Shown here piece by piece: positions 1-64,000 of a DNA stretch of 64,000 nt (position 1 is its first letter; each line of letters begins with the position of its first letter). This DNA comes from Callorhinchus milii. Lineage: Eukaryota. The stretch is taken from positions 124,188,001 through 124,252,000 of the forward strand of contig NW_024704742.1 of the NCBI RefSeq assembly GCF_018977255.1, given 5' to 3'. The notes under the pieces were generated by a model. The model was not told the origin of the DNA. It made no database searches and saw nothing but the letters and a program-made list of their open reading frames with translations. The position numbers and the translations under genes were made by a program.

Positions 1-330
1 CCGCTCGCTCACTCACTCACTCACACAGCGGGGGCCGAGCCCCGGAGCGCGAGCCGCGCCGCCGTCTGTCACTCACTCACTCACTCACTCAGCGCGAGAC
101 ACACACACACATACAGCTCTCACACCACCACCACCAACCACTGGGTCTGTGCAGGAGAGCTCCCACACCGCACACTCAAGTGAGAGTCAGTGGGGGTTGG
201 GGGTGGGGGTGTCGCCAGGCGCAACGCAACACAACCCCCTCCCCCTTGAACCGCCAACAACTTGCTGCTCTTTGCATCAACTGCTTTCTTTGCAGCTCTC
301 CCCCTCTCTCCTCTCTTTTGCATCTTCCTT
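1..330 (-). promoter_or_regulatory. CpG/GC-rich region with (TCAC)n and (CA)n repeats; probable promoter/5' region of a gene running leftwards out of the window (SNX18 by synteny)
   Basis: Dense CpGs at 1-230 in an otherwise CpG-poor window. In human, SNX18 lies downstream of HSPB3 on the same strand, which maps to this edge. No SNX18 coding sequence is visible, so the identity is inference only. Confidence 0.4.
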
Positions 331-1794
331 ATACTACTTCTTCTCCTCCTCCATTCCTTCCCCTCTTCTGCGACTCTCAAGCTTTTCATCGCATAGCCCA
401 CCCCCCCCTCGTTAGACACCTCACACTCCTCCTTTCCTTTGCATTTATTTCTCTCCCTCTCACATATGATTTGGTGATTGAATGAGACTCCTGTCCAAAC
501 AGGAACTTTTGCACCTGGTGTCATTGGAAATTCTTAATATCCTAACTGATCTTGGTGGGGGTTTTTTTTTGTGGGGAGGGTGGGTGGGACGAGTGAATAT
601 TTTTAGTTGCAAAAAAGAGATATTTATTAAAAAAAAACTCTTGCACCTTTGCTTTCGACCGCACCGTTGACAGGGCGTTGCTCTGTGAATGAAATCATTC
701 CATTCCAGGTGCCCCGAGGGAACCACGCGAAGCAACTTCGTGAGAGCGGAATAATAAGTGTGGCATTTAACACCCAAGGCTAACACTTGATGTTATATAG
801 GATATCAAAAATGCAAATGCAAGGATTATTATTAAAACGTGCTTGTGACTGGTCAGACCACGAGCAGTCAGTTCACCTTCTTGGCTATTGCAATTGATCC
901 CAATGATTAGCGAGAATAACAATTCGACCTGAACTACTTTGCAACTCTGGATAGTTGAGAAAAAACAGCTGTAACCCCAGTAACTCACTGGCAGGAGCCA
1001 GTTTCCTTTCCATAAACAACTGAATAAATAGACTGTTTTTTGTCCTGTGCGCCAGACTCACTGATCTGATGAATAAATAATAAGGGAGACTTGATGGGGA
1101 CCAGTGCGATGTGATTTATATCTCTCCGATGCGTTAACTCGACAGGAAAGAAGTCACTAGTGAATTATAATTAGCACAACAAAGTGGGATATAGGTTGTA
1201 TCCCATGGCTCAATGTGTGTTATTTTTATACGATATGTGTTATTAATATACTATATGTTCGTTAAATGATTTAAGTGATACAAGTTGGATATGTTTTCAT
1301 TTTAGATGGAGCCAATTTTGATTTGGAAATGTCAGAATCATTTCCTTGACAAGATTGTGAAACTTTTTTTTCTCCAGTGCTCACTGTTGACAATTGTTGT
1401 CATCTCTAAAAAATCTAAATAAATACGTGTGGTACAAATATATTCTTTACGTTTTCCTTGCTTTTCCATCAAGTATTGAATGCCTGCATCCATTTTTGAG
1501 ATAACTCAGCAATGTGATAAGGCGCTATATTAAATGCAAGGATTATTCTTATTTGTCTCTCAAACTGAACTGGTGGCCTTTCAAGCATACTGTAATTCTG
1601 AAACTAGCAAACACACACATGACACACACAAGCACACATTCCTTCACTATATTCCATTCCACAACTGCCTGCCAACGGAAGATTTCTTACCACACAATGC
1701 CTAGAAGATGGGGCCTGAATGCAGTCAGAGTAACTAAAAATCCCTCAAATCTTTAAAAATGATCTTTATTAGATAAATAAAGTAGTGGGTGGAT

Positions 1795-2020
1795 TTATAG
1801 ACAAGCACAGCAGCCAATTTGTGCACAACAATGTTCCACAAACAGTTGTGAAGTGAATGACCAATATTTTATCGGGAAAACTCATTTCTCATTTTGCATG
1901 TGATCTTTAACAACCACCCAAACAGACAGACAGGACCTCAATTTAACATTTCATCCAAAGGATGGCACCTTCATCAATGCAGTGCCTCTCGAATGTCAAC
2001 TTAGACTACGAGCTCAAAAT
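1795..2020 (-). mobile_element. Old Deu-domain tRNA SINE fragment (SacSINE1-like)
   Basis: Reverse complement resembles the copies at 16541 and 23305, e.g. cctcaatttaacatttcatccaaaggatggcacc and gcagccaatttgtgcacaac. Confidence 0.6.
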
Positions 2021-4679
2021 GGGACCAAGTGACTTTCATTAAGTCTTTTGCTGCTTTCATTAAATGAGAAAGTAATTCCTGAAAGTTAGGTCTTTAAAGG
2101 TCCTGTGGGTTTGTCTCAGTGGTGAAAAAACAATTCTGGAATTGTTGCACCTTTCAGCCAGAAGCACTGGCACATTGCATATAAATCACATCCCAAGATT
2201 CTCATATCCTAAAAACTTGAATTTGAGTGGTGATATATATTGGATTTTACAAAACTAGGTGATATACATTGGATTTTACAATATTGTACTATTATAAGGA
2301 CTCAGGAGTGGAAAAAGAAAATAGGGCTTAGCTCTGTTTAAAACAGTTTAGATGTGTTACTCTTCCTGTTTATTAAATATTTGTTTTTATTAATGTGCTT
2401 CTTGCTCATCCCTCTCTAAACACATAATTTCCTGTTATTGGAAACAATTCCAATGGTTTAAAAGCACCCAAATGAAAGGTTGTATGCAGCAATATAGCTA
2501 TCTGCATTTTTTTAAATGCGATGTTCCAGTCAATCTGATTAAGTAATACATACAAGCAATTAAAGATGTGTGCACACAAGTTTCTTCAGACTAAATTGGT
2601 TTACACACCACATGCCTAGAAGCTACAACTCAGAGCTATTACTCATTGGGTGGAACATTCATTAATCCAATCAAGTATGTCTCTCACTAATTATGACTGC
2701 TATCACTGTCAGACAAACATTGGAATGAATGTCAGTCCCTTATTTTAATTTTAACATGAAAGAGTGTCAGAAAATGCTGTGGCTGTTCAAGGAGACAATA
2801 ATACTGCTCCATCCTGCAGTTGATCTTGAAATAAGAAAAACAACATGGGGTATTCGACAAGGTTTAGCCACTCTCATCCCTGAATAGTCAATACAGCCTA
2901 TACAATTGGTCACAGAAAGCACTGCTCTGAACTTGAATAAATTATTTGAATTACAAATACTATCACTTGAGTATCCTTCAATCATTATTCTAAAAACTTA
3001 TTAAATTCTCTCATTTAATCAAAAAATGTTCAAAGATAAATGCTTGTCCATTTCTTGTTTTTGAAGTTTAATTCTAGCTCTTCAGTTCTTAGAAGAACTT
3101 ATTGAAAACCAACTTCAAATTAAGGGCGTATTTAAGAATTTTCCAAATTCTGCATACTCTAAAATACTATGCAGGGTAAATGTAGACCATGGCAGAATTT
3201 CATCCCATACATATTTGGGAAGTCTGTTGTTCATAAAACATATACCAGTCACATTGAACGATGCTCTGAAGATATGAGAGCGCGATTTAAAAATTAAACA
3301 AGAGATTGTCTGGGAATGGTATGAGTATTTACTGATCACAACAAATCAACAATTAGAAGAGTTTATAATTGCTGCCTATTCTCAATTTCAAAACACTTAA
3401 ATGGATTTATTAAAAAAAACACTTTCAAGATATAGACTTGAATAGATCATTTCTATTCCAGCGGAAACTCACGAATAAGGTCAGCAAATGGGCTGAGAAA
3501 TTTTGACCATATCAGTGGGTTGACCTCACTAGTGAATGGAGACTTTAATAACGATCCAAAACAGCACAAACAGTATTTGTTTTATTGCCATCATGTCCAT
3601 GCCATCATATGTCCTCTACATTGGCACTTCAAGAATCTATCATAACATCTTACAAACAAGAGGTTTCACATAAAAAAAAGTCTCAAAGTGTTTTTTTTCT
3701 CATGGCCTTGAAGGAGGCAACTCATACTCTATCTGATTATTTAACACTGACATTCCTCCATTACCTCTTACAATAGGATTTCCTGTTAGGATCACTTGTG
3801 GGCCTGTGATGCCTAATCCAATTTGATTTGCCATTCTAATCATGTGTTTCAAAAAGTACAACGCATAACTCTGATCTATTTACCGAGTTAGGAGCAACAG
3901 TTATATCTGCTCATCGATAACCACATGCCTGGGATGCGAGGTGACCATCTAAATGAGTTTGTTTTATTTGCCCACAAAATATGCAGTCAATTCACAATTT
4001 TTTGAAATGCTTTGAGACGTCTCAAAGAAGTGATAAGGCGCTATATCAACTGCAAGGATTATTATTATTATTAATGTTGAATTGAAAAACACACCAAACA
4101 ACTGACCATATTAGCGAGTTCTCCACATTAGTTGGGTGACTTTAAGATGAGTTGCCACTGTAATTTGCAACAATGTGATAATAGGGTATTTAGTTCATCA
4201 CTTCAATTTGATAGCTAAGAATTGTAGATGAAGCAGTTCAATCTACATGCACGCATGCAGAAAATGTGTAACATGAGTATGAGGTTGAATTAGATAACAA
4301 TGATACATTATAGTCAATGTGGTGAACAAAAAGCAAATAGAATATTTCTTTATGCAGTTAGAGCAATCTACAGAAATTAAAATGTGTTGATCAAACCACA
4401 TCTGCAATTCTGTTGCCTGTTTATAAGCTACCAGAATGAAATGTTCTTCCCATCGTTGAGAAACTTGCACATTAGTTTGATAGTTGTTTGAATCAACTGT
4501 ATAGCAGAATGATCAATGATTGATGCAGACCTTCCACTAAGCCTTCGGAAGTTAATGAAGCAATGGGAGTGAGTGGGGATCAGACTCCAGGGGGATGAGA
4601 GCTGGAGGTGGGGGGGGGGGGCGTGGGGGGTGCCCCTCTCCACACATTTGTCAGCTCCACACTTGAATTCTACAAAGCT

Positions 4680-6052
4680 TTTCAAGCAGATCTTCCAAGC
4701 TCAACTCTCCAGATTTTCCAGAACTCAACAACCTGTCTGTATCTATTCCCAAATCACATTCTGCAGGCCCACCACCTTCATCCTCACAAACAATGTCCTC
4801 TCTATCTGTGTCTCTATCTCTGCTTCCTCATCTTCCTGGATTTCTCTGCCGTGTTCGACACAGTCGACCACCCCATCCTCCTCTGCCGCCTCTCCTCCTT
4901 CATCCACCTTAGTGGGATCACACTCGCATGGTTTGAGTCCTACTGAACCAACTGCTTCCAGTTCATCTTAACAAATGATTTCTCCTCCTGCCCCCACCCA
5001 GTCACCTGCGGGGTATACCAGGGTTCCATCCTTGGGCCTCTTCTTTTCCTTATTTATATGCTCCCACTGGGCGATGTCATCCGCAGGCACGGGGTAAACC
5101 TCCACTTGTATGTGGATGACACTCAAATCTACTTTGCTTCCTCCAGTACCAACTCCAGGTCCGACGATGTGCATCAGCTTGTCTGGCAGATATCAGGACC
5201 TGGATGAGTGCAAGCTTCCTGTAGCTGAATGTGGACAAGACGGAAGCCATACTTTTTGGCTCTTGTCAACGTCTTCACTCCTGAGGATCTGAATTCCTCA
5301 ACCTCCCTGGGCTCTCACTCACACTCACCAAATCAGTGCGCAATCTAGGCATCTGGCTCGACCCCCAGCTATCCTTCCTTCCTCACATTTAGTCCCTGGC
5401 CAGGACTGCCTTCTTCCACCTCCGCCACTTTGCCTGCCTCCGACCGTACCTTACCCCAAATGCAGCCAAAACCCTCATGTATGCATTTGTCACCTCCCAC
5501 CTGAATTACTCAAACGCACTCCTCGCCGGGCTCCGCAGCTCCACTCTTCACGAGATCCAGCGCATTCAGAACTCTGTCGCCCGCATATTGACTTGGACTA
5601 AACTCCGTAACCACATCTCACCAGTTCTGGCCAGACTCCACCAAACGGATCGATTTCAAGATCCTCACACTCATTTTCAAATCCCTTCACTCTCTAGCAC
5701 CTCCATACCTTGCCGACCTCCTCACTCCCCAATCCACCACTCGGTGCCTCCGCTTGACTGGCACTAGTCTCCTGCTCATTGCTCGCACCCTCCACCCCAC
5801 CATTGGAGGTCGCGCTTTCAGCCACTATGCCCTGAAACTCTGGAACACTCTCTCTCAATCCCTCTGCCTTGCCCCACCTCTCTCCCCTTTTTCAAGTCCC
5901 GCCTGAAAACCTTCCTCTTTGACTGTGCTTACGGCCACCTCATCCCTCCTCCCGGCTCGAGGCAGGTTCCACCACTGTTAAACTCTCTCAGATTCTACCC
6001 TGTGTGGAGGGCACTATATAAGTGCATGCAAGTTGTTGTTGTTATTGTTGTT
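4680..6052 (+). mobile_element. L2-clade LINE, 5'-truncated and decayed (RT region plus 3' end)
   Basis: Frameshifted RT motifs ([24 protein letters not shown] at ~5108, AFVTSHLNYSNALLAGL) and a 3' tail ending gcactatataagt...(GTT)n. Confidence 0.9.
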
Positions 6053-7479
6053 GGCTCCATTTTCCTTAGTGGATTGACTTCAGAATTATCATACCAACTC
6101 TCAAGTGGCTTGCCTTGATTCATCCTATCTCTGTGATTTCCTGCAGACCCACTCTTTCACTCACTCTCCACTCTGCTAAATCAGACCTGGTTCACGTTCC
6201 CTGGCCCTCTGCCACACCCTTGGCAGCCAAGCTTTCAGCCATTTTGCCTCTAATCTTTGAAAAACTCTCTCTAAACCATCTGCCTTGCACCCTCTCTACT
6301 TGTAAGACCTTTTTAAAAGTCTACCTCTTCTACTGTGTTTTTGGGCATATTCCACCGACCCATCCTTTAACTTCCACCCAGCCCAGGCTCCCAATCCATC
6401 TTTGTGAAATGCATTGAGATGTTTGCCTATGTGAAAGGCGCAATATATAAATACAAGTTGTTTTGTGAGAATAACTGAAGGGAAGGATGGCAGATGGTCT
6501 AACAGCAATGTTTAACAGTACAAGAGACTACCCTTTTTATTTTCGACTGGCTTCTAATTTTTTTATTTTTAACTAGCTTCTAAGAACTGACTATTCAGGA
6601 GTACAGATGGTTTGCAAATCACACCTATTATTGATATTAGAGCAAATATGCAGTTATCTATCACTTCCACCACAGTGTGAATGTTTAACATCCCCAGATG
6701 CTGCACAAATGCTGCACAAATTCTGACACAAGCCCAAACATTTGTGAAGATCAGCTTTTTCTTTGACTGCAAATATCTCATAACTAATCTCTACCCTCAC
6801 ACTTACAGGGGAATGTAGGCTTATGCAGGACCAGAAAAGACCTTGTGGCCCATCTAACCATCGCTAAAAATGATGACACCATGACCAAAAATTATGTTGA
6901 ACTGATGATGATTAATTTACTGAATTTTGGAGAACATAACTATACTGCGTTTGCAACTGTTGCAACAGCCACATTTTTAAATTTTAATTATGAAGTTAAA
7001 CCTACACTTAGGAGAGTGTTGAACCGGAGTAGACAGGAGAGAAATGGAAGTGAGAAAGAGATGCAACAAGATTATGTGAAATGAAAGCACTGCTGACAAA
7101 TTATTGTTTTGTGAGCAACTGTGGTGAGTGAATGCAACATGAAGTGAATGCTTTTTGACTGAAGGTGCACAAGAATTAGAAAAGGAACAGGAATGATTTT
7201 GAAATAAAATCTTTCTTAATTCTGTCAGTACTGGTATATTCTTTGTGACAAAAAGCAGGAAATAAATCTTGCATTTGATGCAACACCTTTTCAGATCGTC
7301 CAAATATTCTGGAGGACTATAAATAATAAATAATAATCCTTGCATTTGCCTTATCTAGACATCTCAAAGTGTTTCACAGAATATACTGTAGAGTGAATTT
7401 ACTGTATATGTTGTGGGTGAAAGAATAATAGGAACAGATTATTGGAATAAGTAGAAACTGTTTACATGCAGGTCAATGC

Positions 7480-7715
7480 AAAAGCCAATTTGCACACAAC
7501 AATGTCCCACAAACAGCCAGGACTTGAAATATCAATTTTATCTGGCAGTCTGGACACTAGGAGAAATTCCCTTCTTTTTTTGAATAGTGCCTTGGGATCT
7601 TTGACGTCTATCTGTAATCTCAATGTATCATCTCATCCAAAAGACAGCACCTCTGACAATGCAACACAACCCAGACCTGCATTGGGGGGTCAGGTTAGAC
7701 TGTGATCTCAAAGTC
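7480..7715 (-). mobile_element. Deu-domain SINE fragment, next to a SINE 3' tail at ~7325-7420
   Basis: catccaaaagacagcacctctgacaatgca and gaatagtgccttgggatcttt match other Deu-type copies in reverse. Confidence 0.6.
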
Positions 7716-8486
7716 TCAAATTACAGTATATAGGCATTATATTGGAATGTAAGCACTATAATGGGATGGGAGGCATACTGAAAAGTAATTTTTTAAAGGT
7801 TCTGAGTCATTTGATAGAGAAGAGTTAAAAGGTATACTTAAAATCCCTGAGGTATTCACTTTATGATATTATTTAATGGTGTGTGATTGGCTTCCAGCTG
7901 GAATTCTGTCTATTATTTTTTGATGCATAGTTTGGCACCCTGGTGCCTGCAAGTCTCTGCTTCGTAGTATAACTCAGTGGTAGATATTTTTAAGATAAAT
8001 CATCAAAGTATCAAGCAAAACACTGAGAGGAAATGATAGAAAAGTCTGTATTTTATTGAAAGGGTTTTAAAGTTGCTACAAATTCTGAAGAGAGATTGGA
8101 ATTTATGAAAGAGCAAAGTAAATATTCTGTATTGCTTGTATTTAATGAAAAGACACAATTAAGTGGGAAATTATACTACTTTACAAAGTGCAATGATTCT
8201 CAATCCACAACACTGGTATATTAAGAAGTAAAAATATTTTTTAAACAAATATATTTATTAGTATAAAAATATGTTTTACTTTCCTCATGAAAAAACCACA
8301 CGCGCAACAGAAAAAAGAAGACGCAAAACTGCTTCAACACTGTTACAATCCACAAAGGCCTCGTCTTTTTGTTTTTTTCAAACAAATATACTAATTATTG
8401 TGTGAAAAATACATTCCATTTGTCTCATGAAAAAAAACACACCCGTGCAGTAAAAAAGAAAAAACGTAAACGCTTTAACCCCATTA

Positions 8487-8845
8487 TGTGGAGGCCTGTA
8501 GCTTAGTGGTTAGAGCACTCGCCTTGCAAGTGAGAGGACCTGGGTTTGCTTCTCGGCAGGGCGAAACATTGGGCAAGTTTCCTTGCTCCACACACTTCTG
8601 TTTAGCTAGCAATAAGTAGGAACACAGTTGTTAGTCAATTGAAGTTAATGTTTCCTTCAAAATAAATTAAAATAATTTGGTCATTCAATCCATGACTGTT
8701 TGTGGGACACTGCTGTGAGCAATTGGCAACCACGCTTTGACCACAGTCAATATACAGTCAATTCACTTTATAGTATATTCTGCGAAGCGCTTTGAGACAT
8801 TGCAAAAAAGTGATAAGGCGCTATATCAAATGCAAGGGTTATTGT
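8487..8845 (+). mobile_element. tRNA-derived SINE with L2-type tail (long variant)
   Basis: Head tgtggaggcctgtagcttagtggttagagcactcgccttgcaag, body gactgtttgtgggacactgctgtg, tail gtgataaggcgctatatcaaatgcaagg. Confidence 0.85.
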
Positions 8846-9638
8846 TAATGATTGTTATTACAAACAGCACCATTTCCTTGCAGCAGGCTCCTATTTTTTC
8901 AAACTCCCCTCAAGTGGAGGGACAAGGACCTCCTCACTCCTGTGTTCTGCTGCCTTTCTCTGGTATATTAAATAATTTATTTTATTCTGTGCTACTCCAA
9001 CCATAAACCCATCTTTCTGGTTGCCTTCCAGGATCCTTTCCTGCTTCTACTTCATTGATTCTTTCTTAATTGCCTTTTAACTTCTTAAAGCAACACACAA
9101 CACAAAATCTAGGGATTAAACCAAGTTCTGTAAATTTCTTAGCTACTCTTGAAAATCAGTTGCCTTTTCTTCCGTGTGTGGCTGATGGTTCAATTGTTTA
9201 TCTTCATGTCATCTGGTGATGCATTTCTGAGACAGGTGTGCCTGTATTTCTAGAATGTGACTGATTATGTGCTAATGTAAATTACCAGCAGAAAAAGTTA
9301 TATGGAGGTAAGAGTTCATGAGAGAAGGAACAAGGTGGAATGGAGTCATGATAATAAATTTGCAAGCAATAAATTAAATGTAGCAACAATATTCCTGAGT
9401 AAAGAGCACCAAGCCTTTAAGCCACCAGCATCTGAACGATGTCCAAAGTATGCATTTCATTTCTGTGCTGTACATATATATATGGTGGCATTACAATCAC
9501 AACGTGCATTTGTATAGCACCCTCCAAACAGGGTAGGTTCTCAGAGCGCTTAAATATCAGGAATTCTGAGAATTCTGAGAAACTTAATGTTCAATGTTCA
9601 AAGCAGAAAAAAAGGAACCAATCGCAATTTGAGATCTA

Positions 9639-10064
9639 CAGTAAACTCTGGATAACTCCAAGGGAAAAGAGCTCAGTGACCAGTTATTCAGAATGGTAGG
9701 TTATGCATAGTTCCTCCAGGGCCATAAGTGGGCACTGTGACTGGTGCGGGCGCTGGCAGAGGTTAGGCACGCAGGCTCCGATGCATTGCAAAGGCCTCTG
9801 GTCTATTAGAAGGCTGAGCCATGGAACTCCCTCCCTATATTATCACAGGATAGGGTGGGAGGCCTGTGTGATGCAAGATGCCATCTTACATGACAAGTTA
9901 TTCAATCAGTTTGACATTGTAAGGATTGTACTTACAAGAATTTCTAGAATGCAACTGGTTACGTGTTAAGCAAAGTTCCTAATGCACTTTGCATGGGAAG
10001 AGGCCAGGATATTGACAACATAAGTGCTAGTGACAAATTAAGCCTTGTTATTAGGAGTTTACTG
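9639..10064. mobile_element. Non-autonomous DNA transposon (MITE) of Tc1/mariner-pogo type
   Basis: TA at 9637-38 and 10065-66. Terminal inverted repeats CAGTAAACTCTGGATAAC (9639-9656) and GTTATTAGGAGTTTACTG (10047-10064) match at 15/18. A homologous copy lies at ~30250-31034. Confidence 0.8.
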
Positions 10065-10084
10065 TATTTAATACATTATTTTTT

Positions 10085-10635
10085 ACTGTTTTTCCTTCTC
10101 TAATCTTTCTTTCCTATCTTGAATCATCGACTCTTGCTAGTTTCATTGGTCCATTGGTGCCAGACACCCTCTTGTAACTTACCCAAGTAGTCTTTCTTCT
10201 TGTGGGAGCATGAAAAGTAAGTGTTAGCATGTCTTTCGGCTACAGGAAAGGCAAATTCAGAAAAAGGCATGACAGCACAGCTAACTTCTGGACAAGCGCA
10301 CTGTCCAACAAGAGTTATATAGATTATAGATCAGCAGTAGGAATCCTAGTTGACATTAAATCCTTAAAATGGTGTGCTGAGACCAATTGCAGGACCTCTG
10401 ATGCTACCCCAGCTGAAATAAGATTATCAGCACAGAGCAGGTATCGACTCTAATCCCATCACCCAGCTCGGGTGCCCAGCCGATAATGTGAAATAATTTG
10501 AGATGTCCTCCCAATGTGAAAGGCACTACAGTGTATAAGTGTACATTGTATTGTATCAAACCTGAGACCTTTTACATCTGTTTATCTCAAATTCTCTCTA
10601 GGAAATGGTTTTACCAACTTAGCCATTAGGGAAAA
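10085..10635 (-). mobile_element. Ancient SINE relic, LF-SINE-like, interrupted by a short L2-type tail (~10450-10555)
   Basis: Reverse strand reads ...ctaatggctaagttggtaaa...aaggtctcaggtttga...ctctgtgctga...tcagctggggtagca...caattggtctcagcacc. The family name rests on a recalled consensus. Confidence 0.5.
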
Positions 10636-11810
10636 CCGAGCTTTCTTTTCCAAGTATATTATTTTAATGTAACATGCATGTTTTTAAATTATTACTTTTA
10701 TTTGTAGGTAGAACAGAATGTGGAAACATCTGTGTGTTTCTGCATGTACTCTGCAAAATCTTATCTGGAAATTTATTTCCTGTTATACATTCCAGGTTTA
10801 ATTTGTGTTATAATTTAAGATGCAGAGGAAGTAACTGAGCGATGCTCACAAAATCATTTTTGCAAAAGTTATAAATCATTTGAAAACTGCAAGGAAACTT
10901 CAGTACTTGATGCATTCATTTATAATAGGCATGGTGAAGCACATTTCCTCCAAGAACAATTATTCTCTTCAGGATTCGTTTTTCTTCCATCCTAATTTAT
11001 TGTTTGGCAACAATTGCTTTGTCTGAGGTATTCTCCTGTTAACATATGGTTATGTACTGAGGAATCAATTTCCAAGATTTACAACTCTGCAAAAGCGTTT
11101 ACTACATCTTATGTTGCTACAAGTGCCTCTTGCAGAGCTGCTGTGACCTCTGAGTCAGGATATTTGTGGGCTCAGATTCATGTAACAAAATTAGAATGGG
11201 AATAAGGAGCACATATAGAACAGCTCAGTCATGCACAGTACTGATTGGAAAAGATCATTGAGCCCATCAGTCAGTCAGGATAGCATTAAAAACTGCTGCG
11301 TCTATTAATAGAGGAATGCAAATTAAAACTGATGTTTTGTTTTACTGAATAAGGCACTGGTTAGACATCACCCCCACCCCCATTCATGTGATGTGCAGTA
11401 TGATTATCTTGCCATAAGAAATATATTATTATCATTGAAACAGTGCAGTATAAGATGCCACCAGGTAGGTGTCAGGGATTGACTAATGCCCTATCTATGT
11501 TGCTGGAAGTGATTGATTTGAAATTGGTTCCACTGGTAAAGTGTTTCATACTGAGCTTCCATCAGTAAAGTAGTGAAAGTTATTTATATATCCTGTTCTA
11601 CAATCATAGTCATCAGGGACTGTATATGGAGAGCTCTTTGTTTTTAAAGCTATCTTTTAAAGAACTATCTTTTGAAGAAAATCAGCTTCCAAATTAAGAC
11701 TCAAATTAAGGATTTTCCAAAATTCCGCACAATCACATTTTGGCAGGTTCAAGTTTCCAATTTGTTCAGAATATAAATTTTAAAAATCCTTCCATTTGGT
11801 ACAGTCGGTA

Positions 11811-12050
11811 TAATAATAATAATAGTCTTTGCATTTGATATTGTGCCTTATCACATCTTCGAGAAGTCTCAACTCACTTCACAGAACATACTGTGAGTGA
11901 ATTGATCGTATATTTTATGGGCAAAACACAGCAGCCAGTTGCGCACAGGAATGTCCCACAAACAGTCGTGGATCGAGTCACCACATCTTTTTTAAGGAAT
12001 TATTACCCTCCAGAAAAGTGATCCACCAATCGACTAACAATCGGATTCCA
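11811..12050 (-). mobile_element. SINE body and tail (long variant, head missing)
   Basis: (TAA)n followed by ttgcatttgata...gcagccagttgcgcacag...cccacaaacagtcgtgga...aatcgactaacaa. Confidence 0.8.
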
Positions 12051-12305
12051 CACGGTCTCAAAGCACTTCACAGATAATTAGTTTCAAGTCCAGTGACTAG
12101 TTTTTACAGACAAACTTGGAAGCCATTTTAAGACTGAAATCCTACAGAAATGAAGTGAATTATGAATAAATCTGGAGAATTGCTGGCAAGTTTACCAGGA
12201 GAAATTCCCTTTTCTTTTCAAATACTGTAGGGTACAGAAATCTTTAATATCCAACTCTAGAGGCAGATGGAAACTCAGTTTAATGTTTAATCTGAAGGAA
12301 GTATT

Positions 12306-12603
12306 CTAATAATAATAATAATCATTATCATCATCATCATTGCATTTGATATAGCGCTTTTCACATCTTCTAGATGTCTCAAATCGCTTCATAGAATATG
12401 CTGTAAAGTGAATTGACTGTATATTTGTGGGCGAAATGCAGCAGACAATTGCGCACAGCAGTGTCCCACAAACAGTCGTGGATTGAAAATGACCAATTTA
12501 TTATTATTTTGTTTTTGGAGGGATTATTATTAGGCGTGTGGAGTAAGGAAACTTGCCCAAGGTTTCGCCCTGCCTGGAATTGAACCCCGGTGTCTCACTT
12601 GCA
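12306..12603 (-). mobile_element. tRNA-derived SINE with L2-type tail (short variant)
   Basis: Near-complete reverse complement of the copy at 17250-17577. Confidence 0.9.
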
Positions 12604-12829
12604 TGATGTAAATTGTATCTGTAATGTAATCTTCAGTTTATCCCAATTTCCTCAAGCCCTGTTTTGTGCAGATAAGGCAATATGGCCAAACAGGAAGCAG
12701 CATGAATCATTGAATTAAATGCTGACAAAATGTGGTAATAATCTGAATAATTTAAAATGACAGCAAGAGAAACAATGATCCACAGCAATGACTTGAAATA
12801 CTAGGACCAACAAGAACAATAATAAATTA

Positions 12830-13587
12830 AGCAATATAAGATGATGGTACAATCTTAAAGGGGGTGAAGAGACAGAGAGACCTGAGGGTTCATATAAGTA
12901 AATCTTTGAAGGTGGCAGGACAGGTAGATAAAGCTGTTAAAAAAGCACACGGGATACTAGGCTTTATAAATAAGGACATAGAATACAAAAGTCAGGAAGT
13001 TATGATGAACCTTTATAAAACACTGGTTAGGCCTCAGCTAGAGACTGTGTTCAGTTCTGGGCACCACACTTTAGGAAGGATGTCAAGGCATTCGAGAGGG
13101 TGCAAAGGGGATTTACTAGGATGGTACCAGGAATGAGGGACTTCAGTTATCAGGAGAGGCGAGAGAAGCGAGGATTATTCTCCTTGGAGCAGAGAAGGTT
13201 AAGAGGAGACTTAATAGAAGTTTTCAAAATGATGAGGGGATTCGATAGGGTAAATAATAAGAAACTATTTCCACTGGCGGGTGGATCGGTAACCCGAAGA
13301 CACCGATTTAAAATAGTTGTTAAAAGAAACAGAGTGGAGGTGAGGAGAATTTTTTTNACACAGCGAGTCGTTTGGATCTGGAATGCATTGCCTGAACGGG
13401 TGGTGGAAGCCGAATCCATAACAGCTTTTAAGAGAGAAGTAGATAATTATTTGGGGAGGACAAGTTTGCAAGGCCATGGGGAGAGCGGGGGAGTGGGATT
13501 GATTTAGATAGCTCTTTTCAAAGAGCCAACATAGACACGATGGTCGAACGGCCTCCTTCTATGCTGCATAATTCTATGATTCTATGA
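12830..13587 (+). mobile_element. CR1-clade LINE 3' fragment
   Basis: ORF2 C-terminal motifs KKAHGILGFINKDIEYKSQEVMMNLYKTLVRPQLE and LFSLEQRRLRGDLIEVFK, ending in the CR1 terminal octamer (ATTCTATG)2. Confidence 0.93.
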
Positions 13588-15679
13588 AATTACGTTTTAT
13601 AGCGCCTTTCACATCGGGATGATCTGACAATTGATAACAATTGATCTCTGGGGCTTCTTTGGAAATTTATTAGTAATAAATCGTTTACATAGTAGTTTTG
13701 TTTAATAAAAACTTTAAAAGAACCAAATTTGGGTGGAAGACTTTGTTAAATTACGATTAACCTTTCTCTTGAACTTGATTGATCAAGTAAGGGGGAAACG
13801 ACTTTTATGTATAGTTTCTCAAAGTGAACTTTGCCGGTTATCAATGAGCTTAATCAGGCATTGGAATCTTTCTCAGGGCATTTGACTGCAAGTCAAAATA
13901 AGCTGTTCTAATCTTTTATAGATCCATGGCGAGGTCACGCTTAGAACATTGTGTACAGTTCTGGACACTCTACATTCAAAAGGGCATTGTTATTCTATGA
14001 AGAGAAATTGAAAAAGCTGATAATGATTACGTTGGAGAGTTAAAATAATAGCAATAATCCTTGCATTAGATGTTGCGCCTTAACAATAAGTGGCAATGGT
14101 CTCAAATTGTTGTAAACATTTTCCATGAGCATTGTACACAAATGGGCTTATGATCTTGTATGTTCCCCCACCCTCCCTGCTCAATATCTCTGGCATTACC
14201 TCTATTAAAGTGCTCCAAGTTATTATTTTATGTAAAGGGCATGATATAAATTTTGAAGAACCACTTGGTTTCTTGTGCTTATTCTGCTCTGAACCCTCTC
14301 CAATAATAATAACTTCTCTCTCTCTCTCTCTCTTTCTTCATTTTTGAACAGCAGGGCAACATTTGCCCTCCAGGCCTCCAGTGTTTATGGGGCACACACC
14401 AATATAACCAAAGCCTACCTCACCGATTGGCTTGCAGATTTCTTTGGGATTCTAAAATATATTGCGACTACCCTGGTTTCCTTGTAGACATTCTTGACTT
14501 CAGAATTCAATAATGTCTGATTTACGACTATACTTGGATTTTCCGGATGCAAGACCCCATTCCTTCTGTTTCGACACTGCTGACTTTGGCATAGAAAAGC
14601 ATCAAACAATTTCTACCACTTCCTATGGAATTAACTCTTGCAGTTGAGGGTTGCTTGTTGCACTGCAAACTAATGGTCTGGGGTGGGTGGGGGGGGGGGG
14701 GGGAGGGGGGGGTTGGGATGGCGCGAGGCAGAGACTCATTCTCCCATATCTTTTAAAAGTCATGATCATGTACAACAGTGAGGCACCCACGAGCTGACTA
14801 CCAGAGAGCAACGTCTCTTCAATTGTTCACCAACAGGAAATGTACCATTGGCTACAAATTAACGTTCTCTGCATCACTAGTGAATCGCAAGAGGCAGAGG
14901 GGAACATTTTGTTTAAAAATGGCAAAGTTTTTCTTAATGCAACTCCAAACAGTTCCTCCACTCTCAGATCATGCTAACAAATGTAAGCAATTCTGTATTG
15001 GTCTGAAGACAGATTGAGTTGCTCATTGCTTGACATCCAACACCATCCCTATAAAGTGCCCCACATGAATTGCGACGTATAAATACAAGTTGCCGTTATT
15101 ACAGTCGTTATACTGTCACAGAGTTCAGAAATCATCTGGGAGCATATGATTTGTGTGTCAATCAGTGAGACTCTGTGTGCAGACCCCAGAAACTGAGAAA
15201 AGCCAAATAAATCATAGAATTTTGGGAGGTTGGAATTAAAGGGAAATTATTTTCTACCGATTCCAACTATTCCAGTGGAAATAAGCCACAGAAAAAGGAT
15301 AAGGAATTCCATGCCTGGTTTAGACTGCCGGCTGGCAATGATGGTAACCCCATTCTGTCACCTGAAAGCAAAACAATGTGTTTTGGTGGATTTGGGTTCT
15401 TCTAAAAAGAGACTTTTTTAAAAAAATGTTGGTGAGGGGCCCAAATACTTCACTGTCTGCAATTAGGCCAACCTTTTAGCTTTCAAAAGTGAGTGACAAA
15501 TGTGTCTAACTTTAATTCCAGCAATTTTAAGATCGAGAGTCTTAAAAATCATTGTAAAATGAAAAACTAAAAGTTCCAGTTGCCGAGACTGCATTCCTTG
15601 GACTACCTGCTAAGTGTAAAAAATCTGGCCCGTGCAGCCTGATAGTGCACTGTAGTGGATACAACTGCAATTACAGTAT

Positions 15680-16100
15680 AGACCAGAAGCTCACTTGTTT
15701 GGGTTTTGTTCCCTGCTGAGTTTGCTGCTTTTAGCCGGGGTTGCTCCTGGAGGTTATACTGTCATTGGCCTTCTCCGTGTTAGGAAGGTTAAAATTAGAT
15801 GGATTTCCTCCTCATATTCCCTCTTCATCAAATATACAGTAAATTCATTTTACAGTATATTTTGTGAAGCACTTTGAGACATCTCAAAGAACTGATTACG
15901 CGCTATATCAAATGCAAGGATTATTATTATCACCCTCTACTGATAGTGTGCATTCAGCAGCTGAGTCAGGAGAAGGTAGGCTTGGCTGTGATGCCCTCTA
16001 CAGTCAAGTGACCTGACTCTAACTGCTGCCCATGAACAATGATTACTGAGGTGGAAAACCGGATGACCACCAGTGGTGTGGAGCTGACTTCAGCATGAGG
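15680..16100 (+). mobile_element. Ancient LF-SINE-like relic interrupted by a SINE tail (~15830-15930)
   Basis: Motifs tgctgagtttgctg...agccgggg...cattggcct and ggcttggctgtgatgccctctacagtcaa resemble the relic at 10085-10635 and a recalled LF-SINE consensus. Confidence 0.45.
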
Positions 16101-16540
16101 TTGCTGTGGACCATCGCGTTGGGCACCATATGCCAAATGGCTAGACAATTATAAAACAATTAGTAACACTACGTTTTAAAAAAAAGATGGAAAGCTTGCG
16201 GAGGGAACTATTCTCCAGATGTTGGGGGTGTTTCAATTCCATTAATTGCAATTTCTGCCCAGTGTTTAAAGCATTCTTTAATTATTCCTGAGTTACAATC
16301 GCCACCATTTCTCCGAGCTTCCTGCACATGCTCCTGGAGCCCACATCCCACCATCAAGAGGTAATCTGAAGATCACATATTTTTAGCGTATGATTTATAC
16401 AACATCATCACAAACAGAATTGTGTCAGGTCAGACGTTGGTAGATTTACTGATAACCAGAGAATCACCCTGCAATTCTTCAGTGAGAATTTCTTCATCCA
16501 TGTTAAAAGTCCTTAGATGGAGTTCCAATTGCATTCTAAT

Positions 16541-16950
16541 GGCCAACCTTGGCTCATTTGATAGCACTCTTGCCGCAGGCTTAGAGAGTTGTGGGTTCAA
16601 GTCCCATGTGGGACTTTGAGACCATAATCGAAGTTGGGCAATGTTGCATTGTCAGGGGTGCTGTCCTTCAGATCATTCGTCAAACTGTAATCCCATCTTT
16701 CTGTTAATGTGGAAGTCAAGGCATCAATGGCACTATTTGAAAAGAGAAGGGAATTTTTCCGATGCCTGGACAACATTCACCCAGATAAAAATAATTATTC
16801 ACTTTGTGACTGTCTGTGAGACATTGCTGTGTTCAAATTTCTGTGGCTGTTGCATTCACCTATAAATACTTTGTCAATTCACCTAACTATTAACTGTGAA
16901 GCAATTTGAGACATTTCAATAAGCTGTTATATCAAATCAAAAATTATTAT
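16541..16950 (+). mobile_element. Deu-domain tRNA SINE (SacSINE1-like), near full length, old
   Basis: A-box ggctcatttgatagcactc, B-box gggttcaagtccc, Deu-like core gcattgtcaggggtgctgtccttcagat...atggcactatttgaaa, and an L2-type tail. Confidence 0.75.
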
Positions 16951-17249
16951 GAGGAAATTAATTATATTAAAGCAGTTTCCTGTGTTTTTTGATCAGACAG
17001 CTAATGTGGTGGAATGCCTGTAAGGGAATGGAAGGCTGGGTACAGTTATTATTCATTAAGAAATTGTGGTGCTAATTACATAATAGGAAGAAATGTGCAG
17101 GTTTGTTTGTTCCCCATTCTTGTGTTAATCAGCACACGAAATTGGTTAAGAAATTACTTCAAATTTAATCCTATATTTCTATTTAGTTAACATTAGCAAA
17201 ACAAAATAAAAAGGTTTGGGGAGTCACAGTAATGATTGTTTGTGGAGTT

Positions 17250-17577
17250 TGTGGAGTCCTGTAGCTCAGTGGTTAGAGCACTCGCTTTGCAAGTGAGAAA
17301 CCTGAGTTCAATTCCAGGCAGAGGGCGAAACCTTGGGCAAGTTTCCTTACTCCACACGCCTAATAATAATCCCTCCAAAACAAAACAATAATTAAATTGG
17401 TCATTTTCAATCTACGACTGTTTGTGGGACATTGCTGTGCGCAATTGGCTGCTGCGTTCGCCCACAAATATACAGTCAATTCACTTTACAGTGTGTTCTA
17501 TGAAGTGCTTTGGGACGTCCTCCCGACGTGAAAAGCGCTGTATCAAATGCAAGGATTATTATTATTATTATTATTAA
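17250..17577 (+). mobile_element. Young full-length tRNA(Ala)-like SINE with L2-type tail
   Basis: A-box TAGCTCAGTGG, TTTGCAA anticodon-like loop, B-box GAGTTCAATTC, tail gggacgtcctcccgacgtgaaaagcgctgtatcaaatgcaagg(ATT)n. Possible TSD taatga(t)tgtt at 17230 and 17575. Confidence 0.93.
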
Positions 17578-17963
17578 TGATGTTCAAATTGTAGATTGGT
17601 TAAAATTTGGGGAGATTTTTTGAATTTTGAATTATCTATATTGACAATATTGTGTCTTGGTGAGTTCTGTGTTTAATCTTGCCTTACTCATTCTCAGTGC
17701 AACACCATCATGTTATGACAAACTGTCGATGAATGTTCCAGTGAGTAAAACTGTTGTCAATTTAAGTCGGGAGTGGCACTCCTCAGATACCTCCTCCGCA
17801 CACACTCGGCTTACACCGTATTATGACATGGATTAGAGTGTGCATTTCTCTTGCAGCAGAATTTTGCCATAGGAGTATGTATAAAACAACATATTGCATT
17901 GTGACACAGTGTGAAGGGACTGAGAAGCTGACCTGCTAATACCTTTTAAGCAAAGGCTTATTG

Positions 17964-18522
17964 AGAGAGACCTAGGTTCGATTCCCGGTAGGGCGAAACC
18001 TTGTGCAAGTTTCCTAACTCCACACGCCTAATAACTGAGTCCTGTAGCTCAGTGGTTAGAGCACTCGCTTTGCAAGCGAGAGACCTGAGTTCAATTCCAG
18101 GCAGAGCGAAACCTTGGGCAAGTTTCTTTACTCCACACGCCTAATAATAATCCCTCCAAAAACAATAATAAAATTGGTCATTTTCAATCTACGACTGTTT
18201 GTGGGACATTGCTGTGCGCAATTGGCTGCCGCGTTCGCCCACAAATATACAGTCAATTCACTTTACAGTGTGTTCTGTGAAGCGCTTTGGGATGTCCCCC
18301 CGACGTGAAAAGTGCTATATCAAATGCAAGGATTATTATTATTATTATAATAATCCCTCAAAAAAAAATTGGTCATTTCAATCCACGACTGTTTGTGGGA
18401 CTCCGCTGTATGCAATTGGCTGCTGCGTTTCGCCCACAAAAATACAGTCTATTCTGTGAAGCGCTTTGAGACATCGAGTAGACGTGAAAAGCGCTATATC
18501 AAAAGCAGGGATTATTATTATA
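17964..18522 (+). mobile_element. Tandem SINE cluster: partial head, full SINE, then a second body and tail
   Basis: Head fragment at ~17964-18034, full copy at ~18037-18350, repeated body/tail at ~18350-18522. Confidence 0.88.
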
Positions 18523-20501
18523 TATTATTATATTGATCTGAGAAATTACTAGAATCTGTTTTTCACATATTTCTTTAATAGTGTTTCTACTCATACAGAT
18601 TTTCTGATTGCATAGACGTACATAGACTGCATAGATTACATAGACTGTAATACACAGAGTGACAACATAATTATACAAATATATCTATCAAGTAATCATT
18701 AGATTATAAAATCAAGGAAGCCTTTTGGTTTAGGAATAGGAAACCTTGCTATTCAGTCTTATCCCATTACACAAAGTAAGTTTGGCTAAATAAAGGCATT
18801 TTTAAAAAATGCTGTTTTGCAAAAATAAGTAATAACAATCCTTTATTTGATACAACGCCTTTGACCTTCTGATACTCAATGTCCATTTTGATGACGGTAA
18901 CTTCTGAAAGGAGGGGGATTGCCAAAAATCAGAACTGCGTCTCATTCCTTTGAAAATGTTGCTAAGGGCGCCATCTTGTGCTAGCTTCAAATTATTATTA
19001 TTATTTAAAGTTCATGTACTGCATATGTATTTGTATCAGGATTGGGACTCAGCCAATTTGTTGCTTTATAATATAATAATCGTTGTATTTGATATAGTGC
19101 TTATAAAGTTGAACCATCTCAAAGTGCTTTTATTTACAATCTGAAAGGCACTTTATTAAATAAAGGATTGTTATTATTTAAGCAAAACAGCATTTTTTAA
19201 AATACTTTTATTTTGTCTAAACAACCCATACTTTTTGTGCTTCTACAACCTGATTGAGCAGCATTTCATAGAAAGGATCAAATGAATCCATTGAAGAGAA
19301 TATCATTCAGTTTTCCACAATTTATACAGCTCCAAACTAATTAGTTGTCTGGTGTTTGCTCTTAATTAAGCCAACACTCCCCAGTTGAGAGGATAGCTGG
19401 AGGTAAAGATTATACACTATGGGACGTGCAGAAATGCAAGTACACAGAGCCAAAGTATTTTCAAAATGCACTCATGTTTTTCACAACATACTTTAACCCA
19501 ACCAATGCAACAGTGTGTTCCTCTACAGTTGACTTCTCCTTTTAAAAAAACATTGTTTGCTTCATGAACAGTGTGGCGCTCACTTTTTGTCGATCAGTAA
19601 ATGTGAGGTATCAGGTGACACAATATAATAATAATATAATAGGCAAGCGCACAATAAAAATGCCCATTACAAGTTGAATGCTGTTTCTCGAGAATTTACT
19701 TGGCTGATTACTCAATGTTGTCTATCACACACCGATTACTAAACAAAGCAGGTCTTTTGTTACTTGATTATAATAGGCAATCCCAATACAAACTGGGGAT
19801 GAAAATATTGCTATTTTTATTGATTAATGTGACTCTATATCTAAAGTGATACAATGCAGCAAGAAAAAGGTTGGAAGAGACATTCACATTCCGGACACAC
19901 CAATAGTCTCAGGTTCTGTTTTTAACCAGGCATTTAATAGCATATCACATTCTTGTGCTATACATAGAACAGGAGTAATGTGACAGGCCTTTCCCTAGAA
20001 AATAAACATGCATTGAACCTATTGCAAGCCCGTTAACAATAAATGCAATTTCTTACTAATTATTCCAAAGTGCACTCTTATTCGTCAAAATATATTTTAA
20101 CCTAATCAATGCAACTGTATGTTCAGAACTGTACAAATAACCTTTCTACCTCATAGTTACAAGAAAAATGAAAGGAGATTGGGACATGGCTCCTTCTTTT
20201 CAACAGAGCTTACAAAAACACAAAGCCTTAACACAGCCTTAAATTGCATGGAAAATCTAGATTTGTTCAGTATTCTTTACATACCTTTTCTTTATACTTT
20301 ACACTCACTGCACTTAACGCAATCACAATCCTTTTACATAATTGAATGAAGCTATATATTTTCACCAGAACTGATAACACTATCTGTTTCCAGTATTACT
20401 GTATTCACTAAATTCAATAATTTGTGCTAAGCATCTGCAGAAATTCACACAGGAGAGCTATTTTCATGCAATATCAGTATTTCTTTCAGAAGTTCTTTCA
20501 G

Positions 20502-20930
20502 TTAAGCCTTTATCTTCACCACCAGAATGCCATCATGACAGAACACAGCAGAAAGATCCTTTGCCTCCAAACCATCCGATAGTTTATATTGTCTTGTAAA
20601 GCTCCTTGAAATAAAGCCATGCTCATCCATCCTTCGTCTATGCTGAGCTCTAATGAGAAGCCATCCTTCAAAGACCTGAATCATGATGTCTTCGGGGCGG
20701 AACTGCACCACATCCAGCATGATTTCAAACGGTATTTCCTCCTTGTTGGGCTCTGCCAGTTCAGCTGAATCCTCAGACGAAAGTTTGTCCTTTTCCCTGT
20801 GTCGCTGCGCTGGGCCTGGCAGTGCAAACAATGAGTGATCCAGTTTGCATTGCACCAGATCCTGTTCTACTATCTTGTGTTGGTAACGGACAGGAGTATT
20901 AATCCAATGCCTCACAATTCCTTCTTCCAT
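20502..20930 (-). CDS. HSPB3: Heat shock protein beta-3 (small HSP with alpha-crystallin domain), intronless, 142 aa
   Basis: Translation [17 protein letters not shown]...[13 protein letters not shown]...[30 protein letters not shown]...[31 protein letters not shown] aligns with human HSPB3 (MAKIILRHLIEIPVRYQ...). The start is set at Met42 of the 183-aa ORF, which aligns with the human Met1. Confidence 0.96.
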
Positions 20931-21009
20931 ATTATTGAATGGTACAAATATAAAAGCTTCCCCTTGTAGAGTGTTCCTTTTTGTTTTTGCAATGTCTTGG
21001 ATCAGCCTC

Positions 21010-21080
21010 CAGTTGAGGCAGCTGTTGTTAGTTCTTTGCCAAGGTTTTGTCATTTGAAGTTGTCATTCACCCTCTTATAG
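21010..21080 (-). promoter_or_regulatory. HSPB3 core promoter candidate: TATA-like box plus two E-boxes
   Basis: Minus-strand CTATAAGAG at 21072-21080, ~145 bp above the ATG. E-boxes CAGTTG (21010-15) and CAGCTG (21019-24). This is consistent with a muscle-expressed gene. Confidence 0.5.
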
Positions 21081-21632
21081 AGAGGTATTCTGGGCACTAT
21101 CTCAAGCTGAAGCATTTCTGGACTTGAGAATCTATTTCCCTTTAATGTTTCGGAAAGAATGCAGATAATTCCAAAGATTTGACTTCTGAGGTCACTCCTA
21201 AAGTGGCAATTGTTCAGGTGGAGCTTATTTCTCCTAAGCAGCATAAGAATCTGTCTCTACATATCTCTGTAACGCTACACTGTATAAATCATCACACATT
21301 CCAATTGTATCTGTGTATATTTGTAAAAAGTAGCATTAAGAATAAACTAAAATTAATTTTAAACTGATTTTTGGTTTATGCCAATCAAATGTCAGTTGTT
21401 GAACTATTGCTGGTCTGTGATAAGTTGAGGGTCTGGGTACATCCCACGGCAGCTGGGATGCCTCAATGCTGTAGACTAGGGAGAGGGGAAAATACCAAGT
21501 ATTTGGTATTCACTCTGAAAATATAAGCCTGATTTATGCAATACAACAACAACAACAAGATTCCATTTATAGAATACGTGGAAGCAATATATCATTTTAT
21601 TAGATAAAATATCATAGTGAATCCATAATAGT

Positions 21633-21995
21633 GTCAGTATGATTCAATGGCAGCACTCTTATGTCTGGATCATTGGGTTGTGGGTTTAAGCCCCACATTT
21701 GGGACGTCAGCTCTTAGTCCATGCTGATATTCCAGACCTGTTGAGTGGGAAACATTACATCAGTAGAGATTATGCCTTTTAAATGAATCAGTAAACTGAG
21801 GTATTGTTTATCTATTCAGGTGAATATTAAAGATCCAATGACAGTATTTGAAAAGAAAAGGGTGGAGGGGTTCACCTGGTGTCTCGGTCAACAATGCCCC
21901 AAATAAATTGACCATTCACTTATAACTTTTTTTGGAACTTTGTTATGTGCCAACTGGCTCTTTGATGTGATGGTCAAATGCTAGGATTATTATGT
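21633..21995 (+). mobile_element. Deu-domain tRNA SINE, old
   Basis: ggcagcactctt...ggttgtgggtttaagcccc head and taaactgagg...ttcaggtgaatattaaagatcc core. Confidence 0.65.
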
Positions 21996-22204
21996 TATGT
22001 ATAATTAAGTTTATATTTTTCTGTAGACAGAGTCCTGTGTTTATTTTAGTGTGCATGAAAATACATGAATGGGATACATAAATGATTTATAAGGAGTTTT
22101 TCAATTTTGCAATCTTTTCAACTGCATAACTGACTGACTTCCAGGTCATAAGGTGACACATACATCGGTTCGCTTTGTGGGTAAACACGACAGCCAATTT
22201 TCGA

Positions 22205-22550
22205 GGGGGGAGCGTAGTGGTAAGAGGGTGACTGAAGGCACGGTCGAAGAGGAGGGTCTTAGGCCGAGTCTTGAAGGAGGCAAGGGAGGGAGCAAGGTGG
22301 AGGGATGCAGTTCCAGAGGGTGAGAGCAGAGAGGCTGGGAGCAGAGAGGCTGAAGGCCTGTACGCCAAAGGTGGGGCTGGCAAGGTGGGGAATGTGAAGT
22401 AGGCTGGAGCCCGCTGAGCAGAGGGAGCGGACAGCTCGGTAGGGGGTTAGGAGGTCACAGAGTTAGGGAGAAGCAAGGCCGTGGAGGGCTTTGAAGGTGA
22501 GGATCAGGATCTTGAACTGCATCCTCTGAGTGATGGAAGCCAGTGAAGCC
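22205..22550 (-). mobile_element. L2 LINE 3' fragment
   Basis: Reverse strand encodes LHWLP..RMQFKILILTFKALHGLA and SLASFKTRPKTLLFDRAF. Confidence 0.85.
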
Positions 22551-23304
22551 ATTATCATTTACATCCCTTCACCTGTTTGTCCCCCTTTGAAGTTGAATAC
22601 AGTAGACAGCTGACTTATTTCTCTTATTAAAAAAGTGTAAATGCAAGGATTATTATTCAATTACAAATACAGATCGTATGGAGACTCCGAGATTTTTCTC
22701 AATCCTCATCGATAGCCTCTGCATTTGGTTCAGAAACTTATGCTTCACGCAGATGGGAAGAAGTTACCAAGTCTATAGAAAGCAAAAGCACTAAAATGTG
22801 ATTGCTAAATTACTCTTGGCAATAGGATCAGGTTAAAAAAAGGAAACAAAAATCAACTGCTGCTAAAAAGTAACCAAAAGCAATTGAAAGTGAATTTTAC
22901 CAACATTCATTTTCACTTTCATCCAGTAAGTTTACAGTGAAGATTAGCTACTTATTTTCTGTTTGTTGAGGTCTTGTAATATTGGCTGCTTTACACTTGT
23001 ATCCATATATGTGAGATGTAAATAAACATTTACAAAAAAAAGTTTAATGGCGACCCCTACTGACCAAAATGTTTTTTTTCAGTTTTTATTCTTTTTAACA
23101 TCAGCATCGTTATATTTCATTTTTTTAAAAAAAATAGTAGATGCAAACAATGTATTCAAGTACATCTCTTTCTTTGGACTATGCATATTTGTTTTGTTCC
23201 TCTAACAGTCTTAATTTTAAAGAACTTTCAGTCTTTTTCTTACACTTGAATTTATGAGATGGCTTAGTGAAAGAAATGATCGATCAATTCCATTAGAAAT
23301 GTAG

Positions 23305-23880
23305 TGTCAGCTAGGCTCAGTTGGTTGCACTCTCGCCTCTCGTTTTCAGTTGAAGCCCCACATCGGATTTGTATCGTGCAGAATGACACTCCAAAGCAGT
23401 GCTGGGGATGTACTGCATTGTTGGAGGTATCATCCTTCTGACTCAATGTTAAACCGAGATCCTGACAACAACCACTTACATTTATATAGTGTCCTTCACT
23501 CCAGACGGCATCTCGGAGCACTTAAAACTGTTGACAACATGTTCAAGTGGATGTTGAAGATCCCATGGCATTATTCAAAAAGGGAAGGGAGTTTCTCCTG
23601 GTTTTCTGGCCAAAATAAATTCCCCAAAATAAATTCCCTTCATGGCTGCTTAAGGAATATCAGCTTCCCTGTTTGCATACAAAATACACAGTCATTGCAC
23701 TTTATAGTATATCCTGTGAAGTGTTTTGTTCACAAAATATACAGTCAATTCACTTTACAATATATTCTGTGAAGCATTTTGAGACATCTCAAAGACATTT
23801 AAGGCGCTATATATTATAAGTTTTGAGACATCCTTCCGATGTGAAAGGTATTGTATCAAATGCAAAGATTATTATTATAG
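23305..23880 (+). mobile_element. Deu-domain SINE with a nested inverted L2 tail and stacked SINE tails
   Basis: Head ggctcagttggttgcactctcgcctc. The core is split by an insert at 23471-23531 flanked by TGACAACA direct repeats. Several tail copies follow at 23680-23880. Confidence 0.7.
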
Positions 23881-23989
23881 TTAATCTTTAGGCAGTTGAG
23901 ATGAAAGTAATACTTTATCTCTTACAGCTATAAGTTAAATTGTCACCAGAAACAATCCAAGTGCTGTATTAAGGTTGAGATATTAGCTC

Positions 23990-25323
23990 TATCCCTACTC
24001 CTCTCCTTATCTCCCAGCTCCACCTCCTTGCCCCTCCACTCACAGACATCATAAACCTCTACCTGTCCACTAGAACCGTTCCCACCCCCTTTAAAAGTAG
24101 CCATCATCACTCTTACCTTTAAAAAAAACCCTCCCTGGACCCATTCCTGCTTTCAAAGTACTACCCCATCTCCAACCTCCTTTTCCTCTCCAAGGTCCTG
24201 GAACGAGTCATTGCTTCTCAGCTTCGCTGCTTCCTCTCCCGCCACTCCCTTCACGAACCCCTACAATCAGGTTTCTGTGCCGCCCACAGCACAGAAACAG
24301 CCCTGGTCAAAGTGACAAATAAAATTCTGTCCAACTGAGACCAGGACTCCCTCTGCCTCCTTGTCCTCCTTGATCTCTCTGCTGCCTTCGGCACCGTTGA
24401 CCACACTATCCTCATCCACTGCCTCTCCTCTCACCTCAACTTTCAAAGTTCTGTCCTTGAATGGTTCAGATCATATCTCTCACACCACCTCCACTTCACC
24501 TTCACAAACGGTTTCTCCTCTAGCCCCCACATGTCAGGCACTGACAGCATCACCATCCATGGATGCACAATCCACCGTACTAAACCAGTCCGGAATCTTG
24601 GTGTCTTGTTGGACCCTCAACTATCCTTTCTACCCCACATCTGTGCGATGACCTGCTCTGCCTACTTCCACTCTGCACATCTCCCAGCTCCGTCACTGTC
24701 TCATACCAAAACCCTCATACACGCATTCATAACATTGAGGCTCGACTATGCAAACTCCCTGCTTGTCGTCCTCCCCAACTCCTCCCTCCATAGGCTGCAG
24801 ATCATCCAGAGGTCTGCAGCCCGTGTCCTCTCCCGCACCAGGCACTGTGACAGTATTACTCCCATTCTCGCTCGACTCCACTGGCTTCCCATCAGACAGA
24901 GAATACAGTTCAAGATCCTGGTCCTCACCTTAAAGCCCTCCATGGCCATGCTCCCTCTACTTCTGCGTCCTAACCCATTACCATCCTGTCTGCTGCCTCC
25001 GCTCAGTGGGCTTCTGCCTGCTTCATGTCCCCCGCCTCGCCCACCCCACCATTGGCGGGCCGGCCTTCTGACACTCTGCCCCTACTCTCTGGAACTCCAT
25101 CCCACGGACCCTCTGCCTCACCCACTCCCTTGCCTCCTTCAAGACTCATGCCAAGATCCTCCTCTTCAACCGTGGTTTCGATCACCCTGCTTCCCACCCA
25201 GCCCTCCACCCTCCCTGACCCCAACCCTCAGCTCGGGTAAGAAACACTGACTATCCAGTGCCTTGGGACGTCCTCCCGAAGTGAAAGACGCTATATAATT
25301 GTAATTTTGCTGTTGTTGTTGTA
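23990..25323 (+). mobile_element. L2 LINE, internally deleted (RT start plus 3' end)
   Basis: Motifs PISNLLFLSKVLER, QSGFCAAHSTETALVKVTN, VRNLGVLLDPQLSF and LHWLPIRQRIQFKILVL. Tail gggacgtcctcccgaagtgaaagacgctatataa...(TTG)n. Confidence 0.92.
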
Positions 25324-25716
25324 GCTGCCAAGTTCGCCTACAAAATACGTAATCATTGATTATGTGAAGCTGGGTTCAGTGTACCACTCTGAAACAGTTG
25401 AAAGTATTTAAGTGTTTTAAGCTAATATTTTTCACCACTTTGTGTCTCCTCCCTCCTCCACTCTATCATCCCCATGTGAGTTCAGAACTGGCTGCCAATG
25501 CCTGATTCAGCCTCTAGGGGATATGCCAGACCATCCCAGGTTTCTCGCTCTTTCTCTCTTAATTTCCTGTACTGTCTGTGAGAAACGCACTTTGCCTGTT
25601 CCTTGACACCTTCCTCAGTTACATGACTGATATCAAAAACTAAGTCTCCATAACATTTTAAAATAAGTCTTCAGTATTTCAGTCAATCAACATAGACTAA
25701 TCTGTGCAAATCCTGA

Positions 25717-25948
25717 GGGCTGAATTTCCCATTGGTCCAAATTTAATAACATTGTCTTAAAATGTATGACTTTGGAAATTCTTAAATTCAGTTTTAATAC
25801 GGTTGCCTGTTTTTCAGTTTTTTTAAAAAGAAATGTGGAAAGCCACCTTCCTAATTAATATTGAATTTAAGAGTTTTCCAAAATTCTTACAAAATTTTAA
25901 ATTCTAAGACAATGGTCTGAAACTTAAGACCATGAGAAATTTGAGCGT
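25717..25948. mobile_element. Palindromic MITE-like element
   Basis: Nested inverted pairs: gggctgaatttcccattggtc / gaccatgagaaatttgagcg; cattgtcttaaaat (25750) / attctaagacaatg (25901); ttggaaattcttaaattca (25772) / tgaatttaagagttttccaa (25862). Confidence 0.6.
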
Positions 25949-27482
25949 CAGAATCTATTTACCTGGTAAAATGAAATGTGAATCTGGAGTCTGCTAGCCT
26001 TTGCCTCACTTCCTTTTCCCAGAATATCTCCAGTGCTCTACCAAGACTAATTTGACATTTGCTGAGCTCAGCTCTATTTGGCTCATTACTGAGTGATAAA
26101 TGTTGTAGACAGCAGGTCATATGACTATCTGAAAGGTAATTCAAGCTAACCGCTAAAATCCTGATACCTCAGAAACTTTCCACCAGAGGTTTACCTTTGA
26201 CCTCTGAAAATGAGAAAAACATATAAATGACTGGAAAATATCTATTGTAATTTCCACATCAAGTAAATGTGTTTTTGCTGTACGGTATCCAAACAAAATG
26301 TACTCCAACTTTATTTCCAGTTGTTTTTTCTCAGTACACAATTGAGAACATTTCTTGGAAAGTATGGAAATGGTTATGCGGTTAATGTGTGTTTATCTAT
26401 GCTGAGGGCTGATCACTTATGAAATACACAAACCACACATGGGATACATAACGAGTTAAAATATTACCTTAAAAGTTTTCATTATGTTCAACACAACAAT
26501 GCTACCTCCTCTCTCTCTTCCCCAAACCTTTAACCTGCTTCCTTTTATCCATTGGATCTTGCCCCTTTTGTTTACTTTTGCCATCTCTTTTTGTTTTTGC
26601 CAAGTGTCCTTGTTCACGGTAACACTCAAGATCACAACAACATAAGATTGGTTTGGATGAGGAAAGCCCTGCAGCTCATCCAAATTCATCTCTCCAGAAA
26701 ACCCACCCTCTCATGCCCCCATCACATCATCAAGCTGCTTTATAAATGAGAATGTAAAATGTGATTTAAGCCACATAGAGGCCTCAGCCACTCTGCAGGG
26801 ATAGTGTAGTATTTTGTGTTCTTAAAGGGTGTCTGACATATTCAGATACTAATCACCATGCTTAAGTGTATCCAAACCAAACTGATAATTCCATGCATCC
26901 CACCTACACATGAAAATTCCAGAGATATTTATTAAAATGGATGCGATAATAGATTGCTGAATGGATTGCTCTTTCAAAAGCCAGCACCAACACAATGTGC
27001 TAAATGCCCTTCTGTACTGTTTTTTTTAAGATTAAGGTCCTTCTGTGGTTTTCTTTATCAGTTTTAAGCTCTGTCTCTTATCTGTCTGTGCTAAAAGTAA
27101 AGTACCTTTACTTTTTCCTTTAGCTTGTGAATTATGATTTTACTAAACAGATTGACAGTAACCTGATGAAATGGCCTCCAGGATTATCTGTCTGACGTAG
27201 GCACTGAATTATACATTTTTTCCATTGTTTTCAACCTTAATTGTTGGAAAACTCATTGGAATAAATACTAGTTGTATCAGCTTGTAACCAAGGTGATTGA
27301 AAAGCAAGCTGATAACAACTAAACACCAAACACTGTTTGGAGCAGAACAATAAGATCTGATATGCTCTGCTGGAATGAAAGACTGGAGTTTGACCCTGTT
27401 ATGTCCAAAATACACCTTCTGAAAATCTTCAAATGCCTGAAGTTTTTATTTTAAAGAATAGAGCACTATATTATTCCTCTAG

Positions 27483-27934
27483 CTGTTTCCCTTCGAATTC
27501 AAGATCCTCATCCTCAACTACAAGGCCATTCACGGCCTTGCTCCCTCCTACCTCTCTGACCTACTATCCCCCTACCTACCTGCCCGTACCCTCCGTTCCT
27601 CTGGCTCCGGTCTGCTCCACATCCCCCGCCCCAAACGCCCTACCATCGGTGGCCGGGCCTTCAGCCTCTCAGCCCCCAGGCTCTGGAACTCCATCCCCCA
27701 GTGCCTTCGCCGCTTCCTCCCTTTCCTCCTTCAAGGCCGGTCTCAAGACCTTTCTCTTTGATCGTGCCTTCAGCTCCCCTCTCGACTCTCTACCCCTTCC
27801 TCGCTCCCTCCCTTCCCTCCCCCTGACCATTTTCCCCCCCAATGCTCGGGTCCTGACCCAACTGTCCAGAGCCTTGGGATGTCCTCCCGATGTGAAAGGC
27901 GCTCTATAAATGGAATCTTGTTGTTGTTGTTGTT
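27483..27934 (+). mobile_element. L2 LINE 3' end, relatively young
   Basis: FKILILNYKAIHGLAPSYL and SFKAGLKTFLFDRAF motifs, tail gatgtgaaaggcgctctataaat...(TTG)n. Confidence 0.9.
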
Positions 27935-28359
27935 TGAATACTGAGATAATTTTATACTGGGCAGAAATGATCCCCCGCTAAGTGCCCAATCCTATTATAT
28001 ACAACAGGCCCCACATTAACAAGTTAGGATGTTCTATGACACACCACACACCTGAATTTTGATAGATTCAATCCCTATTCTATTTTTTCAGAGATACATT
28101 GCGGAATTTGCCATAATCCCACTCTCAAAATTACTCGAACCATTAAATCTAATAATTGCTACCACAATCTCAGGTGAGTACTACACATAATGGAGGCAGT
28201 AATCATGACATGGTAACATATACTGATAATTTCAGGACTGATTTTAAGGAATCTATCCCTTATTTATCATGAGTTCTGAAGGCAAACATATTGTGATAAA
28301 TTCAAAACAAAGTAAGAATTATTGTAATAAACTCATAAGTAATAAATATTCAGCGTATC

Positions 28360-28810
28360 TAATTCAAGATACTTGTTCTTACCTTCAAATCCTTCTATGG
28401 CCTTGCCCCACCCTACCTCTGTGACGTTCCTACACCGATACTGATACACTTCACTCAGCGAACACTAGCTACTTCAGGCCCCTCGCCTATCCCCCCACCA
28501 TTGCCGTTCTGCCCCACTTTCTGGAACTGTATCCCAGAGTCCCTCTAACTCTCAGCGCTTTGGGACGTTTTCCCGACATGAAAGGCGCTCTATAAATGTA
28601 ATTTTATTGTTGTTGTTGTTGACTTGCTCCTCCCTCCCCACGTTCAAAGCCCATCTCACGAATTACCTCTTTGACTATACTTTTGGTCATCTTTCCCCTT
28701 TGCACCCTCTTCAATTCCGACCCCTCAGCTTGAGTATCCAGCCAGCAATGTGAAGCACTTTGAGACATCCTCCCAACATGGAAGGTGCTATTATTAATAA
28801 ATTATAATTG
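28360..28810 (+). mobile_element. L2 3' fragment with a nested L2 tail
   Basis: ttcaagatacttgttcttaccttcaaatcc. Two tails end at ~28620 and ~28800. Confidence 0.7.
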
Positions 28811-30249
28811 TATTATGTCACCCAACTGCTGAAAAGGATGATATAAAGGAATTCCTTAAATGTTAATTTGAAAACTTTTTTTCCCATATAAAACTAAGCA
28901 TCTCAGACATATCTAAGAATAGCTACTTACTATTTTGAACAGTAACCATGCAACTTTCACTTATGTAGTATTATGTCAAAAGTTATTCTGCAATGGAAAA
29001 AGTAACAAAGTAATTGCATGGTGAGTCAGATAGTCACATCAATGCTCTATTTTTTCCACCGTGACTGCTGCATTGCAATGTTAGCAGGACAATTACATAG
29101 CAATCTATGTACTGTAGTACTTACGTCAACAGTATGTATGGTGGTCAAATGGAACAGTTGGATTTCTGAAAACGTATCAAAGTTCAAATTCTGTCAATGC
29201 TAAATAATACTTACCAAAATATCTTAAAATTCCCAAATTATATAACTCAAATATTATTATATCAAGCTATTATTGTATATTACAAACCTCTCATGGTTAA
29301 TTTTAAAGATAGTCATTTCTCAAATTACACATTTCACATACAATTATAGGATATAATTTAAGGTTATATGGTGCTTTTGTATATTTTTCCTTTGTAAAAT
29401 GAAGCAACAGTTGAAAAGTACATCATCATCAGTGACATATATAACTCGATAGGCCAGTCCTACAATTACACTATAATTTTTTCCTTAAGAAAACAATTGA
29501 TACATTGTTGCTTTAAAACATAAAACAAGGAAGTGTTACATACATTGCTTTTACTGAAAATAAAGCAAAAAATCTGTTTATAAATATACATTTTTAAAAT
29601 CAACGGTTTACCTTATTGTTTAGTGTTTAAATTCAACAGTTGACTAATGAAAAAAATCTTCTACAAATCAGTCTAAGCAGTATGCTGCTGTAGAGAATAT
29701 TTTGATTATTTACCATTGGTATAGTTTTCTATATTCTTGCTGAACAACTTATGGTAAATGTATGTTCCAGCAGGAGAAAAACACAGTTGATTAGTCTTAA
29801 AACAGCCTCTGTAAATTTCTGTAAACAGAGATGTAAATCTACTGCTACTACACACCAAGTCTTAGCCTGGGAACTTATCTTAAAACACTAAAACACAAAT
29901 ACAAATAGTAGGAATTAAGTACTTATGTAGTACAATTGCTGTACGGTATTTGATGCATTCATGTATGACAGCTTTGCACATATAGTTGGAAGTTTGCATG
30001 TTTATTCAAATACTTTTACTGTATTGTTTGTCTACACTTGACAACAATCACCTGTGAATTTGAGCACTTTGACATTTTCCTTCCTATATGAAATGCAAGT
30101 TTATTTATTTATCATGGACATATAATAACATGAAGGTTACCTCACTCTGTCACAATATTGTCTTTAAATAAACAAACAGTCCAAGAGTGCTTAAGGGGAA
30201 GATGCTCTAATGATATTTATTTGATAAGGAATACATTGTCAGGATTTTA

Positions 30250-31034
30250 CTGTATATATTTCCTGATAACCAAGGAAAAAGGGCTCAGTGATGAGTTATT
30301 AAGAGCAACGAGTTATCAGGAATGGTGAGGTATCAGGAGTGGTGAGTTATCAGGAGTGGTGAGTTATCAGGAGTGGCGAGGTATCAGTAGTGGCGAGTTA
30401 TCAGGAGTGGCGAGTTATCAGGAGTGGTGAGGTATCAGGGGTGGTGAGTTATCAGGAGTGGTGAGGTATCAGGGGTGGCGAGTTATCAGGAGTGGTGAGG
30501 TATCAGGGGTGGTGAGTTATCAGGAGTGGTGAGGTATCAGGGGTGGTGAGGTATCAGGGGTGGTGAGTTATCAGGAGTGGTGAGGTATCAAGAGTGGTGA
30601 GGTATCAGGGGTGGTGAGTTATCAGGAGTGGTGAGTTAGGGATAGGTCCTCCTGGACCACAAGGGGTGCAGTAACTGGTGCTGGCATTCAGTGCAGATGG
30701 GCGCGCATGCTCAAATGCTTCGCAGAGGCCTCTGGTCTATTGCAGGGCCGCTTTGTGGCCTTCAGTCACGTGTCCCACCCTATCCTGTGACTATATGTAC
30801 CTAACCCCTGCGGAGCACCTTCACCAGTCACAGAATAGGGTGAGATGCCACTGCGGTGCAAGGTGCCATTTTATTGCAAGAGTTATCTGAGCAAAGTAAG
30901 TACTTATACAAAATTCTGGAATACAACTAGTTATGGTGTGATCAGCGGAGGCCCTTATTAACATTTTGTTTAACAACTGGGATACTTAAGAATAGTGACA
31001 GTTAAACCAGGATCTTGTTTTCAGGAGTTCACTG
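30250..31034. mobile_element. Second copy of the Tc1/pogo-type MITE, carrying a minisatellite and an internal hairpin
   Basis: Collinear with 9639-10064 (gataac..caagg.aaa.g.gctcagtga, aggcctctggtctatt, gcaag.tgccat, tctggaatacaactagtta). The right end is gttttcaggagttcactg; the left end is degenerate. Confidence 0.75.
30310..30638. repeat. 17-bp minisatellite, 19 full copies, consensus GAG(T/G)TATCAGG(A/G)GTGG(T/C)
   Basis: Read directly from the sequence. The period is exact (30310 + 19 x 17 = 30633) and there are no spacers. Confidence 0.95.
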
Positions 31035-31277
31035 TGGGTAGTAGGGAACAAGAAGCCATTCATCTCTAGTTTTCTTGTCCTACATATCACGTACAACCTT
31101 TCTGCGATGGAGAGAATCAAATGGAATTAGTATGCTGAGGAAAAGGCAAGCAAGTAAAATTACATCCTTGCCTCACTCATCTCAGACTATCATTCGATTA
31201 AACAGTGAATCTAATTTGGACCATTGCACTGCAAATGATTTAGTCATTGAAATTAGATAACAGATATGTCCCTGGTA

Positions 31278-31543
31278 AATTATAATAATAATACTTGCAT
31301 TTGATATAGCGCCTCATCACGTCTTCTAGATGTCTCAAAGCTCTTCACAGGATATACTGTAAAGTGAACTGACTGTATATTTTGTGGGCGAAACACAGCA
31401 GTGTCCCACTGACAGTTGTGGATTTGAGTGACCAATTTATTCTTAATAATTTTGAAGGAATTATTATTCTCCGAAAAGTGATCCGCCAATCGACTAACAA
31501 CTGGCTTTCTACTCACTGCTAGGTAAACAGAGGTGTGTGGAGT
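31278..31543 (-). mobile_element. tRNA SINE body and tail (long variant)
   Basis: ttgcatttgatatagcgcctcatcacgtc...gatccgccaatcgactaacaa...gtgtgtggagtaa. Confidence 0.85.
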
Positions 31544-31686
31544 AATCTGTTTAAATTAATCTGTTGCTGAAGCCTTCTGCAAAAGAGTACTAATTAGAGT
31601 GAATGCAAAGTGAAGCTTCCAAAATAGGATGAAACTTGTCAAATTTTATTCAATTATCTTTACCTCTGCCGATGTAGACAATACCA

Positions 31687-31942
31687 ATAATAATCCCTGC
31701 ATTTGATATGGTGCCTTATCACTCTGTTGAGAAGATTCAAAGAGATACACAGGAAATACTGTAAAGTGGATTGACTGTATATTTTGAGGGAAAAACGCAG
31801 CAGCCAATTACGCACAGTAGACAGTCATGGATTGAGTGACCAAGTTTTTTTTTGAAGGGATTACTACTCCCAGAAAAGCGATCCGCCAATCGACTAATAA
31901 ATGGGTTCCGACTTACTGCTAGGCGTGTGGAGGAAGGAAACC
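31687..31942 (-). mobile_element. tRNA SINE body and tail (long variant)
   Basis: Same motifs as the 31278 copy. Confidence 0.85.
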
Positions 31943-32493
31943 TGCTGAGGGACGAGCAAGAGGCCAGAGTCATTCTTCTACTTAAAGTCAAACATAAACC
32001 ACACCTACAACCACACATGTTACATGATATAAAATAAAATTGTTATAAATTTTTTTAAGAAGTACTTACTTTACTCAGATAACTCTTGCAATAACATGTG
32101 CAATAACCACACATGTTACTTGATATAAAAGTGCTTGATATACATCGACTTACTTACGAAAAAGAAGAGGATCATCATTTGGATATGTCCCAGACCAACT
32201 CTGAGGAACAGCCAAACACAGAAAAATATAGGTGGTTATTCCATATTTCTTTTTACACCACCAAAATCCTCATCCATGCCTTTGTTACCTCCCAACTTAA
32301 CTTCTCTAATGCATTCCTTGGTCTCTGTGGTTTTGCCATCCATAAACTCCAGCTCATTCAAAACTCCCCCAGCCGCATCCTCACCTGCACTTAACTCCAC
32401 ATGTCCATCATCCTTAGCCGTAGATCCCTATCTTTGTGATCTTTTCCTACCTCACTCCTCTGCTTGCCCCCTCCTTTCAGCAAACTTAATAAC

Positions 32494-32840
32494 AATACTT
32501 CCATTTGACATAGTGTCATATCATGTCATCAAGATGCTCAAAGCGCTTCACAGAATATACTGCAAAGTGAATTGAATGTATATGTTTGTGGGTGAAACAC
32601 AGCAGCCAATTGCGCACAGCAGTATCCCACAATCAATCGTGGATTGAGTAACAATTTTTTTTGAAGATTATGACCCCCGGAAAGCAATCCGCTAATTGAC
32701 TAACAGCAGGGTTCCTACTTACTGCTAAGTAAACAGACGCATGTGCAGTAAGGAAACTTGCCTAAGGTTTCGCCCTGCTGGGAATGGAACCCAGGTCCAA
32801 TTTGAGGCGAGTGCGCTAGTCACTTTGCTAGGGGAGTCAC
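32494..32840 (-). mobile_element. tRNA SINE, near full length (long variant)
   Basis: Tail, body and head (aggtttcgccctg...gcgagtgcgcta) in reverse orientation. Confidence 0.8.
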
Positions 32841-33744
32841 AGTGTGCCCTTTGCTCATTATATCCTCACCTTTTGGAACTCCATTCCTGGCCCCCTCTAT
32901 GTATTTCATTAAATCTTGTCAAAAAAANCACCTCTTCATCTGCAGTCATCTCTTTCCATCTCCTCCCTTGAGATCTGGATGTAGGCATTTTTTAAGTTAA
33001 AAAGGCCGCTAAAAATATATTTTTAAAAAAATATAAAAGTCAATATTATCTGTCAAAAAATTGTAAAAGCTGGAAAATGGGAATGCTAAATATAAATTAT
33101 TTCAAGTGATCCCCTCCCCATCCCATGGCTCTCATCTATTTCTTTATTTGAGTTACAGTTCAACGACTTCTGACTTGAGAGAGACTTTGACATTGCTTTA
33201 TGGAGGTCTGGAGGAAAGCTGTGCACAAAATATCTTTCATCAGCATTTGTAAGAGAACACAGGCCTCAATCTTCAAAGAGTAGCTGCACTTCAGTGTTGT
33301 ATTAGAATTATGGTCACACCAACTGCCGTAAGTCTACCATTGTTAAAATGTTTGTGGTCATTTATTGTGGTCATCGTGTGAGTGTATAACATTTTACTTG
33401 GAATGGTTGTAGTGGGGAAGAAATGTGAGGATACCTTAAACATACTACTATTTTAATCTGACAACCTTTTTATTTCAATTTTCATTCTCTTCTTAAGACA
33501 CTTTCATACATAAATTAAATGATATTTATGACTGCAAGTTCTATCGATTTGCTGATGTTTTCACTTTCTGTAATTTTCATGAATGCGAATGCCCAGATCA
33601 TTTTGTTAGGAGCTACTCTCCTGTGGCTCTTCTTAAAGTTTTATTGAATCCTAGCTTCCGTTGCAGCTACTCTTGTAACCAAAGGATCCAATATGGAATA
33701 TAGATTGACACAGACAGACAGACAGTTCATCTTTATCTATACTC

Positions 33745-34430
33745 TTCTGGGAGGACTCCTATGGTAGGACTCATTTTGGCTGTGCTATTCTTAGAGTGGG
33801 CAACTCATTTTGGTGCGCTGCTGCAGTCCTTTCAGCATTGAAGTGCAGCCACGCTGTTCTTTGTTCAGTTTCATTTGATGGCCATCTCTCTTTTGTCTAG
33901 CATTTTTACTTATCCCTGAATGGTTTGATTTTCGCTTAGGCATCTTTGTAATGATAAATATAAATGTATAATTTATAATCACTGGGACATCCATGTGAAA
34001 GGCGCTTTAAAAATGTCATTTTGTTGTTGTGAAGGCTTACCTTTGCCTGTGTTCTTTATTTTGTTTCCATCGCCACTTGGCTATGTATGTGCTCCGTAAC
34101 GCAGGATGCCACAGTGCCAGTCAGCTGGCCCGACTACCAGGTGTAACTGCAGTGCGTGTGTACATACATATGTGCTCTGTGACGCATGTTGCCACAGCGC
34201 CACTTTGACTCAGCAGCCACCATGTGTAACTGCTGTGAAAAACGCAAAACTGATATACATTTTAGGTCATAACTCATTAACGATAGGAGATACAAGAACT
34301 ATGTCCACGTCACTCCCAGTTGCAAGACTTTTCCGATGAGGTATAAATCATGTCTCTACGTCAATCGATTATTGAGATCCTTCTACAAGCGCAGACAGAC
34401 AGACAGATATTGTCATTTTATTAGTATAGA
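33745..34430 (-). mobile_element. Helitron 5' remnant with a frameshifted RepHel-like N-terminus
   Basis: Minus strand begins A|TCTATACTAATAAAATGACAAT followed by (TCTG)n. ATG at 33943 gives MPKRKSNHSGISKNARQKR, then after a frameshift SNETEQRTAWLHFNAERTAAAHQNE (ETxEQR..L repeat-like). No 3' hairpin-CTAG end was identified. Confidence 0.65.
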
Positions 34431-34959
34431 TAGAAGATAGAAGATTGACTCCACCATGTGTGTATCATGTTTTTGGAGTTTCTCTTTGCTCAGAGCTTAT
34501 GTGTGGGAGATTGACCGGGATGGTAGGAGTTTGGTGACACAAGTCGTAGATTAAGGAAGCGTAGCTGAAGAGCATGAATTCTGGAATGAACAGAACATAC
34601 CCAAGAGCTCTGTGCTCCAACCTTGAGAAACTCCTCTCTCTTGCATGGGCGTTATGTGTTATGGTCTTGTTCAGCTCCGTAATAACTGTCGAATGATCCC
34701 TTTGCAATGCTCGGCTATGGTTAGCCACACAGCTTTCCACTTACTGGACGGTATTAGAAAACCTGTGCGTCTCCTCCAGAATTCCTAAATGCAATTCAAC
34801 CGCCATAACCGCCCGCCCCCACTACCCCCCCATCCCACACCTTAACTGATATTAACTTCTTCAATGTTTGTGTACCGGAATTTCTACCATATATTTTTTA
34901 AAATAAAAGCAATGGAGAAGAAAAATACTGTATTCCAATCCAGCAAAGGGCTGAGAGCC

Positions 34960-36650
34960 GAATCAATACCACCCAATGTACACCGACGCAGCGGTGCCTT
35001 TCACGGCGGGAGGATGTCCAAAAGCGCTCGACAATTCAGGTTGGGCACTGGAGCTGAGGGTGGGGGTGGTTCAGCGGAGAGGGGGGGGGGGGCAGCGGAG
35101 GGGCGGGGGCAGCGGAGAGGGGGGGGGGCAGCGGAGGGGGGGCGGGGGCAGCGGAGAGGGGGGGGCGGGGGTGCGCGGAGATTTGACTGATCACCGAAAG
35201 CGGTCAAAGAGGTGGTTTGAGGTGTATCTTGAACTTGAAAGAGAGGGGAACAAGTCAGAGGGGAGAACAGAATCCCAGAGAGCCAGAGCCCTGCCCTGCT
35301 TTGCCTGCTCTGCCCTGCCCACCTTGCCTGCCCTCCCTGCCTTGCCCTGCTTCCCTGTCCTGCCCTCCCTGCCCCACCCTCCCTCCCTGCCCACCTTGCC
35401 CTCCCTGCCTTGCCCGCCTCCCTGCCCTGCCCTCCTCCCTCCTGCCCTCCCTCCCTCCCTGCCTTGCCCTCCCTCCCCTGCCCTCCCTCCCTGCCTTGCC
35501 CTGCCCTGCCTTGCCCTCCCTCCCTCCCTGCCTTGCCCTCCCTGCCCTCCCTGCCTTGCCCTCCCTCCCCTCCCTGCCCTCCCCTCCCTGCCTTGCCCTG
35601 CTGCCCTCCCTGCCCTGCCCTCCCTACCTTGCCCTCCCCTCCCTGCCTTGCCCTCCCTGCCCTGCCCTCCCCTCCTTGCCTCCCCTGCCCTCCCTGCCTT
35701 GCCCTGCTTCCCTGTCCTGCCCTCCCTGCCCCACCCTCCTCCCCTGCCCACCTTGCCCTCCCTGCCTTGCCCGCCCTCCCTGCCCTGCCCTCCCTCCCCT
35801 CCTGCCCTCCCTCCCTCCCTGCCTTGCCCTCCCTCCCTGCCCTCCCTCCCTGCCTTGCCCTGCCCTGCCTTGCCCTCCCTCCCTCCCCTCCCTGCCTTGC
35901 CCTCCCTGCCTTGCCCTCCCTCCCTCCCTGCCCTCCCCTCCCTGCCTTGCCCTGCCTGCCCTCCCCTCCCTGCCCTCCCTGCCTGCCCTCCCTACCTTGC
36001 CCTCCCTCCCTGCCTTGCCCTCCCTGCCTGCCCTCCCCTCCTTGCCCTCCCTGTCCTCCCTGCCTTGCCCTGCCCTGCCCTCCCTTGCCCTGCCCTCCCT
36101 GCCTTGCCCTGCCCTCCCTTGCCCTGCCCTCCCTGCCTTGCCCTCCCGGCCCTGCCCTCCCGGCCCTGCCAAGCAGTGCAACACAAGATCACATTTGCAA
36201 CAGAGCCCCTTTCACGTCGGGAGGGAGGGAGGACGTCCCGAGGCGCTGCGGGGCCCCCAGTGTGTGGAGCCGAGGCTGTGCCGCCCCCTCAGCCCCTGAA
36301 GGCCTGAGGCCTCCACCCCACCCCACCCCCCGCTTCCGGGGTCATTCAAACCCGCTCAAACGTCTGCGATCAGATGACCCGACGTGTGAGTGAGTGAGTG
36401 AGTGAGAGAGAGAGAGGGGGAGGGTTTTGTGTGTGTTTTCTCGCTTATCAAATCGCCCACTGGGGGAATAGAAGTGTCTGAGCTGCAAATCCAGGGGCGG
36501 CCTCACAGGACAGTACAATACAGTACAGCACTGCACTGCACTGGAGGCGAAACCCTTCCTCCCCCCCGGACTGGATGCACTGTGTGTTGAGCTGTGCCGC
36601 CGGGGATGTGTGAGCCGCGGGTGAGGGTCTGCACTGGTACCTGACACACA
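34960..36650 (+). promoter_or_regulatory. GC/CpG-rich region; probable upstream ARL15 promoter
   Basis: CpG clusters at ~34960-35200 and ~36210-36620, GC boxes, and an ETS-like CTTCCGG at 36333. It lies just upstream of the MDYL exon and is divergent from HSPB3, as in human. Confidence 0.55.
35288..36170. repeat. C-rich low-complexity satellite built from CCCT/CCTG/CCTTG units
   Basis: About 880 bp with almost no A on the plus strand. An internal duplication is visible: gccctgcttccctgtcctgccctccctgccccaccctc at 35344 and 35701. Confidence 0.95.
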
Positions 36651-37118
36651 CACCACTCACTCACTCACTCACACACACACCACTCACTCACTCACTCACA
36701 CACACCACTCACTCACTCACACACCACTCACTCACTCAGTCACTCACACACACCACTCAGTCACTCACTCACACACTCACACCACTCACTCACACACTCA
36801 CACCACTCAGTCACTCACTCACACACACACCACTCACTCACTCACTCACTCACTCACTCACACACACACACCATTCACTCACACTCACACCACTCAGTCA
36901 CTCACACACACACCACTCACTCACACACACACACCACTCACTCACTCACACACTCACCACTCAGTCACTCACTCACACACCACTCACTCACTCACACACT
37001 CACCACTCAGTCACTCACTCAGTCACTCACACACACACCACTCACTCACTCAGTCACTCACACACACACCACTCACACACTCACACCACTCAGTCACTCA
37101 CACACACATCACTCACTC
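36645..37118. repeat. Compound (TCAC)n/(CA)n microsatellite
   Basis: Read directly from the sequence. Confidence 0.95.
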
Positions 37119-37234
37119 AAGGAAGACAAGAACTACAGTGGACTCTGAAGCTGGAGAGGCCTCTCTCCCTTCTCCCCCCACTCCCCCCCCCCCCCCCCCC
37201 CCACACTCCCTCCCTCCCTCTCTCCCTGGAGTAG

Positions 37235-37246
37235 ATGGATTATCTG
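37235..37246 (+). CDS. ARL15: Candidate ARL15 first coding exon (MDYL, phase-0 donor)
   Basis: ATGGATTATCTG followed by the donor gtatgt. Human ARL15 begins MSDLRITEAFLYMDYL-CFRALCCK, with exon 1 ending at MDYL as recalled. Position and orientation match HSPB3-ARL15 synteny. Only 12 nt, so support is limited. Confidence 0.6.
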
Positions 37247-38589
37247 GTATGTCTGTCTGATATATATATATATATATATATTATTTTTTTGACTGCTTTC
37301 CTGGCTTCCTGCCAAATGCGTATTTTCTTTCGCCTCTTCACTTGATTCTGGATCACCTTCGGCTTTGGTTTCCTCCTGGGCTGTGGCGTCCCAAACAATA
37401 AAGTGGGGGTTGCATGGGTTTTTGGCGGTGGAAAGTCCCTTCATCCACTGGGCTGCAATGAACGAGATTGTAATTAAGTTCTGTACCCCGCAAAATGCTT
37501 GTCTGATTTGTAGAATAATTGGTATTTTTAAACCGTGTTATTGTCCTTTGCCGCCTCCTGTTATTGTGGGATTTATGCCTGTGAGTTATTGTGAGCTAAG
37601 GCCACGTCTTGTGTGTGTAATCCTATTTTGTTCGGTATAATTATAATTGTGATCTTGGTCTCATTTCCTTGAAAATCATTGTTTTGGTGCAATACCTGAA
37701 GATTAAATCATCCCAGAGTTACAATAGATCTTGCATTTGGCATAGTGACATCGGGAGGCCGTTGCAAAGTGCTTCACGGATACATGGTAAAGTGGAGTGA
37801 CTGTGTATTTTGTGGGTGAAAACGGCAGGTAACTCGCCAACGGCAATGCTCCACAAACAGCCGTGAAGTGAGTGGCTAATTTCATTTGGGGGATTGTTGG
37901 CAAGGACATGTTACCATAGCTGTAAACATTGGCAATTTTGAGCTATTTGGAATTGAAAACACATTCAAAGGAAAATGTAGATTGAATCCCTACAGAATTC
38001 TTTGGCTTATTAGTACAATATCTTTACTTTATTAGCAATTTAATAATGACCGTGTATGCTTCAGTACAGTTTAAATGTAATTTACATACAGTTAGGCACA
38101 GAGCCATGGAGAACCTAATGTCAAGGTTATTACTTGACTTATCTATACAATATGGGTTAGTCAATACACTGGAGCTGGATGCATTCCATTGGAAGGTGTT
38201 GTCAACTGCACTGTCAATCTTTAGACAAGGTATAGTGTTATTGCAACTTTTATTGTTTTGTAAGTGTGGCGTGATATTTTCATGTAGTTGTGGCAATGTT
38301 TGGATGCTGATTGCCCAATAGATCTGAAAACACAAAAGTAAGTAAACAGGATCTCAACAGAATAAATCTTTCAATGATTGCTTTGTTAAAATGTAAAACG
38401 GAACAGCAAGGGTGGTGTCTCCTGTAATTGTATTATTTTTATTTTGTTTTCCCAGCATTTATAAATGGTTATTTTCTAAAACAGAGGGTAGTTGTGTAAT
38501 AGTTACTTCATTTACTGAAAACTATTGTAGGATGTATGACTATGACTTCTTATCAGCCAGGGCTGAATTTTTGGTTTTATGATTCTAAC

Positions 38590-39560
38590 TCGCCTTTGGC
38601 ACCAATTTCCCTCTCGCCAAACACACTCCATCAGGCTACACCTTTCATCATACGTACCCCAACTGTCATGGCAACAGCTTAGCATCTATTCCAGCTCCCA
38701 AATCAATCTATCCCCAAACTCCTTTGGTACTTGACTTCTTTTGAGTTCCTCACCCCTCCAATTTCTCCCTTAAAGCCCACATTGTCTGCTGCTCCCCTAA
38801 ATCACCAGGCACATTTCTCTCAGACATAACTCACTTATCTTCCCTCACCATCTGTTCCAAACAGCTCCTCATCTTGGGCAATGCCAACCTCCACTTCACC
38901 CCTGCTTGTCTCATTTTTGCTGACTTCTCCCTTTCCCTGAATCTCATCTTTCACATCTCTATGTCTCCACATAGCCACTCACTTGACCTGGTAATTACCT
39001 GAGACCTTTCCATTTCTGACAGCTCCGACAAAGATTGACCTCATTTCAGTCAACAGATCTGACTGCAACACACAAACATTGCACTCTCGTCTCAGCCAAA
39101 TTGTCTTTCTATCTCTAAGATCATTCTGGTAGGATAGGGGATCAAAAACGACCCTAGGCTCCTCTCTTCATCAGAAACCAATTCCTCCGCCCATCCCTCC
39201 ATCATTAGCTCCAACTCCAAATGCAAGGAGGTGATTGATGTCCTCCGGTCCCATACTGCATGGATTCGCTCAGCTGCCTCCATCTCTGCCAGCCCCTCGA
39301 TCCATACTTTTGATTCTAACTCCTCCTCATCCCCCTCTTTCCTCCAATGCTATAATGACTGATTGACTGTCAAATACAAAGTCCTCTATGAGCTCTAACT
39401 GCATTAATCTGCATCGACGCTCATTCCACCTCATGGAGCTGGTGCGGAACCTCAGGGCCGTGTTCGACTCCCAACAAACCGTACACCTGGGCTCTCAGCT
39501 TTCCTTCACCTCCATTTCTGCCACTACCTCTCTATCTTCAGTGCAACATCCTCCTAATCT
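38590..39560 (+). mobile_element. Highly decayed L2 fragments (endonuclease region and downstream pieces)
   Basis: C/T-rich strand with remnants LLILGNANLH, HSHSLDLVIT and VRNLRAVFDS. Confidence 0.55.
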
Positions 39561-42355
39561 AGGCATCAATCCCTCATGATCTCTAGCCCGCATGTATTGG
39601 AAAATCTCTTTTGTGTATGTCTAATGTCCCAATTACTAAATTCCTTTATTCAGTGAGGTCTTTAATTTTAAATCATTCTCTCTAATATTGGTGCTATTAA
39701 AAATAAAATGCCAGATGAGAACCTACTAACATGTTTATTTGGCATCAAATACTATTTTCAATAGTACAACAAACCTTCTCTAAGATACATTATATGCTTC
39801 CTGTATTTCAACTTTTTCACTTAAGCTTTCTTGCTGTTTTGCATTCCATTCAAAATACTTCTCGCTAGTAATTGAGCAGGTCATGCTATTTTTGGAAAGG
39901 TAGGACTCTACTGATGCATGCTCACGCATATATTGGTAGGGATTTGAAAATCTTGATCTTCTCTGAGCAATGATCTGTCACCATTATTATGATTGGAGAT
40001 AAATTAACTTGGCTGAAGATAAAGATATATATTTTAAAAGAATAAGAGGTGAATGCTGGGTTAGGCAGCTTTCACCCCGTATGAACAATTGCTTCCTCCT
40101 CCCTCCATTTTTGTGCATTTGTTTAAAAAATTCTATTAATTCTCTTGAGACCTCATCTTTCTTATTCTCTCTGTGCAGGAGAAAGCTGTTCCATTATCTA
40201 ATACGCACAAAACAAGTGCAGAAATTTGTATTGAGAATTGCCTAGGACGTTGGGTGCAAGGCGCCTGAGCTGGGAACAATCGTCAGCTGTTGAGTGTGAA
40301 GCAGTTCTGACGTGTCCTGAATTGGGTGATTTCTGATCAATAGGCAGAATTGTTTGGATACCAACTTCTGGTATGTCACGCAAAACTGTTCTCATGTGCA
40401 TTAGTTGATCCCATCAGAGTAATTCCTCAGTGCAAGGCTGCCAAGAGGGGGAATAATCCAAATTACGGACATCTTGTACCAGATTGGGAATTCTTAATGT
40501 AATTTGCTCTTTGATATCCTCCTCTAATAAATGTATTGTAAATACAGCTACCTCTCTCCTCACTGGAATTGAGTTTTAATGGAATTTAGAATACAATTAA
40601 ATAACGTGGATAAGTGGTATTAAGTGACATAATTTTATGATTTAAAAAAAACTGCACATGTTGGATATCTGAAATAAAAACAGAAGTTGCTGGGAACACT
40701 CAGCAGGTCAGGCAGCATCTATGGAGTGAGCAAAATGAGAGGAAAGTTTACTGTTTTGTGAGTTTCATCTTTGAGGTATGGGGAAGAGGTCTCTCTCTAA
40801 ATGTCTTGTTTGGGGGGAGACCTTCTCTGGTTTGAGCTGCCTCCAAGATTATGTCTTTGGAAATGGAATATTGTAATCGTGTCAACTCTCTGTGATTGTC
40901 TCAGTAGTCTGGTTCCTGAGCCAGGCAGGTCCACAATTCTCCAAGGCACTGTTGATGGCAGACCGGATAGCCTGACTTGTACGTAAGACTTGGAGGTACA
41001 GAGATTTATTCCACTCGTCTCCTATTATTTCCTCCAAACCAAATTCCTAACTGGTAGGGTGGTCTGAGCTGGACAAGCAATGGGAAGTTTGCCAGATAGT
41101 GCTCAAGGTGGCAAGCTATGTGGTTTTAATAATAATAATCCTTGCATTTAATATAGCGCCTTATCACGTCATTGAGAGATTGCAAAGCACTTCACTGAAT
41201 ATACCATAAAGTGAATCAACTGTATATTTAACTCCCAACAGTACCCCGGCATACATTGTGGCATCCTCAAGCCTTAGCTCTTGTCAACCTGCACCTAATA
41301 CTCTAGGGAGGGAGTGTACATTCCATTCTGGACACAGGGAATTTGCCATGGCATACATACGTGAAATTCTCAGTTTGGTTTGAATACTCGTAAGCATGGT
41401 AAAAAGTTTCTGCATTTGTTCAGACACACAGTTGACCAAAACAATGACATTTTACCTTTAATTGTGCCAATATGTGTACAATATTGTATTTAATGTAATG
41501 CATGGAGCCTGTCAGAAACTAAAGCTAACAGTGTGTAAAATAACTCATTGAAAGGAATTCTACAGAGGTATTGCAAGAGAGAAACAGAGGTCTCTCACTA
41601 AATGTCTTGTTTGGTTTTAAATAACAAAATTGAAAAATCTAATGACTAAAATAAATACAATGTCAAATTGCAAACCTAGAGTAGTTTTTATTCTCGTTTT
41701 TGTTGCTTATTAGAAATACTAAGAAAAGAATTTAGAGCACCTTTTATTTTCTAGCTCTGTATGTGAGGGAATTTTTACACAGGCCAGCACTAATGGTTCT
41801 GACAAAAATCTGGCTTCCCTGATCTCCATCACTGCTAAAAGCAAACAGTTTTTATTTGGCTGCATGATCGACCAGATGAATATTTAAATCACAATTGAAA
41901 TATCTTTCTAGCACTTTTGTTTACATCACCGCTGCCTTAATGCTCAAGAATACCGGGGCAGAATTACCATATATAGCACTGATACTTAAAGTGATTCCTT
42001 CTGATTTGGAATTTGCTGCTTGTTGGCGATAGTTTAAGTAGTTTTGAAAATATTTCTCTATTGTATTCATGGACCGGGGTGTGTTTGGGGTGTGTTCTTA
42101 TCTCTTAAGAGACATGTTTTGGGGGTCAGCAGTGTGTCTGACTCACACGGAAACCTATCAACTTGTTTGAAATTATCCAAATCAGATAGAGTTCCACCTA
42201 GGTACTTATGCATGGAAATTTCCCAGGGTCTGAATGTGCATTCTCTCCCTGGAGTGATGCACCCTGCTTACCTGCAGAGTATATGATTCAGGTTAGTGAG
42301 AGCCAAAGTTTTGGAATTTCAAAACATGTGTTGAAATACTGATGGAGTTTAAAAA

Positions 42356-42790
42356 AATTGATCCTTGCATTTGGAAAAGCACCTTCCACGTCAGCACGAT
42401 GTCCCAAAGCACTTCACAGAATATCCTGTGAAGTGCATTAACTGCATCTTGGAGGCAAAAGTGGAAGCCCAATTGCATACAACAATGTCCCATAAATAGT
42501 CATGAAATGAAAGACCCATTTTATTAGGGGATTGTTGGCCAGGATACCAGGAGAAACTCCCTTCTCTTTTCGGATAGTTTAACGGGATTTTTAACGCTCA
42601 CCTAAACAGCCTGACGTGACCTCAGTTTAACGTCTAATCCAAAGTACAGCACCTCTGACAATGCAACACTGCCTCGGGACTGTGTTGGAGTGTCAACTTA
42701 GTTAGATGAGTTCAAGTCCCAAAGTGTAGCTTGAAACCACAGCCTTCTGACCTTCTGAGGCAAGAGTGTTACCATTAAGCCTGGCTGACA
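42356..42790 (-). mobile_element. Deu-domain tRNA SINE, near full length
   Basis: Tail at 42360, core cctcagtttaacgtctaatccaaagtacagcacctctgacaatgca, head ccttctgaccttctgaggcaagagtgttacca. Confidence 0.78.
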
Positions 42791-43429
42791 CACAGTTGTG
42801 CTTAACCAGTTACTACTGCATTGCTTACCATTGAAAGCACTGATTGTCAAACTTACCACTGCTTGTCCAGCTTGGATCATCCTACCCATTAGAGCTTTGC
42901 CTTGCAGGGTTAATGGAAACTGAGTGGGAAGAACCTCCCCTCCACCTTCCCCTTAAATGAAGTCTGGACCTCCAAGTCCTGAAGAGCCAGTCTAGCTCTT
43001 CTCTCACTTAGTACCTTGGAATACTGTGGACCCACTTGGCTCAGGAACCTGAGCCTGCCCCAGAGGGTTGACTTCATTCTGATATTCCGCTGCCAAGCTT
43101 AGAGTCAGCTCTGCCCCAAACATTTGATCCAAAGCAAAATGTGTGTCCCATCACTCTGCTTTCAGTGCAGGTTATACAGTAAGTATGATAGTCTATGTAC
43201 TTACTACAACACATCAACAACTTGCAGTTCTATAGTGTTTATATGTAGGTAATTATATGTAGGTAATTATATGGTTGCTTGAAAGATATAAATGCAATTT
43301 ATTGTACTATTTTCCTACTTCTGCATATATGTGATGCTACAAAGGAAGCAAAATACTATTTTGGACATTGTCAGTGCTATATTAAAACTGTTGCCTGTCT
43401 CCATGCCTTCAATAATGACATGCCTTATA

Positions 43430-43802
43430 TCTTCAAGATCATGAAAGGTTTTGACAGGCCAGATAGGGAAAAGCTGTTTCCGCTGGTAGGTGTGTCTGTG
43501 ACTCGTGGTCACAGTCTTATGATATCTACCAAAAGAAGCAGAGGGGAGGTCAGAAGAAATGTTTTCACTCAGCGAGTTGTTAAAATTTGGAATGATCTGC
43601 CTGAAAGGGCAGTGAAGTCTGATTCGATAACAGCTTTTAAGAGAGAACTGGATAGGTATCTGGGGAAGACAGGTTTGCAGGGTTATGGGGAGAAAGCTGG
43701 TGAGTTGGGTTAATAAAAGTCAGTTGCTCTATCAAAGAGCCGGCACAGACTCGATGGGCCGAGTGGCCTCCTTCTGTGCCGTAACATTCTATGATTCTAT
43801 GA
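43430..43802 (+). mobile_element. CR1 LINE 3' end
   Basis: FKIMKGFDRPDREKLFPL...TRGHSL...FTQRVVKIWNDLP, ending in (ATTCTATG)2. Confidence 0.92.
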
Positions 43803-44574
43803 TTATGCTACTAGTCATAGAATCATTAAAAATGTATTAATGTTTACATGCCACAAATACCATTAGTAACACACGTGTTGCAATATACTCCACTTAGTAA
43901 CACAATGACCATAAAATCTGCCTTATCTTTTAATTGCAGCGAAACCCTTAAAGGGTACACTAAACTAAAGGTCCTCTAAAATTATCATATTAATCTTTCT
44001 CATTGTCAGCTACTTTATTACTTTGTTATGACAATAACCTGCGACTTCCTTACTATTTATAATATAACCTGAATGTTGGGACTCATAGATTTTGCCTGGG
44101 ATCATATCTGTCAACAGTATGACAAATATACTGAATGTTCTTTTTGTCTTATTTAACCTGTTTTCCATTGTATTACGTGCGGTTGAGAATGTGTATTTAT
44201 AACTTGCCTGTGAGCTCCTGCATTCTAGAGGTGATATCTATTCTTTATGGATTTCTACAATGTGTTGTAAAAAGAGGATGTTGCCGTTTTGTTCAAATAA
44301 GGTGACTGAAGCTTAAGTTTGTTGTGGGAATTGAACAGATTTGTTTTGGTTTCACCTAATCTGTGACTACATCTTAAATGGTGAATAAAGCAGAAATAAA
44401 TCAAAATTCTCCATTAATGAATTTGAGGTTTGAATGACTGGTTAATGCAATGGGATGATTATACCCCATTATCTCAGTTTTGCAGTACTTTTAACAATTA
44501 TAGTTTATATCTTCTAACCCAAAGTGAATAAGGAATTAATATTTTTTTGTGCATGATTTGAGTTGGAACCTTTT

Positions 44575-45985
44575 TTGACCTCTCCTCTGCGGTCACCTTT
44601 CTCCTCCATTCTTGATTCCCTCGCTCCCCTCTCTTCCCGAACCGTCTCCTACTCACGCAAATCAGCTTGGTACACCAGCCACCTCCGCCCCCTTAAAGCC
44701 CAGGCGCGGTCCGCTGAGCGCACCTGGCTTAAATCAAACCTAACTGTCCATCGGAAGATTTAGCTGGACCTTGTCAAATCCTACCGTTCCGCCCTTGCCT
44801 CCGCTAAATCGTTGTTCTACTCTAAGACAATCTTGGAGGCTAAGGACAACCCCAGGCTCCTCTTCCCCATCTACAACCAGCTCCTCTACCCATCCTCACC
44901 TCAAATGCCAACTACGAGACGATGTTGGACTTCCTCGAATCCAAAGGCGAGGGAATCCGCTCAGCTGCCTCTGCCACTGCAACTGCTAACCCCCTCCATC
45001 TCCTCTTCCCGCCCCAGCCCCTACCCACCCCTCCCTCCACATCTTTGAAACCATCTCCTTCCTCTTTCATCACCACCATAATCCGTATGAAACCCACCAC
45101 CTGCTCCCTCGACCCCATCCCTACACCCCTCCTTACCTCCCATCTCCACCTCCTTGCCCTTGTGCTAACTAACATCGTAAACCTCTCCCTGTCCTCTGGT
45201 ACTGTATCCCACCCTTTAAAAAACGCTGTCATCACTCTTATCCTTAAAAAAACCCTCCCTGGACCCTTCTCTACTCCCTAACTATCTACCCATCTCCAAC
45301 CGCCCCTTCCTATCCAAGGTCCTGGAATGAGTTGTTGCTTCTCAGCTTCGCTCCTTCCTCTCCCACCACTCCCTTCTCGAACCCCTCCAATAGGGCTTCC
45401 ATGCCGCCCACAGCACAAAAACCACCCTGGTCAAAGTGACAAATGACATTCTGTTTATCTGCATCCAGGGCTCCCTCTGCCTCCTCGTCCTCCTTGACCT
45501 CTCTGCTGCTTTCGACACCGTCGACAACTCTGTCCTCATCCACCGTCTCTCCTCTCACCTCAACCTTTGGCTCTGTCTTTGATTGGTTCAGATTGTACCT
45601 CTCACACCGCCTGCACTTCATCTCTTCAAACGGCTTCTCCTCTAGCCCCCGGACCGTCTTGTGCAGTGTTCCTCAGGGCTCTGTCCTTGATCCTCTCCTC
45701 TTCAACATCTATATGCTCCCTCTTGGTGACATCATTCGTAGACATGAGGTCAATTTCCACATGTATGCGGATGACACCCAACTCTACCTCTCTGCCTCCA
45801 CCCTTGACTCCAGGACCACTGCTGTCCTGACAGAATGTCTGTCAGACATCAAGTCCTGGATGAGAGCTAACTTTCTTCAGTTGAACGTCAACAAGACTGA
45901 GGTTCTCCTGATTGACTCCTGTCGGTGCCTCCACACCTGAGGCGTTGACAGCATCACCATCCATGGTTGCACACTCCACCTTTCT
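44575..45985 (+). mobile_element. L2 LINE ORF2 fragment with reverse-transcriptase core (disrupted)
   Basis: [55 protein letters not shown] and DIKSWMRANFLQLNVNKTE, with stops and frameshifts. Truncated by a SINE tail at ~46000-46148. Confidence 0.95.
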
Positions 45986-46859
45986 ATTAGAAAGATTCTT
46001 ATCACTTTGTGGGACACTCTGTGCGCAATTGGCTGCCGCGTTTTGCCCGCAAAATATAGTCAATGCACTTCATGATATATTCTGTGAAGCGCTTTGAGAC
46101 ATGTCGAAGATGTGATATGGCATTATATCAAATTCAAGGATTATTATTGGTATTGCAATACTTTAATCCAAATTTTAGCTTGCAGAATATATGTTGCTTC
46201 TCAGTCATTTCCAGACTTTTTTTTCTGGAAGTCTCATCCTTTGCAATCATAATTAGAACATTCCACAACAGCCTTATATAAAGCCTTATGCAAAAATGTG
46301 TACCTTGTTACGTTTGCTGTAAATAAGTGCTGATGATAAATTATCTACAGTGGATTTGCACTTGGTGTTTTGACAAAAAAAAGTCTTGATTATGTGTTAA
46401 CACGAATCTTAGATTTTCCATCCAGTGGATAATGAAGAGCAAATGTCCATTGACACAGATATTCGAACTTGATTGAATTTAAGCAAGGACGACTGGTACC
46501 TCTATTGTTTTTCCGACAGAGCCATGTTTTATTTCCATTTTAGGCTAGATAATGATCCTTACATTTAATATAGTGCCTTTGACGTAGTGCCTTTCATGTT
46601 GGAAGGATGTCTCAAAGCTTATAAATAGTAGAATCATTGGTTATCAAATATACAAACATATTTTGGAACTGATGACTAATAATGGTAGGGACTACATAAG
46701 AAATCAGGAAGCGATGAATATCTGCTATTTCACTATCCAGATACAGAAAGAGCAAAACAGACAATTCAAATTAAGAACAACCAGTACTGGCAGAACAGGG
46801 AAAATAGAAATAAGCAGAGATAAGGCCTAACCAATTGGCAAACATCGCAAGCAGGATCA

Positions 46860-46978
46860 GTCAGGCAGCATCTACGGAAAAGGAAAGTGAAGGGTCGTGG
46901 ACCCAAAACTTTGACTCACTTTCTTTTCTCCATAGGTGCTGCCTGACCCACTGAGTGTTCCCAGCGACTTCTGTTTTT
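46860..46978. repeat. Palindromic repeat (Penelope-like derivative suspected)
   Basis: gtcaggcagcatctacggaaaaggaaagtga pairs with tcactttcttttctccataggtgctgcctgac. A half-copy lies at ~40670-40730. Confidence 0.6.
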
Positions 46979-47865
46979 GCCCCAAATAAAATTGGTCAGT
47001 CACTACATGGCTGTTAGTGGGACATAGCTGTGCGCAACTGGCTGCCACATTCATCCACAAAATAGTCAATTCATTTCACAGTATATCCTGTGACATGCTT
47101 TGAGACATCTCGATGATGTGATAAGGCTTTATATCAAATGCAAGGATTATATTATTTCCCCCCTTCTCCCCGACTTGGGATACAACAGTCAGTTGTATGA
47201 AACGATTAAAAATGTCCTCCTGACATGAAATAACTTTACCTTAATGTAAAGCTTGTTTTGTTTGTATAGTATTAGAGTGTTTCTGTTACTCTGCCAATGC
47301 CACCAGATGTGAGCAGGTTGCAAGAATTTTGGCTGTAATTCTCCTTTCTAACTACAGTCTGATCCAATTTTCTGATCGCGACATACATCTGTTTTCCAGG
47401 TTCATAATTATTTATAATCATCAGAGAAGAATGAGACTGACGCTTTTGTTAATTCTAAAATTCTATTTAAACCTTGCCCAAGCTATAATTCAACTTTCTG
47501 TTTAATATTGATGCTCTTCAATCAACATGTTCTACTTATATCTTGGTAAAGTTGGTACACATTTTAGGTAGCATTTCTTTGTGTAGTGTTGTGTTTTCAG
47601 CATGAGACAGAGACATGCAACAAGCTAAGAAATCTGTATGTGTGAGTGAATGTTTTGCAATACATAATAAGGAGGAACAGAGACTTTGGGAACTATGCTT
47701 AACACTTTCACAAAATAGCTACATAAAGATAACTTGGTTCTATCATGGTAAACATAACAGAGTGAATAGGAACACAAACCAAATAGGATGCAGATACGCT
47801 GGGTTGTAAATGTGGAGAGGGAAGATGAATGACTGAGCAGGAATAGACTCAAGATAGTAATAACA

Positions 47866-48230
47866 TATAATAATTTTTGCATTTGATATAGTGCTTTTCA
47901 CGTCTTCTAGACGTCTCAAAGCGCTTCACAGAATAGACTCTAAAATCAATCGACTGTATATTTGTGGGCGAAACGCAGCAGCCGATTTGGTCACTCAATC
48001 CACAAACAGTTGTGGATTGAGTGAACAAATTATTATTTTTTTTGTTTGAGGGATTATTATCCCGGGAAAAGCGATCCTCCAATCGACTAACAACCAGGTT
48101 CCTACTTACTCCACACGCCTGTTTAGCAAGCAGTAAGGAAACTTGCCCAACATTTCGCCCTTTGGAAATCTAACCCAAGTCTATTGCTTGTGAGGCGAGT
48201 GCTCTAACCACTGAGCTACAGGACTCCACA
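47866..48230 (-). mobile_element. Full-length tRNA SINE (long variant)
   Basis: Ends gagtgctctaaccactgagctacaggactccaca, the reverse complement of the SINE head. Confidence 0.92.
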
Positions 48231-48373
48231 CAGCAACACACAGATAGAGTTGTATGTGATGCGGGGCGCGTGGGTGGACAGAAATGGAAATACGCCCCCC
48301 CCCCCCCTCCCCAAGAGGGTCTCTCAACCACCCAGAGAGGGTCTCTCATTAAACCCCTGCCTAGGATCTCACC

Positions 48374-48545
48374 CCCTCACACCCCCAACCCGCGAGGGTC
48401 TATCAGCCCCTCACACCCCCAACCCGCGAGGGTCTATCAGCCCCTCACACCCCCAACCCGCCAGGGTCTATCAGCCCCTCACACCCCCAACCCGCGAGGG
48501 TCTATCAGCCCCTCACACCCCCAACCCGCCAGGGTCTATCACCCT
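48374..48545. repeat. 34-bp minisatellite, about 5 copies (CCCCTCACACCCCCAACCCGCSAGGGTCTATCAG)
   Basis: gggtctatc recurs at 48396, 48430, 48464, 48498 and 48532. Confidence 0.93.
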
Positions 48546-48854
48546 CTCCCCCACCCAGAGAGGTTCTCTCATTAACCCCCCAGAAAGAATCTCTCATTAC
48601 TCTCCCCTCCCTCCCCCCCCCACCCACAGAGGGTCTCTCATTATACCTCCCCCCCACCCCCTCCCCCCCCCCACACACACAGAAGGTGCTCAGCACCCGA
48701 CCCCAGCACGAGAGGGTTTCTCGCCCCCCAGGGAGAGGGTCTGTCAATACCACCCGGAAAGGGTCTGTCACTGGCCCCCAAGTGTGTACCCCTCCCCCCC
48801 CCCCCAGTGGGCCCCCTCCCTCTCAGTGTGTGGCCCGGGGCGGGGGCCGGGAAG

Positions 48855-48908
48855 ATGGCGGAGTGGCTGCAGGTGGCGGTCGCGGTCTGCAGGATCGGCG
48901 CCTACACG
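48855..48908 (+). CDS. Candidate first coding exon MAEWLQVAVAVCRIGAYT (phase 0), probably an alternative ARL15 N-terminus
   Basis: Strong start context aagATGG inside a CpG island, 18 codons with G or C at every third position, and a donor ACG|gtagga. It has the same phase and strand as the MDYL exon. The ARL15 assignment is by position only. Confidence 0.6.
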
Positions 48909-49769
48909 GTAGGAGCTGCTGACCTGAGGCTCGGGGGCGGTGGGTAGGGGGGGCGAGGCCGGGGCCGGGGCCGGGGCTGAGCCGGGGGGGGGGGGGCAGA
49001 GGCCTGTCTGCCGGATCCGGGGCCTGGAAGCCGCCCCGGGTCGGCGTCTGACCGGCCCCGGGGGCTGGGGGCCAGGCCTGGGGTTGGTGGGGGGGGGCAA
49101 ATCCCCGCTCACATCGTTCATAAACACACAGAAAACTGAGGAAATCAAACCAACTATTATTATTATTATTGTTAATTATTATTATTATCAATCGCAGAAA
49201 AACGCCGACTGGGTCATTGATCGACAATCCTCCTCGTGGGGGGGGGGGAGCCCCCACATCATCATCATCATCAATAGTAATAGTTAATAATTAATATTAA
49301 TTATTAATGATCCTCGCATTTGATATGCAATAAAAACACCTCGCGTTCACGTAGGGACCTTCACGCAGCGTGGCGGAAGGTTCCGGAGCCTGACAACGAG
49401 CCGTGGGGGGAAGGGGAGGGGGAGGGGGGGCGGGAGGTCACCGTAACCACGGTCAAAAAGGAGGGATTTTAAGGGAGGGACGGATGGAGGGAGGGAGGGA
49501 GGGCGAGGGATTGAGGGAGGGAGTTTCGGGGCGGAGTGGCCGTAGTCACGGCCACCGATGGCGGACCGGACCGGACAAGCAGACGGCCGGAGCCAGCGAG
49601 TGGAGGCGGCGGGTGGGGGTAGTGGGGGGGGGGGGGGGTAAGCGAGGGCATGAGGGGATTTGAAATCTTGAAATCGATCCGTTCAGTAATTGGGAGCGAG
49701 GACTGATGTAATGCGGGTCCGGAGTTTTGTGCGGGTGAGCATCCAGGCGGCAGGAGTTGTGATATACAA

Positions 49770-50563
49770 CGAGAAAATTACATTTGTATAGCGCCTTTCA
49801 TGTCGGGGGGGGGGCGTCCCAAGATGCTGGACAGTCAGTGTTTTGGACCTGAGCTGTGGGGAGGGTGGGGGGAAATCGAGGCAAGGGAGGGGGCCAGGCA
49901 GAGGGACTGTGGGATGGCGTTCCAGAGGGTGGGAAGGGGCAGAAGGCCTGTCCACCAATGGTGGGGTGACCGAGGCGGGGGACGTGAAGGAGGCTGGAGC
50001 CCGCTGAACAGAAGGAGCAAGCAGGTTGGTAGGGGGTAGGAGGCCGTAGAGGTAGGGGGGAGCAAGACCATAGAGGGCTTTGAAGGTGAGGACCAGGATC
50101 TTGAACTGTATCCTTTGTGTGATGGGAGTCGGGCAAGGATGAGAGTGATAGGGTCACGGCGCCTGGTGCAGGAGAGTTCTGCAGAATTCTGGATGATCTG
50201 TAGCCTATGGAGGGAGGAGTTGGTGAGGCCGACAAGCAGGGAATTTGCGTAGTCAAGCCTGGATGTTATGAATGCATGTATGTCTAAGCGGCCTGCGGTG
50301 TGAGACAGTGTCGGCGCCGGGCGATGTTGCGAAAGTGGGGGAAGGCAGAGCGGGTCATGGTACGGATGTGGGATAGAAAGGATAGTTGAGAGTCAAACAA
50401 GATGCCAAGGTTCTGGACTGGCTTTGCAAGGAGGAGTGCGCATCAATAGACGGTGATGCTGTCAGTGCCTGAGGTGTAGAAGTGCTGATGGGAGCCAATC
50501 GGGAGAGCCTCGGTCTTGTTGACGTTCAACTGTGGAAAGCTAGCTCTCATCCAGGACTTGATA
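49770..50563 (-). mobile_element. L2 LINE 3' portion
   Basis: Reverse complement of the L2 family seen at 24540-25320, e.g. ggaccaggatcttgaactg and gtcttgttgacgttcaactg. Confidence 0.9.
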
Positions 50564-50565
50564 TA

Positions 50566-51057
50566 ACTCTTTATCGCGTCGTAGAGACGTTTCAAGGCGC
50601 TTCAAAAGATATACTGTAAAGTGAATTAACTATATTTTGTGGGTGAAACGCGGCAACCAATTGTGCACAGCAGTGTCCCACAAACAGTCATGGATTACAT
50701 AGAATTACATAGGAGTATTGATGGGTGGGGGGGCAGATGGACACATCTACTCTATGTCTACCCTATCAAAACCTTCCATAATTTTAAAGTCCTCTATTAA
50801 TTAGGTCACGCCTCATCCTTCTCTTTTCAAGAAAAAAAGAGTCCAAGCTTGTTCTGCCTTTCCTGATAAGTATAACCTTGCAGTTCCGGTATCATCCTTG
50901 TAAATCCCCTTTGCACCTTCCCCAGTGCCTCTATATCCTTTCTGGAATATGGGGACCAGAACTGTACACAGTACTTCCAAATGTGGATTGAGGGACCACA
51001 TTTTTTTTCTTTCAAGGGATTATTACCCCTGGAAAGCAATCCACCAATTGACTAACC
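50566..51057 (-). mobile_element. SINE body interrupted by a CR1 fragment (~50700-50985)
   Basis: The SINE stops at cagtcatggatt (~50696) and resumes at gtggattgag (~50982). The insert encodes YCVQFWSPYSRKDIEALGKVQRGFTRMIP on the minus strand. Confidence 0.75.
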
Positions 51058-54000
51058 TCACTGATTTCTCATCCTGTCCTGCCCCCCCACCCATCAATAC
51101 TCCTCTCCCCCTCCTGTCAATGCTGCTGCCACCCACCTTGTGTTCCCTTGGTTCGGCCACCTTCCCGGCTCTTGTCTCTTAAGTACCACCCAATCCTTCC
51201 GCTCTCTATCGTAGCACCCTCCCGTTTGCCTGTTTTCTTCTTCGTGTTCCTTCCCTCACTTCCACTGTCCACACTCTCAGTAAAGGGAGTGGGAGCAGAA
51301 AAAGATAGAGCTGCTCACCTTGAGTGGGATCCTGGATTAACATATTAATCATTCTGCTGACATTGAAAATAAGTTGTATTAAATCTAGATTATTTCTCAG
51401 CATAGGATTGGGATGTTTAGTTCTCACAGCTGAATTGATTAATGGCTTCTATCTAAGTTGTAGGATGCTCTAAGAGGAAAGAAAAAAAATTCTAAAGATG
51501 CCTAGCATTGACTTTATAAGAATTGTCTATCTACCCCAATGTTTCCTAAGGTGTTGAAGCACAGTTGGACTGTGAGTCTCCTGAACTATTGTTGAACCAG
51601 AAGTGCATTAAACTTCAGGAAATTTAATGTGTGTTGGTGCCCAGATGTATAAGAATAAAAATTCTTATGGTTGTTCTAAACGGACGAATGTTGTCTGATA
51701 TCATTTCTTCAGCTAATGTAACAGAAGATTATTCCTTGATCAGTGTTAAAATTTAGCCAAAATGTCCAGAATTGTTTTCTACATTCATGTTACATTCATG
51801 CAGTTTGTGTTTAATTCCACAATACTGTGTACAGGATGATGAGTCATGCAGACATGTTTGCAAAACGTGTATTTATATAAGCATTTGACACAAATTAGTT
51901 GCATGATTGTTTGTATCAGAGATACCAGGGACTATTGCCTGGAGGAATTCAAAGCCAGATTATAAATTCAGCTAGTCATACATGTGATAATGCACCACAA
52001 AATGTTTTTAAATGAAGTAGTACTTTATGTTGCAAAATGTAGTTTAAATTATCAGCATTGGAAATTGGGTGCTTAACTGTATCCTCATTATATGGAATCT
52101 TTCAAGTCGACACAAATGCTAATTTCTACAGGCCAGGTGCTGAAACATTTTGTATTTTTGTGGTTATTTTACCTAACTGATGGGATTGGATAAAACTGTA
52201 TGATTCATAGTTTCCTGATGCATGTCAAAGTTGAAATATCTCTGGGTAAATATTTTTGTTTGATTCAGATTGATAGCAGAGCACCTAAATGTGTGACCTT
52301 CCTGGTTTGGACGCATACAGAAGGAGGGGAAAACCTGTATGTGTCCTCTTAAATTTAAATATACCATTTGCACAATCTTTAGAGATATTTGGTTTGGTTG
52401 AGTGATGTGTAGGATTGATATGATGAGAAATCTACTTTGGAGAAAGGAAGGAAATCCCTTTTCAGGGAAAAATACTGGTTGTAATGGCAACATCATTTTC
52501 TTGGTCCCTAAAATACTTAATGTGGATGTGTTAGTGAAACTCGTCAAGCTTAATTAGGAAAACTTGAGCCTGTAGTTTCAAATTTTAAGATATAACTTGC
52601 ACATTAATTAATATAATAATAATCCTTTTATTTGATACAGCGCCTTATCACGTCATCGACATCTCAAAGTGCTATCACGTTAATCGTCTGTTTCTTGGCC
52701 TTTTTTCAAATCTATCTCAATCTTTCCTTTGAGAACATAGCCTACTTAATTGAATGTACCTTAACTACTTAGTTGCTTGAAATATTTGCTTTCTCTTCCA
52801 ATCTAAGCAATAGAAATAAAATTCCTATTGACTTTATATTTTTCATATAAATGCACAATAGACTATATTAAAATTTAATATAGTGTATTTGAGAACAGTT
52901 GTGTGTATAATTCTTTTAACTTCAAATAAAATTACTGTTTGAACAGCCTATGCATGATCGTGCACTATTAGGCCACTCATGGAGAATTTTAAAGGCATTA
53001 AAGATCAATTTAGGAAACATTTTCTTGCCTTCCCTTTTGGTTAGTATGTGTCCTGGGGAGATGAAGAGAGAAATTTTAAGAAAGGTGAAATTGCTCATAC
53101 TACATTTTTACTGTAGTATCAGTTGGGCCATGTTAATGTCTCTGCCAGAATGTTGTCGGCTTGAATAGCAAACCTTGACTTGTTCATCATGGTAACAATC
53201 CAGTGTGGGAGTATAGCACTGTTAAAGTTGCTGCTCTTCAAATTAAATGTTAAGCAAAGGTCTGTCTGCCTTTTCTGGTGGATGTTAAAAATATCTCATG
53301 CATGATCCAGAGGAAATGCAGGGAAATTTGCCAGTGCAAATTTGTCAAACAAGTTAACTGTTTATTCATCTCATTGCTCTCTTGGCGCAGCAGCTGAGGC
53401 AGATAAGCTGTTGTGTGCTTACAAACAAAAAAAACAAATTACATTTGTATAGTGCCTTTCATGCGGTGAAGATGTCCAAGGTGCTGGATTTGTACCTGAG
53501 CTGGGGTTTGGGATAAGGAAGGGAGGATAATTAAGTTATTAATTAATTAGTTAATTAGAATGAATTAAGTGAGGCTTCAAAGTAATTCCTTGTATGAAGT
53601 GTTTTTCAAATATAGCATTTGCTATTACTCTTTTATATTTTAACAGGATGTTTTTTTTGTAATCAAACAAGTCTCAGTGTATCTTAAGTTTGATCTCTTA
53701 AAGTATTGTGTGTTTTGGTAAATGTTCGCAGTTTTTAGCATTTCTAGTTCATTCTCTTTTGAAAATATTAGACAGCTGGTCAGATGATTTTGAGTTTTAA
53801 AAAGCTAATTTGATAAAGCTATGATAAGCCTGTGTAATAAAGATAATACTATTCTTTACAATTCATTATTCAAAACATAGGGACTTTCCCATATTCCTAT
53901 AGATGTATATAGAGTCATTAATCAACTTTCTTACAACAACTTGCATTTATATAGCACCGTTCACGCAGGCCAGTGTCTTGGAGCGCTTATTGTTTACGAC

Positions 54001-54429
54001 AGGGAGGTCAAGTCCAATTAAGTTAATACCTTTATATGTGAAATTAAGGTAGTACCATTCATTATATGGGTTAATTTGTTAGTATAAATTAAAAATTATT
54101 TACAAGCTAGTCTAAGCATGAAGTCAGGATTTTTTGCTAGTCACATGAATACATTGAAGACTGTTCAAAGAGGTTGAGTTGAGGTACAAATCAGCCATGA
54201 TCTAATTAAATGTTGGAACAGGCTCGAAAGGCTGAATGGCCTTCTCCTGTTCCTATGTTCCCATGAGTGACTGACTGATCATTCCTGAACTTGGGCTTTT
54301 CTAAGTTTACAAGAAGAAGTTTACATACCTAAATTATTTTTCTTGTAGGAAAGGGGATTTGAGAGGAACATAAAATAGGCAAAATGTACTTATCAGGAGG
54401 CTATTTGACACAGATCATGAAAGCAGAAT

Positions 54430-54770
54430 TAAGAGGAGCTGCTGAAGATGGGGACCAGGATCTTGAACTGTATCCTCTGTGTGATGAGAAGCCAGTGGAG
54501 TCAGGCGAGGATGGGGATGATAGGGTCGCGGAGCCCGGTGCGGGAGAGGACATGGTCTGCAGAGTTCTAGATGATCTGCAGCCTATGGAGAGAGGAGTTG
54601 GGGAGGCCGACAAGTAAAGAATTTGCGTAATCAAGCCTTGATGTAATGAATGTATGTATGAGGGTTTCGGTAGACAGTGGTGGAGCCGAACGATGCTGCA
54701 GAGGTGGGGGAAGGCAGAGCGGGTTATGGCGCAGGTGTAGGGTAGAAAGGATGAACCAATCTGTTGCTCT
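54430..54770 (-). mobile_element. L2 fragment
   Basis: TLIHTFITSRLDYANSLLVGLPNSSLHRLQII on the minus strand. Confidence 0.85.
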
Positions 54771-54864
54771 ATTACTGGAATTGCCGTGATCAATAAAGTT
54801 TGTTTTGGTTTGGGTCAATACAATATCAATAAATCTTTAAAAAATCAGTGCTTTGAAACAACAC

Positions 54865-55535
54865 CCTGCATTATTATAACAGCCTTCATGCAGGGTAGCG
54901 TCTCGGAGCGCTTAAGAGTGGTGGCGCCTGACACCGAGCTGGGCAAAGGGAGGAGCTGGGAGCTGACCGTAGGCACAGTCAAAAAGAACGTCTTAGGGCG
55001 CGATCTGAAAATGGGAAAGAAGAAGGCAAGGTGGAGGGATTGAGGAAGAGAGTTCCAAAGTTTCAGGGCACAGTGGCTGAATGCATAGCTGTAGATGGTA
55101 GAGTGGAGGGGACAAGGGACAAGCTGGAGCCAGCTGGGCGGAGGCGGCAGGTAGTGGAGTGGGGAGTAAGCAGGTTGAAAGTTAGGTCGGTGCCAGGCAT
55201 GAAGGGATTTGTCGACAAGTGTTAGGAGCTTGAAGTCGATCTGTTCTGTGATAGGGAGCCAGTGGCGTCTGCAAGGACTGGTATAATTGGGGTACAGAGT
55301 TTAGTGTGGGTGAGTATACTTGCAGTGGAGTTTTCAATTGAATGGATTTTGTGGATCGTATTGTTGAGCAACCAGCGAGGAGGGCATTGGAATAATTGAG
55401 AAGTGACAAAAGCGTGGATGAGGGTTTCAGCTGAGTTGGGTGTGAGATATGGTCAGACAATCTGATGGAGGTGGTAGGAAAGTGGTCCTGGTCAGGAATT
55501 GGCTGGGGATCAAATCTGACATTTAGGTGACACAA
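54865..55535 (-). mobile_element. Older L2 3' fragment
   Basis: LNYSNALLAG motif and an L2-type tail at ~54865-54915 on the minus strand. Confidence 0.7.
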
Positions 55536-58500
55536 AATGTACCACATTTATGAATGTAGCATACTTGTGGTGTATAAACGTGTTGTACAAATAGGATTCT
55601 AATGTAGCTTTTGCATTTAATAGTGGCCATAAGTGTTGCTTATCTTTCTGTGATAGTTCTATTAAGAAAGCATGTGATTTTGAAAAAAATCTTAGTGGGC
55701 ATTGCGCAGGAAGTTATACATCTGCTGTCAACTTTGGAGATTTCCGGTCGGTAAATTGTTGTATAACTAGGAAGTTATTTTTGTTTACCGGCTCTGAATA
55801 CTAATAGCACTTTCTTGAGTGTTTTCTCGAGTAGGTTCTTTTCTCTCCTCCCATGTACAGAGTTTTACATAATGCTGCAGTAACAGTTTATCAGTACTTT
55901 ATGTTCCACGTTAAACACATTCAACAATTCTAAAATGGAAAATGAAAAGCTAATAATAGAATTACCACAGTAAAATAAGCCAATTCTAAAAATGCTTTTG
56001 GCCACTACTGAATATAAAAATGATGTTATGGCCCTATTTTTATAGCACATATCTACAACTCAAGACTTATGAGTTTAGCCTTTGGTTGCTGGCAAATCTT
56101 TGGAGGTTCTTGTCTGTGGGTTGACTGATGCTGTATAATTGCAACTTACACATTGTGATGCTGAACCCTCTTTTCACCTCACAATTACAACAGTAAAATT
56201 ACTTTCATAACTTTATCGCTGTAACAGTATCTTACTTAAATGCATGTTAAAAACATACTATATATTTGCTTTGTGGTGACCTTCAACCTTCTTTGTGTTT
56301 GTATGTTTTTAAAAACAATTACCATTTGTCCATATGTGCTATTTTTAAGTTTAAAATCTGTTTCCTAGCTTTCTTCTAACCACAAGGGCTATTTTGAAGT
56401 GGTAGCAATTTTTTTTTGTGTTGACTGAAACCTGGATTTCCAGATCAATTTTGTAATTGTTGATGAATTCAAATCAACATGAGTTTTGAGACCAAATAGA
56501 AAATGGCATCAATGAGTGGTGCAATTTATCAGCAGTGGAAAGGTCTAGCGGTGCCTGGTTGAGTGAATCTATCTGTAACACACTAAGCATTACAGGTACA
56601 ATATATTAGCATATTTAGTATTAATAGCTGCAGCCATTAACATTTGCATGGTAATTCAGGAATTGTGGTAGTACTGCAAAGTTGTAGCTTCAGAACTTTG
56701 TTTTTCTGAATCCTGAAGTTTTGTGATGGAAGGCAACAAACAAATTCATGGCTGTTATTCTACTTAAGAATTCTAGGTTTAGTTTTGGTGCAATGATGGT
56801 CACTTTTGCTGTGAAATACTACAGAGGTCAAAGAGAATATGTTTCAAACTAAGTTATATGGCATAATTATAAACCCATTTGTTTTCTAACTCGTGTCTGG
56901 ATTGGCTAAAGCCTTCGTGAGAGTTAGTTTCTATTGTCATAGATATATTCTAGTGTGACTTGACTTGGGAAGTCAATTTTAAGTGAGATACTTTAATCAA
57001 GATGAACTCTAAAGATTGGCAGATTTTTGAATTGTATGTTTACTTATCCAAGTTCACTGTCAAAACAAAGGCTGTTGCATAAACACCAGCCAGTACAGAT
57101 ATCAGTACAGATTACATGATTTTACACATCAACTAACTGTTATGATCCTCTGCATTGCTTACTTAGACTGTGGTGGTTCCTGAGTCAGTCAGATCTGCAC
57201 TGCTCCAAGGTACTGTTGACATATCAGCTAACCTGACTGGTCAGCAGGACTTGGAGGAGCAGAGCAGCTTGGGGAGTGGGGCGAGGGTACGGGTCAGGGA
57301 TTCTTCCCACTCGGCTCCTGTTAACGTTGCAAGTCAGAGTGCTTCAGGGTGGGGTGATGCTTACTGGAGTAGCAACAGAATCTTGCCAAAGAGTGGTCGC
57401 AATGGTGGACTATGTGGTTTTAGCTGTACCCCAAGTACTCGCAACGCGCAAATTGGAATCCACAAACTTTGACTGTTGCCAGCTGCACTGGATAGTTTCC
57501 GGAACTAGGTAAGCAGGGTGTGTTCATCCAGGGCAAGAGTGCCATCTCAAACTATTCCAGACAAAGGGAAATTTCCGTGCACTGGTGGGATGCTTATGTG
57601 GAACTTTGGTTTGGATAATCTTAAGCATGGTGATGCGTTTCTGTGTGTTGGACTTGTTGAATCCACTATAATGACACTACAGCAGTTGGAGCTAGTCATC
57701 AGAAATCATCTGTTTCACAATGTAGTGTATGTTCATTTCCTGACCATCAATAACAATGGCTGACAAACTATTGTGTGGCTGTCTTGCTTGAGGACGGGGA
57801 ATTTATTGCAGATTGCAGATCTGTACAGGAGCTGATGTGACTTCCTCACCTGACAAATACATTTACGTATGTTGGAACTGTGTCAAGACCAATGCATCTA
57901 ACAAGGATATTGTGGTTCATCTAAAAGATAATAGCGGACTCGGTGCAAACATCCTGTCCTGTCCAGAAAATTGAGTAAAAGGTAACTTTGAAATGTTACT
58001 GCACCAGTAGCACTAGGAACTCTGTTCCTTACACATAATAGATGGGGAAATTAACTTGCAGAACTACATTTGCCTTAGTCATCATCCCAAAGTCGTATTT
58101 TCTACTTTGTTCAAATTAGAGACCCTTTAAATTTATTTCTTTGCTCCTTAAATGTGACAAGGGAGAAAAAGAAACAATATTTAATCACCTTTAACCATTG
58201 TATATTTTGGGGGGCTCATCGTATTGTTGTATTTGTTCTTTGGGGACATCTATTCCTTTTGTTCCATTTCTGATTAAACAAAGTCATGTATGCAGTGAAC
58301 CACAGACAATAATGTGTCAGTCTCTTTTAGCTTAGTTGTTAGAATCACATAGGGCTTTACACACCTTTCAGAAGGTCTTCTTGTACAAACCGATATTTAG
58401 TTCAGTCCCTAGATCCTTTTTTTCCTGTTCAGTTTGATTTATTCCTGGTCCTTTTGAAAGACATGTTAGAGAATTTGTTCTTTAGATGCTTTGAAATTCA

Positions 58501-61500
58501 GGGGCTAGAGATAGATGGTATAGCTGCTTTTATTTGATAAGTGGTGATTAATACTTGGTGACCATGTCTTTTGTCTTCATAGTCTTCCTGGTACCTGTGT
58601 GATGGAGGAACTGTGTGCTATTATGTTTTTAATATTTTTAGTGAGTATTTATGTATAGAGATGTCAATGCTGTGAACAGAACCTGATTTACTTTTTGCTA
58701 TTGAGCACAGCATGTATAGTCATCTGATTCAGAGTAAAGGTTCCTCTGACCATTCTAACAGTTTTAATTTACAAGAAACCTTTATTGTACCAGCTTTTTT
58801 TTAGTATGTGGAGAGAAAAAACCCCAGAAAAACATAACTGAGATTTCAGAGCTGTAACTATAATGTTTCGCTTTACAAATGTAATTTTGTTGTTAATGTG
58901 GGCTGATTTAATAATTCTTGCATTTCTTGTGTTCTGAGTTCACACAATTTTAGGATCTGGATTAAAAACTACTTGCACTCATTGTATCTTCCAGAGAGGA
59001 AATTGTTGTTCAATTGTTCTGAGCTGGATTCAAGTCTCAGAGTTGAAAGGGCAGTTTGTCCTCTTGCTATGTCAACAAGTTGCTCTTCTTTGTGGGGTGT
59101 GGCTGTTGGTAAATTGTTTTATGCATTGCACAGATGTTGTTCCTGAGAAATGGACTATGTTACCCACCCTATTTTCTACTTGCGGGTGATATATCATTGG
59201 TTAAAAGAAGCAAAGCTTTCCTATATGCTGCAGAATGCTTCTAATGCACCAATTATGTTGTTTGTGTTTCCTGCATCTGCCAACCTTGTGATGTCCTAAT
59301 GCAACTGTGAATTGGTACACAATTAATGGATATGGAAGCAAGTTTACTGGAAGTTAAATTGAAGTTGGCCATACATCTTTCACTTGGAATTCATTAAAGC
59401 CACCTGAAAGAAGAGTTGTTCATCTTATGGTTCTAGGTTGATCTGACGACCCAAATTAAGGTAAAAGGTTAGTGTACTAACTGACTGCCTCCAGTCACAT
59501 TGGTTCATATGTTTTTTAGATTATGGATTATTTTTCATTTTTAATTCACTTCATTACTCATGACAAATTCTTAAAATTCTTGGCTTTGTCATGTGTTGCC
59601 TTCTCTGGCAAGGTCTGTTTCCCCATGGTGGGTCGTAAGTTGTATAGGTCATTGGACTTGTGATAATTATCCTGATTTAATATGGGGAGAGCAGACTCTG
59701 TTTGAAAAGAATCCATTGACTATGAATTCTTTGTCTTAGATTGAAACTGCAAGACAAGTGCAGCATGTAGTACAGGCTGCACTTGGGTGGCATTTTAGTA
59801 ATACGATCATTTTTGTTCTTAAGAGCAACCACCATGAAAAAATTGCTGTGGAAATCCAGAGGGCGCTAAGTCCCACATTTTGTGAATAACAATGGTCATT
59901 TGCTGAAAGCCCTTTTGGTGGGAAAATTGGGTTTACCATAAATTTCAGAACTGGTGAGCTGTTTCCCAAGGAAATTTCAGCAAATGATCATTCCCTTTTA
60001 ATTATTACTCAGTGGCCTATGCTTGAGAGTATAGACGTTGTACACTCGAGTACTGCCTTAAATTAGATCTTGGGTTGTTCACATGACTGCTTTTTCTTAC
60101 TGGCCTTTTTCTCTTTCTTCCATAGGTGGAAGACCCTCTTGTCATCTAGTCAGATGAAGAGGACTCGAGTGGAGGCTAGCAGTTTCTGCATTTCTCCTGC
60201 AGTGGTCTTTTTGTTTGTTACTGTAGTTGCATATCATTGGGCTAAACTTCTCCATTCTTGTCACTTTGGATTAAAATGGTCACCAGCTTTTTCGTCTCCC
60301 AGTCAACCTCCTGATAAAATGTAGGATGGAAATTTTTTTTATATAGAGAGGGAAACCCATTTCCTCTGCTGCCTGACTCTTTCCAAACCACTCTCTTCCA
60401 CAGATGCTCTTAAATTGAGTTTTTTTTTGCAGGGCACCCCGAATAATATTGAAATTAATACAGAAATCAATGGCTCAGAGACCATCTTGACTCAACGAGA
60501 ACTGTAGATACATAAAGTCAAATTAAAAGGAATAAAGTCAGTGTTTCAAATAAAGCTAACCTGGTTTACCTTGTTTATTTCAGATGTCGTCAGTTTATGC
60601 TTTTGTACTTTCCAAGATATCGGCAAGCCTAATTCAAAAACATATAAACTCCTCTTTCTAACTCCCCCCTTCCTATTCAATCATATAATGAATGCTACTT
60701 CACATTCATGTTAGACTTGATTTCTTACTGTTTTTTTAAAATTCAATGAGAATTTAAGGAAAAATTGCAGTTTTATATAGTTTCACCAATGTGTAGATTA
60801 ACAAATCCAATGACTGCTACATATAAGTAGCATTAGAAATTTCTCCTTTTTCTTAGTGGTCTAAAGAATCATCTTGAATTTAGTTACTTGACAGATTCCT
60901 GATCTGTTTTCTCTGAAGTTGTAGAGATTCTTACCTTGATATTCTACATATCCTCCTTATCTATCATCAAATTTGTAATATTTTGTTCATCTCTGTAACA
61001 ACCTAGGTTTTCTTTGCAGACACAATGGGGTAAGACATTCTGCAGGTTGGTAAATTTACCAAGCTTGGAACTAAGCACTGATACAAGAGAAATCCTAATA
61101 ATAATTCTTGCATTTGATAGCGCCTTATAATGTCTTTGACTCGTCTCAAAGCACTTCGCAGAATACACTGTAAAGTGACTGTATACTTTGTGGACGAAAT
61201 AGCAAAATATCCTCTTATCACCAAAGCTGGTAAAGTTGCTGACTGCAATTTTATCTCAGGTAATTTCTTTCAGTTTATAAGGAGACCTGATTGCATTGTG
61301 AGTTGGATCATGAAGAATGTCTTAGTTACTCATCAAAGCTGTGAAGGAAAGAAAATTTGATTTTGGGAAAAAAGACAATTTGCTATTAGAAAATGTAAAT
61401 GTAAGAAAGGTACCTCTTTCAACCGTTAAATAATAGCACTTTCTTATGTTTGGAATTTTCCAGAAGCATTCTAGCAGTTTATTTTATCAGATAAATTACT

Positions 61501-63044
61501 AAGTTAGTCAACCACTTCTATTTCCAGAGATATTAATGTTTATTTGAGGTTAATTTACATTCAGGGAAGCTGTATACAGAAATTGTTTACTCGTGGGAAA
61601 GGACTAAGGTTAAAAAAGATGCTAAAGGCAGTAGTACTTCATCTGATCTTTGTCTTGCTAATTATAAGTTTAATTTGTAGCTGATTTTAGCTATACCTTC
61701 CTGTCACGGATTCTGTGTTTGCAAATGTATCCATTAGTTTAACTTGTGTAGCAGTAATTATGCATAATTGGTGTGCTATTGGTGGTTTGTGTTGGAGAGT
61801 ATTGGAAAGATGGAGTTCCAGAGGTTAGGGGCAGATTGTCAGAAGGCGAGTGAGGCGGGGGATGTGAAGCAGACCGGAGTCCGCTGAGCGTAGGGAGCGA
61901 GCAGGATGGTAGAGGTTAGGAGGTTGCAGAGGTTCCAACTAGACTGAGAAGGGATCCTTTGCTTGTTGGGCTGCAGTTGGCTTTGCTTCTTCTCACTTGC
62001 TGGAATTTTCTAGGATATGTGTACACCTCCCCTGAAGTACAGTGAGCACAGTTATAATGCACTCTTTAGGATCCCTAAAGAACCAACCTTTAGCGAGGCA
62101 TGATATACATGCACACAACCAACCAATTCACTCCTTGCCTGCAAAATTATTTGTACACTAAAATAAAAATTGGCTTTTTCCAAAGACATTTCCTGTATGT
62201 TGTGCGAAACAAGAATTGACTGAGGCAACCTGATGACCAAAAGTAGTGTTTTTTTTAATGTATGAAGCAAAAAGGGCTAACTTCTTGGTCAGTGGATCAT
62301 GATCAGTGTCACTTCCTGCTTTGCGCATGCTCAGCAAAGTAAAAAGTGACATTGATGGTGACTAAATGACGGGAAGTCTGTCGTTTTATCAAGAAAAGCT
62401 GTCTCGTGTGCGGGAAATGAGCAGTTGGCAGTGTGATTGCAAAATGAAAGGGGTCCATAGTGAAACCGGATGGTGAACAGATTTGCAGATTTGTACTGCA
62501 GTGAAGAGAGCAATATCTTGGTTGCGTTGAATTTGTGTTCTGCTGCATCAGTGCTGAAAAGAAAATACACATTGACTGAGTCTTTGAATGTTTGACTACT
62601 GGAATTGTTGTGATTGGATTTGTTGTGCATTGGATTCGGAACAATTGTATGTTTAAGGGTTGAAGTTTTAGTGCTCTGGGCACTCAACTGTTTCCTGGAA
62701 GTGATATCAATGGACAAAGAGAATTTGTTTTTAATTTGGTATGAAATATTTAAAATGCTGGCCTCAGTTTGTAAAATTTACATTTTGACAAAACAATGCT
62801 GCTTGTTTCGGTGAAGCTTGGTGTAATATTTCAGTACTTAATCTATGAATGAAATGTGATTTCCTGAAGTAAGGCTTTGAACTGTTTCGAATTACATGTA
62901 GTGGGTGAGAATGGATAAAAATAACTGATTATGTAATACAAATAGCTACTTTATTTCTGCTGAGATTAGAGATTAGGACTTTCTTTAAAAAAAAGTAACA
63001 GTATTACATAATTTCAGGTTCACAAGTATAATCCACAAAATCAA

Positions 63045-63320
63045 AGCCCCTTAAATGGCCATGAAGTGAATAACAAAACTTTTATATGGGGGATTGTTGG
63101 CTCGGACACCAGGAAATCTCCCTTCTCTTTTCAAATAATGCCATGGGATCCCTTTTGTCCACTTGAACAGATTTCAGTTTAACATCTCTTTTCATTGCAA
63201 CTCTCTTCCAGCACTGGATTGGAAAGTCATCCTAGTCTATGAGCTCAAAGTTCTGACATGGAGTTTGATCCCAGAACCTTTGGATTTAGAAACAAGATTG
63301 CTACTAACTAAACCATGACA
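63045..63320 (-). mobile_element. Deu-domain SINE, decayed
   Basis: ttttcaaataatgccatgggatc and ggattgttggctcggacaccagga motifs shared with the 42356 copy. Confidence 0.55.
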
Positions 63321-63434
63321 CCTAAACACCTTTATATCACTATCTGTCCTTCGGCATCCTTCTCATGAGCTCAACAATATCAACTGCTGATTTTTAAAAT
63401 GTTAGAGCTGGTTTCTGATTAAGGTTTTTTTAGG

Positions 63435-63787
63435 AATAAAGGGATTAGATAGGGAAGATGCAGAGAAACTATTTCCTCTGGTAGGGGAATCCAGAACAAG
63501 GGGGTATAATCTTAAAATTAGAGCTAAACCATTCAGGAGTGAAATTAGGAGGCAGTTTTTCACCCAAAGGATAGTGGAAATCTGCAACTCCCCCAAAAGG
63601 CGGTGGATGCTTGATCCATTCACATCTTCAAGACTGAGGTGGATAGCTATTTGTTTGGTCAGGGTATAAAGGGTTACGGGTTAAGGGTGGGTAATTGGAC
63701 TTGAGGTATAGATCAGCCATGATCTTATACAATGGCGGAACAGGCTCAAGGGGTTGAATGGCCTATTCCTGTTTCTATGTTCTATGA
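63435..63787 (+). mobile_element. CR1 LINE 3' end
   Basis: KGLDREDAEKLFPLVGESRTRGYNLKIR...FFTQRIVEI, ending in (TTCTATG)-type repeats. A related 3' UTR piece lies at ~54170-54265. Confidence 0.88.
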
Positions 63788-64000
63788 GCCAAACTCTTCA
63801 CCCATTTGGTCTACAGCTGTGTTCATTGAACTGGCGGATCCATTTCCTGAAAATTGTCCGTGGAACAGGTCTTCAGCGAGAATCCTATTTGCTCTTCCCA
63901 TTTGCCCCCCCCTCCACCCCCCTCGTGCACTTTTGCATCTGTAATTCAAGAGCGAAGTGGACAGGCATATTAAAGTGAGGGACTTGAAGGAGTATCGGAA

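Follow-up and report, generated by a model that had tools for sequence, protein, structure and literature searches.

The window analysed here, a 64,000-nt stretch of the Callorhinchus milii genome (contig NW_024704742.1, positions 124,188,001 to 124,252,000), contains three short plus-strand coding exons, designated A0, A and B, each with its own ATG and a phase-0 donor site. A divergent single-ORF gene of the alpha-crystallin/HSP20 family (20502..21053, minus strand; Pfam PF00011, E 2.7e-15) lies 15.6 kb upstream of A0. This neighbour is putatively HSPB3, which in humans presumably lies head-to-head with ARL15. A rough position-weight score ranks the donors of A0, A and B at the 99th, 98th and 96th percentile, respectively, of the 3442 GT sites on the plus strand.

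The coding part of exon A (37235..37246, plus strand) comprises four codons, MDYL, starting with the ATG at 37235 and followed by the donor GTATGT, and is orthologous to the last residues of the first coding segment in canonical human ARL15; an in-frame TAG lies directly 5' of the exon A start. The plus strand of the window has a single MDYL+GT pattern and the minus strand none, with about 0.003 strict copies expected by chance 3' of the HSP20 gene. The coding part of exon B (48855..48908, plus strand) comprises 18 codons, reading MAEWLQVAVAVCRIGAYT from the ATG at 48855 to the donor GTAGGA, with a cysteine at position 12 (Cys12); A at -3 and G at +4 give its start codon a strong Kozak context. 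Both exons, with their phase-0 donors, are present as the initial annotation had claimed. The exon B peptide shows 100% identity with C. milii ARL15 X1 (XP_042191239.1) over residues 1-18, and matches human X4 at 11 and Trichoplax at 9 of its 18 residues. A third phase-0 coding exon, A0 (36606..36620, plus strand; five codons, MCEPR, donor GTGAGG), had been overlooked earlier, and its peptide is identical (5/5) to the part of C. milii ARL15 X2 (XP_007890386.1) that precedes exon 2. Exons B and A0 are already in the automated annotation of C. milii. A search of the window for ten further leaders annotated in chondrichthyans brought up no convincing match independent of these exons; one Ensembl-type leader agreed with exon B at 9 of 18 residues.

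The protein carrying the exon B N-terminus is named ARL15, has a Pfam Arf match (E 1.8e-36) and is 80% identical to human X4; at E 1e-40 its sole PDB match is the ARL15 entry 8F6D, which lacks the exon B N-terminus. A six-frame motif scan of the window found no ARL15 exon-2 or GTPase motif, and the exon encoding the three-cysteine cluster lies outside the window. In C. milii X1 the cysteine-cluster segment begins at the residue directly after the exon B peptide, and the same three-cysteine cluster stands right after the junction in the B-type protein and in a second protein examined. In line with the shared exon 2 proposed in the initial annotation, homologues of A and B join one cysteine-cluster exon in annotated proteins, which supports both as 5' exons of ARL15. 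For splicing onto one downstream exon, annotated proteins give indirect support, from C. milii for B and A0 and from other species for A.

Two GC-rich promoters had also been proposed; this was not confirmed as worded, B alone lying in a CpG island. A CpG island covers exon B (48750..50500; GC 0.60, CpG o/e 0.69 vs 0.36 for the window) and, judged from its composition, is likely to be the downstream promoter. Most of the GC peak 5' of A is an 883-nt GCCCT-type simple-repeat array (35288..36170; CpG o/e 0.06), a 471-nt CACT microsatellite array without CpG (36649..37119) separates A0 from A, and the surroundings of A itself (37120-37600; CpG o/e 0.34) are at about the window level and form no CpG island. 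The moderately CpG-rich 478-nt piece containing A0 (36171..36648; GC 0.61, CpG o/e 0.54) is possibly the upstream promoter and 5' UTR, which A0 and A may have in common. We also compared positions 37121-49100, a stretch that excludes exon A0, with three contig sets guessed to be RNA and found with positions 48560-49100 (0.08 of 51 words contained, a share that speaks neither for nor against; no recorded RNA run). Among the contig joints and loose ends listed on this stretch, mostly interspersed repeats, none fell at 37246 or 48908, and the contig depths in the exon B bin (4.5, 14.4 and 20.2) are circular because the runs were chosen with that stretch.

To place these exons among vertebrates, 230 named ARL15 records, mostly predicted (XP_) models, were sorted by leader type according to a scheme of our own. 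B was found in 14 of 40 chondrichthyan, 20 of 48 ray-finned, 6 of 18 amphibian, 20 of 54 sauropsid and 22 of 70 mammalian records, and A-only starts in 14, 20, 8, 16 and 25, respectively, showing that A- and B-type starts are annotated across all jawed-vertebrate groups sampled. In tetrapod annotation B also occurs as an in-frame cassette behind A; such A+B fusions are confined to tetrapods (19/142 records vs 0/88 in fishes) and include the curated Xenopus laevis RefSeq protein NP_001086404.1. Human RefSeq proteins with B are X4 (XP_016865087.1, B first), X3 (XP_011541802.1, A+B) and X1, and further ARL15 records with B come from marsupials, bats, whales, otters and primates other than humans. 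Across the 38 B variants of vertebrates the invariance of Cys12 and Arg13 is circular, both being part of the selection pattern; Ala10, which lies outside that pattern, is present in 38/38.

Beyond vertebrates, 19 distant proteins clustered with vertebrate ARL15 on the GTPase domain alone (support 100/100). Among the 17 with a usable N-terminus, ten beat all 2000 shuffles against the B profile, three matched weakly and four did not match, and the cysteine is kept in nine of the ten clear matches. None of these 17 has an A-type motif; since the search used a B-type query and took a single representative of each 50% cluster, A-like isoforms of invertebrates could be hidden. The matching orthologues include Trichoplax (a placozoan), Oscarella (a sponge) and Pomacea (a snail); none of the records was identified as coming from a lamprey, hagfish or amphioxus. 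Because B opens the ARL15 orthologues of sponges, placozoans and molluscs, it is likely the ancestral, pan-animal ARL15 N-terminus and A a vertebrate newcomer, the human form that has been studied being derived. The polarity is therefore probably the reverse of what the initial annotation implied, A being the newer and B the older leader.

The leader encoded by B differs from the others in ways that bear on membrane binding. All three cysteines of human ARL15 at positions 17, 22 and 23 are S-acylated, cooperatively, by ZDHHC3/7 and are required for membrane binding, and membrane targeting depends on this N-terminal S-acylation, according to the accessible text of two studies (PMC13196370, PMC8689486). 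The added hydrophobic stretch and extra cysteine that had been expected of B are both there: mean hydropathy of the leader reaches 0.98 with B, as against 0.22 (shark A) and 0.32 (human canonical form), and a helical wheel puts Cys12 and Cys19 only 20 degrees apart. B forms carry one extra cysteine in the chimaera and most teleosts and two in sharks and amniotes; in sharks and rays the B leader also has Gly2, a potential site of N-myristoylation. The best hydrophobic moment is 0.44-0.48 for B forms, 0.27-0.34 for A forms and 0.48 for the polar A0 form, and is not diagnostic for B because the A0 form equals the B forms. AlphaFold places a helix at residues 2-20 with low confidence (pLDDT <50 for residues 10-32), too weak to serve as proof. 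As predicted from sequence, B is likely to lengthen the membrane helix and to bring in a fourth cysteine open to acylation.

We propose, with a probability of roughly 0.78 for the joint model, that ARL15 in C. milii has three alternative 5' coding exons, A0, A and B, of which B is ancestral and strengthens the membrane anchor. The three would be spliced as alternatives onto one exon with three S-acylated cysteines, thereby giving one GTPase a leader of five (A0), four (A) or 18 (B) residues and leaving the GTPase domain unchanged whichever is used. B would be transcribed from its own CpG-island promoter, and A0 and A from the upstream one. A would have been added upstream in vertebrates and would later have become the mammalian reference form. 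The hydrophobic helix of B would run into the cysteine cluster and would place the conserved Cys12 on the same helix face as the first acylated cysteine, seven residues ahead of it. Through B, ARL15 would gain contact with the membrane and, probably, a fourth acyl chain, prolonging its residence at membranes.

The alternative that survives best, though we favour it less than independent use of the three exons, is that A is not a first exon of its own: it may end at a second donor of an A0-region exon read through the CACT array, or may be a microexon behind A0. Consistent with this, a pyrimidine tract with a tandem AG pair (37210..37234, plus strand; AGs ending at 37231 and 37234) adjoins the start codon of A and could act as an acceptor, which would turn A into an internal microexon of 12 or 15 nt. 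Likewise, A lacks a CpG island, A0 is just 615 nt upstream, and unspliced read-through from the A0 ATG yields a mere 12-codon uORF. Against it, the A0 peptide precedes the A peptide in none of the ARL15 records compared, and A opens the protein in 13 four-residue leaders of other chondrichthyans. Such an arrangement would alter the number of promoters and leave the choice of isoforms as it is.

It is unlikely that exon A is a relic in this lineage, with B as the working first exon and A0 in the place of A at the upstream promoter. The weak Kozak context of A (T at -3), the repeat arrays occupying the region 5' of it and the composition of the C. milii cluster, in which B-type and A0-type proteins are found and none of the three members has an A-type start, would fit this reading, but A has lost none of its four codons, keeps a good donor and encodes the same peptide as in sharks and tetrapods. 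Since A is missing from the three C. milii records, it is conservation that argues for its use in this species. Equally doubtful is a purely transcriptional role of exon choice, in which the three exon-2 cysteines suffice and targeting is unaffected. All three required acylation sites, as given in the accessible text on human ARL15, do lie 3' of the junction, and four-residue leaders are widespread; yet the B sequence has been kept from placozoans to humans (10/18 identical between human and Trichoplax), even as an internal cassette, and regulation alone fails to account for this conservation. That B is a cartilaginous-fish isoform which mammals lack, as the initial annotation suggested, is very improbable and already refuted at the annotation level by the 22 mammalian records, human X1, X3 and X4 among them, even though B is absent from the reference proteins of human and mouse and from each of eight rodent records, a small selected sample.

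ARL15 is a regulator of CNNM/TRPM7 magnesium transport and a metabolic GWAS gene. With the three alternative exons as the preferred reading, we tentatively suggest, at somewhat less than even odds, that the ARL15 studied in humans is derived and that an ancestral Cys-bearing hydrophobic helix, present from sponges and placozoans on, survives in jawed vertebrates as B, which would serve fishes as a first exon and tetrapods either as a first exon or as a cassette. The human product would be a regulated isoform with four to five cysteines, with different membrane targeting and thereby different access to CNNM/TRPM7 or Golgi partners, at a diabetes GWAS locus.

Our literature search returned no description or functional study of ARL15 alternative N-terminal exons, though subscription papers or bioRxiv supplements may hold one. 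The accessible portions of PMC13196370, PMC10348743, PMC5740500, PMC8395343, PMC8689486, bioRxiv 2022.08.18.504432, PMC11855589 and PMC9352346 make no mention of N-terminal isoforms, and the acylation and structure papers, as far as their accessible text goes, rely on canonical ARL15 from human or mouse, or on its isolated GTPase domain. A differentially included Arl15 cassette exon (PSI 0.613 vs 0.103) was reported in mouse islets (PMC8395343); it cannot be tied to B, the available text and one supplement of that paper giving no coordinates. A mutually exclusive ARL15 exon cluster is mentioned in the accessible text of PMC5740500, with the exons not specified.

A switch of lipid anchoring by the choice of first exon is familiar from ABL1 (1a/1b) and PDE10A (A1/A2). 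These systems resemble the arrangement proposed for ARL15 in joining short alternative N-terminal exons, which set lipidation and location, to one catalytic body. They differ in that their anchor is present or absent, whereas ARL15 always has its core acylation sites and the choice of exon would modulate these. The RefSeq ARL15 isoforms match the window, with C. milii B and A0 themselves, orthologues of A and B elsewhere and the same cysteine-cluster exon, but are models without functional description in which the ancestry of B is not annotated. The human canonical protein (NP_061960.1, 204 aa) has the same GTPase domain and three-cysteine cluster, and its leader ends in the A peptide; unlike the chimaera B form it lacks B. 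It also has a 12-residue extension upstream of A, which the A of the window cannot carry because of the in-frame stop. As designs of this sort are well known and automated annotation already includes the exons, the value lies in the ancestry of B and in the predicted human isoform rather than in a new kind of system: a conserved, apparently ancestral leader with extra cysteines beside the acylation sites offers a cheap and direct handle on isoform-specific targeting in human cells.

An in-frame A+B cassette was also considered for C. milii and judged unlikely: there is no AG three bases before the start codon of B, the AG that adjoins this codon lacks a pyrimidine tract (0.32), and the fusion occurs in none of the 40 chondrichthyan records. 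Two candidate acceptor-like CAG sites 5' of the B start codon (48788..48826, plus strand; ends at 48807 and 48826) differ in frame from A and could link non-coding upstream exons to B.

Both ARL15 leader exons proposed in the initial annotation, exon A and exon B, were found on the plus strand at the positions it had given, a leader being the residues before the three-cysteine exon of ARL15. Exon A (37235–37246) has its ATG at 37235, directly 3' of an in-frame stop, four codons (MDYL) and the donor GTATGT; this pattern including the donor occurs once in the window versus ~0.003 copies expected. Exon B (48855–48908) has its ATG at 48855 in a strong Kozak context, 18 codons and the donor GTAGGA. 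A third leader exon on the same strand, A0 (36606–36620), had been overlooked; it encodes the 5-residue leader (MCEPR) of C. milii ARL15 X2 (XP_007890386.1) and ends in a strong phase-0 donor. Residue 2 of the A0 leader is Cys, and among the records compared no other species showed this leader. No downstream ARL15 motifs were found within the 64-kb window, and a divergent HSP20-family ORF lies on the minus strand at 20502–21053.

When a 40-residue query around exon B was searched, the single match among 25 candidates was C. milii ARL15 X1 (XP_042191239.1), identical to exon B over all 18 residues (100%), with an E-value of 0.64 because the match is short. In X1, the three-cysteine segment starts at the residue directly after the exon B part. 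Besides X1 and X2, the C. milii ARL15 cluster contains one UniRef model; none of these three members is an A-type protein. RefSeq already annotates B and A0 in C. milii, and orthologues of A and B in many other species. With B and A0 both matching exactly, the DNA very likely comes from C. milii or a closely related holocephalan.

The C. milii X1 query gave 408 matches at E 1e-60, of which the best 120 were used; cluster look-ups (up to 15 members per cluster) enlarged the set, and 230 named records were assigned to a lineage by source name, five without one being left out. Among the matches listed, B-containing and A-only records numbered 14 and 14 of 40 in chondrichthyans, 20 and 20 of 48 in ray-finned fish, 6 and 8 of 18 in amphibians, 20 and 16 of 54 in sauropsids, and 22 and 25 of 70 in mammals, the remaining vertebrate records having other predicted leaders; these tallies are of records, predicted models in the majority, and not of independent events. 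Exon B is real and annotated, and the suggestion that mammals lack this isoform is mistaken, since the 22 mammalian records include human RefSeq X4, X3 and X1. Human X4 (XP_016865087.1, 206 aa) begins with exon B and shares 11 of its 18 residues with exon B of the window, X3 (XP_011541802.1) has A, one residue and then B, and X1 has B behind a different leader. It is the human and mouse reference ARL15 proteins that are without B. B was found in 0 of 8 rodent records (P0050, P0100, P0168, P0169, P0176, P0180, P0186 and P0192), a small and selected sample; loss of B in rodents is possible. Among the events listed for mouse islets in one study is an Arl15 cassette exon that depends on strain and is given no coordinates (PMC8395343).

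Among the matches listed, 19 of the 142 records from tetrapods and none of the 88 from fish are A+B fusions; one of the 19 is a curated Xenopus NP_ record with valine in place of the B methionine. The same replacement occurs in frog records P0043, P0138, P0144 and P0147, and B is therefore usable there solely as an internal cassette exon. The acceptor required for such a fusion is absent from the window.

For distant relatives, 1.84 billion representatives were searched and 31 proteins were taken among the matches listed at ≤55% identity; three whose records show no P-loop were left out. In a comparison restricted to the GTPase domain, 19 of the remaining 28 grouped with nine vertebrate ARL15 proteins (support 100/100), and nine, all tandem-Arf proteins, fell outside. 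Two of the 19 had too short an N-terminus, leaving 17 to be scored. Against the vertebrate-B profile, ten outscored all 2000 shuffles, three matched weakly (25–47 of 2000) and four did not match; the best score with the mammalian long-A profile was 63 of 2000. The B cysteine is kept in nine of the ten clear matches. Trichoplax, Oscarella and Pomacea are among the sources, and human B shares 10 of 18 residues with Trichoplax. Because distant ARL15 proteins match the B profile, 10 of 17 clearly, and the A-type motif is found in 0 of 17, sequence comparison suggests that B is likely the ancestral ARL15 leader and A a later addition, in a sample drawn with a B-type query, in which one protein stood for each cluster and none of the matches was identified as coming from a cyclostome or an invertebrate chordate. 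As a likely ancestral leader kept in humans, with a predicted function, B merits moderate attention. The literature available to us yielded no account of N-terminal isoforms of ARL15 or their ancestry, which subscription papers and supplements could contain.

Other genes are known to tune lipid anchoring through alternative first exons. According to two papers, human ARL15 is not myristoylated and undergoes cooperative S-acylation at Cys17, 22 and 23 by ZDHHC3/7, which is needed for its membrane and Golgi localisation (PMC13196370; PMC8689486). The acylated cysteines sit 3' of the exon junction and are common to all ARL15 forms. As initially proposed, B is more hydrophobic and adds a Cys: a leader with B has a computed hydropathy of 0.98, the shark A leader 0.22 and the human canonical one 0.32. 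Cys12 of B lies seven residues before the first acylated Cys, 20 degrees apart on a helical wheel. A second B Cys, at position 4, is found in sharks and amniotes. AlphaFold places a helix over residues 2–20, with pLDDT <50 for 10–32, and the N-terminal region is absent from the one solved ARL15 structure. We propose that B would extend a membrane-lying helix and probably bring an additional acyl chain, that both together would prolong membrane residence of ARL15, and that promoter or splice choice would set the ratio of forms. In the elasmobranch B leader, Gly follows the initial Met and residue 4 is Cys (P0005–P0015, P0017 and P0112); the chimaera has Ala2. From its residues, the elasmobranch leader may have gained N-myristoylation, unlike human ARL15; Glu as the fifth residue after Met is off the usual motif.

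If exon A is used in C. milii, it may be a first exon, an additional donor site of the exon that holds A0, or a microexon spliced in after A0; a pyrimidine tract and tandem AG precede its ATG. When contigs from runs without RNA on record were aligned to 37121–49100, the junction tables were repeat-dominated, and none of the rows listed fell at the donors at 37246 or 48908. The two GC-rich promoters initially proposed differ: exon B lies within a CpG island, a likely promoter (48750–50500, o/e 0.69); on the exon A side, the GC peak is chiefly a GCCCT-type array (35288–36170, 883 nt) and a CACT-type array (36649–37119, 471 nt) with CpG nearly nil, the CpG-bearing exception being 36171–36648 (o/e 0.54).

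The two arrays flank exon A0, and a 443-codon Pro/Leu/Cys-rich ORF (34976–36307) was rejected as a spurious product of the GCCCT-type array. A 34-nt minisatellite of 5.3 copies (48369–48548) lies ~300 nt 5' of exon B. The left edge of the window (1–500) is GC-rich and CpG-enriched (o/e 0.62) and could represent the promoter end of an adjacent gene. A six-frame scan revealed several copies of one interspersed repeat near 11945, 12455, 17400, 18158 and 32616, and LINE-like reverse-transcriptase fragments lie at ~13121, 43420 and 45443.
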